From an uncultured delta proteobacterium (GTDB lineage: Bacteria > Myxococcota_A > UBA9160 > SZUA-336): a stretch of DNA of 64,000 nucleotides. Positions 1 through 64,000 of the stretch are shown one piece after another (positions within the stretch are counted from its first letter, which is position 1; every line of letters begins with the position of its first letter). The notes below the pieces were generated by a model. That model was not told the DNA's origin and did not search any database. It saw only the letters and a list, made by a program, of their open reading frames with translations. A program made the translations under genes and the position numbers. The stretch spans positions 128,001 through 192,000 of the forward strand of contig CAVPHD010000004.1 in the NCBI GenBank assembly GCA_963704165.1, written 5' to 3'.

Positions 1-408
1 GCGCGCGGCATGACGCTCGGCTACCACAACCACTGGTGGGAGTTCGAGATCGAGCACGACGGAAGGCACGCGCATGGCTTGCTGATGGAGCAGCTCGATC
101 CCACGGTCTTCGTCGAGCTCGACACCTACTGGGCGACGGTCGGCGGCCGCGAGCCCGCGAGGATCGCGGCGGGGCTCGGCGCGCGCGTGCAGCTCCTGCA
201 CCTGAAGGACGGTCCGGCCGACGGGTTCAAGTCGCCGATGACGGCCGTCGGCGACGGCGTGCTCGACTTCCGCGCGATCACCGCGTCCTGCCCGAGCGCC
301 CGCTGGCACATCGTCGAGCTCGACGCCTGCGCGACGGACATGTTCCTCGCGATCGAGAAGAGCTACCGCTTCCTCGTCGAGCACGGCCTCTCGCGGGGAC
401 GGAAGTGA
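1..408 (+). CDS. Sugar phosphate isomerase/epimerase (xylose-isomerase-like TIM barrel), 5'-truncated by the window edge
   Basis: Motifs GYHNHWWEF, ELDTYW, LHLKDG, GDGVLDF and IVELD are typical of the AP_endonuc_2 family. The frame is open from base 1. Confidence 0.85.
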   Translation, partial: ARGMTLGYHNHWWEFEIEHDGRHAHGLLMEQLDPTVFVELDTYWATVGGREPARIAAGLGARVQLLHLKDGPADGFKSPMTAVGDGVLDFRAITASCPSARWHIVELDACATDMFLAIEKSYRFLVEHGLSRGRK

Positions 409-1526
409 GCACGGGCGCGCACAGCGCGCGCACGGGCATCGGGATCATCGGCTGCGGCGTGATCAGCCAGGCCTACGCGGCGAAGCTCGCCGCGATCCCC
501 GACGTCGAGATCGTGGCCTGCGCCGATCTCGTTCCCGAACGCGCGCGCGAGCTCGCCGCGAAGTTCGGCATCTCACAGGCGATCGAGCCCGAGAAGCTCC
601 TGGTCTGTCCCGACGTCGAGGTGGTGTTGAATCTGACCATCCCCGCGGCCCACGCCGAGATCAGCGCAGCCGCGCTCGAGTCGGGGAAGTCGGTCTACGC
701 CGAGAAGCCGCTCGCGCTCGGACTCGAAGACGGGATGCGCCTGCTCGCGACGGCCGAGCGCGCCGGGCTCCGGGTCGGCTGCGCCCCCGACACCTTCCTC
801 GGCGCGGGCATCCAGACCTGCCGGAAACTGATCGACGATGGCGCGATCGGCGAGCCGGTCGCGGCCAACGCGTTCTTCCTTTCACCCGGACCGGAGAGCT
901 GGCATCCGCGTCCGCAGATGTTCTACCAGCACGGCGCCGGACCGCTCTTCGATCTCGGTCCCTACTATCTGACGGCGCTGGTCGCGATGTTCGGGCCCGC
1001 GCGCCGGATCACCAGCTCCGCGAGGATCACGCACGCGCGTCGGAAGATCACGAGCCAGCCGCTCGCGGGAACGATGATGGACGTCGAGGTGCCCACGCAC
1101 GTCGCGAGCGTGATCGATTTCCGCTCGGGCCCGGTCGCCACGCTCGTCACCAGCTTCGACGTGCAGGCCGCGCGCGCTCGGAACATCGAGGTCTACGGCA
1201 CCGAGGGAACGCTCGCGGTCCCCGACCCGAACACGTTCGGCGGACCCGTCCAGATCCGGCGCCGCGGCGACAAGGACTGGACCGACGTCCCGCTCACGCA
1301 CGCGAACGCCTCGCAGAGCCGCGGGATCGGCCTGGTCGAGATGGTGCGCGCGCTGCGCTCGGGCTCGAAGCACCGCGCCTCGGGTGAGCTCGCTTGCCAC
1401 GTGCTCGAGCTGATGGAAAAGAGCGTGATCGCATCCGAGACGGGACGTCACCGAGCGCTCGAGACGCGTTGCGAGCGTCCGGCTTCGCTTCCCGCGGGCC
1501 TGCCGGACGACGTCTTCTCCGGCTGA
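405..1526 (+). CDS. Gfo/Idh/MocA family oxidoreductase
   Basis: GTG start overlaps the upstream TGA (GTGA). Rossmann GIIGCGVIS, EKP motif, GAGPLFDLGPYY. Confidence 0.9.
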   Translation: MSTGAHSARTGIGIIGCGVISQAYAAKLAAIPDVEIVACADLVPERARELAAKFGISQAIEPEKLLVCPDVEVVLNLTIPAAHAEISAAALESGKSVYAEKPLALGLEDGMRLLATAERAGLRVGCAPDTFLGAGIQTCRKLIDDGAIGEPVAANAFFLSPGPESWHPRPQMFYQHGAGPLFDLGPYYLTALVAMFGPARRITSSARITHARRKITSQPLAGTMMDVEVPTHVASVIDFRSGPVATLVTSFDVQAARARNIEVYGTEGTLAVPDPNTFGGPVQIRRRGDKDWTDVPLTHANASQSRGIGLVEMVRALRSGSKHRASGELACHVLELMEKSVIASETGRHRALETRCERPASLPAGLPDDVFSG

Positions 1527-1543
1527 GTGGGAGGGCCGAGCTG

Positions 1544-2797
1544 ATGCTGCGCTACGGGATCGTCGGTGGCGGCTTCCTGCCCGCGTTCATGCTGCGTGCG
1601 CTCACGCAGGTGCGCGGCGTCGAGGTCGCAGGGCTCGTCTCGCGAAGACCCCCCGAGGCGCTCGCGCAATTTGCGCGCGAGAACGGACTCGGCCCGGCGC
1701 GCGTCTTCGGATCGATCACCGAGATGGTGCCGCACGTCGACGTCGTGGCGTTCTTCGGACCGAACTTCACGCGCGTAGAGGCGCTCGAAGAAACGGCCGA
1801 CGCCGTGCGCGCGGGCGCGCGCCTGAAGGGACTGATCTGCGAGAAGCCGCTCGCCCGAAATCTGCGCGAGGCGAGGCGCGTGCTCGAACTCGCGCGTTCG
1901 ATCGGCGCGCCGACGGCCTACTTCGAGAACCAGATCCACATGAAGAGCGTCGCTGTTTCGCTCGCGCAGCTGGCTCCCGTGATGCGCGTGAACGGTCCAC
2001 TCCTGCTCGCGCGCGCGGCCGAGGAGCACGGCGGGCCGCACGGCGCGTGGTTCTGGGATCCCCGTCTACAGGGTGGGGGTGTCCTCTCCGACATGGGCTG
2101 TCACTCGATCGCGCTCGCCTGGCACGCGCTCACCCCGCCGGGGAAACCACCGCGCTTTCTCGAACCCGTCTCGGTTCTCGCCGACGTCGCGCTTCTGAAG
2201 TGGGGGCAGCCGCGGCATCGCGCGGACCTGCTCGCGCGTCACGGCGTCGACTACGCGCAGGTTCCCGCCGAGGACTTTGCGACCGGACTGGTCACGTTCC
2301 GGAATCCCGAATCCCGCCAGCTCGTGAAGGGTCAGTTCACGGTCTCGTGGATGTACGACAAGCAGGGACTGCGGCTGCTCCTCGACGGTGTCGGACCGGG
2401 CTACGCGCTCGAGTCGAATTCGCTTCGCTCGCCGCTCGAGATCTTCGTCTCGGACGCCGCGGCGAGCGAGGTCGGGGTTCGCGACGCCGAGCTCGCGCTC
2501 GAGAAGGCCCAGGCGACGCGCGGCCTGCTCGCGGTCCAGCCGAACGAGCCGGATCTCTACGGCTACACCGACGAGAACGTCGACGCGGTCTCTGCGTTCT
2601 CGGCGGGCCGCGCCGCGAAGCTCGACTTCGAGTACGGCGCCGAGATCGTGCGGCTGGTGATGGCCGCCTATCTCTCGGCCGAGCGCGGCGCGGTCGTCGC
2701 TCTCGACGACGCGAGAACGCGCGAGGAGCTCGAGGCCTACGTCCCGCTGATCCAGCAGGGACGCGGTGCGGAGGTTCTCGGTCGCGCAGCCGTGTGA
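1544..2797 (+). CDS. Gfo/Idh/MocA family oxidoreductase
   Basis: ATG preceded by GGAGGG. GIVGGGF, CEKP and GGGVLSDMGCH motifs. Confidence 0.88.
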   Translation: MLRYGIVGGGFLPAFMLRALTQVRGVEVAGLVSRRPPEALAQFARENGLGPARVFGSITEMVPHVDVVAFFGPNFTRVEALEETADAVRAGARLKGLICEKPLARNLREARRVLELARSIGAPTAYFENQIHMKSVAVSLAQLAPVMRVNGPLLLARAAEEHGGPHGAWFWDPRLQGGGVLSDMGCHSIALAWHALTPPGKPPRFLEPVSVLADVALLKWGQPRHRADLLARHGVDYAQVPAEDFATGLVTFRNPESRQLVKGQFTVSWMYDKQGLRLLLDGVGPGYALESNSLRSPLEIFVSDAAASEVGVRDAELALEKAQATRGLLAVQPNEPDLYGYTDENVDAVSAFSAGRAAKLDFEYGAEIVRLVMAAYLSAERGAVVALDDARTREELEAYVPLIQQGRGAEVLGRAAV

Positions 2798-2836
2798 GAC
2801 GCACGCGCCGCGCGTGTCGATCGAACCGAGGCCTCG

Positions 2837-3883
2837 TCAGCGACATCGGATCGAGACGGAGATCGCCTCGTGATCGGAGAGCGCCGCCCCGGTCTCCGGG
2901 TCGACCGCGTCGATCACCGTCGGCTCGCCGACCTCGAGACCGCGTGCGAAGAACCAGTCGAGCTTGAGCGCGCCACGCGCAGATTCGCCGCCACGCGTTC
3001 GGCGCTCGGTCGAAGTGCCGAGCGCATTGCAGCTCCGGAAGTCGAAGCCCCGACGTTCGGCGAGCGCGAAGAGCGGCTCGTGCGGGATCGGATCCGCGAA
3101 CCTGCGCGGATCGGCCTCGATCGCGCGGGCGAGAAGCGCGCGATCCGCGAGCTCGGCGCGCCCGAGCGAGTGTGTGTTCACGTCGCCCCCGACGAGTGCC
3201 GGCGAGCCGGGCGCGAACTCGTCGAGCGCCGTGAGGACCGCATCGAGCTGCGCCGCGCGCTCGTCCGGATCCGAATGGCTCTCGAGATGGACGGCGGCAA
3301 ACGCGACGTCGCGTTCGCCGATCGGCAGGCGAGAGAGGACGGCGATCCGGCCCCCGACGCGCCTTTCCCCGAGGGCGCCGTCGAACCAGCGCCCGCTGCG
3401 CTCGAGGCGCACGAGCCGAGGATCGGCGAGCGCGTGCTTCGACAGGATCGCGGCGCCGTGCCAACCGAGCGAGTTCTCCGCTCCCGCATGCGTCGCCCGC
3501 TCGTGCACGTCACCGAGACCGAGCTCGAGGAACTCCACGCCGAACGCGTATCCGCAGTCGAGACGCCGCGCGAGCTCGCGCGGGGTGTGGCGTTGCCCCG
3601 AGCGCGCCATGCCGTGGTCGAGCTCGGTGAGCAGAAGCATCCCCGCGTCCGTCGCGCGCAGCAGCCTGGCCGCGGCGCCGGGATCCCGACAGCGCTGCGC
3701 ATTCCAGGCGACCACGCGGAGCGTGTTCGTCGGATGCGCCTCCGGCTCTGAAGGCGTCTCGATCTCGAGTGCGTCGTCGAAGCCGAGCTCGGCGAGCAGC
3801 CGTCCATGGAGTCCCGGATCGCTTCGCAGCGCGAGGATCTCGCGGCGTCTCTCGCGGGGCAGTTCCGGTATGCTTCGCATCAT
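2837..3883 (-). CDS. Endonuclease/exonuclease/phosphatase (EEP) family protein
   Basis: Full EEP motif set: VAWNAQR, LTELD, VHLES, GGDVNT, KLDWFF, LSDH. Start (3883 or 3880) is uncertain. Confidence 0.85.
   Translation of the reverse strand: MMRSIPELPRERRREILALRSDPGLHGRLLAELGFDDALEIETPSEPEAHPTNTLRVVAWNAQRCRDPGAAARLLRATDAGMLLLTELDHGMARSGQRHTPRELARRLDCGYAFGVEFLELGLGDVHERATHAGAENSLGWHGAAILSKHALADPRLVRLERSGRWFDGALGERRVGGRIAVLSRLPIGERDVAFAAVHLESHSDPDERAAQLDAVLTALDEFAPGSPALVGGDVNTHSLGRAELADRALLARAIEADPRRFADPIPHEPLFALAERRGFDFRSCNALGTSTERRTRGGESARGALKLDWFFARGLEVGEPTVIDAVDPETGAALSDHEAISVSIRCR
3869..3874 (+). promoter_or_regulatory. Putative -10 element (TATGCT) 7 nt before ATG 3882, suggesting a leaderless transcript
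   Basis: TANNNT hexamer at canonical distance from a start codon that has no SD. Confidence 0.4.
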
Positions 3884-5122
3884 GGAGACCATCCAACGGG
3901 ACGTGCCGAACGGCAAGGTCGAGGGCAGCTGCGACGCGGCCTTCATGAGCGTGGCGAACGAGTTCGAGAAGAACTTCCGCGAACGCGAAGAGGTCGGTGC
4001 TTCGGTCTGCATCACGCACGAGGGCCGGACGGTGGTCGATCTCTGGGGCGGAATCGCACGGCCCGCCGAGCGCGTGCCGTGGGAGCGCGACACCGTCTCG
4101 ATCGTGTTCTCGTGCACGAAGGGCGCGGTGGCGCTCTGCGCACACGTTCTCGCTTCGCGCGGGAAGCTCGACATCGACGCGCCCGTCGCCTCGTACTGGC
4201 CCGAGTTCGCGCGCAAGGGCAAGGAAGACGCGACGGTCCGAATGATGCTCGATCACTCGGTCGGCGTTCCCGCCTTCAAGACGCCGTTGCGACCGGGCGG
4301 CTGCGCCGACTGGGACTACATGGTCGAGATGCTCGCCGACGAGGAGCCGTTCTGGAACCCGGGAACTCGCAATGGCTACCACATGATCAACTTCGGTTGG
4401 ACCGTCGGAGAGCTCGTGCGCCGCGTCTCGGGTGTGTCGCTCGGCGCGTTCTTCCGCGACGAGATCGCGAAGCCGCTCGGCGCCGAGTTCTGGATCGGAA
4501 CGCCCGAAGAGGTCGAGCCGCGCATCGCACCGATGATGATGCACACGCCCCGGCCGGGCGAGGCGATCGGCGAGTTCATGATGAAGATCATGACGGATCC
4601 GCGCTCCACGCAGGCTCTGTCGCTCTTGAACACCGGCGGCTTCGATCCCAACAGCCGAGCGTGTCACGCGGCCGAGATCGGCGGCGGCGGGGGCATTTCG
4701 AACGCGCGCGGTCTGGCCGGCATCTACGCGCCCCTCGCGTGCGGGGGGAGCTCGACGGCGTGCGCCTGGTCGATCGGAAGCAGCTCTCGCGCATGTCCGA
4801 GATCTCCGTCGCGACGAACGAGGACGCGACTCTCCTGATCCCGACGCGATTCTCGTTGGGCTTCATGAAGTCGATGGACAATCGGCGTCGGCCACGGGGC
4901 GACCGCGACTCGGCGATCCTGTCGTCGGCGGCGTTCGGACACGTCGGCGCGGGCGGCAGCGTCGGATTCGCCGATCCCGAAGCCGGCATGTCGTTCGGCT
5001 ACTCGATGAATCGCATGGGTCCGGGACTGATGTTGAACGAGCGCGGCCAATCGCTCGTCGATGCCGCGTACCGGTCGCTCGGCTTCACCTCCAACGAAGG
5101 CGGGGTCTGGGCGCGTCACTGA
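3882..5122 (+). CDS. Serine hydrolase (beta-lactamase/class C esterase family) with a -1 frameshift in the G6 run at 4743-4748
   Basis: FSCTKG (SxxK), GYH and LVRRVSG in the first frame. AFGHVGAGGSVGFADP in the second frame. One extra G joins ...PLACGG to ELDGVRLV... Confidence 0.85.
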
Positions 5123-5132
5123 GGAGGCACGA

Positions 5133-6143
5133 ATGCAGCGTCGTCCGAGTCCCTCGAACGAGGAGCTCCGCGCGATCGCCGCGACTGCCACCGATTCATC
5201 CCTCCGTCCGTTCGAGCTCTCGTTCTCGCTCTCCCTTCTCTACGTCGCGCTCTGCGGCACGTACATCGTCCTCTCCGGCAGGATCGCCGCCGGACTCGCC
5301 GAGAGCGTGGGCGACCTCGAGCGCGTGGAGATGGCCAAGGGCTTGATCTTCGTGTTCGGGACCGGCGCGCTCTTCTTCGTGGCGGCGTGGGGGGTCTTGC
5401 GGCGGATCGCGCGGCAGGAGCTCCACGTGATCGAGCAGAAGAACGCGCTGCTCGAGTTCGAGCGTCGGGCGATGGTCGGGCTCTTCGCGGCATCGATCGC
5501 GCACGACATCTCGAGCATCCTGGTCGTCGCGCGAGGGAATCTGCGGTCCATGGAGGACGAGCACCGAAACGAGCAGGAGAAAGCCGAGGCGACGATCTCG
5601 ATGCGCCGCTCGCTCGAAGAGCTGAAGGTGCTGACGCGCAGACTCGTGTCGATCGAGCACGAGCGCATTTCCAACGATGCCGGTGAGATCGCTCTCGATC
5701 AGCTCGTGCGCGAGGGCATCGCGCTCGCGCGCAGTCACCAAGATGTTCGCGGCTGCAAGCTGCGGGTGACGACCAACGATCCGGTCACGATCCACGGCAA
5801 CGGATCGATGCTCAAAATGCTGCTCCTGAACCTGATTCTCAACGCGGCCGACGTGACGAACGGTCGCGGGCGCATCGATGTTCGGCTCCGTCGCACCGAT
5901 ACGACGGCAATTCTCGAAGTCCACGACGATGGTCCTGGCGTTCCGGTAGACGGGCGCAGAGCGATCTTCGACAGCTTCCATTCCTCGAAGCCGCACGGTA
6001 CCGGCCTCGGTCTGCTGACGGTGAAGGTGGCCGCGGAGGATCACGGCGGCACGGTCGAGGTCACCGATTCCGATCTCGGTGGCGCCGCCTTCAGAGTGAC
6101 GCTTCCTCGCGAGCGGAATCCCGGACTCGAGGCGCTCGAGTAA
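5133..6143 (+). CDS. Membrane sensor histidine kinase (2 TM, HisKA, HATPase)
   Basis: SD GAGGAGG. H-box SIAHDI, N-box NLILNA, G1 DDGPG, G2 GTGLGL. Confidence 0.9.
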   Translation: MQRRPSPSNEELRAIAATATDSSLRPFELSFSLSLLYVALCGTYIVLSGRIAAGLAESVGDLERVEMAKGLIFVFGTGALFFVAAWGVLRRIARQELHVIEQKNALLEFERRAMVGLFAASIAHDISSILVVARGNLRSMEDEHRNEQEKAEATISMRRSLEELKVLTRRLVSIEHERISNDAGEIALDQLVREGIALARSHQDVRGCKLRVTTNDPVTIHGNGSMLKMLLLNLILNAADVTNGRGRIDVRLRRTDTTAILEVHDDGPGVPVDGRRAIFDSFHSSKPHGTGLGLLTVKVAAEDHGGTVEVTDSDLGGAAFRVTLPRERNPGLEALE

Positions 6144-6186
6144 AGCGAAAGCCCCGATCGCTCGAAAAGCCCTGGGCGAGGTCTTC

Positions 6187-7089
6187 GTGACGACTCCGAG
6201 CGACCCCAGTCCAGTGGCGACGGCGCATGACGGGCCGTCGCCGATCGAGGTGCCGTCCGAACGGCGTCGGCCACGTCTGGTCTCGATCCACGGCGCGCAG
6301 ATGGGCAAGCGCTGGGTCGTCGAAGCGTGCGGCATCGTGATCGGGCGCGACCCCGCTCGAGCGGGCCTCGTTCTTCCCGATCCCGCCATCTCCGCACGCC
6401 ATTGCGCGGTGGAGCACGATCCCGCGACGGGTGAGTTCAGAGTGAGCGATCTCGGCTCGCGAAACGGCACGTTCGTGAACGGCGAGAAGATCGGTGAGCG
6501 GCGGCTGTGTGACGGCGACAAGCTCTTCGTCGGTGAGACGGTCCTCGCGTGGAGCCTCGACGACGAGCTCGGAAAGGGATTTCACAGCGGCGTCGAGTCC
6601 CGTGTGGACCTCGACGCCCTGACGGGATTGCTCGTGAAGCGCGCCTTCGACCTGGAGCTGGCACGGGCGTTCGCGCAGGCGAGGGACTTCGAGAAGGGCT
6701 TGTCCCTGCTGATGATGGACGTTGGCGAGTACGAGACGATCGACCCGGACCGGTCGCGCAAGACGAGCGCACTCTGTGTCGCGGAGATCGGGCGGATCAT
6801 TGGCGCGGAGCTCGTGAGCGCGGGACGCGCATGCCGCTTCGGGGGAGACCGCTTCATCGCACTTCTTCATCCCGCGGAGCGCGAAGCTGCCTGGGCGCTC
6901 GCAGAGCGGATCTGTGCCCGAGTCTCGGCCTACACGTTCGAGCGTCACGGCGCGCCTGTGCACTCCATGATCAGCATCGGGATTGCGGAGCTAGGACCGG
7001 AGTTGCCGACTCCAGATCATCTCTTGCAGGTCGCGGACGAGGCGTGCTTTCGCGCGCGGCGCGCCGGGCGAACCCAGGTGTCGCGTTGA
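6187..7089 (+). CDS. FHA domain + degenerate GGDEF domain protein
   Basis: FHA motifs IGRD, ISARH, DLGSRNGTFVNG. GGDEF-like DALTGL...RFGGDRF...SIG. Confidence 0.85.
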   Translation: MTTPSDPSPVATAHDGPSPIEVPSERRRPRLVSIHGAQMGKRWVVEACGIVIGRDPARAGLVLPDPAISARHCAVEHDPATGEFRVSDLGSRNGTFVNGEKIGERRLCDGDKLFVGETVLAWSLDDELGKGFHSGVESRVDLDALTGLLVKRAFDLELARAFAQARDFEKGLSLLMMDVGEYETIDPDRSRKTSALCVAEIGRIIGAELVSAGRACRFGGDRFIALLHPAEREAAWALAERICARVSAYTFERHGAPVHSMISIGIAELGPELPTPDHLLQVADEACFRARRAGRTQVSR

Positions 7090-7121
7090 CGCGGCTGCGC
7101 TCACGGTGCAACCTCGCCGTG

Positions 7122-7481
7122 ATGGCGATTCGGAGATCGTGCGCGAAGACCACAGTCGCGATCCTGCTTCTGGCGCTGATCGCGGCGCCGATCGCGAGCG
7201 AGGTGTTCGCCCAGAGTGATCCGCACGGCTGCTGCCCCGAGCCGGCGGCGACGACCGATGCGCCCGAGCCCTGCCAGTACGTCGCTCCGCTCGCATGCTG
7301 TGCGCAGCTCGCCGTGCCCGCGACGACCGTGAATGCGCACCACGAGCTCGGGGGCGATTTCGTGGTGACCGCTCTCGTCGGCCCGTCACCCGCTCCTCTC
7401 GCTCCGACCTTCGCCCGCGCGCGGAACGGTCACGGGCCGCCACAAGCCGAACGGATACGCACGATCGTTCTCCAGCTCTGA
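7122..7481 (+). CDS. Small secreted Cys/His-rich leader protein with a Pro-rich tail and HGPP motif (CruR/CutF-like uORF)
   Basis: 119 aa: signal-like N-terminus, HGCC, PC, ACC, HH, then PSPAPLAP...NGHGPP. Lies directly upstream of the cus-type operon. Confidence 0.7.
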   Translation: MAIRRSCAKTTVAILLLALIAAPIASEVFAQSDPHGCCPEPAATTDAPEPCQYVAPLACCAQLAVPATTVNAHHELGGDFVVTALVGPSPAPLAPTFARARNGHGPPQAERIRTIVLQL

Positions 7482-7581
7482 GTCGACTCCTCTCGCGGTT
7501 CCCCGGGATTCCATCCCGCTTTCCGTGAACTCGCGAGCGTGCCGTCGCCCGACCGCACGCTCCGTGCCAGGAGAGATCGAC
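7482..7581 (+). promoter_or_regulatory. Predicted three-way RNA junction sequestering the SD of the TolC gene
   Basis: GTCGA-CTCCT (7482-7491) is complementary to AGGAG (7569-7573) and TCGAC (7577-7581). It encloses hairpins 7492-7537 and 7537-7560. Pairing read by eye, not folded computationally. Confidence 0.6.
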
Positions 7582-8937
7582 ATGTCGGAGTGGAAAGCAC
7601 GCGTTTGCGCGGCGGTGGTCGCGCTCTCGGCCTGTCTGGCCTGCGCGAGCGCGCCCCAGCTCGAACGCTACCGGACGCAGCGTCAGGAACTCGCGCGCGT
7701 GCAGGCCGACGCCCGGCCCGCAGAATGGAGCGACCCGTTCGCGGGCGCCGCGGCGCTCTCGCGACGCGATCTGGTGTCCCAGGTGCTCGCCCGCAACCCG
7801 GGCCTCGAAGCGTCCCGCTCGGCATGGCAGGCCGCGCTCGCTCGCTACCCGCAGGCGATCTCGTTGTCGGACCCGATGCTCGGATACGGAGTACGGCCGC
7901 GTTCGTTCTCCTCGAGCGAGGTCGACCCGGCGCACGACGTCGGCCTCTCGCAGCCACTGCCATTCCCCGGAAAGCTCGGCCTTCGCGGCGAGATGGCGCT
8001 CGCTTCGGCGGACGCAGCCGGTGAAGCCGTCGCATCGGAGCGCGTCCGGCTGGCCGCGCTCGCCTCGGTCTCGTTCGACGAGTACTGGCTCGCGGCTCGC
8101 GCGCACGAGACGAACGCAGAGCATCTCGCGTGGCTCGAGTCGTTGCACGTAGCGACGCTCGCGCGGTACGCGACCGGAGCCGGTTCCCAGCTCGACGTGC
8201 TCGAAGCGGAGACCGAGATCGCGATGCTCTTGCACGCCGAGATCGAGATCGCGACGGCTCGCAGGATCGCGGTCGAACGGATCAACCTGCTCCTGCACCG
8301 CGATCCCGCGCTTCCACTTCCCGCGCCCCCGCGCACGCTCGAAGAAGCCGCGGGTCACGATCTCGACGTCGATGCGCTCGTCGCTCGGGCGCTCGCACGT
8401 CGCCCCGAGCTTCGGGCGCGCGAAGCCGAGACGCGCGCGAACGAGGCCGCGGTGGAGCTCGCCGAGCGCGAGTTTCTGCCCGACTTCTCGCTTCAGGGCG
8501 GATACATGGGATCGATGCAAGAGACACCATTGCGGCCGTTCGTCGGGATCGAGCTCAATCTCCCGATCCAGCTCGGTCGAAGGCGGGCCGCGCTCGACGA
8601 GGCGCAGGCGCTGCTCGCACGCGGACGCAGTCGGAGCCGAGGGCTCGAGGATCGTGTGCGATTCGAGGTGATCATCGCGGTCGAACGCTTGCATGAAGCG
8701 CGACACAAGCTCGAGCTCACGCGAGAGCGGCTGCTGCCGGCGGCGCGCGGCCGTTCCGTGTCCGCGCGCGCGGCGTTCCGGACCGGACAGGTGGGGTTCC
8801 TCGAGCTCGTCGAAGCCGAGCGGGCCCTCCGCGCCGCCGAGTTCGGCGAACACGAAACCGAGGCGGAGCTGTCGCGTCGACACGCAGAGCTCGCGCGCGC
8901 TCTCGGCGAGACGGCCGCATTCGAGGAGGTGAAGTGA
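7582..8937 (+). CDS. TolC/CusC-family outer-membrane efflux protein
   Basis: SD AGGAG, lipoprotein-like signal, SQPLPFPGKL motif, two OEP repeats. First gene of the RND operon. Confidence 0.88.
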   Translation: MSEWKARVCAAVVALSACLACASAPQLERYRTQRQELARVQADARPAEWSDPFAGAAALSRRDLVSQVLARNPGLEASRSAWQAALARYPQAISLSDPMLGYGVRPRSFSSSEVDPAHDVGLSQPLPFPGKLGLRGEMALASADAAGEAVASERVRLAALASVSFDEYWLAARAHETNAEHLAWLESLHVATLARYATGAGSQLDVLEAETEIAMLLHAEIEIATARRIAVERINLLLHRDPALPLPAPPRTLEEAAGHDLDVDALVARALARRPELRAREAETRANEAAVELAEREFLPDFSLQGGYMGSMQETPLRPFVGIELNLPIQLGRRRAALDEAQALLARGRSRSRGLEDRVRFEVIIAVERLHEARHKLELTRERLLPAARGRSVSARAAFRTGQVGFLELVEAERALRAAEFGEHETEAELSRRHAELARALGETAAFEEVK

Positions 8938-10412
8938 TGATTCGAGATCGATTCACGCGACCGTTCGTGGTCCTCGCACTCCTGCTCCTGGCGTCGATTT
9001 CGTGCCGCGAAGAGACGCGGACGCCGGGCGCCCCATCGGCGGTATTCGCGGGGCAGGGGCTACACGTGGACGTGTCGATCCCCGAAGGCGCCCCGCACCC
9101 GGGCGAGAACGAGTTCCGGATCCGCGTTCGCGACGCGAGAGGGAATCCGGTCGATGATGCGCGCGTCGGCTTCGCCTACAGCATGCCGATGGCGGGTATG
9201 GCCACGATGGGCGGAAGGGTCGTGGGCGAGCCGGTCGGAGCGGGCGAGTACCGTGCGATTGGGTCGCTCGAGATGGCGGGCACGTGGCGGATCGAGATCG
9301 AGGTCGCACGCGCCTCGGGCGAGACCGCGCGCGCCACGGGCTCGCTGCGAACCGGGGCTCCGGGTCTCGAGCTCGATTCGGGTTCGGCCGCGTTCGCCGT
9401 GAGCGAGAGCATCCGCGCTGAAGGGGTCGTGCGCATCGATCCGGCGCGCCTGCAGACGATCGGCGTCCGATTCGCGAGCGTCGAGCGGGGACCGCTCGAA
9501 CGCGTCGTCCGGGCGACCGGAACCGTCGAGTGGGACGAGACGGAGCTCGTCGACGTCTCGCTGAAGGTGCGCGGCTGGGTGCGCGAGCTGTACGCGGACT
9601 CGCTCGGTGCGCGCGTCGAGGCCGGCGACGCGCTCTTCAGCGTCTACAGCCCCGACCTATACGCCGCGGAGACGGAGTACCTCGAAGCGCTGCGCGAGCA
9701 GACGGCTGCCCGTGCGACCGGTGCTCCCGACCGGGCCGATGCGCTCGTGCGCGCGGCGCGCGCGCGCCTTCGTCTCTGGGATCTCGCGGACTCCGACATC
9801 GATGCGATCGCCGCGCGTGGCGAGCCACTCGAGGCGGTGCCGGTCCGCGCGCGTACGAGCGGATTCGTCCTCGAGAAGAACGTCGTCTCGGGCGGCTCGA
9901 TCGAGCCGGGAATGCGGCTGTTCCGGATCGCGCCGCTCGATCGCGTCTGGGTCGATGCCCAGACCTTCGAGTCCGACGTGAAGCTGCTCCGGGTCGGCGA
10001 CTCGGCGATCGTGCGCGGACCGACGCTGCCCCCGAAAGGACTCGACGCGCGCATCGCCTGGGTCCATCCCTCGCTCGAGCTTTCCTCGCGGAGCTCGCGT
10101 GCCCGCCTCGAGCTCGACAATCCCGACTTCACGCTGCGGCCGGGGATGTGGGTCGAGGTCGAGCTTCGAGTCGCCCTCGGAGATCGTCTCCACGTACCCA
10201 TGTCGGCCGTGATCCACGCGGGCGCGCGGCGCGTGGTCTTCGTGGATCGCGGGGAGGGTCGGCTCGAGCCCCGCGACATCGAGACCGGCGCGACCGCCGA
10301 TCCCGACGTCGAGATCCTGTCGGGGCTCGAGCCCGGCGAACGAGTGGTGGTGGCGGGGAATTTCCTGGTCGCCGCCGAGAGCCGGCTCCAGTCGGCACTG
10401 GAGCAGTGGTGA
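8934..10412 (+). CDS. cusB: CusB-type RND periplasmic adaptor with an N-terminal Met-rich YtkA/FixH-like domain
   Basis: LFSVYSPDL, LRPGMW and GLEPGERVV..GNFL..AES motifs. N-terminal YSMPMAGMATMGG and GTWRIEI. Confidence 0.85.
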   Translation: MMIRDRFTRPFVVLALLLLASISCREETRTPGAPSAVFAGQGLHVDVSIPEGAPHPGENEFRIRVRDARGNPVDDARVGFAYSMPMAGMATMGGRVVGEPVGAGEYRAIGSLEMAGTWRIEIEVARASGETARATGSLRTGAPGLELDSGSAAFAVSESIRAEGVVRIDPARLQTIGVRFASVERGPLERVVRATGTVEWDETELVDVSLKVRGWVRELYADSLGARVEAGDALFSVYSPDLYAAETEYLEALREQTAARATGAPDRADALVRAARARLRLWDLADSDIDAIAARGEPLEAVPVRARTSGFVLEKNVVSGGSIEPGMRLFRIAPLDRVWVDAQTFESDVKLLRVGDSAIVRGPTLPPKGLDARIAWVHPSLELSSRSSRARLELDNPDFTLRPGMWVEVELRVALGDRLHVPMSAVIHAGARRVVFVDRGEGRLEPRDIETGATADPDVEILSGLEPGERVVVAGNFLVAAESRLQSALEQW

Positions 10413-13400
10413 TCGGGCGCATCATCGCTGGCTGCGCACGAAACCCGGGACTGACGCTCATCGGTGTCGCGGCGTTCTGCGTCTGGGGGATCTTCGCCGT
10501 GCGACAGACGCCCCTCGACGCGATTCCGGACCTGTCGGACGTGCAGGTGATCGTCTGGGCGGAGTGGCCGGGACGCGGGCCGGATCTGGTCGAGGATCAG
10601 ATCACCTACCCCGTGTCGTCGACGCTGCTCTCGGCGCCGCGCGTGCGCCACGTCCGCGGGCAGTCGTTCTTCGGGCTCTCGCTCGTGTACGCGATCTTCG
10701 AGGACGGCACCGATCCATACTGGGCCCGCAGCCGGGTGCTCGAGTACATGAACGCGGCCGCGGCGCGGCTGCCCGAAGGCGTCACGCCGACGCTCGGTCC
10801 CGACGCGACGGGGGTCGGCTGGGTCTTCGAGTACGCGCTCGTCGATCGAACCGGAAGGAACGATCTCGCAGAGCTTCGCAGCCTGCAGGACTGGAATCTG
10901 CGCTACGCGCTCTCGAGCGTGCACGGCGTCGCCGAGGTCGCGTCGATCGGCGGTTTCGTGAAGCAGTACCAGGTGCAGGTGAACCCCGAGCGCCTGCGCG
11001 CGTACGGAATCCCGCTCCGCGACGTCGTCGCCGCCGTCCGGGCCGCCAACCACGAAACGGGCGGCGGTGTGATCGAGCTGGCCGAGCACGAGCAGGTCGT
11101 GCGCGGCCGCGGATACGTGCGCTCGCTCGCGGATCTCGAGCAGGCTCCGCTTCGCGTGAATGCGCAGGGGACCGCCGTGCTCGTCCGCGACGTGGCGAAC
11201 GTGGTCTTCGGTCCGGATCTGCGGCGCGGCCTGGTCGAGCTCGACGGGCTCGGCGAGGTCGTCGGCGGGATCGTCGTGATGCGCTTCGGAGAGAACGCGC
11301 TCGCGGTGATCGACGCGGTCAAGGTCCGCCTCGAGGAGGTGCGCGCGAGCCTGCCCGAGGGGGTCGAGCTCGTCACGACCTACGACCGCTCCGAGCTGAT
11401 CCGCGCCGCCGTCGGAACGCTCTCGCGAACCCTGGTCGAGGAGATGATCGTCGTCTCGGTCGTGATCCTCGTCTTCCTGATGCACGTCCGAAGCGCGCTG
11501 ATCCCGATCCTGGTGATCCCGATCGGCATCTCGCTCGCGTTCATCCCGATGCTCTACCAGGGAGTGACCGCGAACATCATGTCGCTCGGCGGGATCGCGG
11601 TGGCGATCGGCGCGATGGTCGATGCGGCGATCATCGTCGTCGAGAACTCGCACAAGCGCCTCGAGGTGTGGCGAGAGGCCGGCGAACCCGGCGAGCGTCG
11701 GGACGTGATCGTCGCTGCGATGCAAGAGGTCGGGCCCAGCATCTTCTTCGCCTTGCTCGTGATCACCGTCTCGTTCCTTCCGATCTTCGCGCTCGAGGGC
11801 ACGGAAGGGCGGCTCTTCAAGCCTCTCGCCTTCACCAAGACGTACGCGATGGCTGCCGCGGCACTGCTCTCCGTGACGTTGACGCCGGCGCTCGCGGTGC
11901 TCTTGATTCGCGGTCGGATTCGCGACGAGCGCGCGAACCCGCTGAATCGCTGGCTCGTGGACGCCTACACTCCCGCGGTTCGCTTCGTCGTCCGACGGCG
12001 CGGCTGGGTCGCCGCCGCCGCGGTCGGGTTGATGGCGAGCGCGGTTCCGCCCTTCCTGCTCCTGGGCTCGGAGTTCATGCCGCCCTTGAACGAGGGCACG
12101 CTCCTGTACATGCCGACCGCGCCGCCGGGAATCGCCGTCGGCGAAGCCGGGCGCGTGCTCCAGAGCATGGATCGCGAGCTGCGAACGGTGCCCGAGGTCG
12201 AACGGGTCTTCGGCAAGATCGGACGGGCCGACACGCCCACCGATCCGGCTCCGCTCACGATGGTCGAGACGATCATCCAGCTCGCCCCGCGAGAGCGCTG
12301 GCGTCCGGGGCTCAGCTGGGACGCGCTCGTGCAGGAGCTCGACGAGAAGCTCCGCTACCCGGGCATGCCCAACCTGTGGTGGATGCCGATCCAGACGCGC
12401 ACGGAGATGCTCGCGACCGGCGTCCGCAGCCAGCTCGGCGTGAAGGTCTTCGGCGACGATCTCGATTCGGTCGAGCAAGCGGCGATCACGATCGCGAAGG
12501 CACTCGGCGGCGTTCCGGGCACGCGAAACGCGTTCGCGGAGCGCACCACGGGCGCGTTCTTCCTCGACGCCCGGATCGACCGCGTGCGTGCGTCCCGATA
12601 CGGGGTCTCGGCTGCGGATCTCAATCAGACGCTCGAAACGGCGATCGGCGGTTCCAACGTGTCGCAGACCGTCGAGGGACGGGAGCGGTACGCGATCAAC
12701 GTGCGCTACGCGCGCGAGTTCCGGGACGACGCCGAGGAGATCGGACGAACGCTCGTGCAGACGTCGAGCGGCGCGCTCGTTCCGCTGCGCGATCTCGCGG
12801 AGCTTCGCTTCACGACCGGTCCCGACATGGTGCGAAGTGAAGCGGGCAAGGTCGTCGGACTCGTCGCCGTCGACGTCTCCGGACGTCCGATCGTGGACTA
12901 CGTCGAAGAAGCGCGTCGGCACATCGAGTCCAGCGTGACGCTTCCCGCGGGCACTCGAATCGCCTGGGTCGGCCAGTTCGAGTACTTCGAGCGCGCGAAG
13001 GCGCGCCTCGGCTGGGTGTTGCCGCTCACGTTGGCTCTGGTCGGCCTGCTGCTCTACCTGAACACGCGCTCGGCGGTCGAGACCTCGATCGTGCTGCTCG
13101 CGGTGCCGTTCTCGCTCATCGGCGCGATCTGGCTGCTCTTCGCGCTCGAGTACGACATGTCGGTCGCGGTCTGGGTGGGAATCATCGCGCTCGCGGGACT
13201 CGACGCGCAGACCGGAGTCGTGATGCTCCTCTACCTGTCGGTCGCCCACCGCGAGCGCGAAGCCGCCGGCACGTTGCGCGGCGCTCGCGACCTCGAGAAC
13301 GCGATCGTCGAGGGTGCCGCGCGGCGCATCCGGCCGAAACTGATGACCGTGCTGACGATGATGCTCGGCCTCGTGCCGCTTCTCTTCAGCAGCGGCACCG

Positions 13401-13546
13401 GTGCGGACGTGATGAAGAGAGTCGCCGCGCCGATGGTCGGCGGGCTGGTCAGCTCGTTCGCGCTCGAGCTCCTCGTCTATCCGGCGCTCTTCGCGTTCTG
13501 GAAGGGGCGCTCCCTCACTCGACGCGAACGCGGAAGCGCAGCGTGA
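10409..13546 (+). CDS. cusA: CusA/CzcA heavy-metal efflux RND transporter (Cu+/Ag+ type)
   Basis: LDAIPDLSDVQVIV, GPDATGVGWV, GAMVDAAIIVVEN, RIRPKLMT. Methionines at the CusA triad positions (LYMPT, LTMVET, TEMLAT). Confidence 0.93.
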   Translation: MIGRIIAGCARNPGLTLIGVAAFCVWGIFAVRQTPLDAIPDLSDVQVIVWAEWPGRGPDLVEDQITYPVSSTLLSAPRVRHVRGQSFFGLSLVYAIFEDGTDPYWARSRVLEYMNAAAARLPEGVTPTLGPDATGVGWVFEYALVDRTGRNDLAELRSLQDWNLRYALSSVHGVAEVASIGGFVKQYQVQVNPERLRAYGIPLRDVVAAVRAANHETGGGVIELAEHEQVVRGRGYVRSLADLEQAPLRVNAQGTAVLVRDVANVVFGPDLRRGLVELDGLGEVVGGIVVMRFGENALAVIDAVKVRLEEVRASLPEGVELVTTYDRSELIRAAVGTLSRTLVEEMIVVSVVILVFLMHVRSALIPILVIPIGISLAFIPMLYQGVTANIMSLGGIAVAIGAMVDAAIIVVENSHKRLEVWREAGEPGERRDVIVAAMQEVGPSIFFALLVITVSFLPIFALEGTEGRLFKPLAFTKTYAMAAAALLSVTLTPALAVLLIRGRIRDERANPLNRWLVDAYTPAVRFVVRRRGWVAAAAVGLMASAVPPFLLLGSEFMPPLNEGTLLYMPTAPPGIAVGEAGRVLQSMDRELRTVPEVERVFGKIGRADTPTDPAPLTMVETIIQLAPRERWRPGLSWDALVQELDEKLRYPGMPNLWWMPIQTRTEMLATGVRSQLGVKVFGDDLDSVEQAAITIAKALGGVPGTRNAFAERTTGAFFLDARIDRVRASRYGVSAADLNQTLETAIGGSNVSQTVEGRERYAINVRYAREFRDDAEEIGRTLVQTSSGALVPLRDLAELRFTTGPDMVRSEAGKVVGLVAVDVSGRPIVDYVEEARRHIESSVTLPAGTRIAWVGQFEYFERAKARLGWVLPLTLALVGLLLYLNTRSAVETSIVLLAVPFSLIGAIWLLFALEYDMSVAVWVGIIALAGLDAQTGVVMLLYLSVAHREREAAGTLRGARDLENAIVEGAARRIRPKLMTVLTMMLGLVPLLFSSGTGADVMKRVAAPMVGGLVSSFALELLVYPALFAFWKGRSLTRRERGSAA

Positions 13547-15506
13547 AGCTCGGTCCCGTGGGTCCGGTCTTGGCCGCGAACGCCCCGGCCGGCCTGACGC
13601 GCAGGTGTGTCACGGCGGAGTCCGCGCCGTTCACGTCCGGCGTCGGGACGTAGGTCCACGTCGCCCCGCCGTCGTTCGAGAACTCGAGGCTGTCGGCGAG
13701 GCTCGAGAGCGAGACGTACGAATAGACCAGCGTGCTCGTCGGCACGCCCTGCGTGAAGGCGACGGGGCCGCTTCCGGCACCGGCGATGTCGGCGACGATC
13801 AAGTCGGATTGCACCGGGATCGGGTCCGAGAAGCGGATCGAGTCCGCGTCCGAGGTGCCGGCGCCCTGGTTCGTGACGATCGCCGTGTACTCGACGACGG
13901 CACCGGGGATCGCTCTCGGATTCGAAGCGCCGTTCACGGGATCCGAGAGCGTGAGCAGGGACTTCACGATCACCAGGTTCACCTTCACGAGCGAAAAGAC
14001 CTGGTCGTCGATGTTCCAGAAGTTCGCCTGACTCTGCGGCGTGTTCGGCAGCCCCGATCGGTGGACGTGTCCGTTCGTCGCTCCGATCGTGCTGCTCGAG
14101 CCGTCGCGAGCGTAGACGCGCACCATCCAACTGACGCCTTCCGTATCGACGGAGCTGAACGTGTAGGTCGGGTTCGCGCCGACCGAGCCATCGTTCGTGA
14201 AGACCCGGTCGCCCGCCGTCGCGTCGCCGTGGGTTCCGTCGTCGTAGAGCACGATTCCGGTCGCGACGGGCGTTCCCCCGGGGTTGATCACGTCCGCGCG
14301 CACGGAGGTCGTGGTGGCCTGGATGACGGCGCGGATCGTCAGCCGCTGCCCCACCTGGTAGACCGACGCGGTCGTGACGGCGGTATCGTTCGGCGCCGTG
14401 ACGTTCGCTCCGAACGCTTCGACGAGCGCGTTCGTGATCGTCGCGTTCTGCCGGCTCCACTCTACGTCGTCGAGCTTGACCCACGACTTGTAGAGATCGT
14501 CGCTGGCGTAGAAGCGCATCGAGAAACGCAGCGTGACGGTGGTGCCCGCGTAGGCCGCGAGGTTCAGCGACGCCTGCCGCCAGCCCGCGTCGAGCATCAC
14601 CGGTCCGTAGGCCGGGTTCCGGCCCACGCCGTACGTCTGGATGTTCAGGTCGGCGAGCGGGTTCGGGATCCCGAGCGTCGTGTGGTTCACCACCGTTCCG
14701 TTCACGTCCAGCGTCATGAAGTCGTAGCGGGTCGAGCTGATCATCGAGTCGAACGCCTGATAGCGGAACTGGTAGACGAAGTTGCCCGCCGCCGCGCCCG
14801 CGGGTACCGCGACGGCGCGCGAGACACGGATGTACTCCGTCGTGTTCCCGGGGCTGTCCTCGCAGTTCGAGCGGTAGCCGAGCAGGAACCACGAGAGCCC
14901 GGTGTTCGCCGTGTTGTCGACACCGGACGTCGCGCCGTCGTTGCAGCCGGCCGGCAGGTTCACCGTCGCTGCCTCGGGCGGCGAGGTGTGGACCTCGGCG
15001 TTGTGGCCGCCGCCGGAGCCCGTCGTCGCGACCGTCCAGTTCGTGGCGGTGGCGCCGGCCGAGTGCTCGAAGTTCCCGTTGATCCGCGTCGCGAGCGCCG
15101 TGGCGGCCTTGGCGCCGTTCTGCGTGACGTCGAAGTAGAGCCAGTAGGTCTGCGCTCCGGCGTCCTGGGCGATGAAGCGGATCTCGCCGCGCGCGTTCGC
15201 GCTCGCGTCGGTAGCTCCGCCGAACTTGACGTCGGTGAACTCCTGCGTCGCCACGAGCGTCGTGCCGTTCGAGCGCGTCACGCGCGGCGAGTTCACGTCG
15301 AAGGTTCCACTGATCCCGAGCTGTGTCAGCAGCGCCGCGAAGTCCGCATCGACGACAACCGTGCTGTCCACCGCCGAGGCCGCGGGCACGGAGATCGGCA
15401 CCCGGTAGTGCCAGGTCGGGTCGTACCAGGCGGGCGCCGAGCGCAGATCGGCCCGGGCGGTTCCGCCGATCGCGAGGAAGAAGAGCGCGAGCCACGCGCG
15501 TCGCAT
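13515..15506 (-). CDS. Secreted beta-rich surface protein with a choice-of-anchor-X-like segment and C-terminal DUF11-type domain
   Basis: Signal peptide, WYDPTWHYRVPI N-domain, LYDDGTHGDATAGDRVFT, SDPVNGASNPRAIPGAVVEYT...NQG. Overlaps the cusA 3' end convergently by 32 bp. Confidence 0.75.
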   Translation of the reverse strand: MRRAWLALFFLAIGGTARADLRSAPAWYDPTWHYRVPISVPAASAVDSTVVVDADFAALLTQLGISGTFDVNSPRVTRSNGTTLVATQEFTDVKFGGATDASANARGEIRFIAQDAGAQTYWLYFDVTQNGAKAATALATRINGNFEHSAGATATNWTVATTGSGGGHNAEVHTSPPEAATVNLPAGCNDGATSGVDNTANTGLSWFLLGYRSNCEDSPGNTTEYIRVSRAVAVPAGAAAGNFVYQFRYQAFDSMISSTRYDFMTLDVNGTVVNHTTLGIPNPLADLNIQTYGVGRNPAYGPVMLDAGWRQASLNLAAYAGTTVTLRFSMRFYASDDLYKSWVKLDDVEWSRQNATITNALVEAFGANVTAPNDTAVTTASVYQVGQRLTIRAVIQATTTSVRADVINPGGTPVATGIVLYDDGTHGDATAGDRVFTNDGSVGANPTYTFSSVDTEGVSWMVRVYARDGSSSTIGATNGHVHRSGLPNTPQSQANFWNIDDQVFSLVKVNLVIVKSLLTLSDPVNGASNPRAIPGAVVEYTAIVTNQGAGTSDADSIRFSDPIPVQSDLIVADIAGAGSGPVAFTQGVPTSTLVYSYVSLSSLADSLEFSNDGGATWTYVPTPDVNGADSAVTHLRVRPAGAFAAKTGPTGPSFTLRFRVRVE

Positions 15507-15598
15507 GTCGGTCTGAAACGGGCTTTTGCTTCGAGGACTTGAGGGTCGGCCCTGCTAGCATGCGAATTGAATCAGTGATGCGGCTGCGAGGACCGGCA

Positions 15599-15967
15599 AT
15601 GAGCGACGATAACGTGACGATCTCGATGCTGAAGACGAGCGCTCTGCGCTTTCGCGACGCCCGGCGCTGGCGGCAGTTTCACAACCCGAAGGATCTGGTT
15701 CTCGCGCTCGTGGCCGAGGCGGGCGAGCTCTGCGAGCTCGTGCTCTGGAAGGATCCCGATGCGCTCGCGGCCGAGCTGGCGGAAGAGCCGGCGCGGCGCC
15801 GCTTCGCCGACGAGCTGGCGGACGTGCAGAACCTGCTGCTCCTGCTCGTCGACGCACTCGACCTCGATCTCTCCGACGCGTTCGCGCGCAAGCTCGAGTC
15901 GAACGAAGCGAAGTACCCGGTCGCCAAGGCGAGCGGGCGCGCGCTCAAGTACACCGAGCTCGACTGA
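15599..15967 (+). CDS. MazG-like nucleotide pyrophosphohydrolase (dCTPase/RS21-C6 type)
   Basis: FRDARRWRQFHNPKDL, EAGEL, ELADV and KL..NE.KYP motifs. Confidence 0.9.
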   Translation: MSDDNVTISMLKTSALRFRDARRWRQFHNPKDLVLALVAEAGELCELVLWKDPDALAAELAEEPARRRFADELADVQNLLLLLVDALDLDLSDAFARKLESNEAKYPVAKASGRALKYTELD

Positions 15968-15973
15968 GTCCGG

Positions 15974-17137
15974 CTACGGCGCTTTGCGGAACGCGAACGC
16001 ATGCTCGCGTCGGTTGGTTCGCCCGGCGTGCTCCGGCCGTTCGACCGACGCGCTGGCGATGAACGTCAATCCGGCACGCCGCGCGGCATCGAGGGTCGGC
16101 TGCGACGCGTCGATGACGCCGGCCGGAAGCAGGCCGTCGCCGATCACGACGACGAGGTGCCCGCCCGGCGCGAGCGCGTTCGCGACGTTCCTCGTCCACA
16201 GATCGGTGTCGGTCCGCCAGATCTCTCGCGCGCGCCGGAGTCCGCCGCGCCAGAGCCGCCGCGCGCCGATCTCGCGCGAGGCGTTCGGGCGCTCGCCGAG
16301 CCAGACGTGCCGCAGGTGCTGCATCGGCAGGTAGTCGTACGTCGATGGGTAGGGGGGAGAGGTCAGCACGAGCGAGATGGGAATCGGTGGCGCGACTTCG
16401 CGCGCATCGGCCAGGACGATCTCGGCGTCGGGGGTTTGGGGCGGAATGGCCTCGCGCAGGCCCGTCATCTGCCGCGCGAGCTCGCGAGATTTCTTGTGGA
16501 AGAGCACCGCCGTCGTACCCGCGGGACGATCGTGCTTCTCGCGCACGGCCTTCGTGTCCGACACGCGGAAGGACACCTTCACGATCACCGACGAGAACAC
16601 CGCTTCGAGCAGCTCTCGGATCGACGCGTCCGAGGCCTCGATTCCGGCCCGGAGGGCCTCGAGCTCTCGCAGGACGTGCGGTGCGAACCAGCTCTCGACG
16701 ACGTGCAGGATCTCGTCGCGTGGCATTGCGCCCGTCGACGACGACGTGCGCGCAAGCTCCGTCAGCTTTCGCGCGCGCGAGCGGAAGGCGGTGAGAAGGG
16801 ATTCGTCCGGAGTCGCGGTGCGCGCGCGAGCGACCCGGATCGCGACGGGCGAAACGTCGCTGCCGTACGCCCGGCGACCGGCCGCACGTGCCTCGACGAG
16901 GACCGTTCCGCCGCCACAGAACGGGTCGAAGACGGAGTCGCCCGGGAAGAGCGCGATCACGTCGCGCGCGGCGTCCGCGTGCATTCCCGCCGGGTAGGTG
17001 TGGAACGAATGCGTGTAGCGCTCGACGGGTCCGAACCGCGAGAGCGCCCCTCTCAAACCCTCGGCGAGCGTCTCGTCCCCGCGCAGGGCGCTCGAGAGGG
17101 CGGGGCGGTCGTGTGCGACACGGCGTGGGTCGGGCAT
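15974..17137 (-). CDS. Orphan amino-type (likely N4-cytosine) DNA methyltransferase
   Basis: H.FH.YPA, motif I DPFCGGGT, motif IV LTSPPY. No restriction gene adjacent. Confidence 0.8.
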   Translation of the reverse strand: MPDPRRVAHDRPALSSALRGDETLAEGLRGALSRFGPVERYTHSFHTYPAGMHADAARDVIALFPGDSVFDPFCGGGTVLVEARAAGRRAYGSDVSPVAIRVARARTATPDESLLTAFRSRARKLTELARTSSSTGAMPRDEILHVVESWFAPHVLRELEALRAGIEASDASIRELLEAVFSSVIVKVSFRVSDTKAVREKHDRPAGTTAVLFHKKSRELARQMTGLREAIPPQTPDAEIVLADAREVAPPIPISLVLTSPPYPSTYDYLPMQHLRHVWLGERPNASREIGARRLWRGGLRRAREIWRTDTDLWTRNVANALAPGGHLVVVIGDGLLPAGVIDASQPTLDAARRAGLTFIASASVERPEHAGRTNRREHAFAFRKAP

Positions 17138-17212
17138 GGAAGCGGACACGCTACAGCGGGACGACCCGCCCGCCAGGGCTCCCCCGGTCTCGAGCGCTCG
17201 CGCCCGTTCGAA

Positions 17213-17240
17213 TAGACACCGTCGGCGCGGCGTATATAAT
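17213..17240 (+). promoter_or_regulatory. Near-consensus sigma70 promoter TAGACA-N16-TATAAT
   Basis: Perfect -10 at 17235-17240 and a 5/6 -35 at 17213-17218, in very GC-rich DNA. Confidence 0.7.
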
Positions 17241-17244
17241 CGCG

Positions 17245-17503
17245 ACCCGTGCGAAGCCTTCGTTGGCGTTGGTGAACCGGCCGCGCAGTGCAGCCGGGTC
17301 GCCCATCGTAGATGCCAATTCCCTTCGCAAGCCAGTTTCCGGACTGGTCAAGAGACCGCCAAGAACCCTCGACTTCCCTGGTTCGAGTCCCTCCCAGGTC
17401 TTGAGCACGCCCGACGCGGGTTGAGACGCGAGTCTCCCAAACGCGGACGCTGCGCCTGACGTCTGTCTGGGGCGCGTTCACAAGAGCCGAGCACGGCGCC
17501 CCA
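17245..17503 (+). ncRNA. Candidate structured ncRNA or long regulatory 5' leader (family unidentified)
   Basis: Starts just after the promoter. Terminal stem ACCCGTG/CGCGGGT (17245-17421), nested stems, a GCGA-tetraloop hairpin at 17423-17436, and no credible ORF. Confidence 0.45.
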
Positions 17504-17510
17504 AAATCCT

Positions 17511-20168
17511 ATGCGTCGATCCAGCCTCGCGATCCTGTTTCTCGTCGTCCTCGGCAACCTCGCTGTGTTCTCCGTGCTGAACCGGCCGATCGAGCCGCCC
17601 GCATGGGAAGGCACGATCGCCGGGCTTTCCTTCGCGCCGTACCGCGCGGGACAGGGGCCGATCGACAAGGTTTTCCCCTCCGAAGCCGAGATCCGAGACG
17701 ATTTGCACCACGTCTCGAAGCACACGCGCTCGGTCCGCACCTACAGCGCGCTCGACGGCATGGAAGAGATCCCGCGGCTGGCCAGTGAGTTTGGCCTGAA
17801 CGTGACCGCGGGCGCCTGGCTGGATGCCGACCGGGCCAAGAACGAGCGCGAGATCAAGGGCCTGCTGGAGAGCGCCCGGGCCAATTCCAACGTCACCCGG
17901 GTGATCGTCGGAAACGAGGTCATGCTCCGCGGCGACCTGACGCGAAGCCAGCTCGCCGGCTACCTGCGGCGGGTCCGCGCACAGCTCGCCGTCCCGGTCG
18001 GCACCGCGGAGCCGTGGCACGTCTGGATCAAGCACCCGGAGCTCGCTCGCGACGTCGACTTCATCGCGGTCCACTTGCTGCCCTATTGGGAAGGGATCCA
18101 CGCCGACGACGCGATCGCCTTCGTCACCGAACGACTCGCCGAGGTGAAGAAGAGGTTCCCCGGCAAGCCCGTGATCATCGGCGAGGTCGGCTGGCCCTCG
18201 AACGGCCGCATCCGCCGCGGCTCCGTGCCGTCGATCGCTCAAGAGGCGGCCTTCCTTCGCGAGTTCCTGAACCTCGCCGAGAAGAACCACATCGACTACT
18301 TCCTGATGGAGGCGTTCGACCAGCCCTGGAAGATCCCCGTCGAAGGCGGTGTCGGGGCGTACTGGGGGATCTGGGACCAGGCGCGCGACGCGAAGTTCGC
18401 GTGGACCGGGCCGATCGTCGGCGTGCCGGGCTGGCCGATCCTGTTTGCGATCGCGAGCCTGCTGCCTCTGCTGCCGCTGCTCTGGTTCCTGAACCGATTC
18501 GAGCGCTTCCGCCCGCGCGGCCGGATCTTCTTCGCGGGCCTGGTTCAAGCGGCGGCGTCGCTCTTCGTCTGGGTCAGCTACCTGACCTTGAGCCAGTACC
18601 ACAGCGTGTACTCGGCCACGGCGTGGGTCGTCCTGCTCGGCGCGCTCGGCGCGCTGCTCGCGATCGGGATCACGGAGGCCTTCGAGCTCGTGGAGCTGCT
18701 CTGGCACCGCAAGCTCACGCGCCGGTTCCGACCCGTCGCAACGAAAAAGCTCGAACGGCTGCCGATGGTCTCGCTGCACCTGCCGCTCTGCAACGAGCCG
18801 CCCGAAATGGTCCGCGAGACGCTCGAAGCGCTCGCCGCGCTCGACTACCCCAAGCTCGAAGTGCTCGTGATCGACAACAACACGAGCGATCCCGGTCTGT
18901 GGAAGCCCGTCGCCGATCTGTGTCAGATCCTCGGCCCTCGCTTCCAGTTCCACCATCTCGAGAAGGTCGAGGGGTTCAAAGCCGGCGCGCTCAACTACGT
19001 GCTCGGCCTGACCCATCCGGAGGCCGAGATCGTCGCCGTGATCGACAGCGATTACGTGGTTCGTCCCGACTGGCTCGCGAACCTGATTCCGTACTTCGAC
19101 GATCCGAAGATCGGAATCGTGCAGGCGCCGCAGGACTACCGCGACGGACACGAGAGCGCTTTCAAGGCGATGTGCCGCTGGGAGTACGCGGGCTTCTTCG
19201 AGATCGGCATGGTCCACCGCAACGAGCGCAACGCGATCATCCAGCACGGAACCATGACGCTCGTGCGCCGCGACGCGCTCGAGGCGCTCGGTGGCTGGGC
19301 CGAGTGGTGCATCTGCGAGGACGCCGAGCTCGGTCTGCGCATGATGGAAGCCGGTTACGAGACCGCGTACGTGAATCGATCCTACGGCCAGGGTCTGATG
19401 CCCGACACGTACTCCGCCTACCAGAAGCAGCGCTTCCGCTGGGCGTACGGCGCGGTGCAGATCCTGAGGCGCCACTGGCGTGAGCTCGTGGGCCTCGCTC
19501 CCACGAAGCTGACGGGGGCGCAGCGTTACCACTTCATCGCCGGCTGGGCGCCATGGTTCGCCGACGCGCTGAACACCGCGGTCACGGCCCTGGCCCTGAT
19601 CTGGACGGTCGGGCTCGTGACGCTGCCGAAGGTCTTCGAGTTTCCGCTGCGCTTCTTCCTCTGCGCATCGCTCGGCTTCTTCGCGCTGAAGGTCGGCAAG
19701 ACCCTCTGGCTCTACGCTTCCCGGGTCAAGGCGACGCCGGGGCAGAATCTCGCCGCCGCGCTCGCCGGGCTCTCGCTCACCCACACGATCGGCAAGGCGA
19801 TCTTCTCGGGGATCTTCACGAAGGGACGCCCGTTCATGCGCACGCCGAAGTGCGAGGACCAACCGGCCTTCGTACGCGGTCTGCTCGCATCCCGCGAGGA
19901 GAGCACCATCCTCGCTCTGCTCATGCTCGGCGCCTTCGCGATCTTCGTCGTCTACGGCGGCGACGACATCGAGGCGCTGCTCTGGATCGCGCTGCTCGGC
20001 GTCCAGTCACTGCCCTACGCGGCATCGCTCTCGACCGCCATGGTGAATGCGCTTCCCGCTCGAGTCGTCGCCCAGGCCGTGCCGAAGCCGCTCGGGTCTC
20101 TGGTCCCGGCCGAATACGATTCGGTCATGTCCCGGGTCGTCGGCGGCCACGACCTGAATCGGATGTAG
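17511..20168 (+). CDS. ndvB: NdvB-like beta-1,3-glucan synthase (GH17 domain + GT2 domain, multi-TM)
   Basis: GH17 motifs VRTYS, IVGNE, IGEVGWPS, EAFDQPWK. GT2 motifs FKAGALN, DSD, CEDAELG, QRFRW. Confidence 0.85.
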   Translation: MRRSSLAILFLVVLGNLAVFSVLNRPIEPPAWEGTIAGLSFAPYRAGQGPIDKVFPSEAEIRDDLHHVSKHTRSVRTYSALDGMEEIPRLASEFGLNVTAGAWLDADRAKNEREIKGLLESARANSNVTRVIVGNEVMLRGDLTRSQLAGYLRRVRAQLAVPVGTAEPWHVWIKHPELARDVDFIAVHLLPYWEGIHADDAIAFVTERLAEVKKRFPGKPVIIGEVGWPSNGRIRRGSVPSIAQEAAFLREFLNLAEKNHIDYFLMEAFDQPWKIPVEGGVGAYWGIWDQARDAKFAWTGPIVGVPGWPILFAIASLLPLLPLLWFLNRFERFRPRGRIFFAGLVQAAASLFVWVSYLTLSQYHSVYSATAWVVLLGALGALLAIGITEAFELVELLWHRKLTRRFRPVATKKLERLPMVSLHLPLCNEPPEMVRETLEALAALDYPKLEVLVIDNNTSDPGLWKPVADLCQILGPRFQFHHLEKVEGFKAGALNYVLGLTHPEAEIVAVIDSDYVVRPDWLANLIPYFDDPKIGIVQAPQDYRDGHESAFKAMCRWEYAGFFEIGMVHRNERNAIIQHGTMTLVRRDALEALGGWAEWCICEDAELGLRMMEAGYETAYVNRSYGQGLMPDTYSAYQKQRFRWAYGAVQILRRHWRELVGLAPTKLTGAQRYHFIAGWAPWFADALNTAVTALALIWTVGLVTLPKVFEFPLRFFLCASLGFFALKVGKTLWLYASRVKATPGQNLAAALAGLSLTHTIGKAIFSGIFTKGRPFMRTPKCEDQPAFVRGLLASREESTILALLMLGAFAIFVVYGGDDIEALLWIALLGVQSLPYAASLSTAMVNALPARVVAQAVPKPLGSLVPAEYDSVMSRVVGGHDLNRM

Positions 20169-20173
20169 CGGGT

Positions 20174-20196
20174 TAGAATCCTCCGATCGACGGAGG
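20174..20196 (+). promoter_or_regulatory. Putative -10 (TAGAAT) plus hairpin CCTCCG/CGGAGG covering the rmuC SD
   Basis: TAGAAT at 20174-20179. Inverted repeat 20180-20196 includes GGAGG. Confidence 0.4.
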
Positions 20197-20200
20197 GTCC

Positions 20201-21421
20201 ATGACGGTCGAGCTCCTGCTCGTGATCCTCGCCGCGGGAGCTGCGCTCACCGCGGTCGCGCTCGCTCTTCGTCTCGGCCAGGCTTCGCGTCAGTCTCTCG
20301 ATGCGGCCGAGCGTGCCGTGCGCGACGAGCTCCGCGTCGGTCGCGACGAGGCCGCGAAGGCTTCGAGCGAGCTGCGTGGCGAGGTGACTTCGCAGCTCAA
20401 GGGACTGACGGATTCGAACGAGCTCCGGCTCGACCGGCTCCGCACCGCGCTCGACACCCAGCTGAAGCAGCTGCAGGAGGGCAACGAGAAGAAGCTCGAC
20501 GAGATGCGCAAGACCGTCGACGAGAAGCTCCAGGGCACGCTCGAGAAGCGCCTCGGCGAGTCGTTCAAGCTCGTCAGCGACCGGCTCGAAGCCGTTCAGC
20601 GCGGGCTCGGCGAGATGCAGAACCTGGCGACGGGAGTCGGCGATCTGAAGCGAGTGCTCACGAACGTGAAGGCGCGCGGCGTCTTCGGCGAGGTTCAGCT
20701 CGGCGCGATCCTCGAGCAGATCCTCACGCCCGACCAGTACGCGCGAAACGTCCAGCCCAAACCCGGCTCGCGCGAGATCGTCGAGTTCGCGCTCCGCTTG
20801 CCGGGGCCCGACTCCGATCCGAACACGTGCGTCTGGTTGCCGATCGACGCGAAATTCCCGCACGAGGACTACACGCGGCTCGTCGAGGCGGCAGAGACGG
20901 GAGAGGTGGACGCCGAGCGCAGCGCCTCGGCCGCGCTCGCGCGCGTCGTGCGCGGATTCGCGTCGAGCATCGGCGAGAAGTACATCGAGCCGCCGCACAC
21001 CACCGACTTCGCGATCCTCTTCCTGCCGACCGAGGGGCTGTACGCGGAGATCCTGCGCCAGCCCGATCTCGTTCAGAGCCTGCAGAGGGATTTCCGCGTC
21101 GTCGTGGCCGGTCCGACCACGCTCTCGGCGATTCTCACGAGTCTGCGCATGGGCTTCCGCACGCTCGCGATCGAGAAGCGCGCGAGCGAGGTCTGGCAGG
21201 TGCTCGCCGCGGTGAAGACGGAGTTCGGCAAGTTCGGCGACGCGCTCGGTCGCGTCCGCAAGCAGCTCGACACCGCGGCGAAGTCGATCGACGACACGAC
21301 CGTCCGCACGCGCGCGATGGAGCGCCGACTGCGCCAGGTCGAATCGCTCCCGGCGGGCGAGGCCGGTCAGATTCTGGAGCTGCCCGAGCCATCGGACGTG
21401 GACGCGGACGCCGACTCCTGA
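20201..21421 (+). CDS. rmuC: DNA recombination protein RmuC
   Basis: N-terminal TM and coiled coil. RGVFGEVQL, PIDAKFP, TTDFAILFLPTEGLYAE, GPTTL. Confidence 0.93.
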   Translation: MTVELLLVILAAGAALTAVALALRLGQASRQSLDAAERAVRDELRVGRDEAAKASSELRGEVTSQLKGLTDSNELRLDRLRTALDTQLKQLQEGNEKKLDEMRKTVDEKLQGTLEKRLGESFKLVSDRLEAVQRGLGEMQNLATGVGDLKRVLTNVKARGVFGEVQLGAILEQILTPDQYARNVQPKPGSREIVEFALRLPGPDSDPNTCVWLPIDAKFPHEDYTRLVEAAETGEVDAERSASAALARVVRGFASSIGEKYIEPPHTTDFAILFLPTEGLYAEILRQPDLVQSLQRDFRVVVAGPTTLSAILTSLRMGFRTLAIEKRASEVWQVLAAVKTEFGKFGDALGRVRKQLDTAAKSIDDTTVRTRAMERRLRQVESLPAGEAGQILELPEPSDVDADADS

Positions 21422-21441
21422 AGAGCGGTTGAAACCCGCGG

Positions 21442-22362
21442 CTACTCGTCCGAGCGCGAGAGCTGCGTGGGCGGCAGCTTCGTGCGCAGGGCGACGGCGA
21501 TCACGATCACGCCGGCGACGGCGAACGGAAGACTCAGGAGCTGCCCCATCGTGAGCGCGGCGCCCGGCACGACGCGAATCACGTGCTCGGCGGCGTCGGG
21601 CGCGAGATCTGCGAAGCGCTGAAACTCCTTGGTGTACTCGAGCGCGAACCGGAACGAGAAGTAGAGCGCGAGCAGCAAGCCCGCGAGCAGCCCGCGCGGA
21701 CGGCTTTCCCCCATGCGCCGCTCGACCCACCACAGGATCGCGAAGACCGCGAGCAGGGCCGCGCCCTCGTAGAGCTGTGCCGGGTGGCGCGGCAGCGGCT
21801 GTGCGATCCAGCCGAGCGGACCGTGCTCGCGCTCCCAGCTCGCCTGGTTCCTGGCGGCGTACACGGGGAAGCGTACCGCCCACGGTCCGGTCCACTCGCG
21901 CCCGACGATCTCGGAGTTGAAGAAGTTGCCCAGCCGGACGAGTGACGCGCCGAGCATCGCCGGCATCGCGAAGCGGTCGGCGATCTCGGCGGGCGAGTAC
22001 CCGTAGTACCGCGCGTAGAGCCAGAGCATGACGATCAGCCCGGTCGCCGAGCCGTGACTCGCGAGTCCGCCCGACCGCACGTCGAAGATCGCGCGCGGGT
22101 TTGCCAGGAAATACCCGGGCGAGTAGAACACCGTCTCGGCCAGGCGCCCGCCGATGATGACCGCTGCCGCGGACCAGACGATGATCCGACTGGTCGGAAC
22201 GACACCATGCCCCGCGCGCACCATCTGCCGATGCCAGACGACGTAGCCCGCCACGAAGACCAGAAAGAAGCAGACGCTGTACCAGCGGATCTGCAGGCCG
22301 CCGACGCGCAGCATCACCGGGTCGACGTTCCAGAGCCAGTACTGCGTGAAGTCGGCTTCCAT
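21442..22362 (-). CDS. lgt: Prolipoprotein diacylglyceryl transferase
   Basis: IRWY, GGLASHG, RLGNFFNSE, RHPAQLYE, RFALEY. TAGAAT 12 nt upstream on the minus strand. Confidence 0.92.
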   Translation of the reverse strand: MEADFTQYWLWNVDPVMLRVGGLQIRWYSVCFFLVFVAGYVVWHRQMVRAGHGVVPTSRIIVWSAAAVIIGGRLAETVFYSPGYFLANPRAIFDVRSGGLASHGSATGLIVMLWLYARYYGYSPAEIADRFAMPAMLGASLVRLGNFFNSEIVGREWTGPWAVRFPVYAARNQASWEREHGPLGWIAQPLPRHPAQLYEGAALLAVFAILWWVERRMGESRPRGLLAGLLLALYFSFRFALEYTKEFQRFADLAPDAAEHVIRVVPGAALTMGQLLSLPFAVAGVIVIAVALRTKLPPTQLSRSDE

Positions 22363-22398
22363 TTCGCGCGCGCGATTCTATCCGCGATCGCCGCGATC

Positions 22399-23589
22399 GT
22401 GTTCTGCGCGCTCGCGATCTCGGCGCGTGCCGAGATCGTCGTCGAGATCGCGACGATCGGGCCTGGCGACGCGGTCTGGGAGCGCTTCGGCCACGTGATC
22501 CTGCGCGTCGCCAACACGAAGACGGGTTACGACGACGCCTACGACCTGGGCGCGGCCGACTTCGGGCTCCCGGGCTTCGCATGGGATTTCGCGAACGGGC
22601 GCGAGCGCTTCTTCACGACGGTCTCCCCCTGGGCGGCTCGGCTCGAGCGCTTTCGCGAGCGCGATCGCGACGTCGTGATCCAGCGGCTCGACCTCGACCC
22701 GGCGCAGATGGCGCGCTTGCGCGACGAGGTCAACGTCCTCCGCTCGGAATCGGACACGCACCGCTACGTCTACGACCACGTCCGGGACAACTGCTCGACA
22801 CGGCTGCGCGACCTTCTCGACCGGGTCACGGACGGCGCGATTCGCCGCGCGGCCGAGACCCTGCCCTCGGGGCACACGTTTCGCGAGTACACGCTCCGCG
22901 GCGAAGCGGGGCGGATCGATGCGCTGCTCTTCCTGGATCTGATCGTCGGTCCGCCGTACGACCAGATCGTCTCGGGTTGGGCGCTTCTGTTTCTCCCGAG
23001 CGAGCTCGCCGAGGCGATCGCGCGCGCGCGCGGCGACGGCGATCGTCCGTTGGTGTCGAAGACCCGGGTCGCGCACCGGCGACTCGGCGCATCGCCACAG
23101 GACGGCAACCCCGACGCCGGTCGCCGCCTCGCTCTGGGATTCGGGCTCGTCTGCCTCGCGGTCTGCGTCGGGGGCGTGTTCGCTGCGCGCGGAGCGGACG
23201 CGCGGCGGGCGCGCTCTCTCGATCGCGCACTCGGTGCGACGCTCGTCAGCGTCGGCGTGATCTTCGGATCGGCCGGCGCGGCGCTCTGGACCCTGATCGC
23301 GCTCTCGCACGTTCCGGATCTCGCCTGGAGCGAGAACGCGCTGCTCTTCCTTCCCCTCGACCTCGTCTGGATCGGGTATGGCTTTAGCCGATTGAGTTCG
23401 GGAACGCGCCGCCCGCGGCCGCTGCCGATCCGGTTCATCGACGCGAGACTGGCGCTGCTCGCCGCGGTCGTGATCGCGCGCGCGTTCGGCCTGCTCGCGC
23501 AGGACAACACCGCCTTCCTGATTTGCGCGGCAGCCGTCTTCCTCGGCCTTCGCGCCGCCGGGGCGAGGTCGGCCCGGCCGACGGACTGA
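22399..23589 (+). CDS. DUF4105-domain membrane protein (Lnb-like putative lipoprotein N-acyltransferase)
   Basis: T.GPGD..WERFGH, Y.YD..RDNCSTR.RD, FLP and four C-terminal TM helices. Start uncertain: GTG 22399 or a non-canonical start near 22375. Confidence 0.75.
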   Translation: MFCALAISARAEIVVEIATIGPGDAVWERFGHVILRVANTKTGYDDAYDLGAADFGLPGFAWDFANGRERFFTTVSPWAARLERFRERDRDVVIQRLDLDPAQMARLRDEVNVLRSESDTHRYVYDHVRDNCSTRLRDLLDRVTDGAIRRAAETLPSGHTFREYTLRGEAGRIDALLFLDLIVGPPYDQIVSGWALLFLPSELAEAIARARGDGDRPLVSKTRVAHRRLGASPQDGNPDAGRRLALGFGLVCLAVCVGGVFAARGADARRARSLDRALGATLVSVGVIFGSAGAALWTLIALSHVPDLAWSENALLFLPLDLVWIGYGFSRLSSGTRRPRPLPIRFIDARLALLAAVVIARAFGLLAQDNTAFLICAAAVFLGLRAAGARSARPTD

Positions 23590-23630
23590 GCAGATCCATG
23601 CGTCGCCTTCGCCCCGCCGCGCCGCGCGGT

Positions 23631-26600
23631 TCAGACGAGCGCGCGCGCCTGTGAGGCGACCAGCGGCATCTCGAGCGATTCGGCGAGAGCCGACGCCGAC
23701 GCGGCGAGCTCACGTGCCGCTGCGGAGTCCCCCGGTGCGCTGCGCGCGCGAAGGGCCTGGGCAAGCCCGAGGCGAACGCGCGCCAGCATCGGGCGCGCGC
23801 CCTGTCGCTCGCTCGCGCGCTCCGCGCCGCGCAGGCGCGCAATGGCTTCGTCGCGTCTCCCAAGCGCCGACGCGAGTAGACCGAGCACGCGGTCCACCGA
23901 GCCAACACAGACGGCACCGAATGCCGGGGCCGCGTTCTCTCCAGCGTAGCGCTCGAGACGCTGCAGAATCTCGGCCGCGCAATCGCGCGCATTCAGCTCC
24001 GAGCAGACGTCCCCCAGCACCACGAGCGATACGACGCCATTGCTGTCCGCGAGTGGATCGGGAAGGCCGTCGCGGAACCAGGCCGCGAGCTCGGCGCGGG
24101 CTTCATCGAGCTTGCCGCCCTCGCAGAGCGCTTGTACGAAGGCCGCGCGCCAAAGCGAGATGCGCGCGAACTTCTCTCGGAGCCCGCGCAGTGGGCCTTC
24201 TACCTCCCCGACCCGACCCTGCTCGCGTCGAAGACTCGCGATCTGTCCGGCATGGTTCCGCGCTGAATCCTGTGATCGCGCGCGCAAACCCAAGGAGTTC
24301 GCAAGCACCGAGAGACGTTCCGCTTCATCGAAGCGTCCATCGATGAGCGCTCGCATCGCCCGATACAGTGGCGTGTACCAGCAGAAGAACGACGGTACGG
24401 ACAGTGACTCGACCTTGTGCGCGAGTCGTTCGATCTCCAAGTCCACTTCGTCGAGTCTTCCGCACTCGAGTTGACTCGCGATGTAGGGAGCCGACACGAG
24501 AAATCGAGCGGACGGGTCGCCGAGATCGTCCGCCAGGCAGATCAGTTCCGCCATGCGCGAAGCGCGTTCCGCCGCACGGAGCCGCGGCCAGACCCCGATG
24601 GACGCGTAGTACCCGACGAAGATGCGCGTTTCGGGGTCTGCCCGAGCGCCAAGCTCCACCGCCTCTTGCGCGAGTGCGACCCTGCGCTCGATGGTGCCGG
24701 GCACGAAGACGAGCTCGTTCGAAAGACGCGCCAGCACTCGCGCGCGAAGCGGACCGGGTGAACCGCGAGATGCGGACTCGGCGTCCTCGAGCAGGGAGAC
24801 GATGCGCGCGAAGGGTCCGCCCGACTCGGGTCCGCGCACGAAGAGCAGAAGTGCTGCACGCGCGAACGCGTCCGAATCGCCAAGCTGGCGCGCGAGGGTC
24901 GCGGCCTGCTCGGCAGCCTCGGCCGCCGGCCAGAGCGCGTTCGCTCGCGCATGCGCCTCGCCGAGCACGAGCAGAAGTCGCAGCTCTTCGCGCGCGTCAC
25001 GAACGCGGTCCATGCGCAGCGCTTCCAGCGCGCCCGCGAATCCGTGCGCGCTCTCGTCGTAGGCGCAACGGCGCAGCGCAATCCGCGCCGCGCGCTCCGA
25101 CCAGGTGAGGGCGGATGCGCTCGGCCCGCCCGCGCGCGCAATTGCGAGATAGTGAGCGGCGAGCTCGGACGCGACGCCCTCTGGATTGGTGGTGGCGCCG
25201 CGCTCGAGCGCCTCGGCAGCTCGTGCGTGATGCCGCGCGCGCTCTGCGCGCGAAAGACCCGCGAGCACGAGCTCGCGCGCGAGCGGATGCGAGAAGCGCC
25301 AGCTCCTCGAAGTCGCTCCGCAGGGCGCGAGCACGCCGAGACGCTCGAGCTCCTCGAGCCTGCTCGTCGCCTCCTTCACCGATGCTCCGAGCGCGTCGCA
25401 AAGGAGCCCGACCTCGACCTCCGCGCCGATCACGGCGAAAACAGCAAGCAGCTCGCGCGAGGCGTCCGACGCACGAGCGACCTTCGCGTCGAGAATCGCG
25501 CGCAGACTGGCCGGGGGTTCGGCCAGGGTCGAGTCGTGCGCGATCGACCCCGCGCCTCGCGCGCGCAGGTGGCGGACGAGCTCGGTCGTGAACAGCGGAT
25601 TCCCGGCGCCGGCTCGCCAGACGTAATCGCATAAGTCCGGCGACACTTCTGCTCCCCAGGTCTCGCGCACCAACGCTTCGGTCTCGGGTCGACCCAGCCG
25701 TTCGAGCCGAAGCACGTCGGCGTGCGGCAGGCGCTCGAGCAGCCCCAGACAGCTGCGCAGTGCAACGCTCGTCTCGAGCTCGTCGTCGCGCAGGGCGGCC
25801 AGGATGTACACACCGGAAGCGGCGATCTCTCGCGGCAGCAGCTCGAGCACGCGCAGCGAGCCGATGTCGGCCCACTGGATGTCGTCGAGCACGATCACGA
25901 TGGGACGCTTCCGTGCGACGAGCTCGAGCGCCGCCGCGAGTCCGTCGACGGTCTCGAACTCACTCGCGCCTGCGCGCAGCTCGGGCGCCGGGGTGTCGCG
26001 CTCCTGCTCCAGTCGACCCGCCGCTCCGCCGACCGCGACGCGCTCGCGGAGGCGGCGGATCCGCGCGCGCCGGCGCGGCTCGACCGTGGGCAGGGCGGCG
26101 AGCAGCGCGCGCGCGACGCGGATCCACGGCCAGAGCGCGGGCTGTCCGGACTCGGGCACGCACCAGGCCGTGCAGACGAGCGCGCCCTCGCTCGCAGCCT
26201 GCGCCGAAAGCTCGTCCGCCAGCCGCGTCTTGCCGATGCCGGCCTCGCCGCGGAGGATCCGCACGCGGCCCGCGCCCGCGCGAACGGCGCCGAGATCCGC
26301 GAGCAGAGCACCGAGCGCGTCCGCGCGCCCGATCAGCGCCGGGCCGCGGCGCTCGGATGCCGCGCGTCGAGCCGAATCCAGAGCGGAAGCGCGCAGCCGA
26401 TAGCCGCGCCGAGGGACCGTCTGAAGAACCCGGTCGCCTCGCTCGCGATCGGCGAGCGCGGCGCGGGCCAGGCTGATGGCGCGAGCGAGCGAGCTCGCAG
26501 TCACGTTCTCCTTCGGCCAGAGCTCGCGCAGCAGCTCGTCACCTGTGACTACGCGCTCGCGATTCCGAGCCAGGTAGAAGAGCAGCGCCAGGATCTTCGG

Positions 26601-26690
26601 TTGGACGAAGACGCGGTCGCCGCCGCGCCGTAGCTCCCAGAGGTCCTCGTCGAGCTCCCACTCATCGTCGGGGCCAAGGCCGTAGATCAT
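23631..26690 (-). CDS. Large transcriptional regulator: OmpR/PhoB-type winged helix + AAA ATPase (STAND-like) + helical repeats
   Basis: N-terminal RVVTGDELLRELW...TVPRRGYR, Walker A GEAGIGKT, Walker B IVLDDIQWAD, GNPLF. Confidence 0.88.
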   Translation of the reverse strand: MIYGLGPDDEWELDEDLWELRRGGDRVFVQPKILALLFYLARNRERVVTGDELLRELWPKENVTASSLARAISLARAALADRERGDRVLQTVPRRGYRLRASALDSARRAASERRGPALIGRADALGALLADLGAVRAGAGRVRILRGEAGIGKTRLADELSAQAASEGALVCTAWCVPESGQPALWPWIRVARALLAALPTVEPRRRARIRRLRERVAVGGAAGRLEQERDTPAPELRAGASEFETVDGLAAALELVARKRPIVIVLDDIQWADIGSLRVLELLPREIAASGVYILAALRDDELETSVALRSCLGLLERLPHADVLRLERLGRPETEALVRETWGAEVSPDLCDYVWRAGAGNPLFTTELVRHLRARGAGSIAHDSTLAEPPASLRAILDAKVARASDASRELLAVFAVIGAEVEVGLLCDALGASVKEATSRLEELERLGVLAPCGATSRSWRFSHPLARELVLAGLSRAERARHHARAAEALERGATTNPEGVASELAAHYLAIARAGGPSASALTWSERAARIALRRCAYDESAHGFAGALEALRMDRVRDAREELRLLLVLGEAHARANALWPAAEAAEQAATLARQLGDSDAFARAALLLFVRGPESGGPFARIVSLLEDAESASRGSPGPLRARVLARLSNELVFVPGTIERRVALAQEAVELGARADPETRIFVGYYASIGVWPRLRAAERASRMAELICLADDLGDPSARFLVSAPYIASQLECGRLDEVDLEIERLAHKVESLSVPSFFCWYTPLYRAMRALIDGRFDEAERLSVLANSLGLRARSQDSARNHAGQIASLRREQGRVGEVEGPLRGLREKFARISLWRAAFVQALCEGGKLDEARAELAAWFRDGLPDPLADSNGVVSLVVLGDVCSELNARDCAAEILQRLERYAGENAAPAFGAVCVGSVDRVLGLLASALGRRDEAIARLRGAERASERQGARPMLARVRLGLAQALRARSAPGDSAAARELAASASALAESLEMPLVASQARALV

Positions 26691-27008
26691 GCCCGCAACT
26701 TCCGTCACCAACTCGTCGCTATGGCGTGCGATTGTCGGGCGATCGGTGGGACGCCGCAACCACGCCCGCTGCCGTGCGGCTCCGGATTCACGGTCGCGGA
26801 TCGGGCGTCGCCGTCCGAATCGCCGAAGCCGGTCGTCGAAGCGACTTCCGTTCCGCTCTCCCGGGTGAGAGGTGAGAGCGTGAGCAGGTATGCGTCGCGC
26901 CGAGTCGATAGCGCGGGCAACACCTTGAATGGCAAGCTGCTCGTCGGGCGTGAGCCGTCGCGGAGCGGTCATCGACCAGACGCTGCGTGTCGTGGAGTCG
27001 CACCGCCA

Positions 27009-27044
27009 TCTCACAGACCTCTCGGTCTCTTACCTCTCTCTTAC
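27009..27044. promoter_or_regulatory. Direct repeat TCTCTTAC x2 at 11-bp period (27026, 27037) with related TCTCAC sites; candidate winged-helix operator
   Basis: Seen directly in the AT-richer intergenic region. Related GGTGAGA x2 at 26864-26877. Confidence 0.4.
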
Positions 27045-27141
27045 TACCCTAGAGGAGTCTAGACGCGCTCTCATCTTTCGAGGGACAATCAAGCCGGTAG
27101 ATAGTCTGGAACGACGGAGAACGGCTGGGAAGGCGGGGCGA

Positions 27142-28251
27142 ATGCCACGTGACGCGCGCACGCGACTGCGACCACTGATGCGACTCCTGGTCGTATTTGG
27201 TTGCCTTCTGCTCGCGCCCACACAGGTACACGCCGCGTTCTGGGACTACGCGACGATCGTCGCTCCGACGAAGCTGCAGAATCTCGAGTCGCGTCCGGTC
27301 GAGATCGTCGTGCAGTTCAAGTCCGGAGCCCGGCGAGATACGTTCCGCGCCTGGCTGAACGGGCGCTCGATCACCGACCGCCTCACCCCGACACCGACGG
27401 GTGTGCAGGGGTTCGTCGACGTGGCCGACGGGCTGCGCGTCGGGCTCGAGACCGACCCGCCGCTCGCGACGCTCAACGTCCTCACCACCTTGGTGGAGGG
27501 GCAGAGGAGGAGACTCGACGCCGACCTGCAGGTCTTCTTCGTGCGCGAGCGCAGCGTCGCCGTTCCGAACGTGCGCGGCCTGTCTTCGGAGGCCGCCGCA
27601 GCCGCGCTCGCGGCGGCCGGGTTCACGGTCGGCGCGGTCAGCGACGTGGTTCGAACTTCGATCCCGACCGGGATCGTGATCGAGCAGAGCCCACTTTCGG
27701 GAACGCTCGCGCCGCGCGGATCCGCCGTCGACCTGGTCCGCGTAGCCCCGCCGCCCCACGACATCGCGGTCCCCGACTCGTGGCGGGGCGTGTGGAACCT
27801 GGAGTTCACCTACACCGACACGGCGACCGGCCTGATCGACAACGTGATGCCAGTCTCGAACCCGATCTGCGCGGCCGACCCGATCGGCGTCGCGGCGCTC
27901 GAGGCCACGGCCGCGGCGAACCCCGCCGCCGGGCTCACGACCTGCACCGCCAGCGCGACCGACGACCGGATCGACATCTCCTGCACCGGTGAGTTCGAGC
28001 AGATCTTCTGCGCGGTACCGGTGACGGCGAGGATCACGCTGCAACGCTCCGGCGACTCGATCACCGGCGACGGCGAGTGGACGATCGGCGAGCCGTGCGG
28101 CATCCCGATCGATCGCCGCGGTCAGACGATCGAGATCGTCGGCCAGCGCGCGAGCGCGGATCCGGGCGCCGCGTGTGCCGGGCCGCCGTCGAGCCTCTTG
28201 CAGAAGTTCATGCGGAACAACCTGCTGCAACTTCTGGGCGGTCAGCTATGA
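27142..28251 (+). CDS. Secreted PASTA-domain protein, copy 1
   Basis: Signal peptide ending VHA, PASTA repeat VPNVRGLSSEAA...GIVIEQSP.SGT..PRGSAVDL, six-Cys C-terminal domain. Alternative start at 27178. Confidence 0.8.
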   Translation: MPRDARTRLRPLMRLLVVFGCLLLAPTQVHAAFWDYATIVAPTKLQNLESRPVEIVVQFKSGARRDTFRAWLNGRSITDRLTPTPTGVQGFVDVADGLRVGLETDPPLATLNVLTTLVEGQRRRLDADLQVFFVRERSVAVPNVRGLSSEAAAAALAAAGFTVGAVSDVVRTSIPTGIVIEQSPLSGTLAPRGSAVDLVRVAPPPHDIAVPDSWRGVWNLEFTYTDTATGLIDNVMPVSNPICAADPIGVAALEATAAANPAAGLTTCTASATDDRIDISCTGEFEQIFCAVPVTARITLQRSGDSITGDGEWTIGEPCGIPIDRRGQTIEIVGQRASADPGAACAGPPSSLLQKFMRNNLLQLLGGQL

Positions 28252-31200
28252 GGCTGTTCGGTCGCCGGAGCGCGTCGCGCAAGGGGGGGCTCTACTCGTT
28301 CGCGGTCGCGCTTCAATTCTCGCTCGTCGCGATCGGGGCGTACCACATGCTCGGATGTGACGAGAATGCCGATTCAGAGGACCCTGACTACTCCTGCTCG
28401 GACACCCCCGTCACCGTCCACCCCGGCGGCTGCGCGAACATCGGGACCAGCTTCGGTGCGAACTGTGGAGCCACCGTCTGGAACAGCACGAGCACGTTCG
28501 CGCTCCCCAACTACTCGGATAGACGCGAGTTCTACACGCTCGGCGGGCCATCGATTGGCGGGGGCACCAGCGACCTGCAGATCTGCGCCCATGCGTGGGT
28601 GAATCCAAGCTACGGCTCCCCGCCCAAGAGCGTCGATGGGCGAGTCACCTTCGAGGATCCGGACGACGCCAGCCTGACGATCACCACGGGGGCCGATCTC
28701 CTGGTCACCGTCGACAACTCGCGCATCTGCAACCGGGAGCTGTGCATCCGCGCGAGCATCGACCAGACCGACCCCGCACTCGCACCCGACCAGGCCCGGC
28801 TCTCGGTCGTCGTCGACGCACCTCTCCTGACTTACTCGGTGATATGGACCGCGGACCGCGCGCCGAGCGGAATCACGCCCGGCGACGAGGACGAGACCTC
28901 GCTGGTGGTGACGCTTGCGCCCGGCTCGACGATCTACAGGGTCACGGTCCGGCGCACGACTAGCCTCCAGCTCGTCCTGTCAGTTTACGACCAGGTGACG
29001 GCAACCCTCGCCGGCGAGACCCAGCCGCCGGTGGCTGCGGACGACTCGGCTACGGTCGTCGTGGGCGGCGCGGTGACGATCGACCTGGCCGAAAACGATT
29101 CGGATCCTGACGGCGCGCTCGACCTGAATTCGATCGAGATCGTCACCGCACCGACGAACGGGTGGCTGGCGCTGAACTTCGACGGCACCGTCACCTACAC
29201 GCACGACGGCAGCGAGACCGTCGACGACGTGTTCGCGTACACGATCCGCGACGACGGCGACGAGGTCTCGAACGTCGCGACCGTGAACATCACCGTGACG
29301 CCTCCGAACGACCCGCCCGTGGCTGCGGACGACTCGGCCGTGGTGGACGAGGGCGGCACGGTGACGTTCGACCTGGCCGGGAACGATTCGGATCCTGACG
29401 GAGTGCTGGACCCGAGTTCGATCGAGGTCGTCGTGCCTCCGGCGAACGGCTCGGTGGCGATCAACTTCGACGGTACCGTCACCTACACGCACGACGGCAG
29501 CGAGACCGTCGACGACGTGTTCACGTACACCATCCGCGATGACGGCAACGCGGTTTCGAACGAGGCGACCGTGACCATCACGGTGACGCCCGTGAACGAC
29601 GCGCCCGAGGCTGTGCGCGACACGGCCGTGGTGGCGCCGGGCGGTACGGTGACGATCGACCTGGCCGGGAACGATTCGGACGCCGATGGCGCGCTGGACC
29701 TGGCGTCGATCGAGATCGTCGTGCTGCCGGCGTACGGCTCGTGGACGCTGAACGGCGACGGTACCGCCACCTACACGCACGACGGCGGCGAGAGCCTCTC
29801 CGACTGGTTCGGGTACACGATCCGCGACGACAGCGGTCTGGTCTCGAACATCGCGGCCGTGGACATCACCGTGACGCCGGTGGCCAGGGACGACTCGGCC
29901 GTGGTGGACGAGGGCGGCGCGGTGGAGATCGACCTGGCCGCGAACGATTCGGACACGGACAACGCGCTGGATCTGGCCTCGATCGTGATCGCCTCGGCAC
30001 CGGCGAGCGGCTCGGTGGTGCTGAACGGTGATGGCACCGTCACCTACACGCACGACGGCAGCGAGACCACCGGCGACGTGTTCACGTACACGATCAGCAA
30101 CGTGAGCAACGCGGTCTCGAACATCGCGACCGTCACCGTCACGGTGACGCCGCTGAACGACGCGCCGATCGCGGATGCCGGCGACGCCTTCGGCGTTCGG
30201 CTCAACCGCCAAGCGGATCTCGACGGGAGTGGCAGCTACGATCCCGACGACGGGCCGTTGCCGCTCATCTACCAGTGGACGTTCACCTACGTTCAGGACG
30301 GGAGCCTGCTCACGGACGCGGACATCGTGAACGCGGACGAAGCTCGGGCGAGCTTCCTCCCCGACGTCGTCGGCCGGTACGGGCTGCAGCTCCGCGTATC
30401 CGACGGTCTGGCGAACGGGATCGATCAGGTCAGTGTGACCGCCGGGAATACCGCGCCCCTCGCGGACCGGGACGCCTATTCGATCGACGAGGACGGCGTC
30501 CTGAACGTCGCCGCACCGGGTGTGCTCGCGAACGACGGTGATCTGGAGGCTGACCCGATCACCGCGGTGCTCCTGGCCGATCCGCCAAACGGCAGGCTGA
30601 CCCTGAACTCCGACGGCTCGTTCGAGTACACCCCCGAGGAAGACTTCAACGGTTCCGACATCTTCACCTACCGCGCCTTCGACGGGGACTTCTACAGCGA
30701 GGAGACGAGCGTCGAGATCACGGTCAACCCGATCAACGACGCGCCGATTGCGATCGCGGACGCCTACACCACTGACGAGGACGTGGCGCTCGAGGTGCCG
30801 CCGGACGGGGTGCTCGCGAACGACACCGACATCGACGGGGACGTCCTCACGGTCGCGCTCGTCACCGACGTCGCGAACGGCGCGCTGACGCTGAATCCCG
30901 ACCGCTCGTTCAGCTACGTTCCGAACGCGAACTTCAACGGTCCGGACGGCTTCACGTACACCGCGACGGATGGGGTCGAGACGACGGCGGTGACCGCGGT
31001 CTCGATCACCGTGGTGCCGGTCTCCGACCCGCCGCTCGCGAACGCGGGTCCGGACAGCGCCGTGCGCGTGGGCAGGCTCGCCAGCGTAGACGGAAGCGCG
31101 AGCTTCGACCCCGACACCGGCGCGCCGCTCGCATCGTTCCTGTGGACCTTCGCTTCGCTGCCGGCGGGCAGCGCGCTCACGAACGCCGACATCGCCGGCG

Positions 31201-34200
31201 CGGCCACCGCGCTCGCGAGCTTCACGCCCGATGTCCTCGGCACCTTCACGCTGAACCTCGAAGTCTCGAACGGGATCGACACGGCGAGCGACCAGGTGGA
31301 TGTACTCGCCATCAACTCCGCGCCCGTGGCGTTCGGCGACAGCTACGAGGTCGACGAGGACGAGACCCTCTCCGTCGCGGCGCCCGGCACGCTCGGAAAC
31401 GACACCGACGCCGACGGCGACGCGCTCACCGCGATCCTCTCGACCGACGTCAGCAACGGCACGCTGACGCTGAACGCCGACGGCTCGTTCGAGTACGCAC
31501 CGGCGGGCGACTTCAACGGCGCGGACAGCTTCAGCTACCGCGCCAGCGACGGGGACTTCGACAGCGAAGAGACGACCGTGTCGATCACGGTCAACCCGAT
31601 CAACGACGCGCCGGCCGCGGCTGCGGACGGCTACACCACCGACGAGGACGCGACGCTCGACGTGCTCGTCGCGGACGGCGTGCTCGCGAACGACGACGAC
31701 GTGGACGGCGACGTCCTCACGGTCGCGCTCGTCACCGACGTCGCGAATGGCACGCTGACGCTGAACCCCGATGGTTCGTTCAGCTACGTTCCGAACGCGA
31801 ACTTCAACGGTCCGGACGGCTTCACGTACACCGCGACGGATGGGGTCGAGACGACGGCGGTGACCGCGGTCTCGATCACCGTGGTGCCGGTCGCCGACCC
31901 GCCGATCGCGAACGCGGGTCTGGACGCCATCGTGCGCGTGAGCCGGCTCGCCAACGTAGACGGAAGCGCGAGCTCCGATCCCGACACCGGGGCACCCCTC
32001 GCTTCGTTCCTGTGGACCTTCGCCTCGGTCCCGCCGGGCAGCGCACTCACCAACGCCGAAATCACGGGCGCGACGGCTGCGCTCGCGAGCTTCACGCCCG
32101 ATGTCCTCGGCACCTTCACGCTGAACCTCGAAGTCTCGAACGGGATCGACACGGCGAGCGACCAGGTGGATGTACTCGCCATCAACTCCGCGCCCGTGGC
32201 GTTCGGCGACAGCTACGAGGTCGACGAGGACGAGACCCTCTCCGTCGCGGCGCCCGGCACGCTCGGAAACGACACCGACGCCGACGGCGACGCGCTCACC
32301 GCGATCCTCTCGACCGACGTCAGCAACGGCACGCTGACGCTGAACGCCGACGGCTCGTTCGAGTACGCACCGGCGGGCGACTTCAACGGCGCGGACAGCT
32401 TCAGCTACCGCGCCAGCGACGGGGACTTCGACAGCGAAGAGACGACCGTGTCGATCACGGTCAACCCGATCAACGACGCGCCGGCCGCGGCTTCGGACGA
32501 CTACACCGCCGACGAGGACGCGACGCTCGACGTGCTCGCGGCGGACGGCGTGCTCGCGAACGACGACGACGTGGACAGCGACGTCCTCACGGTCGCGCTC
32601 GTCACCGACGTCGCGAACGGCACACTGACGCTGAACCCCGATGGTTCGTTCAGCTACGTGCCCGACGCGAACTTCAACGGCACGGACGGCTTCAGCTACA
32701 CGGCGACGGACGGGGTCGAGACGACGGCAGAGACGGCCGTCTCGATCACCGTGACGCCGGTCGCCGACCCGCCGATCGCGAACGCGGGTCCCGACTTCGG
32801 AGTTCGCGTGAGTCGCGTCGCCAATCTCGACGGCAGCGCGAGCTCCGATCCCGACACCGGCGCGCCGCTCGCGTCGTTCCTGTGGACCTTCGCCTCGGTC
32901 CCGGCGGGCAGCACGCTCACGAACGCCGACATCACGGGCGCGACGGCCGCGCTCGCGAGCTTCACCCCCGACGTCGTGGGCACCTTCACGCTGAACCTCG
33001 AGATTTCGAACGGGATCGACACGGCGAGCGACCAGGTGGATGTGACCGCCGGGAACTCCGCTCCCGTGTCGCAGGCCGACAGCTACGAGATCGACGAGGA
33101 CGGTTCCCTCTCCGTCCCGGCGCCGGGCACGCTCGGAAACGACTCCGACGCCGAGAGCGACGCGCTCACCGCGATCCTCTCGACGGATGTCGCCAACGGC
33201 ACGCTCACGCTCAACGCCGACGGATCGTTCGTCTACACGCCGACCGCGAACTTCAACGGCAGCGACAGCTTCAGCTACGTCGCGAACGACGGGGATCTGA
33301 GCGGGGCGCCGGCGCTGGTGACGATCACCGTGCGGTCGGTGAACGACCCGCCGACCCCGAACGACGACACCTACTCCGTGGACGAGGACCAGACACTCAC
33401 GGTGGTTGCGGTGCAGGGCGTTCTGGCGAACGACGGGGACAACGACGGCGACGTGCTGAGCGCGACGCTCGTCGGGAACGTCTCGAACGGCAGCCTCGCG
33501 CTCGCCGCGAACGGCTCCTTCGTCTACACGCCAACCGCGAATTTCAACGGCTCCGACAGCTTCAGCTACACGACCAGCGATGGAACCGTTTCCGCCGGGC
33601 CGACGACGGTCACGATCACGGTCGATGCGGTGAACGACGCGCCCGTCGCCGACGCGGGCCCCGATTTCGACGAGGGCGCGGGCCGGACGGTCGCGCTCGA
33701 CGGCACCGGCTCGTCCGACGTCGACGGCGACACGCTGACCTATCAGTGGAGCTTCACGTCGATTCCGACCGGAAGCACCGCGACGATCACGGACCCGACG
33801 CTCGCGAACTCAAGCTTCGTCCCCGACCTCTCCGGGCAGTACGCCGTGCAGCTGATCGTGAACGACGGGACGGTGGACTCCGCGCCCGACACCGCGGTCT
33901 TCGGAATCACCGCCTGCTCCCCGTCGACCGTGCGCTGGGCGCTCGGCGTGAGCGGCCTGTGGACCACGGCGGCGAACTGGAGCACCGGCGCCGTGCCCGG
34001 TCCCACCGACGACGTGTGCCTCGATGTGCCCGGGGACATCACGGTCACGCACACCACGGGAACCACCAGCTCGATCCGCAGTCTGATCAGCAACGAAAAC
34101 GTCGAAATCTCGAGCGGCACGCTCTCGATCGCCCTGCCGTCGGCGATCTTCGGGACGTTCACGCTGTCCGGTGGAACCCTCACGGGCACCGGCGACCTGA

Positions 34201-37200
34201 CCGTGCATGGGCCCATGGTGTGGTCGGGTGGAACCCTGTCCGGATTCAGCCGGACGACCGGCCGGGGCGGCATTTCGCTCGAGGGCGGATTGAAGCGGCT
34301 GACCGAGCGCACGCTCGTGAACTCGCTCGGGCGGACGGCGATCTGGTCTGCGGGCCAGATCAGCTCCGGCGACGGCGCCGTGATCGTGAACGACGGCACG
34401 TTCCGGACGACGTTCGACGGATCCGTCTCTCACGGCCTCGGCGGCGTGCGCGCGGTGTTCACGAACAACGGCACGCTCGAGAAGACGGCCGGCGCGGGAA
34501 CGGCACAGCTCACGGTCACGCTCGACAACACCGCGTCGGGAGTCGTCCGGGGAAGCTCCGGCCTGCTCGAGTTCAACGGCGGCGGCGCGAGCGCGGGTCG
34601 AATCGAAGGCGCAGGGACGATCGTCTTCGGCGGTTGGACGACGGCGGTGAGCGGTGTCTACGACGTGTCGGGCGGCACGCGGATCGAGGGATCGTCGACG
34701 GTCGTGAACTTCGACCCGTCGGCGACCGTGACGAACCTGGGAACGCTGACGATCCCATCGGGCACCGCGAACTTCCTCAACGTCGCTCAGGCGAACGCGA
34801 GCGCCCTCGTGCATACGGGCGGAATCCTGACCGGACCGGGCACGCTCCGGGTGACGGGGCTTCTGACCTGGAACGGCGGGACCCAGTCGGGCAGCGGCCA
34901 GACGATCGGCGCGGGCGGCATGACCCTCGCGGGCATCACGAAGTCCCTCTCCGGCCGCACGGTCGTCAACCCGGTCGGTCAGACGGCGACCTGGAGTGAG
35001 GGCGGGATCAACTCCGGCGACGGCGGCGTGTTCGTGAATGACGGCACGTTCCGGACGACGTTCGACGGAAGCTTCGCTCACAACCTCGGCGGCGTGCGCG
35101 CGGTGTTCCGGAACAACGGCACGCTCGAGAAGACCGTCGCTACGGGAAGGACGCAGCTCTCGTTCACCCTCGACAACGCGGCAACGGGCGTGATCCGAGC
35201 AAGCTCCGGTCTGGTCGAATTCAACACGGGCGGAGCGAGCGTCGGCCGATTCGAAGGCGCGGGGACCATCGTCTTCGGCGGCGGCACGATGAACGTGGAC
35301 GGGACCTACGACGTGGTCGGCAGCACCCTCGTCGAGACCTCGGCCATCGTGAACTTCAACGCGCCGGCGATCGTGACGAACCTGGGAACGCTGACGATCG
35401 CCTCGGGCACGGTGAACTTCCTGAACGTCGCGGAGGCGAACGCGAGCGCCCTCGTGCATACCGGCGGAATCCTGACCGGACCGGGCACGCTCCGGGTGAC
35501 GGGGCTTCTGACCTGGGACGGCGGGACCCAGTCGGGCAGCGGCCAGACGATCGGCGCGGGCGGCATGACCCTCGCGGGCATCACGAAGTCGCTCTCCGGC
35601 CGCACGCTCGTGAACCCGGTCGGACAGACGGCGATCTGGAGCGCGGGCGGGATCAACTCCGGCGACGGCGGCGTGTTCGTGAATGACGGCACGTTCCGGA
35701 CGACGTTCGACGGAGGCTTCAACCACAACCTCGGCGGCGTGCGCGCGGTGTTCCGGAACAATGGCACGCTCGAGAAGACCGTCGCTACGGGAAGGACGCA
35801 GCTCTCGTTCACCCTCGACAATCCCGCTTCCGGCGTGATCCGGGCCGGCTCCGGTGAAGTGGAGTTCAACGGCGGCGGCGCGAGTGACGGAGGGATCGAA
35901 GGCGCGGGGACCATCGTCTTCGGCGGTGCCACGACGAACGTGAACGGAACCTACGACGTGATCGGCGGAACCCTCGTCGAGACCTCGGCCATCGTGAACT
36001 TCAACGCGCCGGCGATCCTGACCAACCTGGGAACGCTGACGATCGTTTCGGGCACGGTGAACTTCAACAACACTGCGCAGGCGATTGCGAGCGCGCTGAT
36101 GCAGACGGGTGGTAGCGTGACCGGCCCGGGCACGCTCCGGGTGACGGGGATGCTGATCTGGAACGGCGGGACCCAATCGGGCAGCGGTCAGACGATCGGC
36201 GCGGGCGGCATGACCCTCGCGGGCATCACGAAGTCCCTCTCCGGCCGCACGGTCGTGAACGCGGTCGGCCAGACAGCGACCTGGAGCGTGGGCGGATTCA
36301 ATACCGGAGGCGGCGGCGTGTTCGTGAACGACGGCACGTTCCTCGCGACCTTCGACAGCACCTTCTTCTTCAACCTCGGCGGCGCGCCCGCCGTGTTCCG
36401 GAACAACGGCACGCTCGAGAAGACCGGCGGCACGGGATCGACGGCGTTCTGGTCCATCCTCGACAACACCGCGACGGGCGTCGTCCGGGCCAGCTCGGGC
36501 GTGCTCGAACTCAACGGCGGCGGTGCCAGCGCGGGCCGCTTCGAAGGCGCGGCGACGCTCGCCTTCGGCGGCCTCACGATGGACGTGACCGGGGTCCACG
36601 ACGTGGCGGGCATCACCCGGGTCGAGGGCGGATCGACGTTCGTGAACTTCAGCCCGCCGGCGACCGTGGCCAATCTCGCGACGCTCGAGATCGTCGCCGG
36701 GACGCTGAACTTCAGCACCGGCACACCGATCGGTGTGGGCACCCTCACGCAGACCGGCGGCACGCTGACCGGGACGGACACGGTCACGGTGGCGGGGAAC
36801 ATCAGCTGGTCGGGCGGAACCCAGTCCGGCTCCGGCCAGACGATCGGCAACGGCGGCATGACGTTCTCGGGCTCCGGGCGGACGATCAGCGGTCGCACGA
36901 TCGTGAACCCCGTCGGTCAGCTTGTGGACTGGACCGCCGGACCGATCGGCTCCGGGGACGGCGGCGCGTTCGTGAACGGCGGCACGTTCCGGATCGGCTT
37001 CGACGGACAGGCCGCCTTCAACCAGGGCGGCGCGCGCACCGCGTTCACGAACACGGGCACGTTCGAGAAGACGTCCGGTACGGGCTCCGCGGGCATCGGA
37101 TTCGTGTTCGGCAACACGGGTCGGGTCCGATCGGCCGCCGGGATCGTGAGCTTCACCGGCGGCTACACGCAGACCGCCGGTACAACCGAGCTCGACGGTG

Positions 37201-37619
37201 GAGCGTTCAGTGGCCTGGTAGCCGGGATCCAGGGCGGAAGCCTGATCGGCTCCGGCGCGGTGACGGGCGGGCTCGCCAGCACTGGCAGGATTGCGCCCGC
37301 GTTCAACGGCCCGCTCGCCGTGACGGGAACCTTCGGACAGAGCGGCGCGGGCACACTCGAGATCGAGCTCGCGGGCACGGGCACACCGGGAACCGACTAC
37401 GACCAGCTGACCGTCTCGCAGGCCGCGACGCTCGGCGGCGCGCTGAACGTCAGCCTCGCGAACGGCTTCGTGCCCTCAGAGGGTGACTCGTTCGTGATCC
37501 TGACGTACAGCTCGGCGACCGGCGCGTTTGCGAGTCAGTCACTTCCGCCGCTCGGCGGGGGACTCTCCTGGAACGTCGCGGTCGGCGCGAATGCGCTGAC
37601 GCTGACCGTCGTGCCCTGA
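28248..37619 (+). CDS. Giant lipoprotein adhesin 1 (3123 aa): Cys-rich N-domain, tandem-95/cadherin-like Ig repeats, PKD-like domains, C-terminal beta-helix-like repeats
   Basis: ATGA overlap with the PASTA gene, lipobox MLGC. Repeats ND.D.DG...G.L.LN.DGSF.Y.P..NFNG.DSF.Y and P.A.AG.D...DGS.S.DPD. G/T-rich passenger-like C-terminus. Confidence 0.85.
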   Translation: MRLFGRRSASRKGGLYSFAVALQFSLVAIGAYHMLGCDENADSEDPDYSCSDTPVTVHPGGCANIGTSFGANCGATVWNSTSTFALPNYSDRREFYTLGGPSIGGGTSDLQICAHAWVNPSYGSPPKSVDGRVTFEDPDDASLTITTGADLLVTVDNSRICNRELCIRASIDQTDPALAPDQARLSVVVDAPLLTYSVIWTADRAPSGITPGDEDETSLVVTLAPGSTIYRVTVRRTTSLQLVLSVYDQVTATLAGETQPPVAADDSATVVVGGAVTIDLAENDSDPDGALDLNSIEIVTAPTNGWLALNFDGTVTYTHDGSETVDDVFAYTIRDDGDEVSNVATVNITVTPPNDPPVAADDSAVVDEGGTVTFDLAGNDSDPDGVLDPSSIEVVVPPANGSVAINFDGTVTYTHDGSETVDDVFTYTIRDDGNAVSNEATVTITVTPVNDAPEAVRDTAVVAPGGTVTIDLAGNDSDADGALDLASIEIVVLPAYGSWTLNGDGTATYTHDGGESLSDWFGYTIRDDSGLVSNIAAVDITVTPVARDDSAVVDEGGAVEIDLAANDSDTDNALDLASIVIASAPASGSVVLNGDGTVTYTHDGSETTGDVFTYTISNVSNAVSNIATVTVTVTPLNDAPIADAGDAFGVRLNRQADLDGSGSYDPDDGPLPLIYQWTFTYVQDGSLLTDADIVNADEARASFLPDVVGRYGLQLRVSDGLANGIDQVSVTAGNTAPLADRDAYSIDEDGVLNVAAPGVLANDGDLEADPITAVLLADPPNGRLTLNSDGSFEYTPEEDFNGSDIFTYRAFDGDFYSEETSVEITVNPINDAPIAIADAYTTDEDVALEVPPDGVLANDTDIDGDVLTVALVTDVANGALTLNPDRSFSYVPNANFNGPDGFTYTATDGVETTAVTAVSITVVPVSDPPLANAGPDSAVRVGRLASVDGSASFDPDTGAPLASFLWTFASLPAGSALTNADIAGAATALASFTPDVLGTFTLNLEVSNGIDTASDQVDVLAINSAPVAFGDSYEVDEDETLSVAAPGTLGNDTDADGDALTAILSTDVSNGTLTLNADGSFEYAPAGDFNGADSFSYRASDGDFDSEETTVSITVNPINDAPAAAADGYTTDEDATLDVLVADGVLANDDDVDGDVLTVALVTDVANGTLTLNPDGSFSYVPNANFNGPDGFTYTATDGVETTAVTAVSITVVPVADPPIANAGLDAIVRVSRLANVDGSASSDPDTGAPLASFLWTFASVPPGSALTNAEITGATAALASFTPDVLGTFTLNLEVSNGIDTASDQVDVLAINSAPVAFGDSYEVDEDETLSVAAPGTLGNDTDADGDALTAILSTDVSNGTLTLNADGSFEYAPAGDFNGADSFSYRASDGDFDSEETTVSITVNPINDAPAAASDDYTADEDATLDVLAADGVLANDDDVDSDVLTVALVTDVANGTLTLNPDGSFSYVPDANFNGTDGFSYTATDGVETTAETAVSITVTPVADPPIANAGPDFGVRVSRVANLDGSASSDPDTGAPLASFLWTFASVPAGSTLTNADITGATAALASFTPDVVGTFTLNLEISNGIDTASDQVDVTAGNSAPVSQADSYEIDEDGSLSVPAPGTLGNDSDAESDALTAILSTDVANGTLTLNADGSFVYTPTANFNGSDSFSYVANDGDLSGAPALVTITVRSVNDPPTPNDDTYSVDEDQTLTVVAVQGVLANDGDNDGDVLSATLVGNVSNGSLALAANGSFVYTPTANFNGSDSFSYTTSDGTVSAGPTTVTITVDAVNDAPVADAGPDFDEGAGRTVALDGTGSSDVDGDTLTYQWSFTSIPTGSTATITDPTLANSSFVPDLSGQYAVQLIVNDGTVDSAPDTAVFGITACSPSTVRWALGVSGLWTTAANWSTGAVPGPTDDVCLDVPGDITVTHTTGTTSSIRSLISNENVEISSGTLSIALPSAIFGTFTLSGGTLTGTGDLTVHGPMVWSGGTLSGFSRTTGRGGISLEGGLKRLTERTLVNSLGRTAIWSAGQISSGDGAVIVNDGTFRTTFDGSVSHGLGGVRAVFTNNGTLEKTAGAGTAQLTVTLDNTASGVVRGSSGLLEFNGGGASAGRIEGAGTIVFGGWTTAVSGVYDVSGGTRIEGSSTVVNFDPSATVTNLGTLTIPSGTANFLNVAQANASALVHTGGILTGPGTLRVTGLLTWNGGTQSGSGQTIGAGGMTLAGITKSLSGRTVVNPVGQTATWSEGGINSGDGGVFVNDGTFRTTFDGSFAHNLGGVRAVFRNNGTLEKTVATGRTQLSFTLDNAATGVIRASSGLVEFNTGGASVGRFEGAGTIVFGGGTMNVDGTYDVVGSTLVETSAIVNFNAPAIVTNLGTLTIASGTVNFLNVAEANASALVHTGGILTGPGTLRVTGLLTWDGGTQSGSGQTIGAGGMTLAGITKSLSGRTLVNPVGQTAIWSAGGINSGDGGVFVNDGTFRTTFDGGFNHNLGGVRAVFRNNGTLEKTVATGRTQLSFTLDNPASGVIRAGSGEVEFNGGGASDGGIEGAGTIVFGGATTNVNGTYDVIGGTLVETSAIVNFNAPAILTNLGTLTIVSGTVNFNNTAQAIASALMQTGGSVTGPGTLRVTGMLIWNGGTQSGSGQTIGAGGMTLAGITKSLSGRTVVNAVGQTATWSVGGFNTGGGGVFVNDGTFLATFDSTFFFNLGGAPAVFRNNGTLEKTGGTGSTAFWSILDNTATGVVRASSGVLELNGGGASAGRFEGAATLAFGGLTMDVTGVHDVAGITRVEGGSTFVNFSPPATVANLATLEIVAGTLNFSTGTPIGVGTLTQTGGTLTGTDTVTVAGNISWSGGTQSGSGQTIGNGGMTFSGSGRTISGRTIVNPVGQLVDWTAGPIGSGDGGAFVNGGTFRIGFDGQAAFNQGGARTAFTNTGTFEKTSGTGSAGIGFVFGNTGRVRSAAGIVSFTGGYTQTAGTTELDGGAFSGLVAGIQGGSLIGSGAVTGGLASTGRIAPAFNGPLAVTGTFGQSGAGTLEIELAGTGTPGTDYDQLTVSQAATLGGALNVSLANGFVPSEGDSFVILTYSSATGAFASQSLPPLGGGLSWNVAVGANALTLTVVP
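29025..30165 (+). repeat. Four ~288-bp coding repeats (96-aa Ig-like units)
   Basis: Recurrent GACCTGGCC...AACGATTCGGA and ACCTACACGCACGACGGC at about 288-bp period. Confidence 0.85.
30720..33300 (+). repeat. About three 870-bp coding tandem repeats (290 aa: PKD-like + two Ig-like units)
   Basis: ACGTCCTCACGGTCGCGCTCGTCACCGACG at 30841, 31711 and 32581. A ~400-bp block at ~31210-31620 and ~32080-32490 is essentially identical. Confidence 0.9.
34200..37130 (+). repeat. About five 645-648-bp coding repeats (~215 aa) in the beta-helix-like region
   Basis: W.GGT(Q/L)SG units at 34233, 34881, 35526, 36171 and 36819. Confidence 0.85.
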
Positions 37620-37630
37620 CGGACCTCCGG

Positions 37631-38252
37631 TCAGATCCACCAGCGGCTGTTCAGGAAGTCCATCGTGCCGGCGACCAGCGCGTGCAACGCCACGCCGGGA
37701 AAGATGGAGCCGTCGTCGAGCGCGATCCGGCAGAGCGCGAAGCCCGCGGAAGAAGGACCCCTACGACACCCACTTGACCAGATACAGACCCTCGTAGATC
37801 CAGAAGACGGTGGCGTCCGTCTCGGCGGCCTGTAGCGCCGGATAGCTCCTGCGGAACGCGTCCATCCCGCTCACCCAGGAGAGCAGCGGCAGAGAGAGCA
37901 GATACGCGACCAGGGCGATCGTCCACTCGCGGCGCCTTCCGGCGCGAAGCCCCCAATCACCGAGCTTCTCGCGCAGGACGAGCTTGATCGCCAGCACCGG
38001 CAGCGCCATGAGCAGGAGGCTGCTCGTCAGGTGCACGTAGCCGAACGCGTACAAACCGGCGAGCCCGGAGCTGCCCGCGGAGCCGTGCACCGCGCGCACG
38101 TGATGCCAGACGAGGGTGAGAAGGATCGCCGCCGACACCCCGACGAGAGTTGTCCGAGAGTCGAGGCCGGGATACTGAGCCGCGACCCATCGGAGAGGCG
38201 CGAGCCATCGCGAACCCGGGATCGACCTGAATCGGTGACCCGGAGGAGTCAC
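37631..38252 (-). pseudogene. Decayed CPBP (Abi/CAAX) intramembrane glutamic endopeptidase
   Basis: The expected WEFFFRG motif reads *-G-S-F-F-R-G (TAG at 37761-37763). An apparent internal deletion and frameshift then join it to the C-terminal AGFALCRIALDDGSIFPGVALHALVAGTMD segment. Confidence 0.75.
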
Positions 38253-38341
38253 ACGATATGTCTCGTCATTTCGGGTTTCTCCGTGATAGCCTCGGCTGGC
38301 AACGCAGGACGGTTTCGGGGTAGATGCGGGGTGGCGCTTTC

Positions 38342-39433
38342 ATGCGGCCGCGAAGAGTTGCACATCTCCTGGTCCTCGTCGGCTCCATTCTGCTCGCACC
38401 CGGTGCGGCGCAGGCGGCGTTCTGGGACTACGCGACGATCGTGGCGCCGACCCAACTGCAGACGCTCGAGTCGCGTCCGGTCGAGATCGTCGTGCAGTTC
38501 AAGCCGGGAGCGCGCCCTGACACGTTCCGGGCCTGGCTGAACGGGCGTCTGATCACGTCGCGATTCGTCGCGACGCCGACGGGAGTGACTGCTTCGGTCG
38601 ACGTCGGGGACGGGCTGCGCGTCGGGCTCGAGACGGATCCCCCGCTCGCGACGCTGAATGTGCTGGCGACGCTGGTGAAGGGACCCGGGAGAAAGCAGGA
38701 CGGCGATCTTCAGGTCTTCTTCGTCCGCGAGCGCAGCGTCAGCGTTCCGCAGCTTGTGGGTCTCTCGACCGAAGCGGCCGGCGCGGCGCTCGCGGCCGCC
38801 GGGCTCACGGCCGGCGCGGTGAGCGACGTCGTGCGGGTGTCGATCCCGACCGGGATCGTGATCGAGCAGAACCCGGTCAGTGGAACCCTCGCACCGCGCG
38901 GTTCCGCGGTTGCGCTCGTGCGGGTCGCGCAGCCACCGCACGACATCGCGATCCCCGACTCGTGGATGGGCTCGTGGAACCTCGAGTTCACCTACCGCGA
39001 CACGGCGACCGGCTTCATCGACAGCGTGATGCCGGTCTCGAATCCGATCTGCTCGGCCGACCCGATCGGCGTCGCGGCGCTCGAGGCGACGGCCGCCGCG
39101 AATCCGGCTGCCGGGCTCACCACCTGCACCGCGACCGCGACCGAGGATCGCATCGACATCTCCTGCACCGGCGAGTTCGAGCAGATCTTCTGCGCGGTTC
39201 CGGTGACCGCGAGGATCTCGCTCGTGCGCTCGGGTGAGTTCATCTCCGGCGACGGAGAGTGGTCCGTCGGCGAGCCCTGCGGCATTCCGCTCCAGAGCCG
39301 AGGCCAGACGATCGAGATCATCGGCATGCGCGCGAGCACGGATCCCGGCGCCGCGTGCGCCGGCCCTCCATCGAGCCTGCTGCAGAAGTTCATCAGAAAC
39401 AGCCTGCTCGTGCTCCTTCGGGGCGAGTTGTGA
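38342..39433 (+). CDS. Secreted PASTA-domain protein, copy 2
   Basis: Colinear paralog of 27142-28251: identical AAFWDYATIVAPT mature N-terminus, same PASTA repeat and six Cys. Confidence 0.82.
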   Translation: MRPRRVAHLLVLVGSILLAPGAAQAAFWDYATIVAPTQLQTLESRPVEIVVQFKPGARPDTFRAWLNGRLITSRFVATPTGVTASVDVGDGLRVGLETDPPLATLNVLATLVKGPGRKQDGDLQVFFVRERSVSVPQLVGLSTEAAGAALAAAGLTAGAVSDVVRVSIPTGIVIEQNPVSGTLAPRGSAVALVRVAQPPHDIAIPDSWMGSWNLEFTYRDTATGFIDSVMPVSNPICSADPIGVAALEATAAANPAAGLTTCTATATEDRIDISCTGEFEQIFCAVPVTARISLVRSGEFISGDGEWSVGEPCGIPLQSRGQTIEIIGMRASTDPGAACAGPPSSLLQKFIRNSLLVLLRGEL

Positions 39434-42400
39434 GGCCCCGGGTCGAAGTGAGCTTCCTCGGCGGGCGCGCGCGCTTCGCGCTCGGCGTCGTATGTCAGCT
39501 CTCGCTCGTCGCGCTCGCGGCGTACGGGATCTTCGGATGTACGATCGCGGCGCCCACGGACCCGGAGGTCCCGAGCTGTAGCGATGTCCCCGTCACTCTT
39601 TCTCCGGGCGGCTGCACGAACATCGAAGTCGAGCTGAGCCAGGCTTGTCCTACCGTCGCCTGGAGCTATGCGCACGCGCGCTTCCTATTCCTCACGAACG
39701 ATGCTTTCAGGGGTGAGTACTTCGTCGAGGGCGGGGCGCCGTTTGGAAGCCCAGTCGTGGAGACGTCGCTCTGCGCAGGAGAAGGGCTGCTCTCGCCCTT
39801 CAGGATCGTGTCGGCTGAAGTCTGGTACCTGCCCCCAGACTTCTCCCCGCACGACGATTACTCGATCACGCCGGTCAATCTTCATGTAACTCTTGACCCG
39901 ACACGCGCCTGCGCTCGAGATCTGTGCGTCGATGCCAGCATCGATCAGAGCGGCCCCGTGCCGAACCAGGCGCAGCTTTCGATCGTCGTCGATGCAACCG
40001 AGCCGTACGAGGTGGTCTGGACCGCGGATCGCGTACCGAGCGGAATCACTCCGGGCGACGAGACGCTCGAGATCCTCGACGTGACGCTGAGCGGAGAGAC
40101 GACGTACACGGCCACCGTCACGCTTACGAATCTGACTCCGGCCGGCGCGGTCGTCTCCGTGTCCGACAGCGTGACGGCTCTGTTTGCCGGCGGGAACGCG
40201 CCGCCGATCGCCGTGGACGACGCGTACGGCGTCGACGAGGGCGGGAGCTTGTTCGTGCCCGTGCCCGGTGTGCTCGCGAACGACAGCGATCCGGAGTCCG
40301 ACGCGCTGACCGTCGGGGTGAGCGTCCTGCCGACGAACGGAACGCTCACGCTCAACGGCGATGGATCGTTCGTGTACACGCCGACTCCGGGCTTCAACGG
40401 CGAGGACAGCTTCAGCTACATCGCGAACGACGGCACTTCCGACAGCAACGAGGCGACCGTCACGATCACGGTGAATCCGACCGGGAACCAGGCCCCGGTC
40501 GGCGTGCCCGATGCGTACGCCGTAGGCGAGGACGATACGCTCGTGATCGACGCGAGCATGGGCGTGCTCGCGAACGACACCGACGGGAACGGCGATCCGC
40601 TCACCGCCGCGCTCGTGGACGACGTGACGAACGGCGCGCTCGTGCTGAATCCCGACGGGTCGTTCGGGTACGCGCCCGAGCCGGACTGGAACGGCGAGGA
40701 CTCGTTCACCTACACCGCGAGCGACGGGATCGCGACGAGCGCGCCGGTGTCGGTCACGCTCACGGTCACGTCGGTGAACGATCCGCCGGTTGCGAACGCC
40801 GGCTCCGACGTCGCAGTCCGGGTCGGCGCAATCGCGCAGATCGACGGGAGCGGCAGCAGCGATCCCGACGGCGGGCCCGCTCCGCTGAGTCATGCCTGGA
40901 CCTTCATTCTTCCGCTTCCGGCCGGGAGCGCGCTCACGGACGCCGATATCGCGGGCGCGAACTCCGCCGCCGCGAGCTTCACGCCCGACGTCGTCGGTCG
41001 CTTCACGCTGAACCTGTGGATCAGCGACGGCGCGGATTCCGCGAACGATCAGGTCGACGTGCTGGCCGGCAACGCCGCGCCGAATGCGGGGCCGGACGAA
41101 TACGCGCTCGACGAGGACGGAACGCTCGGGGTCGTCGCGCCGGGCGTGCTTGGCAACGACTCCGACGCCGAGGGCGATCCGCTCACGGCGGTACTCGTGA
41201 CCGGTCCGAGCAACGGAACACTCGATCTCCGCGCCGACGGATCCTTCGACTACGCGCCGGCACCCGACTACAACGGCGACGACAGCTTCACCTACCGCGC
41301 CAACGACGGCGATCTGGACAGCGCGGATACGACGGTGACGATCACGGTCAACCCGATCAACGACGCGCCAATCGCAGCCGCCGACGCCTACGTCACCGAC
41401 GAGGATGTCGCGCTCGACGTGCCCGCGGTTGTGGGCGTGCTCGCGAACGACGGCGACGCCGACAGCGACGTCCTCTCGGTGGCGCTCGTCGACGACGTGG
41501 CGAACGGCACGCTGACGCTGAACCCCGACGGCTCGTTCCGCTACGTCCCCGACGCGAACGCGAACGGCGCGGACGGATTCACCTACACCGCGAGCGACGG
41601 CGTCGAGACGACACCCCCGGTCGCCGTCGAGATCACCGTGACGCCGGTCCCCGATCCGCCGCTCGCGAATGCGGGTCCGGACGTTTCCGTGCGCGTGAGC
41701 CGGCTGGCCAGCGTCGATGGCAGTGCGAGCTCCGATCCCGACACCGGCGCGCCGCTCGCGTCGTTCCTCTGGAATTTCGTGCCACCGCTTCCGGCCGGCA
41801 GCGCGCTGACGAATGCGGACATCGCGGGCGCGACGACGGCGCTTGCGAGCTTCACGCCCGACGTCGCAGGCAGCTTCACGCTGAACCTCGAGGTCTCGAA
41901 CGGCGTCGAGACGGCCAGCGATCAGGTGAACGTGCTGGCCGGAAACAGCGCGCCGGTCGCGAACCCGGACGCCTACGCCGTCGACGAGGACAGCCCCCTC
42001 GCGATCGCGGCTCCGGGCACGCTCGCGAACGACACCGACCCAGAGGGAGATCCCCTCACCGCGATCCTCTCGACCGGTGCGAGCAATGGCGCGCTCGCGC
42101 TCGACCCGAACGGATCGTTCCTCTACACGCCGGCCGCGAACTCGAACGGAACCGACAGCTTCACGTACGTCGCGAACGACGGAGATCTGAGCGGCGCACC
42201 GGCGCTCGTGACGATCACCGTCCGGCCGGTGAACGACGCCCCGACATCGAGCGCCGACGCCTATTCCGTCGACGAGGACACGACGCTCACGGTCGTGCCG
42301 GCCCAGGGAGTCCTCTCGAACGACGCCGACATCGACGCCGACGTGCTCAGCGCGACGCTCGTCGCCGGCGTCGCGAACGGAAGCCTCGCGCTCGCCGCAA

Positions 42401-45400
42401 ACGGGTCCTTCGTCTACACGCCGGACGAGAACTTCAACGGCACCGACAGCTTCACGTACACGACGAGCGACGGAACCGTCTCGACCGCGGCGACGACGGT
42501 CACGATCACGATCGACGCGGTGAACGATGCGCCGGTCGCCGACGCCGGCCCGGACCTCGACGGCGTGGTCGGAACGTCGATCCCGCTCGACGCAACGGGC
42601 TCGTCCGACATCGACGGCGACACGCTGACCTATCTTTGGAGCTTCACGCAGGTCCCGACGGGCAGCGCCGCGGCGATCGTGGATCCGACCAGCGCGAGCG
42701 CGAGCTTCGTGCCCGACGCGTCCGGGCAGTTCACCGTGCAGCTCGTCGTGAACGACGGCACGGTCGACTCCGCGGCCGACACCGCGATCTTCCTGGTCAC
42801 GTTCTGCACCGACCTGACCGTCAACTGGGTGCCGAACGCGAGCGGGAACTGGAGCAACGGCGCGAACTGGAGCACGGGCAGCGTGCCCGGCCCCGGCGAC
42901 AACGCCTGCGTCGACGTCCCGGCCGACATCACCGTGACGCACGACTCGGGCGACGATTCGGTCGCGACCCTCGTCTCCGCCGAGAACCTGGTCCTCTCCG
43001 GCGGATCGCTCTCGCTCGCGGGTCCGTCCTTCGTGTACCGCTCGTTCACGCACGGCTTCGGCACGCTCGCGGGCGCGGGTAGCCTGACGGTGCGCGGGCT
43101 CTTCACGTGGTCTGGGGGCACTCAGGAAGGCCCGGGACAGACCCTGGGCGCAGGGGGGATTCTCCTCGACGGCAGCACGACGACGATGACGATGACGGGC
43201 CGCACGATCGTGAACGCGGCGGGACGGCTCGCGCTCTGGACGAACGGAGTGCTCGTCTTCAGCGAGGGCGGCGGCTTCGTGAACCAGGGCACGTTCCGCA
43301 CGGACTTCGACGGCGACTCGTTCTACACGTTCAACGGCGCGCGCAGCGTCTTCGCGAACACGGGCGCGATCGAGAAGACGGGCGGCCTGGGGACGTCGTC
43401 GCTCGCGTTCGCGCTCTCGGGCGGCGGCACGGCGACGTCGAGCAGCGGAACGCTCGCGTTCACGGGTGGCGGGACGAGCAGCACGGCGTTCACGGGTCCG
43501 GCGACGATCGGGTTCGCGGGTGCGTTCGGCTCGCCGCACGTCCTGTCCGGATCGATCTCGGTCGCGAACACGGTCTTCAGCGTCGGCGAGTCGGAGATCG
43601 ATGGCGCCTACAACGTGTCGGCCAGCACGACGCTTCGGGGTGTCGGGATCGCGAACTTCAACGCGGCGGCGACCGTCGGGAGTATCGGCGCGCTGACGAT
43701 CGAGGAGTCGAGCGCGGCGAATTTCAGCAGCGGGGAGGTGCCGGTCGCGAGCTCGTTCACGCAAACCAGCGGCGTGCTCACGGGCACGGACACGATCACG
43801 GTGACGGGCAGCATGAGCTGGGACGGCGGCGAGCAGCGCGGCCCGGGAACGACGGACGTGCGCAACGGCATGACGCTCGCGGGCACGACGAAGCAGCTGC
43901 TCGGCCGGACGATCGTGAACGCTCCGGGGCGGCTCGCGACCTGGACGGAGGGCACGATCCTGCTCGGCGAGGGCGGTGGGTTCGTGAACCAGGGCACGTT
44001 CCGCACGGACTTCGACGGCGACTCGTTCTACACGTTCAACGGCGCGCGCAGCGTCTTCGCGAACACGGGCGCGATCGAGAAGACGGGCGGCCTGGGGACG
44101 TCGTCGCTCGCGTTCGCGCTCTCGGGCGGCGGCACGGCGACGTCGAGCAGCGGAACGCTCGCGTTCACGGGTGGCGGGACGAGCAGCACGGCGTTCACGG
44201 GTCCGGCGACGATCGGGTTCGCGGGTGCGTTCGGCTCGCCGCACGTCCTGTCCGGATCGATCTCGGTCGCGAACATGGTCTTCAGCGTCGGCGAGTCGGA
44301 GATCGATGGCGCCTACAACGTGTCGGCCAGCACGACGCTTCGGGGTGTCGGGATCGCGAACTTCAACGCGGCGGCGACCGTCGGGAGTCTCGGCGCGCTG
44401 ACGATCGAGGAGTCGAGCGCGGCGAACTTCAGCAGCGGGGAGGTGCCGGTCGCGAGCTCGCTCACGCAAACCAGCGGCGTGCTCACGGGCACGGACACGA
44501 TCACGGTGACGGGCAGCATGAGCTGGGACGGCGGCGAGCAGCGCGGCCCGGGAACGACGGACGTGCGCAACGGCATGACGCTCGCGGGCACGACGAAGCA
44601 GCTGCTCGGCCGGACGATCGTGAACGCACCGGGGCGGCTCGCGACCTGGACGGAGGGCACGATCCTGCTCGGCGAGGGCGGCGGGTTCGTGAACCAGGGC
44701 ACGTTCCGCACGGACTTCGACGGCGACTCGTACTACACGTTCAACGGCGCGCGCAGCGTCTTCGCGAACACGGGCGTGATCGAGAAGACGGGCGGCCTGG
44801 GGACGTCGTCGCTCGCGTTCGCGCTCTCGGGCGGCGGCACGGCGACGTCGAGCAGCGGGACGCTCGCGTTCACGGGCGGAGGCACGAACAGCACGGCGTT
44901 CATGGGTCCCGCGACGATCGGGTTCGCGGGCGCGTTCGGCTCGCCGCACGTCCTGTCCGGATCGATCTCGGTCGCGAATGTGGTCTTCAGCGTCGGGGAG
45001 TCGGAGATCGATGGCGCCTACAACGTGTCGGCCAGCACGACGCTTCGGGGTGTCGGGATCGCGAACTTCAACGCGGCGGCGACCGTCGGGAGTATCGGCG
45101 CGCTGACGATCGAGGAGTCGAGCGCGGCGAACTTCAGCAGCGGAGAGGTGCCGGTCGCGAGCTCGCTCACGCAAACCAGCGGCGTGCTCACGGGCACGGA
45201 CACGATCACGGTGACGGGCAGCATGAGCTGGGACGGCGGCGAGCAGCGCGGCCCGGGAACGACGGACGTGCGCAACGGCATGACGCTCGCGGGCACGACG
45301 AAGCAGCTGCTCGGCCGGACGATCGTGAACGCACCGGGGCGGCTCGCGACCTGGACGGAGGGCACGATCCTGCTCGGCGAGGGCGGCGGGTTCGTGAACC

Positions 45401-45873
45401 AGGGCACGTTCCGCACGGACTTCGACGGCGACTCGTACTACACGTTCAACGGCGCGCGCAGCGTGTTCGCGAACTCGGGCATCTTCGAGAAGACGGGTGG
45501 CGGCGGGGCGACCCTGTTCGCATTCGCGTTCGACAACGTCGGTGTGCTCCGACCCGTCACTGGAACGCTCGATGTCGCGGGTGACTTCGTGCAGAGCGGA
45601 GCCGGTGCACTGGACATCGTGCTCTCGGGCGCGGGCGCTCCTGGAACGGACTACGACCAGGTCAATGTCGCGGGTGCATCGACTCTCGGTGGGGCGCTGA
45701 ACGTGAGTCTCTCGGGTGGCTTCGTTCCGGCGTCCGGTGACGCGTTCGAGATCATGACGTACGGCTCCGCCACCGGCGGATTCACGAGTCAGTCACTGCC
45801 GCCGCTTGGTGGCGGTCTGAGCTGGAACGTCTCGGTCGGGCCTGCGGCGGTCACGCTCAGCGTCGTTCCCTGA
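39430..45873 (+). CDS. Giant lipoprotein adhesin 2 (2147 aa), paralog of adhesin 1
   Basis: GTGA overlap with PASTA copy 2, lipobox IFGC, the same Ig/PKD stalk, and a C-terminus ending ...SQSLPPLGGGLSWNV.VG...TL.VVP. Confidence 0.85.
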   Translation: MRPRVEVSFLGGRARFALGVVCQLSLVALAAYGIFGCTIAAPTDPEVPSCSDVPVTLSPGGCTNIEVELSQACPTVAWSYAHARFLFLTNDAFRGEYFVEGGAPFGSPVVETSLCAGEGLLSPFRIVSAEVWYLPPDFSPHDDYSITPVNLHVTLDPTRACARDLCVDASIDQSGPVPNQAQLSIVVDATEPYEVVWTADRVPSGITPGDETLEILDVTLSGETTYTATVTLTNLTPAGAVVSVSDSVTALFAGGNAPPIAVDDAYGVDEGGSLFVPVPGVLANDSDPESDALTVGVSVLPTNGTLTLNGDGSFVYTPTPGFNGEDSFSYIANDGTSDSNEATVTITVNPTGNQAPVGVPDAYAVGEDDTLVIDASMGVLANDTDGNGDPLTAALVDDVTNGALVLNPDGSFGYAPEPDWNGEDSFTYTASDGIATSAPVSVTLTVTSVNDPPVANAGSDVAVRVGAIAQIDGSGSSDPDGGPAPLSHAWTFILPLPAGSALTDADIAGANSAAASFTPDVVGRFTLNLWISDGADSANDQVDVLAGNAAPNAGPDEYALDEDGTLGVVAPGVLGNDSDAEGDPLTAVLVTGPSNGTLDLRADGSFDYAPAPDYNGDDSFTYRANDGDLDSADTTVTITVNPINDAPIAAADAYVTDEDVALDVPAVVGVLANDGDADSDVLSVALVDDVANGTLTLNPDGSFRYVPDANANGADGFTYTASDGVETTPPVAVEITVTPVPDPPLANAGPDVSVRVSRLASVDGSASSDPDTGAPLASFLWNFVPPLPAGSALTNADIAGATTALASFTPDVAGSFTLNLEVSNGVETASDQVNVLAGNSAPVANPDAYAVDEDSPLAIAAPGTLANDTDPEGDPLTAILSTGASNGALALDPNGSFLYTPAANSNGTDSFTYVANDGDLSGAPALVTITVRPVNDAPTSSADAYSVDEDTTLTVVPAQGVLSNDADIDADVLSATLVAGVANGSLALAANGSFVYTPDENFNGTDSFTYTTSDGTVSTAATTVTITIDAVNDAPVADAGPDLDGVVGTSIPLDATGSSDIDGDTLTYLWSFTQVPTGSAAAIVDPTSASASFVPDASGQFTVQLVVNDGTVDSAADTAIFLVTFCTDLTVNWVPNASGNWSNGANWSTGSVPGPGDNACVDVPADITVTHDSGDDSVATLVSAENLVLSGGSLSLAGPSFVYRSFTHGFGTLAGAGSLTVRGLFTWSGGTQEGPGQTLGAGGILLDGSTTTMTMTGRTIVNAAGRLALWTNGVLVFSEGGGFVNQGTFRTDFDGDSFYTFNGARSVFANTGAIEKTGGLGTSSLAFALSGGGTATSSSGTLAFTGGGTSSTAFTGPATIGFAGAFGSPHVLSGSISVANTVFSVGESEIDGAYNVSASTTLRGVGIANFNAAATVGSIGALTIEESSAANFSSGEVPVASSFTQTSGVLTGTDTITVTGSMSWDGGEQRGPGTTDVRNGMTLAGTTKQLLGRTIVNAPGRLATWTEGTILLGEGGGFVNQGTFRTDFDGDSFYTFNGARSVFANTGAIEKTGGLGTSSLAFALSGGGTATSSSGTLAFTGGGTSSTAFTGPATIGFAGAFGSPHVLSGSISVANMVFSVGESEIDGAYNVSASTTLRGVGIANFNAAATVGSLGALTIEESSAANFSSGEVPVASSLTQTSGVLTGTDTITVTGSMSWDGGEQRGPGTTDVRNGMTLAGTTKQLLGRTIVNAPGRLATWTEGTILLGEGGGFVNQGTFRTDFDGDSYYTFNGARSVFANTGVIEKTGGLGTSSLAFALSGGGTATSSSGTLAFTGGGTNSTAFMGPATIGFAGAFGSPHVLSGSISVANVVFSVGESEIDGAYNVSASTTLRGVGIANFNAAATVGSIGALTIEESSAANFSSGEVPVASSLTQTSGVLTGTDTITVTGSMSWDGGEQRGPGTTDVRNGMTLAGTTKQLLGRTIVNAPGRLATWTEGTILLGEGGGFVNQGTFRTDFDGDSYYTFNGARSVFANSGIFEKTGGGGATLFAFAFDNVGVLRPVTGTLDVAGDFVQSGAGALDIVLSGAGAPGTDYDQVNVAGASTLGGALNVSLSGGFVPASGDAFEIMTYGSATGGFTSQSLPPLGGGLSWNVSVGPAAVTLSVVP
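43264..45474 (+). repeat. Three near-identical 705-bp coding tandem repeats (235 aa) plus a partial fourth
   Basis: Unit starts at 43264, 43969, 44674 and 45379. Identical antisense ORFs recur every 705 bp. Confidence 0.93.
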
Positions 45874-45925
45874 CGCTGATCTCAGGCGGCGTGACAAGCG
45901 CGGGGCCATCTGCTCGAATCTCGCC

Positions 45926-46732
45926 GTGCCGAACGAGTACCCGCCCCCGCAGCACATGACGCGCGACCTGCGCATGGTGATCGAACGCGACCTTGGCGGT
46001 GGCCGCGCGAGCATGCCGATCGTCCCCGAGATCCTCTCCGACCCGGGCGCGGTCTGCGCGGGCGCGCTGGCGACGCTGGTCGACGTCTACTGCGGCGGCC
46101 TCGCGCTCGACGTCGCGCATCCGAACTGGCTCGCGACGCTCGATCTCTCGCTCCACGTGCTGCGGCCGCTCGTGAAGGGGAACGTCGTCGCCCGCGGCTC
46201 GGTGCTGCGCGCGGGCCGCCAGACGGTGGTGCTCGAAGTTTCGCTCTCCGACGACGCGGGCACCGAGGCGGGATTGGCGACGATGACCTACGCGATCCTC
46301 GAGCGACGCCCGGACACACCGCAGTACGCGCGCGACTTCGCCCCGAAGCGAAGCGAGCTCGCGTTGCCCGGCTCGGGCCTCTCGGCGCCGTTCGCCGAGC
46401 AGATCGGCATCCGCGTCGTCGACGCGGCCGCGGGCCACGCCGAGCTCGAGATGCGCGACTACGTCGTGAACAGCCTCTCGGCGCTGCAAGGGGGCGCGGC
46501 GGCGACGCTCGTCGACGTCGCGAGCGCGGCCCTCGGTCGCGAGCTGCTCGGCAGGCCGGTCACGACGACCGATCTCGAAGTCCACTACCTGGCGCTGGGC
46601 AAGCTCTCCCCGATTCGCACGAACGCGCGCGTCCTGCTTTGCCAGGATCGGAGCGCTGCACTTCGGGTCGAGGTGCGCGAGTCCGGACCCGACGCGCGTC
46701 TGTGTTACGTCGCGACGACGCGCGTCGGCTGA
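45926..46732 (+). CDS. PaaI-family double hot-dog thioesterase
   Basis: Two hot-dog units: GAVCAGALATLVD and ALQGGAAATLVD...TTDLEVHYL. Confidence 0.85.
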   Translation: MPNEYPPPQHMTRDLRMVIERDLGGGRASMPIVPEILSDPGAVCAGALATLVDVYCGGLALDVAHPNWLATLDLSLHVLRPLVKGNVVARGSVLRAGRQTVVLEVSLSDDAGTEAGLATMTYAILERRPDTPQYARDFAPKRSELALPGSGLSAPFAEQIGIRVVDAAAGHAELEMRDYVVNSLSALQGGAAATLVDVASAALGRELLGRPVTTTDLEVHYLALGKLSPIRTNARVLLCQDRSAALRVEVRESGPDARLCYVATTRVG

Positions 46733-46754
46733 ACCGGGGTCAGATTCCGCGCGC

Positions 46755-48239
46755 TCAGTACAGGTTCTGAGTCGCGGATGCCCCGACTTCGGCGGTGAGC
46801 CACTGGTCCGCTCGATCGGCGCGACAGCTGGCCGCGCGGCAGAAGATCGCGTTCATGATCTGCGCCCCGACCTGTGAGCCCGTCGTGTGCCAGCGCGGCG
46901 GCTGCACGACGAGCACCGCAATCGCCACCTTCGGACGGTCGGCGGGCGCGAGTCCGATGAACCATTCGTAGCGACCGGGGGGCGTCTTGCCCGAGAGGCT
47001 GCCCGTCTTCGCGGCGACGCCCATCGCCTTCAGGATCGGACGGCCGTACGAGGCGTGAAACGCTCGGCGCGCGGTGCCGCTCACGGTCGTCGAGATCATC
47101 ATCTTGCGAAGCTGCGTCGCGAGCGCCGGTGACAACACCGGAATCGGGGCGGTGACCTGGGGGAGAGCCAGGGGCTGGCCGTTCGCGTCGGTCACGCGTT
47201 CGATCCAGCGCGCCTTGCGGCGCTTGCCATCGACGAGCGTGGCTGCGATCTCCGCGGCGTGCAGGGCGGTGATCTGCAGGCCCGCGAGACCACTGCCGAG
47301 CTTGCCGAGCGCGTACTTGTCGCCGTGCGGATCGGCGGCCTGTCCGGCCTCGTGCCCGGGGCCCGGCCGCTGGAGCAGGCCGAATCGGCGGATGACGTCG
47401 AGCATCCGTCTCGCGCCGAGATCGTTCACGGCCAGCTGTGCGAAGCACTGGTTGTTCGACATCGCGAGCGCCCGCTCGAGCGTGACTTCCGTCCCGCGCC
47501 TGGGTGCGGCGACCCGCGCAGGCGTCAGGCGGTACGGATTGCCGACGTAGCGGCAGACCCGTTTCGCGACGCCGGGTACGCTCTCGAGGGCCGCCGCGGC
47601 CGTCACGACTTTCACCAGGGAAGCGGCCGGATAGACCTCGCCGGGCGGCAAGCGCTTCGAATCGGTTCCGGCGTAGGCGATGATGTTTCCGGTCGCAGGA
47701 TCGAGCACGACGGCGAGGCCGAGTCCCACGCGACCGCGTTCGAAAATGTCGTAGATCGCGCGCGTCAGCTCCAGGTCGAGCGTGTACTCGACACGGAGCT
47801 TCGAGGCCCCAGCCCCGCGTGCGACCACCTCGCGGACGCGCTCGCCCCGAGACGTGCGCGCGTTCGCGTTGCTGCCCGCAACGAGCCGTGGCAAGTCGGC
47901 TGCACCGATCGTCGGCAGCGGCACGGGCACCCGGGCGAGCACATCCGCGGGCACGCCGCGCGACTTCGCGCGCTCCGCGGTCGGAGCGGGGGCGACCGCT
48001 GGTGATTCCGCCGGCGGGGCTCGCGGGGGCAGGGGAGTGGGCAGCGCGGGCTCGAACGGATCGACGTCGGGTGCGGGTTCCTCCGCCGACTCCGGCCCGA
48101 ACGCGCTCACCTGGGGCATGCCCGCACTCGGATGCGATTCGGCGGAGGCGTCGGTGCCGACTCCGGCCAGCACGGTCCAGACCGCGATCCCCAGACAGCC
48201 GAGGCCGATGGCGATCGTGAGCTGTCCCCGCCGGAGCAT
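46755..48239 (-). CDS. Penicillin-binding protein (transpeptidase domain, N-terminal TM and Pro-rich linker)
   Basis: SxxK (ASLVK), SxN (SNN), KTG and WFIGLAP. Start uncertain. Confidence 0.85.
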   Translation of the reverse strand: MLRRGQLTIAIGLGCLGIAVWTVLAGVGTDASAESHPSAGMPQVSAFGPESAEEPAPDVDPFEPALPTPLPPRAPPAESPAVAPAPTAERAKSRGVPADVLARVPVPLPTIGAADLPRLVAGSNANARTSRGERVREVVARGAGASKLRVEYTLDLELTRAIYDIFERGRVGLGLAVVLDPATGNIIAYAGTDSKRLPPGEVYPAASLVKVVTAAAALESVPGVAKRVCRYVGNPYRLTPARVAAPRRGTEVTLERALAMSNNQCFAQLAVNDLGARRMLDVIRRFGLLQRPGPGHEAGQAADPHGDKYALGKLGSGLAGLQITALHAAEIAATLVDGKRRKARWIERVTDANGQPLALPQVTAPIPVLSPALATQLRKMMISTTVSGTARRAFHASYGRPILKAMGVAAKTGSLSGKTPPGRYEWFIGLAPADRPKVAIAVLVVQPPRWHTTGSQVGAQIMNAIFCRAASCRADRADQWLTAEVGASATQNLY

Positions 48240-48384
48240 CTGCCGCCGCGCGCGGCGCTCTCGTGCTGCGAGCCGCCGAGCGCCACGCAGGTCCCGCGAA
48301 TCTCCTCGCAACGACCATCCCCCCTCGTGCGTTTTAGCTTCGAGGGCGCGCGTGCGCCACGCGGTCGGGTAAGATGCGGCAAGA

Positions 48385-49173
48385 ATGCGCAGTCGGATAC
48401 GTCTCGCCGCGACTCTGGTGCTCCTGCTCCCGCTCTCCGTGGCCGCAGAAGACCCGGTCGGGGAGGTCCGCGACTGCCTGAATCGCAACGTTCCCAAGAA
48501 GTCGAGCGTGCAGATCGTCCACTTCAAAGCGGTCGATCGGATCGGCGGGCAGCGCGAGTTCCGCGCCAAGATGCTCGGTCTCCAGATGGCCGACGGCTCG
48601 CGCCGCGCGAAGCTCTGCATCACGCAGCCTGCCGAGATGCGCGGCTCCGAGATGCTCTCCATGGAGACACCCGACGGCGCCCCCGACAGCTTTCTGTTCA
48701 CTCCCGAGCTCCGGAAGGCCAAGCGGGTCACGGGCGAAGGCATGGGCGGGAGCGTGTTCGGAACCGACTTCACCTACGAGGACCTGCAGCGCTGGCAGCA
48801 GCTGAACCGGCCCGAGAGCCAGGAACGTCTGCCCGACACCGAGATCGACGGCCGACCGGTCTACGTGCTGATGAGCAAGCCCGTCGAGGGGACGGCGTCG
48901 TCGTACAGCAAGGTCGTGAGCTACGTGGACAAGCAGACCTGCGTGGTGATCAAGTCCGAATCGTTCGAGAACGGCGATCGCGTGCGCAAGCTGCTCACCG
49001 CGAATCCCGAGGACATGCTCGAAGACGCCGGAGTCCACGCACCGACGGAGGTCGTGATGAAGGACGTCCGGGACGAGACCCGGACCACGGTCGTCGTCGA
49101 AGATCTCGTGGTCGATGGCAAGATCGACGAGCGCAGCTTCCAGGTGAGCTCACTCGGGCGGCACTGCCGCTAG
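48385..49173 (+). CDS. LolA-like outer-membrane lipoprotein-sorting protein
   Basis: Signal peptide, P.EMRG, LFTPELRKAKRV, FGTDFTYEDL. TAAGAT 9 nt upstream of the ATG. Confidence 0.85.
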   Translation: MRSRIRLAATLVLLLPLSVAAEDPVGEVRDCLNRNVPKKSSVQIVHFKAVDRIGGQREFRAKMLGLQMADGSRRAKLCITQPAEMRGSEMLSMETPDGAPDSFLFTPELRKAKRVTGEGMGGSVFGTDFTYEDLQRWQQLNRPESQERLPDTEIDGRPVYVLMSKPVEGTASSYSKVVSYVDKQTCVVIKSESFENGDRVRKLLTANPEDMLEDAGVHAPTEVVMKDVRDETRTTVVVEDLVVDGKIDERSFQVSSLGRHCR

Positions 49174-49210
49174 TGAGCGCCGCCGTGGGCTCCCTGCCGC
49201 GAGCGAGCAC

Positions 49211-51952
49211 TTGAAGCGGATCTTCCGGTTCGTCGCGCAGTGGCCGTGGCTGACGCTGCTCGCGATCGGAGTGCTGACCGCCGTCGCCGTCCATCCGCTC
49301 GTCGATCTCGAGAAGCGGCGTTTGCGCCCGCTCGACGTCGACATGTCGATGGACGGCTTGCTCCCCGACGACGCCGAGGAACGTCAGTTCTACGACTTCG
49401 CGCGCCGGGCGTTCGGCAGCAACGAGACGATGGTCGTCGCCTTCTCGAGCGACGACCTGTTCACGCACGACTCGCTCCAACGCATCTCGCGCATCACGAC
49501 CGAGATCGAGAAGCTCGACGGTGTCCACCACGCGATCTCGATCGCGAACGCCGCCAACGTCCGCGGCAACGAGGACGGAGTCGACATCCGCGCGTTCGTG
49601 AAGGACATCCCGACCGATCCCGCGGAGCTCGCCGGGCTGCGCCGCGAGGCGCTCGCGAATCCGATCTACGCCGGAAACCTGATCTCGGCCGACGGCCGGA
49701 CCGCGGCGATCGTCGTGCAGTTCCTGAACATCTCCGACCGCGAGTTCATCGCGAAGGGCCTCGACGCGGCCGTGCATCGCATCGCCCACGCGGAAGCGGG
49801 CGAGGCCGAGGTCTGGATCACCGGCGGCCCGCACATCCGGATCGCGCAGGCGAGGTACCTCGAGGCGAACCTCCTGCGCATCGCGCCGCTGATCCTGCTC
49901 GCGCTCGCGGTCGTGCTCGGGATCTCGTTCCGCACGGTGCGCGGTGTGATCCTGCCGCTTCTCAGCGTCTCGGCCGCGGTGCTCTGGACGCTCGGCGCCA
50001 TGGCGTGGCTGGGAAGACCGCTCACGCTGGTCACCTTCTTCGTTCCGGTCATGCTCCTGATCCTCGGCGTCGCCTACTCGGTGCACGTCGTCTCGGAGTT
50101 CTACGACACGCTGCGCGACGACGGGAAGATCAGCTCGCGAGACGCCGTCGAACACACGCTCTCGATCGTCTGGCTGGCGGTGGTCCTGGCCGGGCTCACG
50201 ACGGTCGCGGGGTTCCTCTCGAACGCGGTCTCGCCGATGGCCGCGCTCGTCGAGTTCGGCTGGACGATGGTCGTCGGCGTGCTCGCGACGCTGATCTCCG
50301 CGCTCACGCTCACCCCGGCGCTGCTCGCGGTGCTCGGTCGGCCGCGGCGCATCGCGGCGTCGGCAGACGTCAGCGAGCACGGCCTGTTCTCGCGTCTGAT
50401 CGGCCGGCTCGCCGCCTTCGACCTGCGCAACCGGCGCGCGATCTTCGTCGTCTGGGGCGTGATCGCCGTCGCCTCGTGCGTGCTCGCGACCCGGCTCGTC
50501 GTCGGCAGCGAGGGAATCCGCTCCCTGCCCGCAAGTTCCGAGGAGCGGCTCGACTTCGAGGCCGTGAACACGCATCTCGACGGGGCGAACGGCTTTCAGA
50601 TCGTGGTCGAGGCGAAGGAGAAGACCACCTTCAAGCAGCCCGCGAACCTGCGCGCGCTCGAGTCGCTTCAGGACTGGCTCGACTCCCAGCCCGAGATCGG
50701 CGGCACCCGGGGCCTCGTCGATTTCGTGAAGCTCCTGAATCGCGCGTTCCACGCCGACGATCCGGCGAAGTTCTCGGTGCCCGAGAACCAGCGGCTGGCC
50801 GGACAGCTCCTCTTCCTCGGCGCGAGCGACGAGCTCGAGGGCTACATCGACGCGCGCTACCAGCTGACCAACATCCAGGTTCGGACCACGATCATCGGCA
50901 GCAACGAGGTCGGTGAGCTCGTCGAGCGGATCGAGGCGCACATGGCCCGCCTGCCGCCGAACCTGAAGGGCCGCGTGACCGGAAACCAGGTTCTGATGGC
51001 CGGCGTCGTGGACGACCTGATCCTCGGTCAGCTGCAGAGCATTCTCACCTCGCTCCTGCTGATCTACGGGCTGCTCTGCGTGCTCTTCCTGTCCTGGACG
51101 CGCGGCATCTACGCGCTGGTTCCGAACGTGATTCCGATCGCCGTCTACTTCGGCGCGCTCGGCATCACCGGCATTCCGCTGAACCTGACCACCAGCATCA
51201 TCGCGCCGATGGCGCTCGGCGTCGCGATCGACGACACGATCCACTACTTCCTGCGCTTCAGCGCCGAAGCCAAGCGCCTCGCCGACGAAGAGAAGGGCAC
51301 CGTCGCCGTCCTGCACTCGGTCGGAAAGCCCGCGATCTTCTCCACGCTCTCGCTCGTGGCCGGATTTCTCGTGCTCTGCTTCAGCGACCTGACCTCGTAC
51401 CAGCAGGTCGGCGGGCTCGGCGGCTTCACGCTCGGCTTCGGCCTGCTCGTCGAGGTGACGCTCACGCCCGCGCTGTGCAGCGGGCTCCGCATCGTCACGC
51501 TCTGGGACACGCTGGGGCTCGATCTCGGCGAGGACCCGCAGGAGGCGATTCCCCTGTTCAAGGGGCTTTCGAAGCCGCAGTGCCGGATCGTCGCGCAGAT
51601 GGCGAGCCTGCGGGACATGCCCGAAGGCACGCCGCTCGCTCACATCGGCGACAACGAGCGCGAGATGTACGTGATCGTCGACGGCGTGGTTCGCGTCTGG
51701 AAGCCCGGCGACGGAGGACCGATCGAGCTCAACCGCTGCGGCCGCGGCGAGGTCGTCGGCGAGGTCGGGCTCTTCCACGGCGAGCGGAGCGCGAACATGG
51801 ACGTGGCATCGAAGGCGAGGCTCCTGCGTTTCACCCCGAATACGCTGCGGCGCCTGTCGCGACAGCGGCCGCGGATCGCCGCGGTGCTGCTGCGAAACCT
51901 GAACGAGATCCTCGCGCAGCGGCTCTCGAGGTCCACCGACCGCCTGCGCTAG
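49211..51952 (+). CDS. MMPL/RND-family lipid exporter with a C-terminal cyclic-nucleotide-binding domain
   Basis: Two MMPL halves (LTTVAGFLS; GVAIDDTIH...GFLVL). C-terminal MYVIVDG...GEVVGEVGL...RSA. Confidence 0.87.
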   Translation: MKRIFRFVAQWPWLTLLAIGVLTAVAVHPLVDLEKRRLRPLDVDMSMDGLLPDDAEERQFYDFARRAFGSNETMVVAFSSDDLFTHDSLQRISRITTEIEKLDGVHHAISIANAANVRGNEDGVDIRAFVKDIPTDPAELAGLRREALANPIYAGNLISADGRTAAIVVQFLNISDREFIAKGLDAAVHRIAHAEAGEAEVWITGGPHIRIAQARYLEANLLRIAPLILLALAVVLGISFRTVRGVILPLLSVSAAVLWTLGAMAWLGRPLTLVTFFVPVMLLILGVAYSVHVVSEFYDTLRDDGKISSRDAVEHTLSIVWLAVVLAGLTTVAGFLSNAVSPMAALVEFGWTMVVGVLATLISALTLTPALLAVLGRPRRIAASADVSEHGLFSRLIGRLAAFDLRNRRAIFVVWGVIAVASCVLATRLVVGSEGIRSLPASSEERLDFEAVNTHLDGANGFQIVVEAKEKTTFKQPANLRALESLQDWLDSQPEIGGTRGLVDFVKLLNRAFHADDPAKFSVPENQRLAGQLLFLGASDELEGYIDARYQLTNIQVRTTIIGSNEVGELVERIEAHMARLPPNLKGRVTGNQVLMAGVVDDLILGQLQSILTSLLLIYGLLCVLFLSWTRGIYALVPNVIPIAVYFGALGITGIPLNLTTSIIAPMALGVAIDDTIHYFLRFSAEAKRLADEEKGTVAVLHSVGKPAIFSTLSLVAGFLVLCFSDLTSYQQVGGLGGFTLGFGLLVEVTLTPALCSGLRIVTLWDTLGLDLGEDPQEAIPLFKGLSKPQCRIVAQMASLRDMPEGTPLAHIGDNEREMYVIVDGVVRVWKPGDGGPIELNRCGRGEVVGEVGLFHGERSANMDVASKARLLRFTPNTLRRLSRQRPRIAAVLLRNLNEILAQRLSRSTDRLR

Positions 51953-53353
51953 TGGATTCCGCTGCCTCCGGACAGCGCCTTCACGATGTCGCCGATCGCC
52001 ACCTTCGCGTCGCCGAAGAGCATCATCGTGTTGTCGGCGGTGTAGAGCTCGTTGTCGATGCCGGCGAAACCCGGGTTCATCGAGCGCTTGATCGCGATCA
52101 CGCTGCGGGCCTTGTCGACGTCGAGGATCGGCATGCCGTAGATCGGGCTCGTCTTGTCGTGCCGCGCGGCCGGGTTGACGACGTCGTTGGCGCCGACGAC
52201 GAGCACGACGTCGGTCTGCGCGAAGTCGGGGTTGATGTCGTCCATCTCGGCGAGCTCGTCGTAGGGGATCTCGGCCTCGGCGAGCAGCACGTTCATGTGG
52301 CCGGGCATGCGGCCCGCGACCGGGTGGATCGCGAACTTCACGGAGATCCCGCGCTTGGTCAGCTGGTCGCGGAGCTCGCGCACGCGGTGCTGCGCCTGCG
52401 CGACCGCCATGCCGTAGCCCGGCACGATCACGACCTGGTTCGAGGCTTCGAGAAGGTCCGCCGCGTCCTGCGCGCTGCCGCTCTTCACCGCCTTCTGCTC
52501 GCCCGCGGCGGCGATCGTCGCCACCTGGCCGAACGCACCGAACAGCACGTTGGTGAACGACCGGTTCATCGCCCTGCACATGATCATCGAGAGGATGAAG
52601 CCCGACGATCCGTCGAGCGCGCCCGCGATGATCAGCAGGTTGTTCTCGAGCACGAAGCCCATCGCCACGGCGGCGAGGCCGGCGTACGAGTTCAGCAGCG
52701 AGATCACGGTCGGCATGTCCGCGCCGCCGATCGGGATGATCAGGAGCACGCCGAACAGGAGCGACAGCCCGATGATCAGCGGGAAGAGCTGCCACTGCGT
52801 CGGGTCGACCACCAGCCACACACCGGCCGCGATGGCGATCGCGAGCAACGCCAGGTTGATCAAGTTCTGGTTGCGATAGGTGATCGGCCGGGTCGGGATC
52901 ACCTCCTGGAGCTTGCCCGCCGCCATCAGGCTCCCGGTCAGGGTGACGAAGCCGAGGATCACCTCGATCGAGATCGCGACCATCCGGAACGTGGTGAGCT
53001 CGCCCGACTCGAGCCAGAGGCTGTACTTGGCCGTGCCGACGAGCCCGGCGGCGAGGCCGCCGAACGCGTGCGAGAGCGCGGTCCGCTGCGGCACGGCCGT
53101 CAGCGCGACGCGCGAGAGCGGGACGCCGATGATGGTTCCGATCACCACCGCGACCGCGATCCACTCGAAGTGGTGCACGATGCGGGTGCAGGAGCGTGCC
53201 GAGCACCGCGAGCGACATGCCGAGCACGCCCGCGAGTACGCCGCGCCGGGCGGTCTCGGGGCGCGCGAGCCAGCGCAGCGAGAAGATGAAGAGGCCCGAC
53301 GCCACCAGGTAGCTGCCCTGCATCAGATCCCAGACGTACGCTTCGGGGATCAC
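51949..53353 (-). CDS. pntB: NAD(P) transhydrogenase beta subunit, frameshifted near 53182
   Basis: PIGGADMPTVISLLNSY, VPGYGMAVAQAQ, HPVAGRMPGHMNVLLAEA. The N-terminal 57 aa lie in another frame. Confidence 0.93.
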
Positions 53354-53646
53354 TTCGAGGGCTCCCGCTTCTTGAACATCTGCAGCATGCGGTCGGTGAT
53401 CAGGAAGCCGGAGACGATGTTGGCGACCGATGCGGCCACCGCGACGGTGCCGAGCACGGTCGCGAAGGTCGTCTTCTGCTCGCCCGCGATGATCATCGAG
53501 CCGACCACCGCGATCGCCGAGATCGCGTTGGTGAGCGACATCAGCGGCGTGTGGAGCAGCCGCGAGACGTTCCGGATCACGTCGAAGCCGATGAACGTCG
53601 CCAGCATGAAGACGAATGCCATCGTCCAGAAATCGACTTGCTGCAC
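53350..53646 (-). CDS. pntA: NAD(P) transhydrogenase alpha subunit, membrane part (PntA2)
   Basis: LLHTPLMSLTNAIS and N..SGFLITDRML.MF. GTG start with SD GAGGAGG. Confidence 0.9.
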   Translation of the reverse strand: MQQVDFWTMAFVFMLATFIGFDVIRNVSRLLHTPLMSLTNAISAIAVVGSMIIAGEQKTTFATVLGTVAVAASVANIVSGFLITDRMLQMFKKREPSK

Positions 53647-53692
53647 CTGCCGGGCCTCCTCGTCTTGGTCCTCGGGCGGGAATCCAGTAGCG

Positions 53693-54688
53693 CTATCCGT
53701 CCCCGAAAACGAACTTCGAAACGATCGCACAAACCCCGCCGATCAGTCCCGCCGCGGGGAGGGTCAGGATCCAGGCGATGAAGATGTCCCGGGTCAGCCC
53801 CCAGCGGACCGCCGATATCTTCTGCGTCGCGCCAACGCCCATGATCGAGGTCGAGATCACGTGGGTCGTCGAGACGGGGAAGCCGAAGTGTGCCGTGCCC
53901 ATCAGCACCGCCGAAGCCGCCGTCTCGGCTGCGAATCCGTGCACGGGGGTGAGCTTGACGAGCCGCATGCCGAGCGTGCGGATGATGCGTTTCCCGCCCG
54001 AGTAGGTCCCCAACCCGATCACGACGGCGGACGAGAGCTTCACCCAGAGCGGCACGTCCGCAGTCGGGATCGCGCCCCCGGCGAAGAGCGCCAGCGTGAT
54101 CACGCCCATGGTCTTCTGCGCGTCGTTCGAGCCGTGACTGAAGGCCATGAACGAGGCCGAGACGAGCTGGGCGACGCGAAAGCGGCGCGCGAGCACGCCG
54201 GGGTGCATGTGTCCGAAGACCCAGAGCAGGATCACCATCAGGACGATGCCGACCGAGAAGCCGATCACCGGCGCGAGCACGGTCGGGATCAGCACCTTGT
54301 CGACGATTCCGCCCCACTTCACGTACTCCGAGCCGCTGGTCGCGATCACGGCGCCCGCCACGCCACCGACCAGGCAGTGGGACGAGCTCGACGGCAGCGC
54401 CCACCACCACGTCAAGAGGTTCCAGGCGATTGCGCCGACGAGGCCGCCGAGCATCACCGGGCCCGTCACCGCGCTCGATTCGACGATGCCCTTGGCGAGC
54501 GTCGCGGCGACGTTGGTCGAAACCAGCGCGCCGACCACGTTCAGCACCGCGGCGCCGAAGAGGGCGACGTTGGGAGGCAGCGCTCGCGTCGAGATCGACG
54601 TCGCGACGGCGTTCGCGGCGTCGTGGAAGCCGTTCGTGAAGTCGAAGACGAGCGCGATCACGACGACCGCGACGAGGATCCACTCCAT
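53693..54688 (-). CDS. PiT-family inorganic phosphate transporter
   Basis: NGFHDAANAVAT, PSSSSH, HGSNDAQKTMG, PVSTTH. Confidence 0.93.
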   Translation of the reverse strand: MEWILVAVVVIALVFDFTNGFHDAANAVATSISTRALPPNVALFGAAVLNVVGALVSTNVAATLAKGIVESSAVTGPVMLGGLVGAIAWNLLTWWWALPSSSSHCLVGGVAGAVIATSGSEYVKWGGIVDKVLIPTVLAPVIGFSVGIVLMVILLWVFGHMHPGVLARRFRVAQLVSASFMAFSHGSNDAQKTMGVITLALFAGGAIPTADVPLWVKLSSAVVIGLGTYSGGKRIIRTLGMRLVKLTPVHGFAAETAASAVLMGTAHFGFPVSTTHVISTSIMGVGATQKISAVRWGLTRDIFIAWILTLPAAGLIGGVCAIVSKFVFGDG

Positions 54689-55314
54689 CAGCTGTTCTCT
54701 AGAACCACGCCTTCGACGACGTTCGCGACATCCTCGCAGCGGTCGATCGCGCCCTCGACGTCCTCGTAGATCTCTTTCCACTTGATCAGCGCGCGCGCGT
54801 CGAGCTCTTCCTTGAAGAGCCGCGCCGTCGCCCGGCGCAGGACGCGATCGTTCTCCTTCTCGACCGTCTTCACGCTGACGCAGAGCGCGCGCATCTTCTC
54901 GGGCGCCACTCCGCCGGCGAGTCCGTCCACGGCGGTCTTCATCGCTTCGGTCGCGCGCACCACGTTCTCGGACATCTCGAGCATTTCGGGCGTGGGGTGC
55001 TGGATCTCGTACAGCCAGATGCGCTGCGCCGTCGCCTCGATGTGATCCATGATGTCGTCGATCCGGCTCGAGAGCTGATGGATGTCCGAGCGGTCGATCG
55101 GCGTGATGAACGAGGAGTGCAGCATCTCCATCGTCTCCTGGCAGATGCTGTCGGCCTGGTGCTCGACCGCGTGGATGCGTCGATAGCCGGCCTCCGCCTG
55201 GCTCGGGTCGCGAAGCAGATCGCGGAGCAACCCGGCTCCCTCGACGCAGAGCGCAGCGTGCTTCGAGAACAGTCCGAAGAACTCCGTCTTCTTGGGCAGA
55301 ATCCTGGAGAGCAT
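54688..55314 (-). CDS. DUF47 (PhoU-like) phosphate-transport regulator
   Basis: EHQAD, FITPIDRSDI, EKEND, IKWKEIY...DRCEDVA. Abuts the PiT gene. Confidence 0.92.
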   Translation of the reverse strand: MLSRILPKKTEFFGLFSKHAALCVEGAGLLRDLLRDPSQAEAGYRRIHAVEHQADSICQETMEMLHSSFITPIDRSDIHQLSSRIDDIMDHIEATAQRIWLYEIQHPTPEMLEMSENVVRATEAMKTAVDGLAGGVAPEKMRALCVSVKTVEKENDRVLRRATARLFKEELDARALIKWKEIYEDVEGAIDRCEDVANVVEGVVLENS

Positions 55315-55531
55315 CGATCCCCCGATCGTGGCTGGCGCAAGCGGTGTACCACAACTCGGTGATCCGCGTGGGTTTCGCGCGGGCTCGACGCCCGGAGGCG
55401 GATTCCTCGACGCGACACGGGTCGGGCAGCTCACTTTCCGCAACGAAAGGGCTGGTCTGGACTACGCAGTCCGGTGTAAGATCGCCAGAGCCGGGCGGTG
55501 CGCGCGGCGCCGCTCGGACGGAAGGGCGGCC

Positions 55532-58528
55532 ATGTGCGTGCGTGTCGCACGGTCTGCAGCAATCGGCCTCATCCTCGCGGTCGTGACCGCATCCGCTCCG
55601 GCCTTCGCGCAGATCGCTCCGCGTGTTCTCTCGCCTTTCGTCGACACCGACTACGTCTTCGGGCTCCAGGTCGCCCTGACCGCCCACGACCAGAACGGCC
55701 TCTGCGCGGCGGCAGCGGAGGACTACGAGTGGTTCTTCCGCGAGCAGGGCGATCCGTGGCCGGCATCGGGCTATTTCTTCGACGACCCCGACCGGCTCCT
55801 CGCGAATCGGGTCATTCCATTCGGCTGCGATCTGGCACCCGTCCCGGGCGACGCCTGTCTGGTCGACGGAAAGAAGCGCTACGAGGTCAAGGTGCGCATG
55901 TGCGGTGTCGACTCGCCGACCATCGCGTTTGCGATCGTGTACGCGCCGCTTCCGGCCGACCCGCCGCATCCGAGCTTCCCACCCGACGACGGCGAGCCGC
56001 TTCCGGATCCGCCCAACGACGGCAACTACTGCTTCGTGGACTGGGGGCCCGTCGACACCAACGGCGTGCAGGATCACGCGGCGACCGAGCACTTCAACGT
56101 GTTCTGGCCTGCGACCTATTCGCTCTGTGACCCCTCGATCACCCTGAATCCTCCGCAGCCGGTCTTGCCGCCACCGACGGCCGCACGGCTGGGCCTGATG
56201 GAGTGCATCTACGCGGTGCTCGACGCGGACATGGTGTCTCCGCTCTCCCCAGCGTCGATCTATCGGAATGCGCCCGCCTATGCGGGGATCACCAAGCTCC
56301 CGCTGATCACGGGGAAGGCCGTCACGGGCGGTGGGGGCGGGGACGGCGAGATCCAGGGCATGTCGCACGGCCCCGGCGCGAACGCCCCGTCGACCGACCG
56401 GGTCGCGATCCACGAGCTCTTCCATGTCTTCGACTACGCCGGCAATCCGCTTCACTACCGCAATCGCGACTACCGCTACGAGGCGAACCCTTTTCACTTC
56501 TACCACGAGGCGACCGCGGTGGTGGAGCAGGCGATGAGCTCCTCGGCGCCAAATCCCTGGGGGTACCGCTGGGACCGCTGGCCGGCGTGGATTCCGCTCG
56601 ACCTCGGTCTGACCGAGCTCGACTACGACGCCGCGCCGTTCTGGGCGTACGTGCTCGGGCGTTACGGCTTCACACCGCGCCGCAGCCTGCGCGGCCCCGC
56701 GATCGATGCGTGCGCGGCGTACGCGCAGAGCGATTCGCTCGGAAACGAGCTCGAGCCTCACCGCTACAAGTTCTTCGAGGAGTGGAACGCGATCACACGT
56801 GCCGACGTCAGCATCGTCGAGCCCGTGCTTCGCAACTACGTGTCTGGACAGTGCCCGGTCGAGTCGCACTACGGCCCGCTCTGGAGCGGCGCCGAAGCGG
56901 ACTCGCCTCTCAACAACGGCGCGCTCTATACCGGGATGGTGGATCCGGTCTGCATGCAGACGCTCGAATACGACCTCTCGGTGGTGGAGGATCTGGCCCG
57001 CGCGAACGCCGGGGCGTGGGCCGGGACGGAGCTCGCGGAGTCGATCCAGCTCGACTTCGCCGTCGACTTCGCCAAGCGCTTTTCACCGCTCAGTCTCCTC
57101 ACCGGAATCCCCGACGGCATCGTCTGTGCGCTTGCGGGCTTGCAACGCTCCTCGGGATTCGACGCGACACCATCGGGGTGTCTCAAAGGTGGCTCCGAGG
57201 ACGGGTCGTTTCCGGGGATTCGTGCCGATGCTCCGATCTGCGCGGGCGTGAATCCGCACGACTTCTGGGCTCGGATCGAGTTTCGCGTCACGACCGCGTC
57301 GCCGCGGTGGATGCGCGTGCTTGCGAACGACGATGCGACGGTCTTCGTCGACGGCACAGCCGTGATCGACGGGGCCGATCCGTTCGGGCGCGCCAACTAC
57401 GCGGGCTTCCCACCCGCGTCCGCGACCTACGCCGACCAGCGCTACCAATGGCCCGAGAACCACGCGCCGCGCACGAGCCTGTTCCGGGTCGGCGATGCTC
57501 GCAGCCATCGCTACGAAGTCGAGTGGGTGAATCGGGGGGATGGGCGCGGCAACGCGGACTACGACTGTGACTCGCAGCGTAGCCGCTACCTGCTCCAGCT
57601 CGAAGGTTACGACACGACGCCGGCCGCCCTCGCGCCCGTTCCCGCGGCCAACATCCAGATCGTTCGCGCGGAATTCTGGGGCGGACAGGGCAGCGGCTAT
57701 CCGCCCGGCGGCCCGGCCGGGGCGACGATCCCACCCGACTACAAGAACCTGGCGGCTCCGCTCGCGCGCGAGATCCAGCTCCGTCCGGTCGGTGGCGGCG
57801 GCTCGCGTCCGTTCCTTCTGCCACCGCTGGCCGCGCACTACCATCCGGTCGCTTGCCCGACCGGCTACTCGGGCGGCTTCGAGGTCTCGGTCCGAGACGA
57901 CTTCCTCACCGAGACGCGCCCGTCCGTCCACCTGCTCGCGCTGAAGGCGCCGGACACGGTCGAGTGGCGCGGAGCCGTGCCCGTCCGTGACGCCGACGAG
58001 CGAAGCGTGACGCTCACCTGCGATGGCGCGAGCGAGGTCGCGAGGGACGGGGGAGATCCGGCATTCCTCGCCGTGAGCACGGCACGGACGCTGCACGGGC
58101 CCGCCGATTCGTTCGGCACGCTCGGCGCAGTTCACTACACCGTGTTGGCGGGCAACCCGGGCGCGGACACGGACGGCGACGGCGTCGCGGACTACCGCGA
58201 CAACTGCCCGTACCAGTCCAACCCGAGCCAGGCCGATGGCGGGCGGCTCGGATCCCTCCTGCCGGATTGGGTCGGAACCTCCTGCCAGTGTGGCGACGTG
58301 ACCAACGACGGTGCGGTGCTTCCCGACGACGTGACCGCTTTGCGCAACTGGCTCGCGCGGGCCACGCCTTCGCTCCCGGCCGGGCAGAAGTGCAACGTGA
58401 TCGGCCCCGCGGGAACGAGCCCTACACAGGACTGCGACGTCCGCGACATGGCCGTTCTCCTGCGGAGCATGACACCGGACCAGCTCGCTCCCGGGCCGTC
58501 GCCCGTCTGCGGGCCGGCCCTGCCCTGA
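55532..58528 (+). CDS. Large secreted protein: gluzincin-like metallopeptidase + PA14-like + thrombospondin type 3 + dockerin-like domains
   Basis: Signal peptide ending AFA, HELFH...YHEATA, ANDDATVFVDG..VID, DTDGDGVADYRDNCP, CGDVTNDGAV..DD. Confidence 0.7.
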   Translation: MCVRVARSAAIGLILAVVTASAPAFAQIAPRVLSPFVDTDYVFGLQVALTAHDQNGLCAAAAEDYEWFFREQGDPWPASGYFFDDPDRLLANRVIPFGCDLAPVPGDACLVDGKKRYEVKVRMCGVDSPTIAFAIVYAPLPADPPHPSFPPDDGEPLPDPPNDGNYCFVDWGPVDTNGVQDHAATEHFNVFWPATYSLCDPSITLNPPQPVLPPPTAARLGLMECIYAVLDADMVSPLSPASIYRNAPAYAGITKLPLITGKAVTGGGGGDGEIQGMSHGPGANAPSTDRVAIHELFHVFDYAGNPLHYRNRDYRYEANPFHFYHEATAVVEQAMSSSAPNPWGYRWDRWPAWIPLDLGLTELDYDAAPFWAYVLGRYGFTPRRSLRGPAIDACAAYAQSDSLGNELEPHRYKFFEEWNAITRADVSIVEPVLRNYVSGQCPVESHYGPLWSGAEADSPLNNGALYTGMVDPVCMQTLEYDLSVVEDLARANAGAWAGTELAESIQLDFAVDFAKRFSPLSLLTGIPDGIVCALAGLQRSSGFDATPSGCLKGGSEDGSFPGIRADAPICAGVNPHDFWARIEFRVTTASPRWMRVLANDDATVFVDGTAVIDGADPFGRANYAGFPPASATYADQRYQWPENHAPRTSLFRVGDARSHRYEVEWVNRGDGRGNADYDCDSQRSRYLLQLEGYDTTPAALAPVPAANIQIVRAEFWGGQGSGYPPGGPAGATIPPDYKNLAAPLAREIQLRPVGGGGSRPFLLPPLAAHYHPVACPTGYSGGFEVSVRDDFLTETRPSVHLLALKAPDTVEWRGAVPVRDADERSVTLTCDGASEVARDGGDPAFLAVSTARTLHGPADSFGTLGAVHYTVLAGNPGADTDGDGVADYRDNCPYQSNPSQADGGRLGSLLPDWVGTSCQCGDVTNDGAVLPDDVTALRNWLARATPSLPAGQKCNVIGPAGTSPTQDCDVRDMAVLLRSMTPDQLAPGPSPVCGPALP

Positions 58529-58545
58529 GGGATCGTGCGGATTCC

Positions 58546-59172
58546 TCAGGTCGAACTGCGGTCCCACCTCCGGTACACCTCGCGCAGGTTCAGGGCGAGC
58601 ACGACGAAGAGCCCGAGCGCGAAGATCCCGATCCAGAACGAGCCGCCGCCGGGAAAGCTCGTCGCGGTGAAGTTCGCGATCTGCTTGGTGCCCAGGATCG
58701 GCGGGGTGAACGGATCCATCTTGAACGGCGCCGTCGGGTCGAGGTTGTGCCCGAAGAAGTAGAGCTTGTAGTAGAAGCGGGCCATCGAGAACGCGGAGAA
58801 GTATCCGAACAGAACGATCAGGTCGATCAGCGAGCGCAGATCGCCGACGGCGGCGACCCGGAGTGCGAGCAGGGCGAGCGCTCCGATCGCGAAGGGAATC
58901 CAGTCGAGGTCGGACAGCGCCCCGCGATCGATGCTCGCCATGCCGATGTAGTGGTTCAGCTTGTTCACCTCGGAAACGTCACCACTGACGGTGTAGGCGA
59001 AGATGTCGAGGCCCAATCCCCCGGGGTACTGCGGCGCGTTCATCTGCAGGTGCCAGAGCGGTGCCGAGAACCCGAGCAACAGCGGCACGATGAGCGCCAG
59101 AAGAGCCCAACGGGTTCCGAGGACCAGTCCACCTCCGAGGCTGCGGTCGAATTGCTCGCGTGTGGTCAACAC
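58546..59172 (-). CDS. nosB: NosB-like membrane protein of clade II nos clusters
   Basis: APQYPGGL, N.LNHYIGM, GHNLDP.AP, PP.LG.KQ.ANF. Co-oriented with the nos genes. Confidence 0.75.
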   Translation of the reverse strand: MLTTREQFDRSLGGGLVLGTRWALLALIVPLLLGFSAPLWHLQMNAPQYPGGLGLDIFAYTVSGDVSEVNKLNHYIGMASIDRGALSDLDWIPFAIGALALLALRVAAVGDLRSLIDLIVLFGYFSAFSMARFYYKLYFFGHNLDPTAPFKMDPFTPPILGTKQIANFTATSFPGGGSFWIGIFALGLFVVLALNLREVYRRWDRSST

Positions 59173-59202
59173 TGTGGACTCCTATCCGTATCGCGGTTGT
59201 GA

Positions 59203-60042
59203 CTAGACGAGATCGAATCGCCGAAATGCGCGAAGCGCAAGGGCGAAAGCTGCGGCACCGAGCACGAGCGGCCAGACGACGCCGAGCGCGAACAGGCCGT
59301 TGGCCCCGAGGCTCTGGATCAAATAGAAGCCGACTGGTCCCAAGGTCTCGAGATCGACGCCGCCGGCCGAGAGCAGTCCGAGGCGGGCGTCCTGGACCGG
59401 ATTCAGCACCGCCAGGAGCAGGACCGCGCGCGGCTGGAGTTGCCAGCGTAGCATCGCGCCGATCAGCGCGAAGTCGACCAGAGCGACGCCCGCGAGCCAA
59501 CACAGGATCACGTAGGCGTTCGCACGCGCGGGGCTGCGCACGCGCACCGAGATCAACAGCCCGAGCGACGTGAACGCGAAGAGCAGTGCCGCGCAGAGTG
59601 CGGACGCGCGCGCCGCGATCCCCGCGGCGGCGCCGGCGCCGCTCCACGCGATGCCGACGAGGCCGAGGATCGCGAAGATCCCGACGAGCGGAACGACCAG
59701 GGCTCCGAAGCGGACCGCGAGGAGCGCGGCGAGGTATCGCTCGCGACGGATCGGCTGGCTCATCAGGAGCTCGAGCGTGCCCTCGTCGCGCGCACGATTC
59801 ACCACCTGGCCGGTCGCCACGAGCGCGACCAGCGGGAGCAACAATACCAGCATGTGACAGAACGAGAAGACCGCACGGCCCATCCCGGTGAAGCCGACGA
59901 CGCCAGACTCGCGAAGGCCCGCCGCGACGAACGCCCCGGCGAGTCCGGCGTAGAGCAGAAGGCAGATCGCGAGCCAGCGCGAGCGCACCACCTCGGCGAG
60001 ATCGAGTCTCGCGACGGCCGTGAAGTCGACGCTCGGCTTCAC
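59203..60042 (-). CDS. nosY: NosY-like ABC permease
   Basis: EGTLELLMSQPI.R, LNP...RL, multi-TM. GTGA overlap with nosL. Confidence 0.82.
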   Translation of the reverse strand: MKPSVDFTAVARLDLAEVVRSRWLAICLLLYAGLAGAFVAAGLRESGVVGFTGMGRAVFSFCHMLVLLLPLVALVATGQVVNRARDEGTLELLMSQPIRRERYLAALLAVRFGALVVPLVGIFAILGLVGIAWSGAGAAAGIAARASALCAALLFAFTSLGLLISVRVRSPARANAYVILCWLAGVALVDFALIGAMLRWQLQPRAVLLLAVLNPVQDARLGLLSAGGVDLETLGPVGFYLIQSLGANGLFALGVVWPLVLGAAAFALALRAFRRFDLV

Positions 60043-60509
60043 GGCAAGGCTCCCGGTCGCGACGCTTCGATGCGCTGCACCTCGGCGAGCGCCTGCGCGC
60101 GCGAGATCGTTTCGCGCTCGTTCGCGTCCACGGCCCCGAGGCCGTAGCCCATCGGTGTCGCATCGGCGCGCACGAAGCCGGCACTCGAGGCGGGAATCCA
60201 GCGCTCCTCGTACAGGTGATGGAAGAACGCGGAGGCTTCCTCGTCCGGGTGCTCGGCCGCGTACAGAAGCAGACAGCCCGCGTCGTCGAAGAACCGCAGC
60301 ATTCCCGTTGGCGTGTGCAGCTGCGCCGCGAACGCGCGCTCGCCGATGAGCATCCCGCATCGCGCACAGGGAGTGCGGCTCCAGGTCGGATCGACGGGCC
60401 CGTCGGGAGGTCTCTGTGCCCAGCGCAGAGCGAGCACGAGAGCGGCGAGCGCGGCGCCCGCGACGAGCCACGCGCGAAGCCGGCTTCTCGTGCGAGACTC
60501 AGGGCTCAT
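60039..60509 (-). CDS. nosL: NosL-family copper chaperone
   Basis: CARCGMLI, FDDAGC, TPMGYG. Confidence 0.85.
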   Translation of the reverse strand: MSPESRTRSRLRAWLVAGAALAALVLALRWAQRPPDGPVDPTWSRTPCARCGMLIGERAFAAQLHTPTGMLRFFDDAGCLLLYAAEHPDEEASAFFHHLYEERWIPASSAGFVRADATPMGYGLGAVDANERETISRAQALAEVQRIEASRPGALP

Positions 60510-61404
60510 CACGTGTCTCTGCGCCAGAGGCGAGTCGAGTAGCGAGATCGAGCGAGTCGAGCTCACGCACCGAGAAGTCCCGCAACGCGCCATCGAGCGC
60601 GTTCACGAGCTCCGGCAGGAGCGCGTGCTTCTCGCGTGCCGACACCGCGCGAACCCAGAATCTTCCACTCCCACGTCGGAACCCGTGCCCGTCTAGCCAG
60701 CGAGATACCGCCTCGCCCTCGGCACGGACTTCGATCAGGCTCGTCATCGATGCATCGAGGACTGCCGAAGCGGGGCCGTCGTAGACGAGCCGGCCCTCGT
60801 CGAGCATGAGCACGTGGTTCACGAGGTGGCGCACCTCTTCGAGCCGATGCGAACACAGAATCACGGTGGAATCGGCCGCGAGCTCGTCGAAAAGCGGGAA
60901 GAACGCTTCGCGGGTGCGCGCGTCGAGCGAGCCGGTCGGCTCGTCGAGCAGCAGGAGCGAGGCGTCGGCCGCGAGCGCGAGCGCGATCGTCAGCTTCTGC
61001 TTCATGCCGCCCGAAAGGCTGCGAAACGGTCGTGACGCGACCTCTCCGATGTCGAGACCGAGGCGACCGGCGATCTCCGTCACGCGCGCCGGTTCCATAC
61101 CGCGAACGGAAGCCAGCGCGCGCACGAGTTCCCCCGTCGGCGCTGCGAGAGCCGGTGCGATCTGCGGCACGTACGCCATGCGTCGCGCGATCTCGACCCG
61201 ATCGTCTCGCGCGGAGAACCCGTCGATCCGAACGTCTCCATCGAAGGAGAGCAGACCCATGACGACGCGATTCAGCGTCGACTTCCCGGATCCGTTCGGG
61301 CCCACGAGCGCGGTTCGCTGACCCGAAGGCAGGCAGAAGCCGACGTCGCGGAGCGCGAAGAGGCTGCCGAACGACTTCGAGAGGCCCGCGACCTCAACCC
61401 GCAT
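60499..61404 (-). CDS. nosF: NosF-like ABC ATP-binding protein
   Basis: GPNGSGKS, LSGGMKQK, LLDEPT. Lies between nosD and nosL. Confidence 0.88.
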   Translation of the reverse strand: MRVEVAGLSKSFGSLFALRDVGFCLPSGQRTALVGPNGSGKSTLNRVVMGLLSFDGDVRIDGFSARDDRVEIARRMAYVPQIAPALAAPTGELVRALASVRGMEPARVTEIAGRLGLDIGEVASRPFRSLSGGMKQKLTIALALAADASLLLLDEPTGSLDARTREAFFPLFDELAADSTVILCSHRLEEVRHLVNHVLMLDEGRLVYDGPASAVLDASMTSLIEVRAEGEAVSRWLDGHGFRRGSGRFWVRAVSAREKHALLPELVNALDGALRDFSVRELDSLDLATRLASGAETRDEP

Positions 61405-62665
61405 GTGCCGCCCCCGCGGGTCTCGCGCGCACGTTCGGCTCCGGATCGATCAGGATCGTCGTCGGCTGGAAGAGCGGCACGATGCGCCCGACGATCTCGA
61501 CCAACCACATCGCGGGGGAGCCGCGGAAGAGCCCGAGTTGCGGATTCTGGGTCGTGAGATCGCCGGAGAGCGAGCGGAGCTCGTAGGGAAGGTCGCCGAC
61601 GCCGTCCCCGTCGAGGTCGTATCCGGCGTAGTCACCCCAGCCGTTGCCGCGGAACTCCGCGTCGCGCGCGTCGCCGCCGCCCGCGATTCTGACCTGGACG
61701 TCGTTGTCGGCGAAGCGGTTGTGAGTGAATCGGTTGCGCTCGGCGATTCCCTGGAACGAGAGCCCGACGTCACAGCCGCTGACCTCGTTCTCCGTGAAGT
61801 CGTTCCACTCGTCGGGCTGAAGCGGGCTGTTGTCGAGGTGAATGCAGACGCTGTTGTCGATGATCGCGTTCTCGTGGACCACCAGATCACTCGACTCCTT
61901 CGCGCCCAGGCCCATCCCCGCGGCCCCGGTCGCACGCGCCAGCAGGTTCCGCTCGATCCGCAGGTGGCGGCTGTACATCGCGAAGATCCCCACCACGTTT
62001 CCGATCATGCGGTTGTCGGTGGCGATGTTCTCGTGGCTGTACATGAAGTGGACACCATAGCGGCCCCGCTCGACCACGTTGCCGACCACTCGGTTCCTGG
62101 GGGAGTACCAGACGACCAGGTCGCGGGCATCCCGCGTGTGGTTTCCCTCGACGAGGGAGTCGCGCACTTCCCACAGGCGAATCGCGTCTCCGCGCATGCC
62201 GAGCGCCTTGGCCGGGTCGCCATCGACCACGTTGCCGCGAATCACGAGCCGATTGGCTTGGTTCGCGAGGATGCCGAAGAGCGCGCCGCTCACCGCCACG
62301 TTCTCGACCCGGACCTCGTCTGCCGCGATGCGGACGGCCGCGTCGAGCTGGTCGAAGCGCCCCCCGCTGCCATCGATCGACAGGCCGACGAGCGCGGCGC
62401 CCTCGGCTTCGAGTGAGATCGTCGAACCGACCCCGTTCGCGCGTACCACCGCGTCGCGCGGTCCCGAGATCGTCACGCGCCGCGAGATCGTCAGCGGACC
62501 GGGGTGCGTCCCCGGAGCGAGGCAGAAGCTGTCTCCGTCCGAAGCCGAATCGAGCAGCGCCTGCAGGTCCGCACCGGCTCGCACGTCACGGCACGAACTC
62601 GGATTCGCGGAGCCGAGAGATGCGAGGGCGAGAAGGCACGCTCCGATGCCGGGTGCGACCTTCAC
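61394..62665 (-). CDS. nosD: Nitrous oxide reductase maturation protein NosD
   Basis: RGDAIRLW, RYGVHFMYS, GN.W.DY.GYDLDGDGVGDLPY. Confidence 0.93.
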   Translation of the reverse strand: MKVAPGIGACLLALASLGSANPSSCRDVRAGADLQALLDSASDGDSFCLAPGTHPGPLTISRRVTISGPRDAVVRANGVGSTISLEAEGAALVGLSIDGSGGRFDQLDAAVRIAADEVRVENVAVSGALFGILANQANRLVIRGNVVDGDPAKALGMRGDAIRLWEVRDSLVEGNHTRDARDLVVWYSPRNRVVGNVVERGRYGVHFMYSHENIATDNRMIGNVVGIFAMYSRHLRIERNLLARATGAAGMGLGAKESSDLVVHENAIIDNSVCIHLDNSPLQPDEWNDFTENEVSGCDVGLSFQGIAERNRFTHNRFADNDVQVRIAGGGDARDAEFRGNGWGDYAGYDLDGDGVGDLPYELRSLSGDLTTQNPQLGLFRGSPAMWLVEIVGRIVPLFQPTTILIDPEPNVRARPAGAAHAG

Positions 62666-62680
62666 GCCCTCGCGCCTGAC

Positions 62681-64000
62681 TCAGTTCTGGGGCTCGACGA
62701 GCAGGTACCCCGCCATCTCGAGGTGGAGCGCGGAGCAGAACTCCGTGCAGTAGAGCGGGAACACGCCCGGGATGCTGGCCACGAACTCGATGTCCGAGTG
62801 CTCGCCGGGCTCGATGCTCACGTTGACGTTGTAGTCCGCGATCGCGAAGCCGTGCGTCGCGTCGAGGGCCTGCTCGGTGTTCGTCAGGTGGATGTGGACG
62901 GTCTCTCCCTGCTTGACGCGGATCGATGTCGGGCGCGAAGTGACTGCGCACGGCCGTCATGTAGACGTGCACGCCGTCGGCCTGCCGCTCGATCCGCTCC
63001 TTGCCCGCCTCGACCGCGTTGGGTGAGACGCCGCGCAGGATCGGGTCGGTGCCGACCGGCGTGTAGACCTTGATGCGCCTTGATCTTGTCGGCCTTGATC
63101 GATCTGCGCGTAGTGCGGCTCGCCCATGCGGGATCGGCATGTCGTAGAGCAGCTGCATCGGTTCCGACGCCGTGTCGATCAGCTGGAAGTTCTGCGGCAG
63201 CAGCGGCCCGACGTCCTGGAAGCGGTCGATCGCCCACTTGTTCATCGCGACGAGGTAGCCGCCGTCGGGGCTGACCGTGTCGCCTTCGGGCGTGCGTGAT
63301 GTGGCCGACGTTGTAGTGCACCGGGATCTTCGAGATCAGCTTCAGGTCCTTCAGGTTCCACTTCGCGACCGCGGACTCGAGGAAGAGCGACGTGTAGGCG
63401 TGGCCCTGATCGTCGAACTGCGTGTGCAGCGGGCCGAGGCCGATCTCGACCTGGCCGCGGATCACGTCCTCGAAGGGCAGGATCGGCACGCCGTAGGGAT
63501 CGAGTCCGGCGTAGCTTCTTCGCTTCGATCGCCGCCTTGATCTTGTCGATCGTGTAGACGGTCGCGTGCGTGTCGAGCTTGCCGGCGATGACGATGTCCT
63601 GGCCGTCGGGCGAGACGTCGACGCCGTGCGGGCTCTTGGGCTCGGGGACGAAGTGCAGCGAGGCCTTCGGCGATCGACGGTCTCGAGCGGGATCACGCGC
63701 ATGCCCGCGATCATCTCGGTCTTGCCGTCGGCGACGACCTTCTCGGCCTTCCGCAGGTCGATCACGTGCAGGTAGTCCATGTCGTTCTGCGACGCGCCGG
63801 ACTCCATCGGCGGGTTGCCCTCGAGCGTGCCGCCCCAGGAGCGCTCGGTGTTGAACGAGTTCACGAAGAAGCAGCCTTCGCTGGCGAGCTTGCCGGCGTC
63901 CGCGAGATCCTGGCATGTAGGGCGGGAGCTCGATCGCGAACGACTCCTCCTTCACGATCCGCCGCTTCTCGCGGTCGAACTTCCAGAGGATCGACGCGTC
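62681..64000 (-). CDS. nosZ: Nitrous oxide reductase, C-terminal part (clade II-like), with about nine apparent single-base frameshifts; 5' end outside the window
   Basis: [31 protein letters not shown] and the CuA site [13 protein letters not shown], spread across alternating frames. Confidence 0.92.

Follow-up and report, generated by a model that had tools for sequence, protein, structure and literature searches.

A cysteine leader family and an SD-hiding helix likely form a conserved CutF-like switch before cusCBA-type efflux operons

The window (the whole 64,000-nucleotide stretch of DNA analysed) encodes a small, presumably exported cysteine leader directly ahead of a cusCBA-type operon and, judged from its sequence and that of its relatives, the locus is likely a conserved CutF-like switch. 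The original prediction had seen here a CutF/CruR-like cysteine leader with a helix hiding the SD of a Cu(I)/Ag(I)-type RND operon, a reading that stands; its assignment of the mechanism to an HGPP motif does not carry over to the family. The elements of the locus are as follows.

7086..7091, + strand: predicted sigma70-type -35 box TTGACG (sequence; TTGAC spacing in relatives)
7109..7114, + strand: predicted -10 box CAACCT, with a 17-nt spacer, 7 nt before the ATG (sequence; putative start site)
7122..7481, + strand: leader ORF of 119 aa, of an unnamed CutF-like family (ORF translation)
7122..7211, + strand: predicted Sec signal peptide, aa 1-30 (inspection; AlphaFold helix 6-30)
7230..7301, + strand: cysteine cluster C37-C38, C51, C59-C60, a candidate metal or disulfide site
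7431..7442, + strand: HGPP (H104-G-P-P107), a clade-restricted candidate pause
7458..7481, + strand: C-terminal tail RTIVLQL-stop, a candidate stop-codon pause (conservation)
7482..7491, + strand: anti-SD strand GTCGACTCCT (predicted fold; cognate/non-cognate tests)
7493..7566, + strand: two inner hairpins, 7493-7528 and 7530-7566, closed by the anti-SD helix (predicted fold)
7569..7581, + strand: SD AGGAG (7569-7573) and TCGAC (7577-7581) of the outer-membrane factor gene (sequence, fold)
7582..8937, + strand: outer-membrane efflux factor, CusC-like, with a lipoprotein signal by inspection (PF02321, E 4.8e-43)
8934..10412, + strand: CusB-like adaptor with an N-terminal YtkA-like domain (PF16576, PF13115)
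10406..13546, + strand: CusA-type heavy-metal RND transporter (TIGR00914, 1093.8 bits, cut-off 701)

The three downstream genes encode the outer-membrane factor, CusB-like adaptor and CusA-type pump of the cusCBA-type efflux operon originally proposed. The best match of the adaptor is NF007303 (CusB), below its cut-off, while the best PDB match of the pump is E. coli CusA, with 1067 bits vs 555 for ZneA. The methionines of LLYMP, MVET and MLATG are aligned between the pump and CusA, and we take them to be the CusA periplasmic Cu-site triad. By these sequence comparisons the pump is a Cu(I)/Ag(I) RND transporter of the CusA type. No separate cusF was seen in the operon; the YtkA-like domain of the adaptor (PF13115, E 9e-14) lies at window 8934-9300.

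The leader itself is present exactly as first described, a 119-aa uORF with the CC/C/CC cysteines, a histidine pair (H73-H74) and HGPP at 7431-7442, exactly 12 residues from the TGA stop. Its N-terminus is Sec-like by inspection (basic n-region, hydrophobic stretch, V-F-A at 28-30), and helix 6-30 is confident in an AlphaFold model that contains two helices and no further fold (pTM 0.29). The linker between the cysteine cluster and the tail is Pro/Ala-rich, unconserved among relatives and without predicted fold. The CutF-like rule, as given in passages of PMC9973294, calls for fewer than 150 aa, a same-strand downstream gene within 1000 nt, PP in the last 15 residues and a signal peptide; the window leader has 119 aa, a 100-nt gap to the next gene and P106-P107 within its last 15 residues. 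Neither the leader nor any of 18 aligned relatives has a Pfam or NCBIfam match at a meaningful level, PF11162 (DUF2946/CruR) included, and HYC_CC_PP (NF047658) finds no match in the genome at E<=1, nor in the leader family. The nearest Atlas clusters are unnamed, with DUF6769, DUF6660, DUF2946 and DUF8199 further off (DUF2946 appears only among the more distant clusters, at 0.93, with 23% of members).

In order to define the family, 61 genomes were searched with the outer-membrane factor, yielding 21 loci at >=44% identity, the window locus included. Eighteen of these show the leader directly, one carries a related type, one abuts a contig end, and one came to light later through the profile. 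The profile, built from the 18 directly found leaders, matches 53 of the 225 genomes of the class, and an outer-membrane efflux gene lies directly downstream in 50 of 52 family loci, the other two being cut by contig ends. As an independent check, 20 further pump orthologs were fetched, five of them at contig ends without upstream DNA; the leader is present in all 15 remaining loci, which the leader profile had missed. A full-library search returned 197 leader representatives at E<=0.001, and 149 were analysed after P0009, a 1777-aa repeat protein, had been dropped from 150; alignment A4 leaves out another 7 rows that were long, short or duplicates. Selection by profile biases the resulting sets towards the tail, and the loci are kin. 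In the phylum outside the class, 401 genomes searched with the profile yielded a single marginal match, and no second leader of the window type was found in the 84% complete genome, where 1 of 21,268 stop-ended segments passed the filter. The leader family thus delimited appears to be unnamed and class-restricted.

Conservation within the leader is concentrated in its cysteines and its C-terminal end. C51 and C59 are kept in all 143 aligned relatives, C60 in 141, C38 in 137 and C37 in 132. The histidine pair, which had been listed with the cysteines as a ligand, fared otherwise: columns 73-74 are mostly P or A in the same 143 relatives, the pair was rejected as a ligand, and no His or Met of the leader is conserved among them. 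The tail follows a proline-free consensus, [LR]-[ST]-V-V-L-[RQL]-[LIV]-stop, with V at -4 in 47, L at -3 in 46 and L/I/V at -1 in 48 of 52 loci; the same positions are kept in 135, 141 and 141 of the 149 representatives, and the tail is found in all 15 pump-selected loci. Synonymous codons vary at positions -3, -4 and -6 over the 52 loci, indicating that the tail is conserved at the protein level. The last Cys-Cys likewise keeps its distance from the stop, at 59.2±2.2 residues in 50 of 52 loci, 57.9±2.4 in 146 of 149 representatives and 57-62 in the 15 pump-selected loci. Residues that cause stalling must already sit in the ribosome tunnel, and a conserved tail together with a spacing measured to the stop therefore suggests that the ribosome pauses on the final codons or during termination.

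The last sense codon (window 7476-7481, with the stop) is also constrained. Its third base is C in 51 of the 52 family loci (CTC, ATC or GTC) and in 14 of 15 pump-selected loci, compared with 747 of 1503 long genomic ORFs; a last-codon Leu is CTC in 29 of 29 family cases vs 43 of 82 genome-wide, and two codons earlier CTG and CTC are used equally for Leu. Possibly this reflects an effect of the P-site tRNA on termination. Pairing of the last codons with the SD region was considered as the reason for tail conservation and rejected, cognate partners not being preferred and pairing being low; in the pump-selected loci the third base of the last sense codon does not pair mainly with the SD.

In both the MFE and the centroid folds of 7400-7620, the 10 nt after the stop pair with AGGAG and TCGAC and close the two hairpins, which confirms the helix originally drawn. 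The window fold has a z-score of -2.07, with 6 of 200 shuffles as stable. Its GTCGA/TCGAC extension is particular to the window locus, and the sequence of the inner hairpins varies among relatives. RNAalifold on a MAFFT alignment returned no consensus structure, as the intergenic regions range from 41 to 115 nt, and pairing tests anchored at the stop and at the SD were used in its place on 51 loci, L060 being left out at a contig end. In 50 of the 51 the helix begins between +1 and +6 from the stop, and in the pump-selected loci RBS pairing is strongest at +5 to +12. Between the 18 nt that follow the stop and the -26..-1 region of the same locus the duplex energy is -17.3 kcal/mol, vs -13.4 for non-cognate regions. 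The cognate partner is among the five best of 51 in 24 loci, compared with 3-9 loci for each of four control segments; it comes first in no more than 4 loci because relatives share sequence. In an SD-anchored ungapped register over 47 loci (4 without an SD core left out), the cognate extension is 2.19 pairs vs a maximum of 2.09 in 10,000 permutations, the register having been fitted in the same way for the controls and the loci being kin and so not independent. At the position two bases before GAG, counted in 43 loci, C-G pairs occur 21 times, U-A 5, A-U 2 and G-C 1, with 4 wobble pairs. The covariation of the anti-SD strand that the original prediction proposed to look for was therefore recovered, and the predicted fold and covariation together describe an intergenic stem of the CutF type that hides the SD of the next gene.

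Four of the 51 loci lack a GAGG/GGAG core. A subclade including L068, L073 and L080 (also L090 and L092) has no such core before the automatically chosen pump start, and shows a run of C behind the stop and GGGG immediately downstream of the ATG, so that either the start or the region involved in pairing may be different in these loci.

The consequence of ribosome position was evaluated by forcing open a 30-nt footprint and computing the cost of opening the RBS. In the window the free RNA has a cost of 18.3 kcal/mol; a ribosome at HGPP lowers it to 17.1, and one with the stop codon in its A site to 8.6. Over the 51 loci the median drop is 0.4 kcal/mol at codon -14 (the HGPP position) vs 3.8 at the stop, and a drop of >=3 kcal/mol is obtained in 32 loci with the stop in the A site and in 7 at the HGPP position; the modelled stop-site ribosome gains less than 3 kcal/mol in the other 19. 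The model agrees with an SD opened only by a stop-proximal ribosome, so that the ON state would need a ribosome at the stop, and it bears out the earlier argument that a ribosome stalled at HGPP sits too far upstream to open the SD.

This geometry is what the original prediction relied on in combining the logic of CruR with an anti-SD output: by default the ribosome would stall at HGPP (OFF), and metal would free it to reach the stop and open the SD (ON). HGPP is a stalling and under-represented motif according to passages of PMC12992588; in the window it lies 43 residues after C60 (45 to P106), near the 45 of CruR (PMC9426467), and it is kept with varying synonymous Pro codons across 5 same-genus loci. 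PP stands at -14/-13 in 11 of the 52 loci; by clade, it recurs in 8 of the 9 rows that enclose the window and in a separate clade of 3 rows. HGPP, however, is found in 5 of 52 loci, all in one 5-row clade of a quick pump-protein tree (48 of 51 rows, 3 with short or broken pump translations dropped), in 6 of 149 representatives and in none of the 15 loci chosen only by their pump gene. The looser [RH][AG]PP, whose conservation was originally to be checked, holds within that 5-row clade and fails family-wide (8 of 149 representatives). Among the last 15 residues PP is found in no more than 15 of the 52 loci and 36 of the 149 representatives, and the distance from Cys-Cys to the nearest PP (SD 4.7 over 56 proteins) is looser than that from Cys-Cys to the stop. 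Most relatives keep the cysteines, spacing, tail and helix without PP near -14, and the conserved residues downstream of the supposed stall site are left unexplained. Moreover, most RAPP-like words tried in ordinary proteins gave no arrest, as passages of PMC10987492 report. HGPP is thus not the core of the leader family, and as a family stall motif it is not supported, partly along the line of non-conservation that had been named beforehand. Release from HGPP, which we consider rather unlikely, cannot be the family rule and finds its real support within the window's clade; it may be confined to that clade, or else may precede a stop-site pause as an initial gate.

The leader appears to have a promoter of its own. 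TTGAC is found 34-39 nt upstream of an in-frame start codon in 55 of the 66 family loci, and exactly 36 in 28, against a chance of 0.65% per 30-nt window, the start nearest 36 having been chosen where several were possible. Columns 24-28 after TTGAC are T/A-rich in relatives, an SD-like word precedes only 12 of these 55 starts, and the promoter spacer has no conserved columns among the family loci. The spacing of TTGAC, the rarity of SD-like words and the unconserved spacer together point to a transcript that would be leaderless and unregulated. A strict-consensus promoter/terminator scanner made no call at the locus. As originally noted, neither cusRS nor cueR is adjacent, the two upstream neighbours being an FHA-GGDEF gene and a histidine kinase. 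The stop codon of the FHA-GGDEF gene (6187-7089) overlaps the predicted -35 box of the leader, as it does in several same-genus relatives.

Elsewhere in the genome, a CusR/CopR-type response regulator scores above cut-off beside a sensor kinase (G000:C5:7294-9317), followed by a membrane protein without identified family and with no copper gene recognised alongside, and there are four MerR-family and one CsoR-family matches. Transcriptional control by such regulators is possible, and with it plain translational coupling, in which each terminating ribosome would briefly open the SD with no metal sensing at the ribosome, the leader being an exported cysteine chaperone or buffer. The stop-adjacent helix would suffice for this, and the tail would then be a periplasmic protease signal, since it fits the hydrophobic-x-hydrophobic C-terminal signal of PDZ/HtrA specificity. 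Coupling leaves unexplained both the fixed 59±2 spacing over an unconserved linker and the C-ending last codon, and its transcriptional copper control finds no conserved column in the promoter spacer and no TACC-N7-GGTA palindrome, which we take to be CsoR-operator-like, in any of the 52 window-family loci. We judge this explanation unlikely.

The reading that we favour, tentatively and at a little short of even confidence, is a CutF-like switch in which metal prolongs a pause at the stop set by the tail. A predicted leaderless, unregulated promoter would drive the leader, whose cysteine cluster would emerge in the periplasm at the moment when the ribosome comes to the stop codon; with about 30 residues in the tunnel and about 17 across the membrane, as estimated in a passage of PMC9973294, a cluster 59 residues away would be clear in the periplasm. 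Copper or silver on the cluster would then prolong the pause set by the V-V-L-x-L tail, and the paused ribosome would occupy the anti-SD strand and leave the cusC ribosome-binding site free (ON). Without metal, disulfide folding and Sec pulling would lead to quick termination, and the helix would close again, keeping the pump low. We infer the leaderless start, the export, any pause, the part played by metal and the direction of the response, metal being expected to prolong the pause, as for CutF, because the downstream operon is an exporter. Against the pause at the stop, the 59-residue spacing exceeds the 45 of CruR and CutF, a distance that C60 to P106 of the window leader does match.

The more specific version, a proline-free termination arrest ([ST]-V-V-L-R-L-stop) on a leaderless mRNA, tuned from across the membrane by metal at a cysteine cluster that lies exactly one tunnel-plus-translocon length (about 59 residues) upstream, seems to us doubtful. 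The same stop-site switch may also answer to periplasmic disulfide formation or Sec throughput, with copper acting only indirectly. Five near-invariant cysteines without any conserved His or Met would suit such a cue, and the CutF model itself invokes blocked disulfides (passages of bioRxiv 10.1101/2025.02.05.636593); the dedicated CusA-type pump in the window and the outer-membrane efflux gene that comes next in 50 of 52 loci speak for metal instead, and we hold this cue to be quite improbable.

Among known systems, the closest is CutF-cutO of Rhodobacter capsulatus. In the passages available of PMC8456105, PMC9973294 and bioRxiv 10.1101/2025.02.05.636593, CutF is an exported cysteine leader of about 118 aa, first in a copper-detoxification operon, in which a Cu-induced stall opens an SD hidden, as at the window locus, in an intergenic stem. 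The two differ in their cysteine motif (CxxxC in CutF, C-C...C-x7-C-C in the window leader), in the distance from that motif to the end (45 residues vs 59 in the window family) and in the end itself, where CutF has PPP two residues before the stop and the window leader a hydrophobic tail without PPP; unlike CutF, the window leader is also predicted to be leaderless. CruR of Bordetella pertussis (Bp2923, DUF2946/PF11162) is likewise a uORF heading a copper operon, with a Cys motif about 45 residues before R/H-A/G-P-P as in the window's clade (passages of PMC9426467), and its arrest is shown in PMC12992588. The window leader, in contrast, lacks CxxC and any PF11162 match, and its motif lies 12 residues before the end rather than the 3 of CruR and is not family-wide; CruR controls an importer through Rho, whereas the window leader would control an exporter through a predicted anti-SD.

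Small cysteine leaders also precede heavy-metal RND operons in Cupriavidus metallidurans (CusD, SilD and CzcI; PMC9973294), of which CzcI is said there to be without a proline motif; none has a profile match with the window family. Since passages of PMC9973294 name the outer-membrane efflux genes (CusC/CzcC/SilC) as the commonest CutF-like neighbours and list SilD, CusD and CzcI, the context of a leader before an efflux pump is already known, though no tested example before a CusCBA-type pump was found in the literature searched. Arrest that depends on the stop codon exists for the NSP-, NAP- and DGMK-stop leaders, which in passages of PMC10987492 share with the window family conserved last residues directly before the stop. 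Their arrest occurs with the stop in the A site, where for the window family it is only surmised; their tail chemistry is different, and they precede sec genes or sense a cytoplasmic ligand. No arrest motif in passages of the papers cited here looks like the window tail. No description of this tail, of a 59-residue spacing or of a leaderless start was found in the literature searched, which left subscription journals mostly uncovered and the cluster logos of PMC9973294 uncompared.

A second leader family (alignment A3) also occurs before outer-membrane efflux genes, with 16 paralogs at about 30% identity and one closer homolog (L016, L024-L026, L028, L031, L117, L119, L124, L129, L130, L132, L133, L135, L138, L140 and L143). 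The pump is CusA-like wherever the locus reached it. These leaders show the pattern C-x3-C...CH...C-x-C, end in PPPDILLLKSTLLI-stop and have their last Cys 58-64 residues from the stop, with a predicted SD-covering stem in most of those folded. They appear to follow the same design as the window family; kinship between the two was not established, the profile match covering only 11 columns. The TACC-N7-GGTA palindrome stands just upstream in 7 of the 17 loci (L026:752, L031:811, L119:416, L124:7499, L132:6710, L140:500 and L143:384) vs none of the 52 of the window family, and some A3 operons may be under both transcriptional and translational control.

In the literature found, so far as its passages go, CutF and CruR are the only metal-sensing leaders that have been dissected, and both are proline-based with opposite outcomes. 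The window family makes a clean test case: its Cys-to-stop spacing is fixed, its helix covaries, and its natural variants include leaders that carry HGPP and leaders that lack it. Should the stalling reside in the tail, the tail would be a new termination-arrest sequence, and surveys filtered for PP would miss about three quarters of such sensors (36 of 149 representatives pass). If the termination-arrest reading is true, an extracytoplasmic ligand would control peptide release rather than elongation, and the family would represent a class of metal-sensing leaders mostly missed by published PP-based searches.
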